This document shows positions 1-15,330 of a DNA stretch of 15,330 bases, in pieces. The notes under the pieces were generated by a model. That model did no database searches and was not told the DNA's origin. It saw only the letters and a program-made list of their open reading frames with translations. The number at the start of each line of letters is the position of its first letter. Position 1 is the first letter of the stretch. A program made the position numbers and the translations under genes. The DNA is from a candidate division FCPU426 bacterium (GTDB lineage Bacteria > Oederibacteriota > JAAXVQ01 > JAUVAV01), in contig DAOWGI010000089.1 in assembly GCA_030637655.1 (NCBI GenBank), positions 1 through 15,330 of the forward strand, written 5' to 3'.

Positions 1-1044
1 ATATACAGCCGGCACATTGGTGCCAGCTGGAAACGTGACATAAATGATCTCACCTGCCAACAGCGCGCCGTCTGAACTGGTGGTAATACCAAAGTTGTAT
101 TCTCCAATATTGGATATTGTGTTGGGCGTAACGGTTACCGCGCCCACAGTCAAGGCTGAGGATGAGGTGGTGATGGTGTAATTCGGGCTGGTGCCGGCTG
201 TAAGTTGGGCTGTGCTGGAAGCGCTGAGCGTGTATCCTGCACCTGTGGTTGCAGGATTGCGGATATCGGCATTGGTAGTAAAGATAATAGTATACGCTGT
301 ACTGGCATTGAGATTGATCGGGGTGGTAAGTGTAACCACCTGACCTGCACCGCTGGCAGTGCTGACATTGTTTCCATCGACTGTGATGTCTCCAGAGGCA
401 TACGCAGCCGGCACATTGGTGCCACCAGGGAAAGTGACCGAAATCTGTCCTGACCCTCCGAGCAGAGCGCCGTCAGCTGCTATGGTGATTTGAAAAGAAT
501 ATTGCCCGTAATTGCCGATGGTATCAGGAGTTACGGTCACAGAACCTACGGAGAGCTCGGTGATGGAAGCAGTGATAGCATATGATCCGGAAGCCACTTC
601 CGTGCCTTCTACAGATGTATGGACATTAATCGTGTAGCTTGATCCCGGTGTACTGGGATTGATAACATTGGCCGAACTGCTGATAATAACCGTAACACCG
701 GTGGAATTGCCTATATCTACCGGTGTGTTAATGGTCAGGTTCTGACCTGATCCGGCAGCAGCTGTGCTGATGTTGGTTCCATTCACCGTAATATCCGAGC
801 CGGCAGAGACAGAAGCAAGAACAGTGGTGTTGGTCGGAAAAGTAATGACAATGGTATCGCTTGATCCTGAAGAGAGAGCTCCGGAAGCTCCGGTAGTGAA
901 GGTTACCGTGTATTGGGCTGCGGTATTGACAGTTGTGGTACCAAGACTGGCAGACACACCGGATACATCGGCAAATGCCGATGCAGTACAGAGGAGAACC
1001 ACTAAGCAAACTGATCCGATAAGGTACTTTGCTTTTTTCAACAT
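1..1044 (-). CDS. Secreted Thr/Ser/Gly-rich beta-sandwich repeat surface protein (5' part only; runs off the window edge)
   Basis: Hand translation gives 348 stop-free codons from the ATG at 1044 to base 1. AGGAG RBS at 1056-1060 (minus strand). Signal peptide MLKKAKYLIGSVCLVVLLCTASAFA-D. Repeats of ~133 aa carry motifs Y.....T...GAL, I.VTFP.GT.V, DITV.G and I.NP.T.G..YT. Absent from the ORF track because no stop lies in the window. Confidence 0.9.
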   Translation of the reverse strand, partial: MLKKAKYLIGSVCLVVLLCTASAFADVSGVSASLGTTTVNTAAQYTVTFTTGASGALSSGSSDTIVITFPTNTTVLASVSAGSDITVNGTNISTAAAGSGQNLTINTPVDIGNSTGVTVIISSSANVINPSTPGSSYTINVHTSVEGTEVASGSYAITASITELSVGSVTVTPDTIGNYGQYSFQITIAADGALLGGSGQISVTFPGGTNVPAAYASGDITVDGNNVSTASGAGQVVTLTTPINLNASTAYTIIFTTNADIRNPATTGAGYTLSASSTAQLTAGTSPNYTITTSSSALTVGAVTVTPNTISNIGEYNFGITTSSDGALLAGEIIYVTFPAGTNVPAVY

Positions 1045-1353
1045 AGGGTTATCGACTCCTTTTGATAAAAGCATGAAAAAACCCAACATTTTTTTACAGA
1101 CCTATCAATAATTATACTATTTTTTTTACAAAAATGTTAATGCTAACTAAAAAAAGTGCCGTTTTTTCGACCTTTTCTAAAAAGCGCTTGTTTTTAATAA
1201 TGAAAATTGTGGAACCCAAAAAAAATATTTTTATAAAACCCCTATTTTTTAAAGATTTTAAATAAACAACTGTCTTGTAAAAATTCTCTAATTAATTAGA
1301 CATGGTGACCAGATTGTAGGTTTCCTTAAATCATCATCATAATTATATTAATA

Positions 1354-1500
1354 TTATTCAGATGGCTGGCACACCCTCATGAGAATCCGCTGAATTAACT
1401 GGGGATATAAAATTTTGGCCTTCAAAGCAGACTGAGCCACTTCATCTGCACGGTCCGGTGCAGGCTTGGGATTGAGCTCTATGATATAAATGTTATTTTT
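1354..1500 (-). pseudogene. C-terminal fragment resembling a D-Ala-D-Ala ligase / ATP-grasp family protein
   Basis: Translation NNIYIIELNPKPAPDRADEVAQSALKAKILYPQLIQRIL* resembles the ExN(P)xP...A.SA..A.I.Y..LI.RI end of Ddl-like proteins. The upstream part is replaced by the intron remnant. Confidence 0.55.
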
Positions 1501-1525
1501 GGGAACTGGTGCCAGCCACTTCTTT

Positions 1526-1915
1526 GTTGTCAGACTACTCAGCTGCGTGCATATAAGGCTTCCGGCCTCAGACCTTCCCTTAGCTTGCCGCCGCTTGCTC
1601 GCTGCGGGAGCCGCTGAGTTCTCCCGGTTCTCGAACATAGCGTGTACTCCGCAGACAACGACTCGCTGTTTACTACCGTTGCCTGTGTTGCCTTCCCTTA
1701 CCGTTGTACATGGTCGGCGCCCCAGACTGGTGATTTCGGAGCTCAATGGCTGGCCTACGTTTCCCCGATCAACGCTTCACGTGCTGCCTCACGACCACCC
1801 GCGCATGACTTGGGGCCATGATGGATCAGCTGGTCCTTTCATGTAAGGGACTTGACTTCGGCTGAGCTCAGTCGAAGCCTCACCCTTTACTCTATGCCGG
1901 TTTATCCCGGCGCTT
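1526..1915 (-). mobile_element. Truncated, decayed group II intron (5' domains only; no RT ORF, no domain V/VI)
   Basis: The minus strand reads GCGCCGGGATAAACCGGCA...AAGGGTGA[insert]AAGTCCCTTAC...GGCCCCAAGTCATGCGCGGG...GAAGCGTTGATCGGGGAA...AGGCCAGCCATTGAGC...GAACCGGGAGA...GGGAAGG...ATGCACG...GAGTAGTCTGAC. This is the motif order I recall for bacterial IIB-type (probably class E) intron 5' domains. The 5' GTGCG has degenerated to AAGCG. Confidence 0.82.
1854..1879. repeat. 26-nt palindromic element inserted in the intron remnant
   Basis: GACTTCGGCTGAGCTCAGTCGAAGCC is a near-perfect palindrome. Deleting it restores AAGGGTGAAAGTCCCTT on the minus strand. Confidence 0.85.
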
Positions 1916-1978
1916 TCACTACGTCCCCATTTACGTGGTTTAATTTGAGGGTATTCGAATTTATTTTGAGGAATAATT

Positions 1979-3697
1979 TCAAACTTTCATTTTCCGAATG
2001 GCTTCCTGAAGGTAGCTGGAGGCCGAGGATATTTCCTGAATGCTGCTCGTGATCTCGGCCATGGAATTGTTGAGTTCTTCCATGCTGGAGGCGATTTCCT
2101 CCAGCGCGGAGGCATTGTCCTCGGCAAAAGCGATCACTTCCCGCATGTTACTCTGGACCGTATCGGTACGTTCCAATTGCGAACTGGACAGAGTGGACAT
2201 GTTAGCAACGCGCTGTTCCAGATTACTGACGGATTTCACGATGGTGGACAGTGATTTTTCGGATTCAGTCATTGATTCACGGCCCGAGGTAACGTGCTTG
2301 GCTCCATCGGTCATGGACTCGACCGCAGCCCGGTTCTCGATCTGAATGCGCTGCACCAGGGCGCCGATTTGTTTTGTAGCGTCCCCGGATTCCTCGGCTA
2401 GTTTCTTGATCTCGTCCGCCACCACGGCAAAGCCCCGGCCCGCGTCGCCGGCCCGGGCCGCCTCGATCGCCGCGTTGAGCGCCAACAGGTTTGTTTGCTC
2501 GGCGATCTGCGTGATCACTTCCAGCACTTGGTCGATTTCCTGAATCGTGCCGCTGAGTTCGCTCACCTGGTGGACATTTTGGTCGAAAATAGTAAACAGC
2601 AAGTTGATTTTTTTAATGGCAGATTGGATGATTCTACCACCATCCTCGGCGGTAGAGTGTGTAATACGGGCCAGGTTACGGGCTTCATCCAAAGAGATGA
2701 TAAATTCCTTCAGGGAATTGGCTTGGTCCTTGATGGTTTTGGCAGAGTTGACCGTGTGTTCCCGCTGCTGCTCGGCATTGGTGGCCACGGAGGAAATATT
2801 GCTAGTGACTTCCTGCGTAGCGGCGCTGATTTCTTCGGATAGGGATAACAAGTGTTCGGAGATACGCCGCAGAGTCTCGGTCAGGGATTTGGTACGGAAG
2901 ATTGCGGTTTGAATCGATCCGAGAAAATGATTCATATTATTAAAAGCACGGGCTAACAGACCTATCTCATCACTTGTGTTAACGTTTATAATGTATTTTA
3001 AATCTCCGGCGCCAATTTTCTGGGCGCCAACCTGTAAAAGTTTAATCGGCCCGGTTAAAGTACGCGCAAAGAAAAATGCCACGATAACGCCAAGCACCAG
3101 AATACCTATGGAAATCACAAAAACCTGTATTGTAGCCTTACGAATAATTTCATTCGTTCTTTTCTGTGAGGCGCCCAGCACCATTGCTCCGATTAGCCGA
3201 TCATCTATAAGCAGTTTCCTTCTCGCTTCCGTGACTTCTTTATCTTTATATTTCGTCTTTTTGATATAAAATAAATTCTCGGCCTTTTTGGTATAATGAT
3301 CCGACCGACTGTAATCATATTGGATTATTTCATTAAATATTTCAGGTTCTTTCCGGCCCACCCGGGAATAATCACTGTCGCCGATTATTTGACCGCGGTC
3401 ATCATAAAATGTAATGTATACAATATCCTCCTGCTTAAGCACACCAGTGCAAACTTCTTTTAACAAAGGATAATCCCATGATATCAACATCTCTTTACAG
3501 TTTGTCGCAAGATTTGAGGATAACGTTTCCAGCCGGATTATACTTTCGGTGTGGATGATTCTTTGTATGTTGATTGAAAACGATATAGATAATGCGAGAA
3601 TACCTGCGACCAGCAGAAAAATGGTTACCATCAAGTATTTCTGAAGAATACCAAAACCAACAACTTTATTTCCGGCAAATTTTGTTTTTTCTTCCAT
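1979..3697 (-). CDS. Methyl-accepting chemotaxis protein (TM, periplasmic sensor, TM, HAMP, signalling domain)
   Basis: [38 protein letters not shown] hairpin-tip motif; HAMP ([14 protein letters not shown]); two hydrophobic helices. Start moved from 3715 to the ATG at 3697 (MEEKTK), 9 nt after a GGAG at 3707-3710. Confidence 0.96.
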
Positions 3698-3727
3698 CCA
3701 TATATTCTCCATCAAGAATGCACTTGG

Positions 3728-3830
3728 CCCTGCAACGCCGAAAACCCCGGGCGTGCCCCGTCCGGAGAGGAAATCGAACGGGACTTCCGTTGGGCTCCCG
3801 GGAATAAGAGCGTCAAAAGGCGTTGCAGGA
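3728..3830 (-). other. Extended GC-rich stem-loop in the chemoreceptor leader (candidate cis-regulatory RNA)
   Basis: Perfect 11-bp inverted repeat at 3729-3739/3819-3829, an internal CCCGGG pair, and a 10-bp inner stem at 3755-3764/3775-3784 that pairs fully only on the minus strand (G-U wobbles). Confidence 0.55.
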
Positions 3831-3852
3831 TGTCGCCCCGGTCGGAAGAAAT

Positions 3853-3858
3853 ATTATA
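3853..3858 (-). promoter_or_regulatory. Putative -10 element for the chemoreceptor transcript
   Basis: Perfect TATAAT on the minus strand between the terminator and the structured leader; no convincing -35. Confidence 0.4.
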
Positions 3859-3948
3859 GGGACAAAACTTTTGCGGATGTCTGCCAAATGGGCATACAAT
3901 GTGCCGAAGCATTTGCAAGTAAACCGCATTTAAGCTTTTTCAACATAC

Positions 3949-3978
3949 AAAAAACTCCCCGCCCGTCAGGGCGGGGAA
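3949..3978 (-). terminator. Rho-independent terminator after the PhnD-like gene
   Basis: 9-bp stem TCCCCGCCC/GGGCGGGGA with a 4-nt loop, followed by T6 on the minus strand, 8 nt after the stop. Confidence 0.85.
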
Positions 3979-3986
3979 ATTTATTT

Positions 3987-4883
3987 TTATTTATCGGACA
4001 TCTTCTGCCAGTAATCCAGATCATAAAATTTCGCGCCGTGAATCGAATCGCACGCTTCCTTTACCGTGTTATACTCCTTCAATGTTATGGGCACCCATTT
4101 TTCGTATTTCTTATTTACCGCTTGGATCTCGGCAAGACCTTCCTCATGCATGTTGAGGAGAGTTTGCTTGACTTTTTTCAATGCCTTTTTAGAAACTTTT
4201 TTGGTGTTTACGCAAAAAGGAAACTCCGGCACCGCGGGATGCCGCCAGAGACTTCGCAACTGCTTTTTTTCTTCGTTGTATTGATTGAACGTGGCTTCGT
4301 TGATGAAACAAGCGGCATACTGTCCAATGATAACCGCCTGGGCGGCTTTATCATGCCTGCCTAAATATTCAAATTGAAAATATTTAAATTTGTCAATTCC
4401 CTGGTCCTTCAGCCAGCCAGTCGGCATTAGATTGCCGGAAGTGGAAGAGGCGCTGGTCCCGCCCACTTTTTTTCCTTTTAAATCCTTAAGTGATTGGTAG
4501 GGAGAATCAATTTTAACCGCAAGATGGCCATAGTAAGTCGGTGAACCCGATTTTTGCGCGCAGACAAAGGGAAGGACAGGGCCGCTGCCTGCAGCCTGTA
4601 CACAGGTAACCGGAGCAAGAAATGCAAAATCAATTTCACCGGCCACAATATCTTTCACCAGCGTCGTGTATCCGCCGGTAACCCCTGTGGTAGGATACAG
4701 TTTCAACCGTATATCCAGGCCGGTTTCCGCGCAAAGATGTTTTTCTATTCCCTTGAATCTCTCTATCATCTCCGTGGGTTTTCTGAGGGGTAAAATACCA
4801 AGATAATACGTTTTTGCCCAGACCTCTCCTGCTTGCAATAAGCTAAAGCACATCAACATAATTCCTAATGTTCTTTTAAGCAT
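3987..4883 (-). CDS. PhnD/PtxB-family phosphate/phosphite/phosphonate-type periplasmic solute-binding protein
   Basis: Cleavable signal peptide; G.IDFAFLAP; YYGHLAV; SLKDLKGKK; SSTSG; GRHD; C-terminal P..PF. RBS GGAGGAG. The ligand cannot be determined from sequence. Confidence 0.9.
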   Translation of the reverse strand: MLKRTLGIMLMCFSLLQAGEVWAKTYYLGILPLRKPTEMIERFKGIEKHLCAETGLDIRLKLYPTTGVTGGYTTLVKDIVAGEIDFAFLAPVTCVQAAGSGPVLPFVCAQKSGSPTYYGHLAVKIDSPYQSLKDLKGKKVGGTSASSTSGNLMPTGWLKDQGIDKFKYFQFEYLGRHDKAAQAVIIGQYAACFINEATFNQYNEEKKQLRSLWRHPAVPEFPFCVNTKKVSKKALKKVKQTLLNMHEEGLAEIQAVNKKYEKWVPITLKEYNTVKEACDSIHGAKFYDLDYWQKMSDK

Positions 4884-4941
4884 TTATTCTCCTCCCTTTT
4901 TTGTTTTAGCGAGGCAAACATAGTGCCGTTCGCAATACCTT

Positions 4942-4972
4942 ATTATATGCACCACTGATATTCCTGCGTCAA
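4942..4972 (-). promoter_or_regulatory. Putative sigma70-type promoter of the PhnD-like gene
   Basis: TTGACG (4972-4967), 19-nt spacer, TATAAT (4947-4942). The spacer is long. Confidence 0.45.
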
Positions 4973-5235
4973 GTGAATAAATGTTGCTCTTTTTCGGGAC
5001 CGCGAGTTTCGAAAGTATAAAGTATATTATTTTTTATCGGAAAAATAAAGGTTGAAATTGTAAATAATTTGCGTAAAGTATATAAATGCAAGACAATATA
5101 TATCTTAGATCCGAATGAAGGGTTAAGATAAATAACCGAATGGGAGGTGGCCCCCTTCTTTTAAAAAAACTGCTTTTAATCAAAACGAAATCAAATAAAT
5201 TATCAATAAAAAAACCCAACCCAGGAGGTCGTTTA

Positions 5236-6309
5236 ATGTCAGACATATTAAAACGTTACATAGTTTGCTTGAGCGCTTTAGGTATGTTATCCATTGGATC
5301 AACAGCTATGGCGGAAGAAGTTTTACCCCAGACCGTCAAGCCGGCACCGACAGTAACCGCACCAGCGGCTGCGCCAAAAGTTCCTGCTCAAGTTGGTATT
5401 ACGGATCTGAAGATTCACGGTTATTTGCAGACTTACTACTCTTGGTTTGAAAAAAGTAATCCTGACAGCTATTTTGAGATCAAACGCGCCCGCCTGACAT
5501 TGGATGGAAAAATTGCCCAGGCGGTTAAAAGCAAGATCCAAATTGATGCAGCATCTTCCACCAATCTTCTTCTGGATGCATCCATTAGCTACCAGCCTTT
5601 TTCATTCATGAATTTGAAAATGGGTCAATTTAAGATGCCCTTTAGTGAGGAACAAATCGGTTCTTCCGCCAAATTAGATGTCTTCCATCGTTCCGAAGTA
5701 ACCAGCAAACTTTCCTATAATTACGACCTGGGTCTCATGGCCGAGGGTAAGCTTTTGAAAAAGAAAATTTACTATGGTGCGGGTGTGTTTAATGGCGCTG
5801 GCCGAAATCAAGCGGATAACAATGATAATAAAGATGTTGTTGGCCGTGTGGTCTTTTCACCCCTGGCGGGGAGTGGATCACTCCTGGATGGTTTTTCCTT
5901 GGGTGGGGCATTTCAAATCGGCCGCCAACCGCAAGTGGGTACTGATGAGGGTGAACGGAACCGATACGGTGGATTGCTGAAATACACTTATGCAGGGTTT
6001 AAATTACAAGGTGAATATATTTATCAAGAAAAAGAACAAGTTGACGCGAGTAAAAAGTTTGCCTCGGGCTGGTATGCACTTGCTACTTATTGTGTTATTC
6101 CGGAAATGATTGCTGCGGTAAAATTTGAAATGTACGATCCCAACCAAGCAATTGATCTGGATGGCAGCCAAATCGGCAGTATTGGTTTGAATTATTTTCT
6201 TGCTAAAATTAAGATTCAAGCAACCTATCGGTTGAAAAAGCGTGAGACCGATATCAATCCCATTAAAGAATTTTATTTAATGACTCAAATAAAATATGGT
6301 AAAAAATAA
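5236..6309 (+). CDS. Outer-membrane porin, phosphate-selective porin O/P (OprO/OprP-like) family
   Basis: Signal peptide and Pro/Ala-rich linker, then FEIKRARL, LLDA, GQFKMPFS.E, D.G, GVFNG, NDNKD.VGRV, and alternating beta-strands at the C-terminus. Start moved from 5140 to the ATG at 5236, behind AGGAGG at 5223-5228. Confidence 0.88.
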   Translation: MSDILKRYIVCLSALGMLSIGSTAMAEEVLPQTVKPAPTVTAPAAAPKVPAQVGITDLKIHGYLQTYYSWFEKSNPDSYFEIKRARLTLDGKIAQAVKSKIQIDAASSTNLLLDASISYQPFSFMNLKMGQFKMPFSEEQIGSSAKLDVFHRSEVTSKLSYNYDLGLMAEGKLLKKKIYYGAGVFNGAGRNQADNNDNKDVVGRVVFSPLAGSGSLLDGFSLGGAFQIGRQPQVGTDEGERNRYGGLLKYTYAGFKLQGEYIYQEKEQVDASKKFASGWYALATYCVIPEMIAAVKFEMYDPNQAIDLDGSQIGSIGLNYFLAKIKIQATYRLKKRETDINPIKEFYLMTQIKYGKK

Positions 6310-6833
6310 AGGTCTTCTGATTTTGGGTCTTCTCCAAACCGAGCGGGTAAAAAAAGCCCCGTTTTAGAGAAAACCACTTGCAATTAAAGGGAAAAAACAC
6401 CTTTTATCAAACGTACGCTTTTCCCGGGTTTGCACCCCAAAAAAAACTTTCTGGAATTGGCCGGTGATCACGATGCCAGATCATCGGCCGTGCAAGCAGT
6501 AGAAAAAAGAGCTAAACCTCGCAGGGAAGTGAACCCTAATGAAACTGAAATGGACCAAAGATGGACACCCTGCTCTCTGATATTAAATCAGCTGAATCGC
6601 CTTTTACTCTCTCTTCAAAATCTTTGAATAAATAGGCGATCCTAAAAAACACAAAAAGTGCTTTAAATATCGAAGAAACGCAAGCGTCAAAACAACCGTA
6701 TCTTGAAGGTTAAAGATAATAGTTCATGCTGCCTCCATGCAAAAGACAGCAAAAAGGGGTTTTGCAGCGGAATCACTTAAGAACTTAAGATTTGCTTTGC
6801 CGCATACTGCCGTCCTTTATATTATTTTTAGGT

Positions 6834-6968
6834 CAATGGTCAGGTCTTGAAATATCATTTTTGTTTCTTTTCTTCTTCGGCTGTCACTTTACTGATCGTA
6901 ATATAATGGGTTTGTAACTGATCGGCAATCTTTTTTGAAGTATATCCATATTTGTTTTCATCAATAGC
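6834..6968 (-). pseudogene. Relic of the C-terminal HTH and end motif of a Y1 tyrosine (RAYT-like) transposase element
   Basis: The minus frame 6968-6855 reads AIDENKYGYTSKKIADQLQTHYITISKVTAEEEKKQK* (YGYT.K.IAD....HY.T.SK pattern). It is followed by TATTTCAAGACCTGACC, which I recall as the end motif of such elements. No start codon. Confidence 0.62.
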
Positions 6969-6972
6969 CGGC

Positions 6973-7272
6973 TTATTTTGTCCTCGCTATTCCTGCCAAC
7001 AAAATACATAACCCGTGTGAAATCAGACCCGGTAAAAACAAGATAACATACCCACTACCTACAAGTAAAAACCAAAGAATCGCCGAAATCACATGTCCTT
7101 TATACAAGTGCCCGGCACCGGGAATAAACAAGCTCAATAGCGCGGCCAACCATCCACTTTTTTCAGGTTTAATGAAAACCACCTTGTCTCTAAGCACATG
7201 ACCGCAGTACGGACACGCCTGGGCTGAGTCGGAAACCCGGTTGTTGCATTCCGGACACAAGGTGAGTGGCAT
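6973..7272 (-). CDS. Small membrane protein with N-terminal zinc ribbon (TM2-like C-terminus)
   Basis: CPEC...VSD.A..CPYCG zinc ribbon, then KS...AALLSLFIPGAGHLY.G and hydrophobic helices. Confidence 0.85.
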   Translation of the reverse strand: MPLTLCPECNNRVSDSAQACPYCGHVLRDKVVFIKPEKSGWLAALLSLFIPGAGHLYKGHVISAILWFLLVGSGYVILFLPGLISHGLCILLAGIARTK

Positions 7273-7276
7273 AATG

Positions 7277-7609
7277 TTAGACTTCCGCCTTTTCCCGAAT
7301 CATTATCAACATCATTTTAAACGGTTTCCGCGCTTTTAAGGCGTGCGGATGATTCGCCGGCATAATCATCACTCTACCGGCCGTGACATTATGGGGTTTC
7401 CCCTCAATGGTAATTTCCGCTTCACCGTCCAAGACATGAACAAAAGCATCATAAGGAGAGGTGTGCTCACTTAATCCCTGTCCTTGAGCAAAAGCAAAAA
7501 TAGTAATATTACCTATTTTTTTATCCAATAGGATTTTACTCACCACTGCGTCCGCCTGATAATCCACCAGGATGTTTAGATCCATAGCTTGCCCAAATAC
7601 TATTCCCAT
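7277..7609 (-). CDS. Cupin domain protein
   Basis: FAFAQGQGLSEHTSPYDAFVHVLDGEAEITI and MPANHPHAL cupin motifs. Confidence 0.92.
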   Translation of the reverse strand: MGIVFGQAMDLNILVDYQADAVVSKILLDKKIGNITIFAFAQGQGLSEHTSPYDAFVHVLDGEAEITIEGKPHNVTAGRVMIMPANHPHALKARKPFKMMLIMIREKAEV

Positions 7610-7614
7610 AGCAT

Positions 7615-8232
7615 TTATCCTTCCTGAACCCGTCGAATAAACTGCCTGATCTTGGAAGCGTTTTTTATTCCCGGCTGCACTTCAACCCCGGACGAGACAT
7701 CCACCATGGCCGGCCTGACCCTCCGGATCGCTTCGGACACGTTCTGCGGATTCAATCCACCGGAGAGAATGACCGGTTTGCCAAACCGCTTCAGGCCTTT
7801 GGCATATTTCCAGTTTGACGGTTTGCCCGTACCGCCGGCTTGTCCCGGCACAAAAGCATCCACCAACAAAGCTCCCGCAGCCGGTGCCGGATCTTTCTTT
7901 GGCACGATGCTCATAGCTGTAGGTCGCAAAGAGCGTATTACGCGAAAACGGGAAAATAAACGCATCACCTTTTGTGATTCATGCCCGTGCAATTGTATGC
8001 GGTCCATCCCCACCTCGTGCATCACCCGCATGATCCATTTGGGGTCCTGATCCACAAACACTCCAACTCTAAGAACCTGAGGAGGCGCGTTTTTTATAAT
8101 CATTTTTGCTTGCTTCACTGTGACCTGCCGCGGCGACGGAGCAAAAACCATTCCCAGGGCATCTGCTCCGGCCTGAACAGCTGTCTCAACATCAACCTCA
8201 CGGGTAAGACCGCAAATTTTTACGCGGATCAT
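7615..8232 (-). CDS. trpF: Phosphoribosylanthranilate isomerase
   Basis: VKICG, GADA.G.VF..SPR, QLHG.E, GGTG, LSGGLNP.NV, VDVSSGVE; ATGA overlap with the trpC stop. Confidence 0.96.
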   Translation of the reverse strand: MIRVKICGLTREVDVETAVQAGADALGMVFAPSPRQVTVKQAKMIIKNAPPQVLRVGVFVDQDPKWIMRVMHEVGMDRIQLHGHESQKVMRLFSRFRVIRSLRPTAMSIVPKKDPAPAAGALLVDAFVPGQAGGTGKPSNWKYAKGLKRFGKPVILSGGLNPQNVSEAIRRVRPAMVDVSSGVEVQPGIKNASKIRQFIRRVQEG

Positions 8233-9026
8233 ACTTTTCCTGTGGCCTCGATGATTTCCTGTATGACTTTGCCAGGCGTCTTATGGCTGATAAGTGATTT
8301 ACCCATCAAGGTGGCTTTAACACGATCCGAAGCGATCTTGAGCACATCTTCCACATCTTTATATCCACTGGCCGCAATCACCAGATTGTCTCTGGGCACC
8401 AATTTGGCCAGACGATCCACGGTTTGCATATTAACCTTCAAGGTATTTAAATCACGGTTGTTGATCAAAATCACATCCGCTCCTGCTCGTAAAGAGCGTT
8501 TGAGATCCGGAACTGCGTGCACTTCCACCACCGGAGTCATACCCAAACTGCGGGTCACTTCTATAAAACGGGGCAATTGTTTGTCTGGAATTGCTTCCGC
8601 CAGCAAAAGCACCGCGTCTGCGCGTGCTGCCCGTGATTCATACAATTGGTAGATATTCACAATGAAATCTTTGCGTAAAACCGGCAGCTTGCTGATTTTT
8701 TTCACTTCTTCTATCATCGATAATTTGCCGCCAAAGTGCTTGGTATCAGTAACCACCGATAGCGCTATGGCACCGCCTGCTTCATAATCGTGGATCAATT
8801 TTTCCAATTGAATACGCGGTTTCCAGGAAGGGGTTCCCGGCACCTTTTTTTTAATCTCGGCAATCACACCCATACGCGATGTATTGAAAATCGCTTCCCG
8901 GTAATTACGCACCGGCGGCAGAGTTAATATCGTATGTAATAGTTTATCCAGGGAAGTGCGCTTTTGAGACTTATCAACCTCACTCGCTTTTTCTTTTACT
9001 ACTTTCCTTAAAAAGGATTTTGCCAT
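8229..9026 (-). CDS. trpC: Indole-3-glycerol phosphate synthase (divergent)
   Basis: IAEIKK, SVVTD..HFGG, LPVLRKDFI, ADAVLL, VEVH, INNRDL. The SPS and ESG motifs are altered. Confidence 0.88.
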   Translation of the reverse strand: MAKSFLRKVVKEKASEVDKSQKRTSLDKLLHTILTLPPVRNYREAIFNTSRMGVIAEIKKKVPGTPSWKPRIQLEKLIHDYEAGGAIALSVVTDTKHFGGKLSMIEEVKKISKLPVLRKDFIVNIYQLYESRAARADAVLLLAEAIPDKQLPRFIEVTRSLGMTPVVEVHAVPDLKRSLRAGADVILINNRDLNTLKVNMQTVDRLAKLVPRDNLVIAASGYKDVEDVLKIASDRVKATLMGKSLISHKTPGKVIQEIIEATGKV

Positions 9027-9086
9027 AGTCTTCCCCTCCTGCTTATTTTAATCATTTTTCATTTTTCTGTTTTCAATCGTTTTCAC

Positions 9087-9324
9087 GGGCGGATCCATCT
9101 ATCCGCCCCTACGTTTTTTCGGGTGGACACGGGGGTACGCCCCTACGATTAATTCCGGGCGCACTCAGTGCGCCCCTACACAATCTACTTTCTAATCTCT
9201 ACTTTCACGTTACCTGCCGGACGCTATTGGCTGCGCCCCTATAATAATCATTTCTCATTCTTCATCGGGCGAATACAAGCTTCGCCCCTACGATTAATTC
9301 CGGGCGCACTCAGTGCGCCCCTAC
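9087..9324 (-). repeat. Cluster of six GTAG-type REP palindromes
   Basis: Units GGGCG-stem-loop-CGCCCCTAC (GTAGGGGCG...CGCCC on the minus strand) at 9087-9112, 9121-9146, 9157-9179, 9219-9242 (degenerate), 9267-9291 and 9302-9324. Confidence 0.88.
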
Positions 9325-9327
9325 TAT

Positions 9328-10719
9328 TTATTCCGGTTCTCCCAGACGTTGATGCAACCGTCCCCGGTACCTCGCACCCAAGCTCTCTGCCAGTTTCTGT
9401 ACTGCCTGCGTGTTGACCTCAGACAATTTTACTGCTGTCACAGTAACCGGAAATCCCATTTTCACCGCACGTGATATAAACTCAACCACCACAGCATGTA
9501 CGTTGGTATTGCTCCGTGGCCGTACCAGTCTTGTGTATTGCTCCGGATCCGCACTGTTGAGCGAGACCGACCACTCATCCACCAATCCCTGACACTCGGG
9601 CAGAATGTCCCGGCTAAAAATAATATCCGCATGGCCGTTGGTATCTACCCGTACCCGTCCGCCACGGGATTTGACGGCTTTGGCCACCTGCAATAAAGTC
9701 GGCAACCGTAAAATCGGTTCACCAAAGCCGCAGAAGACCACTTCCCTATATTTAGCAGGGTCCCCTATGCCGGCAATCAATTCTTCTGCCAACGGTTCAC
9801 GAGATAAGGATAATTCATACTGCTGCACCTGACGCCGAATTCGACGCGGACAAAAAGTGCAATCCGCACTGCACCGATTGGTCAGATTAATGTACAAATA
9901 TCCCTGAATATCATACACAAACGTCCCAGGATGCTTTTCTTCCAACTTAAACAAGCATCTGGCATTGGCAGAGGTCTGTTCGGCCAAGGTCTCCAGTGAA
10001 ACATTCCGAAGCACAGCACAAGCTTCGGCCACGGCCTTCAGGTAAGCCGGTTCATTACGCTTTCCCCGCCTGAATTGCGGCGGCAAATACGGTGCATCTG
10101 TCTCCAACAGTAACCGGTCAGAAGGCACTATGCGCACTACTTCACGCATGGCTTCCGCCTTGGGATAGGTCACCGGACCGCCAATCCCGGTATAAAATCC
10201 CATATCCAAAACCGTGGCCAAGTGTTCTTCGCCTCCGGCATAGCAATGCATGACCCCACCATTAGTATACGGCCCGTATTGCTTTAGCCAATGCAAAGCA
10301 TCTTCGTAAGCTTCCCGCACATGTACAATTATAGGCAACTCAAAAAGCTTGGCCATTTCCAATTGCTTACAAAAGGCCTTTTGCTGGGCCTTTTGGTCCG
10401 GTGGCGGATAATCCGGAAACACATGATAATCCAGGCCGATTTCTCCCAAAGCCACAATCTTTTCCTGACATAGCTGTTCGCGCATGTCCGTAAATGCCGG
10501 CTCAGAAGTGTTGGGAAATTCATGCGGATGCAATCCAATGCTTCCATACATATTCGGCGCCTGCCGGATCAGTTGCAAAATTTTCCGGTTCGCCTCTACG
10601 GCTGAGCCGGCATTAATCAGGGTTTTTATACCCGTTTCCTCTGCCCGCTGTAAAATCTCGTCGCGATCAGAAGCAAACGCTTCATCTTCCAAATGTACAT
10701 GCGTATCAATTAAAACCAT
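9328..10719 (-). CDS. tatD: TatD-family nuclease fused to a TatD-associated radical SAM domain
   Basis: N-terminal DTHVHL, GLHPH, GEIGLDY, VHVREA, MHCY, ETDAPYL, RNEP. C-terminal LYINLTNRCSADCTFC (CxxxCxxC), EVVFCGFGEP, TNGH, SVSLN. Confidence 0.95.
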   Translation of the reverse strand: MVLIDTHVHLEDEAFASDRDEILQRAEETGIKTLINAGSAVEANRKILQLIRQAPNMYGSIGLHPHEFPNTSEPAFTDMREQLCQEKIVALGEIGLDYHVFPDYPPPDQKAQQKAFCKQLEMAKLFELPIIVHVREAYEDALHWLKQYGPYTNGGVMHCYAGGEEHLATVLDMGFYTGIGGPVTYPKAEAMREVVRIVPSDRLLLETDAPYLPPQFRRGKRNEPAYLKAVAEACAVLRNVSLETLAEQTSANARCLFKLEEKHPGTFVYDIQGYLYINLTNRCSADCTFCPRRIRRQVQQYELSLSREPLAEELIAGIGDPAKYREVVFCGFGEPILRLPTLLQVAKAVKSRGGRVRVDTNGHADIIFSRDILPECQGLVDEWSVSLNSADPEQYTRLVRPRSNTNVHAVVVEFISRAVKMGFPVTVTAVKLSEVNTQAVQKLAESLGARYRGRLHQRLGEPE

Positions 10720-10764
10720 ATATTACCTTCATTCAATCATTCAAAAACACGAAACCTCATTGGT

Positions 10765-10817
10765 GGGCGAGGGATCCGACTTCGCTGAAGCTACGCCGAG
10801 ACAAGCCTCGCCCCTAC
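10765..10817 (-). repeat. GTAG-type REP with a second element nested in its loop
   Basis: GGGCGAGG...CCTCGCCCCTAC arms enclose CCGACTTCGCTGAAGCTACGCCGAGACAA. Confidence 0.75.
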
Positions 10818-12361
10818 TTCTTTTCTTTTTCCCGGCGTGGAAAAAGAGGGCCGGTTTTAGCAATTGGCTGACCCTTAGGCAATTGGCCCCATTGAGCTTC
10901 GTGCGGAAATTCAGGAATGCGCCGCGGATTTGGGTCACCCAATTGTTCCAAGATACGCGGCGTGGTCCCAGGCATAAACGGTTGAATATAACAGGCGACC
11001 AAGCGCAACACTTCCAAAAGATTGTACATCACTTTATCCACGCGGTCTTTCTCCCCTTGCTTAAAGAGTGCCCAAGGAGCGGATTCCTCAATATATTTAT
11101 TGGCCCGTTTCACCAAATCCCAGACCAAGGACAAGGCATTGGAAAAACAAAGTTGATCCATCACCTTATTAAAGGCCGGGTATAAATTCTGCGCCATCTC
11201 CGCCAATATGGAATCATTGACATTTTTATCCTGCCGGCTCTCCGGAATTCTTCCGTCACAATATTTCTCCACCATGGTCAAGGTACGATTCAACAAATTC
11301 CCCATATCGTTGGCCAGATCGCTATTGTACCGCTCCACCATCTCCTCTTCACTAAAATCACCGTCACCGGAAAAATTATTAGCTGCCAACAATACATAGC
11401 GGAAAGGATCCACTCCATAGTCACGCACCATATCCAAGGGATCCAACACATTGCCCCTGGTCTTGGAAATTTTCTCACCTTTCAGATAGATAAATCCATG
11501 ACCAAAGACTTGTTTGGGCACAGGCAGTTTGGCAGACATGAGCATGGCCGGCCAGATAATACAATGAAAGCGGGTAATGTCTTTGCCAATGACATGCACA
11601 TCCGCAGGCCAGTACTTTTCAAAGTTGGCCATATCCTGTGGAAATCCGATTGCGGAAATATAATTAATCAGAGCATCAAACCACACGTAAATAATATGCT
11701 TATCATCACCCGGAAAGGGTATTCCCCAGGTGGTCGACGCCCGGGATATGGAAATATCCTGCAAGCCACCTTTGATAATATTAATAATTTCATTCCGTCT
11801 TGTCTCGGGCCGAATAAAATCCGGATTGGTTTCAATGTGCTGTAACAACGGTTCGGCATAACGTGAGAGTTTGAAAAAATAATTATCTTCTGACAGCCGG
11901 CGGGGCTTGGTCCCGTGATCCGGACAGTTCCCGTCTTTCAGCTCCGTCTCTTGGTAATACCGATTGCAGGAATCGCAGTACCAACCTTCGTATTTTCCCG
12001 GATACACATCACCGTTTTCCTGTGCCCGCCGCACCATCTCCTGCGCTGCGGCGTAGTGAAGCGGTTCCGAAGTCCGGATAAAACGGTCATAAGAAATTTC
12101 CAGTGCCTGCCAGGTTTCTTTGAAAATGTCGGTCATGTCGTCGCAATAGGCCGCGGGAGTGGTTTTAAATTCCTCGGCCTTGGCTTCGATGTTGGGTGAA
12201 TGTTCATCCGAACCAGTGGCAAATTGTACATCAAAACCGGTTATCCGCTTCCAGCGCGCCAACACATCTGTCGCAATTTCCTCATACGCATGGCCAATAT
12301 GCGGTCTGGAGTTCGCGTAGGTTATGGCGGTTGTGATATAAAATATCTTTTTCTCAGTCAC
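10814..12361 (-). CDS. metG: Methionyl-tRNA synthetase (short form, no C-terminal tRNA-binding domain)
   Basis: YITTAITYAN..PHIGHAY, G.DEH, FIRT, YEGWYC, YVWFDALINY, IGKDITRFH...WPA.L, KISKT (KMSKS-like); ends at LFPR. Confidence 0.97.
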   Translation of the reverse strand: MTEKKIFYITTAITYANSRPHIGHAYEEIATDVLARWKRITGFDVQFATGSDEHSPNIEAKAEEFKTTPAAYCDDMTDIFKETWQALEISYDRFIRTSEPLHYAAAQEMVRRAQENGDVYPGKYEGWYCDSCNRYYQETELKDGNCPDHGTKPRRLSEDNYFFKLSRYAEPLLQHIETNPDFIRPETRRNEIINIIKGGLQDISISRASTTWGIPFPGDDKHIIYVWFDALINYISAIGFPQDMANFEKYWPADVHVIGKDITRFHCIIWPAMLMSAKLPVPKQVFGHGFIYLKGEKISKTRGNVLDPLDMVRDYGVDPFRYVLLAANNFSGDGDFSEEEMVERYNSDLANDMGNLLNRTLTMVEKYCDGRIPESRQDKNVNDSILAEMAQNLYPAFNKVMDQLCFSNALSLVWDLVKRANKYIEESAPWALFKQGEKDRVDKVMYNLLEVLRLVACYIQPFMPGTTPRILEQLGDPNPRRIPEFPHEAQWGQLPKGQPIAKTGPLFPRREKEKK

Positions 12362-12373
12362 AGCTCAAGCTCC

Positions 12374-13327
12374 TCAATCCCGGCGATTATTTTTATTATG
12401 ATTCTGATATCCCCGGTTGCGGCGGAAATGATCACTCCGGTTTCCGTGTCTTTGCTTGTCCTGTCCGTTACCCGAGTTGTCGGAAGCAGTACTTTTCTCA
12501 GGATTCGCATTGGTTGGCGTTGGCTGCGATGCCTGCTCCGGTTGTTTTGAAACCGTGGTTTTCTCAGAAGCCGGCGCTGCCATACTTTCCCGCGGGCAAG
12601 CTTCGCACTTTTCTTGTTGTTCTTTTAGTTGGTCCGGCTTTTCTTTTTTGTATTGCTTGTTTTCGGTCATCTTTTTTTTGCCTTTGCCCCTCGATCCCTC
12701 GTACTCATAAGCCAGGCAGCACATCAAACGGCCGCACAAACCGGACACCTTGGTAGGATTCAAAGACAAATTTTGCTCTTTGGCCATCCGGATGGAAACC
12801 GAAGCAAAATCTTTTAAAAACGAGGCGCAACACAAGATCCGACCACAGCAACCAACACCGCCCAAACGCCGCGCTTCATCCCGCACACCGATCTGGCGCA
12901 TTTCTATCTTCAGCTTCAGCACTTGGGCCAACTCCTTGACCAATTCCCGGAAATCCACCCGGTTTTCCGCCGTAAAGTAAAAAATAGCCTTGCGCCCATC
13001 CAGGGTGTAACTTACATCCACTAATTTCATTTGCATGTCTTTTTCCTGGACTTTTTTCCGACACAAGCGATAGGCATCAATCTCTTTTTTGTTGTTCTTT
13101 TTCAATTGCTCGTGATCACGACCAGTTGCCACGCGTACAATCGGCCGAATGTTTTGAGGCATTTGAGCTTCCGCCACTATCTTGCCGGCACGAACCACAC
13201 GCGCCATTTGCAAACCATGCTCGCCTTCCACCACGCAAAACGAATCCAAAGCCAAGCGTTCTTTGGGCGTAAGAAAGTAACAGACTCCTCCACCCTTCAA
13301 ATATTGAACTCCTATCATTTCCGGCAT
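12374..13327 (-). CDS. ricT: PSP1 C-terminal domain protein (RicT/YaaT family) with low-complexity C-terminal tail
   Basis: FYFTAENRVDFRELVKELA, IEMRQIGVRDEA, G.CGR.LCC, SIRMAKEQNLSLNP.K.SG.CGRLMCCL.YE. Start placed at the ATG at 13327 behind GAGGTG. Confidence 0.92.
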   Translation of the reverse strand: MPEMIGVQYLKGGGVCYFLTPKERLALDSFCVVEGEHGLQMARVVRAGKIVAEAQMPQNIRPIVRVATGRDHEQLKKNNKKEIDAYRLCRKKVQEKDMQMKLVDVSYTLDGRKAIFYFTAENRVDFRELVKELAQVLKLKIEMRQIGVRDEARRLGGVGCCGRILCCASFLKDFASVSIRMAKEQNLSLNPTKVSGLCGRLMCCLAYEYEGSRGKGKKKMTENKQYKKEKPDQLKEQQEKCEACPRESMAAPASEKTTVSKQPEQASQPTPTNANPEKSTASDNSGNGQDKQRHGNRSDHFRRNRGYQNHNKNNRRD

Positions 13328-13360
13328 AATTCCCACCTCAAATCAAAATACGCGGAGCTT

Positions 13361-13472
13361 TCAGGGGGACCGCAGGTCCCCCTGACGCAAACGCCGATGC
13401 GTTTTGCTGGCCCCTCCTATCCAATTCAGGGGCTCCGCCCCCGAACCCCCGCTCTCTATCTTTATAGAGAGC
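13361..13472. repeat. Cluster of hairpins / REP-like palindromes between holB and ricT
   Basis: TCAGGGGGACC-GCA-GGTCCCCCTGA (13361-13385); GCAAACGC..GCGTTTTGC (13387-13407); CAGGGGCTCCGCCCCCGAACCCCCG (13427-13451); GCTCTCTAT-CTTT-ATAGAGAGC (13451-13472). Confidence 0.7.
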
Positions 13473-13497
13473 CAGTGTTGTTGTTTCTGCGCCATTT

Positions 13498-14484
13498 TTA
13501 TATGGCCTGTAGTGGATTGGCCAAACGTGAAAACAAATTTTCCAACAACAGCTGTACGTTAATATTTCTTTTCAACTGCTCCACCGCCTGCAATACGCTG
13601 CGGTATTTTTCCTGCAAGCCCTCGGCCGTCTCTCGCACTGCCGCTTGTTGCAAGGCTTCCCAATAATCCTGGTTGATAATCAAAGCTTTTTCTCCGCCTT
13701 GCACCAACACTAACAAATCACGGTACCAGGTTAATAAAAACATTAAAATCTCCGGTAGTTCAGCCCGTAATTCACCCACCTGCTGCGCACAAACTTCCCA
13801 CTCCAGCTCTTTGGTCTTTTGCGCGATTTGCAACACTTGCGCTCGCAAAGCCTTCTGTTCTTCATCTGCCAAACGCAAGGCTTCGGCCGGGCGGCCGCCG
13901 GACAGCATAGCCAAGGTCACCGCTTGTGCTTGAGTACACGACAAACGGGCTTCCAGCCACTGGGCCAACACCTGTCTCGCCACCGCCTGAAAACGAATCT
14001 CCTGGCACCGGGAGCGAATGGTCGTCAGTAAAGCAAACGGCTGCGTGGTAATCAGGATGAGCACTACCTTGGCCGGTGGCTCTTCCAAAAGTTTGAGCAA
14101 ACTGTTGGCTGCTTCCAAAGTCAGGGCATCCGCCGGATCCAATAGGTAAATTTTATTCTTACCTTCCAACGGTTTAAGCATGGCTTCCCGGTGTATGGAA
14201 TCACGAATTTGCTCAATCTTGATGCTTTGTCCGTCCGGGACAATCTCATGCACGTCCGGATGAACGCCTTTTTCAATCCTGCGACAAGTATTGCACAACC
14301 CACAGGCATCCTGGTTTTCAGTTTCCTGACAATTCAGTGCTTGGGCCAAGGCCAGCGCAGTTGTTCTTTTTCCCACACCTTCCGGTCCGGTAAATAGAAA
14401 TGCATGTGCTATCCGTTGATTTTGTAATGAACGGCGCAAATATTCCAGCGCGTGCTGCTGACCTCTAATATTATGAAACGGCAT
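13498..14484 (-). CDS. holB: DNA polymerase III subunit delta'
   Basis: HAFLFTGPEGVGK, C...CG.C..C zinc module, HPDV, I.IEQIR, AANSLLKLLEEPP, TIRSRC; synteny with tmk. Confidence 0.96.
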   Translation of the reverse strand: MPFHNIRGQQHALEYLRRSLQNQRIAHAFLFTGPEGVGKRTTALALAQALNCQETENQDACGLCNTCRRIEKGVHPDVHEIVPDGQSIKIEQIRDSIHREAMLKPLEGKNKIYLLDPADALTLEAANSLLKLLEEPPAKVVLILITTQPFALLTTIRSRCQEIRFQAVARQVLAQWLEARLSCTQAQAVTLAMLSGGRPAEALRLADEEQKALRAQVLQIAQKTKELEWEVCAQQVGELRAELPEILMFLLTWYRDLLVLVQGGEKALIINQDYWEALQQAAVRETAEGLQEKYRSVLQAVEQLKRNINVQLLLENLFSRLANPLQAI

Positions 14485-15136
14485 GGCAGCGTTCTTTAAT
14501 AAGTTTGATTTTCGCTTCCACGTTTTCCCAACTCTGCTTGGTCACTTTTTGCAAGGACTGGTCCGCGCGAATTAGCTTTACGCGCTTAGGCTCTGCTTTG
14601 GCTATTTTTCGATACGCGCGTCTAACGCCTTCCATAAAGGTGCGTGATCCTGATTCCATACGATCATGCCCCTGTTTGGCGTGAAACGCTCTTTTTAATC
14701 CTGTGTTGCTCGAAAGATCATAGAGCAAGGTCAAATCCGGTTTTAACCCATTGGTGGCAAAACGGTTACCTTGGATGACAAAGGCCGCCGGCAGCCGGCG
14801 ACCTCCGACCTGATAGGCATAGGTCGAGTCACTGAATCGCTCGCAGACAACAACCTTCCCTTGCTGCAAAGCCGGTTGAATGACATCACGTACATGCTGT
14901 GCTCTGGCCGCAAGAAAAAGCAACAGTTCTGCTTCGGGACGCGGTGGTGTCTCTTCTGTTGTAAGCAATAGTATCCGGATTTTTTCCGCCAAAGGATGAC
15001 CCCCTGGCTCCCGGGTTTGCAGCACTTGAAAGTTTGCTAATTTCAATCTTGCACACAGCAACTTAAACTGAGTACTTTTGCCAGATCCATCCAGGCCCTC
15101 GAGCGTAATAAAAAAACCACGCTTTTTTTTGGGCAT
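14471..15136 (-). CDS. tmk: Thymidylate kinase
   Basis: FITLEGLDGSGKSTQ P-loop, TREPGG, ELLLFLAARAQH, ERFSDSTYAYQ, PDLT. Confidence 0.97.
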   Translation of the reverse strand: MPKKKRGFFITLEGLDGSGKSTQFKLLCARLKLANFQVLQTREPGGHPLAEKIRILLLTTEETPPRPEAELLLFLAARAQHVRDVIQPALQQGKVVVCERFSDSTYAYQVGGRRLPAAFVIQGNRFATNGLKPDLTLLYDLSSNTGLKRAFHAKQGHDRMESGSRTFMEGVRRAYRKIAKAEPKRVKLIRADQSLQKVTKQSWENVEAKIKLIKERCHAVS

Positions 15137-15213
15137 TTGTATTTTATCCTTTCAAAATAACAATATTTATTGATTTTGCCTCTCAAAAAACACTATTTAA
15201 CAGGTGAAATCAA

Positions 15214-15322
15214 GTAATATGTCATATGACAACCTTTATTTAACTATATTTCACTGACATATTACGTAATTAATCCATAAAAATCCACCTAATTTTGTAA
15301 TATGTCGTAACAGGTCAGTGAA
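15214..15322. promoter_or_regulatory. Operator-like array of a repeated 10-mer and palindromes
   Basis: GTAATATGTC at 15214-15223 and 15297-15306, its reverse complement at 15256-15265, plus TTCACTGAC/GTCAGTGAA at 15250-15258/15314-15322. Confidence 0.55.
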
Positions 15323-15330
15323 CTAACATG

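Follow-up and report, generated by a model that had tools for sequence, protein, structure and literature searches.

Ligand-loaded binding proteins activate chemoreceptors in the PstS-CtpL system of Pseudomonas aeruginosa and the MBP-Tar system of E. coli, both covered in the excerpted text of a review (PMC8050422), and AioX, a substrate-binding protein (SBP) of family PF12974, signals via AioS, for whose sensor domain the same excerpt gives an sCache-like model. As excerpted, the table of that review pairs no PF12974 protein with a chemoreceptor. Here we looked at a candidate for sensing of the AioX-AioS and PstS-CtpL type, located in a 15,330-nucleotide stretch of DNA (the window), in which a PhnD-like SBP gene lies between the genes for a methyl-accepting chemotaxis protein (MCP) and a porin. 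In the reading we favour, with a probability of roughly 65%, the SBP works without a transporter as a soluble periplasmic receptor that would capture a small tetrahedral oxyanion of the XPO3 type. Its closed, ligand-bound form would then dock on the neighbouring chimeric MCP, at the sCache-like periplasmic domain, and the signal would pass through HAMP to the MCP signalling module and on to the CheA/CheW/CheR/CheB proteins of the genome. Comparative genomics gives good support to the sensing role predicted for the SBP-MCP pair; what we infer beyond it is which ligand is bound, the contact between SBP and sensor, and the behavioural output.

The sequence-only reading of the window had placed the porin gene divergent from the PhnD-like gene with the MCP gene next, and all three genes are found where it put them (Table 1). 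The underlying ORFs span 1979-3715(-), 3987-4883(-) and 5140-6309(+). For the MCP the most likely start is ATG 3697, where a database copy (P0119, 572 aa) and the orthologue in G002, the genome of another genus, both begin; MCP residue numbers nevertheless follow the 578-aa ORF (TTG 3715). The most likely start of the porin is ATG 5236, which has AGGAGG upstream and is where the G002 orthologue starts. The same reading had seen neither a PhnC ATPase nor a PhnE permease gene in the window, and Pfam and NCBIfam profile scans of 15 window ORFs agree, none of them matching an ABC ATPase or a permease. The MCP-SBP-porin triad recurs in identical order in G002 between different flanking genes, which argues that the arrangement is beyond chance.

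Table 1 Features of the MCP-SBP-porin locus
Feature	Position	Strand	Basis
MCP, chimeric methyl-accepting chemotaxis protein, 572 aa	1979..3697	-	HAMP and MCPsignal; G002 orthologue
sCache/PDC-like periplasmic sensor domain of MCP, aa 50-195	3131..3568	-	sensor-kinase homology, AF2, Foldseek
HAMP of MCP, aa 215-261	2933..3073	-	Pfam; junction zone of the chimera halves
MCP signalling domain, aa 352-527	2135..2662	-	PF00015
Intrinsic-terminator-like hairpin in SBP-MCP spacer	3955..3978	-	10-bp stem and T run
PhnD/PtxB-like SBP, 298 aa, predicted sensory co-receptor	3987..4883	-	PF12974, TIGR01098
Promoter-like site 5' of SBP gene	4942..4972	-	consensus match only; block conserved with G002
Porin O/P-family outer-membrane channel, 357 aa, functional link uncertain	5236..6309	+	PF07396

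The SBP is a member of a tight subfamily, with 40-87% identity, that occurs in Omnitrophota-labelled and Patescibacteria-labelled MAGs. Our sample comprised 27 genome loci (SBP at least 40% identical) and 18 metagenome-scan loci, which after merging copies of at least 97% nucleotide identity gave 40 non-redundant loci, G002 included and the window excluded, with ORFs taken from a longest-ORF script and not from gene-finder calls. A TM-sensor-TM-HAMP protein is encoded by the next same-strand gene in 22 of the 24 genome loci with DNA present downstream of the SBP. Across all 40 loci a non-MCP HAMP sensor (sCache-like, mostly a histidine kinase) lies directly 3' of the SBP gene in 25 and an MCP adjoins it in two, these being G002 (downstream) and L088 (upstream, SBP just 51% identical). 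Seven loci carry a divergent ToxR-like regulator (Trans_reg_C-TM-TPR) and one a fragment of such a gene, three are cut by contig ends and two have no recognised neighbour. In 9 of the 40, a point against the favoured reading, the neighbour is something other than a HAMP sensor, and in the SBP clade without a HAMP sensor a different periplasmic-domain regulator adjoins instead. Each of two other PF12974 domains in the window's genome is followed by a histidine-kinase gene. Both phyla retain the pairing of SBP and sensor while the output module changes; as the sensor domain accompanies the SBP in both with no transporter, the pair most likely senses and does not import.

A competing explanation is that the SBP serves ordinary uptake through a transporter encoded elsewhere, either in the missing ~8% of the genome or as an orphan TauC/SsuC-like permease, and that the sensors only regulate its expression without touching it. 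The genome search for orphan phnCE that the sequence-only reading had proposed did not find PhnE, with 0 matches to TIGR01097 in the window's genome (91.55% complete, 120 contigs) and none over the cut-off in G002. The same holds for the three Patescibacteria genomes tested (no PhnE match in 3/3), and a PhnE-type permease lies next to 0 of the 40 loci. One genome, G064, has a real PhnE, in an operon that holds its own distant PhnD-like proteins. With the genome incomplete and in 120 contigs, a PhnCE operon could sit in the missing part. Uptake would also fit the score of the SBP above the cut-off of TIGR01098, the 'ABC transporter substrate-binding protein' subfamily (121.3 vs 112.05), an ABC ATPase ~2.8 kb from the SBP in L096, and the terminator between the SBP and MCP genes. 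Of five BPD_transp_1 permeases in the genome four form two sugar-type pairs; the fifth, a partnerless short TauC/SsuC-like permease on contig C43, is a candidate transporter component, but its 187-aa ORF is truncated (TauC positions 73-229 of 275) with no ABC ATPase or SBP gene beside it. Adjacency of the sensors could reflect sensor control of the SBP gene; MCPs, however, do not regulate transcription, so this explanation fails for the MCP versions, which occur in two separate lineages. We consider uptake quite improbable, as nowhere in the window, the 91.55%-complete genome or the related loci was the SBP found encoded with, or served by, PhnC/PhnE. The core idea of the earlier reading, a transporter-less PhnD-like protein as sensory partner of the MCP, is borne out by the conserved pairing and the lack of PhnE.

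The MCP has HAMP (1.9e-14) and MCPsignal (4.6e-44) matches in the Pfam scan, and two TM segments flank a ~145-aa periplasmic domain; with these domains, and with Che proteins in the genome, it has the transmembrane makeup expected of binding-protein-dependent chemoreceptors of the Tar-MBP and CtpL-PstS type. Its aa 1-215 are 63%, 52% and 45% identical to the kinases adjoining the SBP orthologues in L023, L005 and L006 respectively, that of L023 being the neighbour of the closest SBP orthologue among kinase-type loci, and similarity to Patescibacteria sensors is detectable (E ~1e-6). Similarity to the L023 kinase spans aa 9-317, and aa 235-578 share 73% identity with a second, paralogous MCP that the window's genome encodes on contig C96. 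Judging from these alignments the MCP is a chimera in which a kinase-type sensor module and the signalling half of an MCP already resident in the genome meet around HAMP, and it originated by fusion of the two. One sensor module is accordingly coupled to HisKA in L005, L006 and L023 and to MCPsignal in the window and G002.

Four sensor residues (Y82, I98, G176 and S183) are invariant in 23/23 aligned sensors, with Y82 in an SWDYP-like motif that reads SWDYP at aa 79-83 of the MCP. The AF2 model has a helix-helix-strands-helix fold, with the motif in the turn that joins helices 1 and 2 and would probably form the membrane-distal tip. Foldseek matches are the periplasmic domains of CdgS9, CusS, WalK and CitA, and 5 of 22 sensor-family members match sCache_3_2. 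Domains of the sCache type usually bind small ligands directly, and single Cache/PDC domains, that of CitA for example, do the same, so that the MCP could perhaps dispense with the SBP. The sCache-like domain would then bind a small molecule itself and the SBP would be a co-regulated accessory (for example in anion buffering or scavenging, or sensor antagonism). The presence of CitA among the fold matches speaks for this, as does the size of the wider family of the sensor domain, which with 260 representatives at E<=1e-3 far exceeds the set known beside this SBP. Against it, the pairing outlasts the swap of output, a swap of gene order (L088) and transfer between phyla, and the SBP clade without a HAMP sensor still has another periplasmic-domain regulator adjacent. 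Identities in the Omnitrophota pairs also fall together (SBP 87, 73, 64 and 66%; sensor 77, 63, 52 and 45%), though shared ancestry alone could produce this. We regard direct binding as improbable and retain the SBP as the predicted receptor.

The SBP matches Phosphonate-bd (PF12974; 7.5e-53, 179.8 bits vs a cut-off of 27) and falls under the PhnD equivalog cut-off (TIGR03431; 112.9 vs 261.1 bits), and it carries a predicted cleavable signal peptide ending in VWA with the mature protein starting at K24. Among solved relatives, Te_PtxB (5JVB, 1.1e-21) and Ps_PtxB outscore ArrX (6x6b, 3.7e-20) and AioX (6esv, 1.3e-11). We aligned it to 5JVB, with ligand contacts taken from the excerpted text of PMC5700983, and all six oxyanion-site residues of PtxB are kept. 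Y55 corresponds to Y72 (Tyr in 26/30 subfamily members, Phe in 4/30), Y100 to Y117 (30/30), S130/T131/S132 to S147 (30/30), T148 (29/30) and S149 (30/30), and H160 to H177 (30/30). This intact pocket agrees with the earlier claim of an oxyanion-type binding protein. E220 and F221 are also conserved pocket positions, the latter replacing the capping Tyr of phosphite binders in 30/30 members, and the Asp partner of that Tyr is Leu33 in 30/30. The Asp-held capping Tyr behind the P-H...pi contact of phosphite binders is thus missing from the SBP and the 30 aligned members. As Y208F abolished binding in Te_PtxB, according to the same excerpt (PMC5700983), the ligand may differ from phosphite. Ahead of the first Tyr the SBP has an insertion of 4+2 residues (YPTTGxxGG). 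The likely ligand is a small tetrahedral XPO3-type anion, with phosphite, a small phosphonate or phosphate our best guesses.

The SBP and MCP genes are separated by a 271-nt spacer (3716-3986), in which the hairpin stem has 8 G-C pairs and is followed by the T run TTTTTTGT. Spacer length and the strong terminator weigh against docking. The terminator noted by the sequence-only reading is present, but it is not conserved, being absent from the 153-nt SBP-MCP spacer of G002; in most Patescibacteria loci the SBP and sensor genes are only 3-70 nt apart. Upstream of the SBP gene a promoter-like site (TTGACG, 17 nt, CATATA, overlapping TATAAT) sits in the block of the divergent SBP/porin intergenic region best conserved with G002, where a promoter scan found TTGACG-17-CATTAT at the orthologous site; both are consensus matches only.

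The porin scores above the PF07396 threshold (9e-24, 84.8 bits vs 20.9) with a match confined to profile positions 20-173 of 370, and its NCBIfam match, to ExtI-porin, is weak (25.4 bits vs a 150-bit cut-off). The sequence-only reading had counted it in the module, as a dedicated anion channel forming one functional unit with the SBP and MCP. Such a unit would fit the recurrence of the triad in G002 at 82% (MCP), 87% (SBP) and 80% (porin) identity between other flanks, the conserved blocks in the divergent intergenic region and the presence of just two Porin_O_P genes in the window's genome. The partial Pfam match argues against it, and when the three-gene neighbourhood was checked the SBP-sensor pair proved conserved but the porin accompanied it only in the window's genome and G002, two related genomes of one family. 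Using tblastn, the porin was found in 0/3 of the fetched flanks of the kinase-type Omnitrophota loci L005, L006 and L023. Its orthologues in G003 (89%), G008 (59%) and G007 (46%) lie in unrelated contexts, and a search at E<=1e-30 did not find the SBP in these three genomes. The SBP of Patescibacteria carriers has an N-terminal TM helix as its anchor, and the Pfam-scanned neighbours in these carriers include no porin. A three-part unit appears unlikely; the conserved unit does not include the porin, whose link to the pair is weak, though this channel may ease anion entry.

The window's genome encodes 4 MCPs, 2 CheA, 4 CheW, CheR, CheB, CheD and CheC, with PilT and a pilus secretin near one CheA, and no flagellin or FlhA was found in it (91.55% complete). 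Any taxis would thus be pilus-based, and in this flagellum-less organism the Che proteins would most likely steer type IV pilus motility or control some other output. Taxis driven by flagella is doubtful, although the full Che set, PilT and the secretin are there. For the locus as a whole the sensory SBP-MCP pair is the supported part of the earlier reading.

Among known systems, the porin resembles OprO/OprP in exceeding the Porin_O_P gathering score, but its match is partial in comparison with these phosphate/pyrophosphate-selective porins, in which a ladder of basic residues confers phosphate selectivity. The SBP shares its fold, six ligand-contact positions and a passing TIGR01098 score with PtxB, PhnD1 and PhnD, and differs from them in lacking a PhnC/PhnE partner, in the Tyr-to-Phe and Asp-to-Leu changes at the cap and in its insertion; it also scores under the PhnD equivalog cut-off. 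As in PstS-CtpL and MBP-Tar, a binding protein is proposed to activate a chemoreceptor, here by a predicted contact. PstS and MBP, however, also serve ABC transporters, and none was found for the SBP; they belong to PBP_like_2 or SBP_bac_1 where the SBP is PF12974, and CtpL and Tar have HBM or 4HB domains where the MCP domain is sCache-like. Compared with AioX-AioS, the output is an MCP in place of a kinase, the SBP is closer in sequence to Te_PtxB and has no AioX model among its NCBIfam matches, and its carriers are Omnitrophota- and Patescibacteria-labelled where those of AioX are Proteobacteria. The pocket is S-T-S, as in PtxB/PhnD, where ArrX has S-F-S, and Pfam and NCBIfam scans found no aio, arr, arx or other arsenic genes in the window. 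What the locus shares with AioX-AioS-AioR and the ArrX/ArxX systems, as described in the excerpted sources (PMC8050422, PMC5908839), is its central arrangement, a transporter-less PF12974 gene beside that of an sCache-like membrane sensor.

The window is the whole of contig C80 (15,330 bp), part of a 3.28 Mb genome in 120 contigs that is 91.55% complete. ORF calls and domain matches located the chemoreceptor gene (MCP), the PhnD-like binding protein gene (SBP) and the divergent porin gene where the sequence-only reading had placed them (Table), with orthologues and the database copy putting the MCP start at the ATG at 3697 and the porin start at the ATG at 5236 (MCP residues are numbered here on the 578-aa ORF from 3715). 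The remaining genes are housekeeping (trpC, trpF, tatD-radical SAM, metG, ricT, holB, tmk) and family profile scans found no ABC component among them. The terminator proposed to lie between SBP and MCP is present as a hairpin and T run, though it is missing in G002, a genome from another genus of the same family, to which the 271-nt SBP-MCP spacer aligns poorly; this comparison gave no conserved RNA or DNA element in the spacer, and an Rfam scan of the whole window detected no riboswitch or leader in it. The sole strong Rfam match in the window was a group II intron, represented by its 5' part just 3' of the MCP, with no Rfam match to D5-D6 and no reverse-transcriptase domain in the ORFs beyond it (1354-1746 and 1-1089, both minus strand), and because the contig ends at this piece the intron may have caused the assembly break.

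Table. Coordinates of features in the window and in the loci compared with it
Feature	Position	Strand	Description
MCP	1979-3715	-	two TM segments, ~145-aa periplasmic domain, HAMP, MCPsignal
SBP	3987-4883	-	PF12974 7.5e-53; above TIGR01098 cut-off; signal peptide end VWA/K
Porin_O_P gene	5140-6309	opposite to MCP and SBP	
Hairpin and T run	3955-3978		strong; 3' of SBP stop
Group II intron, 5' part	1637-1854	-	RF02005, D1-D4; 120 bits, E 3.9e-34
Cupin gene, window	6973-7609	-	
Cupin gene, L023	L023:5516-6471		
Split kinase	L005:8842-12856; L006:1151-5124; L023:8676-12492		HAMP-HisKA ORF 386-440 aa; second gene 884-890 aa, HATPase_c first
HAMP-only sensor with Cys-rich tail	L015:8842-9849; L017:8832-9872; L018:8895-9938		PAS kinase gene next
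ToxR-like protein	L020:5948-8032; L026:5921-8080	- (both)	also L092, L094, L095; partial L090, L091
PhnD-like domain-PhnE permease, apparent fusion	L117:5900-7441 (G064:C157)		513-aa ORF
Locus of the second own-genome MCP	L078 (G000:C96:20000-32000)		

A search of 5.8 billion clusters returned 64 close SBP relatives including the window's own copy (E <= 1e-51, 41-100% identity), which makes the subfamily sharply bounded, for the next matches have 32% identity or less and comprise ordinary PhnD-like proteins together with putative binders of selenate. Named members belong to Omnitrophota and Patescibacteria/Parcubacteria, the patescibacterial proteins carrying an N-terminal TM anchor and linker in place of a signal peptide, and the nearest named relatives of both SBP and sensor are annotated as Candidatus Omnitrophica/Omnitrophota. 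Within its own phylum the subfamily is sporadic, being found in one of 60 related genomes (E <= 1e-30), namely G002.

The gene neighbourhood of the SBP was compared across 27 genome loci with at least 40% identity to it, using longest-ORF script calls and a Pfam scan of 147 neighbouring ORFs; loci with 33% identity or less (L031-L064 and L097-L116) were excluded as outside the subfamily. In 22 of the 24 genome loci having DNA 3' of the SBP the next same-strand gene encodes a TM-sensor-TM-HAMP protein. L007-L010, L016 and L019 encode it as a complete HAMP-HisKA-HATPase kinase. In L014, L015, L017 and L018 it has HAMP only and a PAS kinase comes next, it is also HAMP-only in L012, L013 and seven further loci (L021, L022, L024, L025, L027, L028, L030), and the three Omnitrophota loci (L005, L006, L023) have a HAMP-HisKA protein and then a separate HATPase-REC-REC-GAF-HisKA-HATPase gene. 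The kinase is split at one common point in all three, and since the gaps between both genes vary from 1 to ~130 nt this looks like a true split and not a sequencing error. Some of the patescibacterial HAMP-only sensors have a Cys-rich C-terminal tail (CW.F WKCD...CPAY...ECWLVA.DYCP...C.EC.WF), a possible metal or redox module that Pfam does not recognise. Both the window and L023 have a cupin gene (54% identical) one or two genes upstream of the SBP, beside a small zinc-ribbon/TM2 membrane protein in the former and a DUF4190 protein in the latter, which is a trace of shared synteny.

A different partner occurs in L020 and L026, where the SBP is divergent from a 694-719-aa protein that we call ToxR-like because it combines an OmpR-type DNA-binding domain (Trans_reg_C) with a single hydrophobic segment and, at the C-terminus, TPR repeats. 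These SBPs form a second clade with 41-46% identity to that of the window, divergently paired with this conserved regulator, whose TPR repeats are periplasmic and which often has DUF6940 close by; the pairing may be a one-component form of the same sensing idea. A metagenome scan, examined by local profiles, BLAST and a final Pfam scan, added 18 subfamily loci: nine with a HAMP sensor 3' of the SBP (six of which duplicate genome loci or each other), five with the divergent ToxR-like regulator, one with a fragment of it, two with no recognised partner, and L088, in which a sCache_3_2-HAMP-MCPsignal protein lies directly upstream of an SBP 51% identical to that of the window. After copies were merged at a minimum of 97% nucleotide identity there were 40 non-redundant loci, G002 included, and these comprised 25 with a non-MCP HAMP sensor, two with an MCP, seven with the ToxR-like regulator, one with a fragment, three cut by contig ends and two without a recognised partner.

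The sensor of the window's MCP (aa 1-215) is 63%, 52% and 45% identical to the kinases beside the SBP in L023, L005 and L006 respectively, and the L023 SBP is itself 73% identical to that of the window. The MCP resembles the L023 kinase between aa 9 and about 317, and from aa 235 to its end it is 73% identical to a second own-genome MCP on contig C96 whose N-terminus is unrelated. On these two resemblances the MCP is a chimera, in which the signalling module of a resident MCP has been fused to a sensor and HAMP module of the SBP-linked kinase type. The G002 orthologue is 82% identical over its entire length, and the fusion is older than the split from G002. The C96 MCP, as donor or sharer of the signalling module, sits directly upstream of tgt-yajC, and in G003 an orthologue of the porin occupies the matching position upstream of tgt-yajC (L072, G003:C247); the tgt locus may be where the triad of MCP, SBP and porin came together.

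Against patescibacterial sensors MCP aa 1-215 gave weak but significant matches (27-30% identity over ~100 aa, E ~1e-6), and the Tyr of a SWDYP-like motif, I98, G176 and S183 were invariant in 23/23 aligned sensors. A word-based search found five near-length carriers of the domain (two MCPs and three HAMP-HisKA proteins) and an exhaustive profile search 260 representatives at E <= 1e-3, 70 of them at E <= 1e-10. Among 82 representatives scanned against Pfam, taken from the 150 listed of the 260, 54 carried HisKA and/or HATPase_c, nine MCPsignal and six HAMP or HAMP and PAS only, with 13 showing nothing at 1e-9. An AlphaFold2 model of MCP aa 48-197 (mean pLDDT 70.2, below 50 in an Omnitrophota-specific insertion) is built from two helices, the first long and the second short, then six strands and a closing helix, and its top Foldseek matches were periplasmic PDC/Cache-type domains of LapD-like CdgS9 (E 3.9e-4, TM 0.53/0.60), CusS, WalK and CitA; sCache_3_2 was matched in 5/22 sensor members. 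The SWDYP motif forms the turn between the first two helices in the model and would plausibly be the membrane-distal tip and a putative docking site. Complex prediction for MCP aa 50-195 with mature SBP aa 24-298, from one alignment for each protein, reached a best score of 0.22 where the mark is 0.32, in a run without controls, and carries no weight on either side of the binding question.

The transporter-less state that the sequence-only reading had assigned to the SBP held up well beyond the window. Near the subfamily loci, where metagenome ORFs were screened by BLAST only, we detected no PhnE-like permease, and the ABC genes seen were limited to FtsEX in L013 and an ABC ATPase 2.8 kb away in L096. 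PhnE (TIGR01097) had no match in the 91.55%-complete own genome or in 3/3 SBP-carrying Patescibacteria genomes tested and none above cut-off in the L023 genome; G002 gave only generic 33-bit matches, where the cut-off is 216.7. The own genome encodes five BPD_transp_1 permeases, four of which form two sugar-type pairs, while the fifth, a 187-aa TauC/SsuC-like ORF, has an AAA protein and a glycosyltransferase as neighbours and neither an ABC ATPase nor an SBP. A true PhnE is present in the L005 genome (G064), where its operon also encodes distant PhnD-like proteins of its own (69-87 bits with the subfamily profile); besides an apparent fusion of a PhnD-like domain with a PhnE permease, that operon holds another PhnD-like gene and one for an ABC ATPase. 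The other two PF12974 domains of the own genome lie at the C-termini of proteins of 672 and 710 aa (loci L002, G000:C49, and L003, G000:C35), each with ~440 N-terminal residues lacking a Pfam match and each followed by a histidine-kinase gene.

As to the ligand, a profile search of PDB sequences ranked Te_PtxB (5JVB, 1.1e-21) first, then Ps_PtxB (5O2J, 3e-21), ArrX (3.7e-20), other PhnD/PtxB/HtxB proteins, AioX (1.3e-11) and E. coli PhnD (4.6e-11). The accessible text of PMC5700983 gives the Te_PtxB ligand contacts as Y55, Y100, S130, T131, S132 and H160, with a capping Y208 held by D22. We traced these in an alignment of 30 sequences (the query and 29 of the 64 close relatives, spanning the identity range and avoiding fragments), with HMMER placing Y55 at SBP Y72 (Tyr in 26/30, Phe in 4/30), Y100 at Y117 (30/30), the S130/T131/S132 stretch at S147/T148/S149 (30/30, 29/30, 30/30) and H160 at H177 (30/30). 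With these contacts conserved the three-oxygen site is intact, and the subfamily keeps the His that is replaced in HtxB; an invariant Glu220 takes the place of the ligand-contacting D205 of Pm_PhnD. The cap by contrast has changed, Y208 becoming Phe221 and D22 becoming Leu33 (both 30/30), and the fourth ligand position faces a purely hydrophobic cap. The oxyanion ligand suggested earlier is plausible, and on this one alignment it would be an XPO3 compound whose substituent is H or a small apolar group, as in phosphite or small phosphonates; phosphate is possible, as are other tetrahedral oxyanions.

The three-gene neighbourhood itself recurs in G002 (MCP 82%, SBP 87%, porin 80% identical to the window) between different flanks, where one side has HflX and an fn3 protein and the other GFO_IDH, LpxB, KdtA and LpxK. 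Nothing besides this triad supports a three-part unit. Conserved blocks mark the divergent SBP-porin intergenic region, including a promoter-like TTGACG-17-CATATA upstream of the SBP. The porin however also occurs without the pair, with orthologues in G003 (89% identical, DUF72, porin and tgt-yajC in order), G008 (59%) and G007 (46%), and none was found in the fetched flanks of the kinase-type Omnitrophota loci, so that as a general rule we rejected it as a conserved member of the unit.

For the output, the own genome has four MCP genes, two CheA, four stand-alone CheW, CheR, CheB, CheD, CheC/CheX and several CheY-like receivers. Flagellar chemotaxis was rejected because searches for flagellin and FlhA came back empty, although at 91.55% completeness the genome could still encode them. 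One CheA adjoins CheC and a PilM-like protein, and within ~12 kb on the same contig are an AMIN-domain secretin and PilT (402 bits against a cut-off of 319.1), so that the output is more likely to be pilus-based movement or another Che-controlled function. In the module as first proposed the porin and taxis parts are weak, while its claim that the locus senses rather than imports is well supported because the SBP-sensor pairing is conserved and the MCP has a chimeric origin, with a sensor of the SBP-linked kinase type.

We give a chance of roughly one in four to the fuller reading that the subfamily is a dedicated transporter-independent phosphite or small-phosphonate sensor with kinase, chemoreceptor and ToxR-like outputs that has moved between Omnitrophota and ultra-small Patescibacteria. 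If true, the window's pair would be the first of a PhnD-type binding protein with a chemoreceptor, the latter a recent fusion between a kinase's sensor module and a resident MCP, and would point to pilus-based movement to a phosphorus source in an uncultivated phylum. The PhnD/PtxB-like family is in use for phosphite biotechnology, and here comparative genomics sets apart a whole subfamily of it that seems to lack any transporter link, lies beside signalling proteins and has interchangeable outputs, offering a clean natural experiment on the rewiring of sensor modules from kinase to chemoreceptor. The Phe cap and its Leu partner may define a new ligand specificity in the family, and the SBP and MCP are a concrete, expressible pair, open to testing and a possible handle on the perception of phosphorus-type anions in uncultivated Omnitrophota and Patescibacteria.

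To our knowledge binding-protein-mediated sensing is documented in only a handful of systems, and we found no description of a PhnD-type SBP-chemoreceptor pair among the papers that our literature searches listed. In the accessible portion of one review the arsenite-sensing AioX-AioS is the sole PF12974 case and the table lists no PF12974-chemoreceptor pair (PMC8050422). AioX-AioS, as far as the available parts of the sources describe it, joins a transporter-less PF12974 protein to a sCache-like kinase (PMC8050422; PMC5908839) and so follows the same logic as the window's pair; that the SBP is itself an AioX was rejected because its sequence rank, its motif and its gene context all differ. PstS-CtpL and MBP-Tar match it in the logic of chemoreception. 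The window's system differs from the known ones in its PtxB/PhnD-type pocket, in lacking an arsenic gene context, in having no transporter at all and in its three alternative signalling partners.
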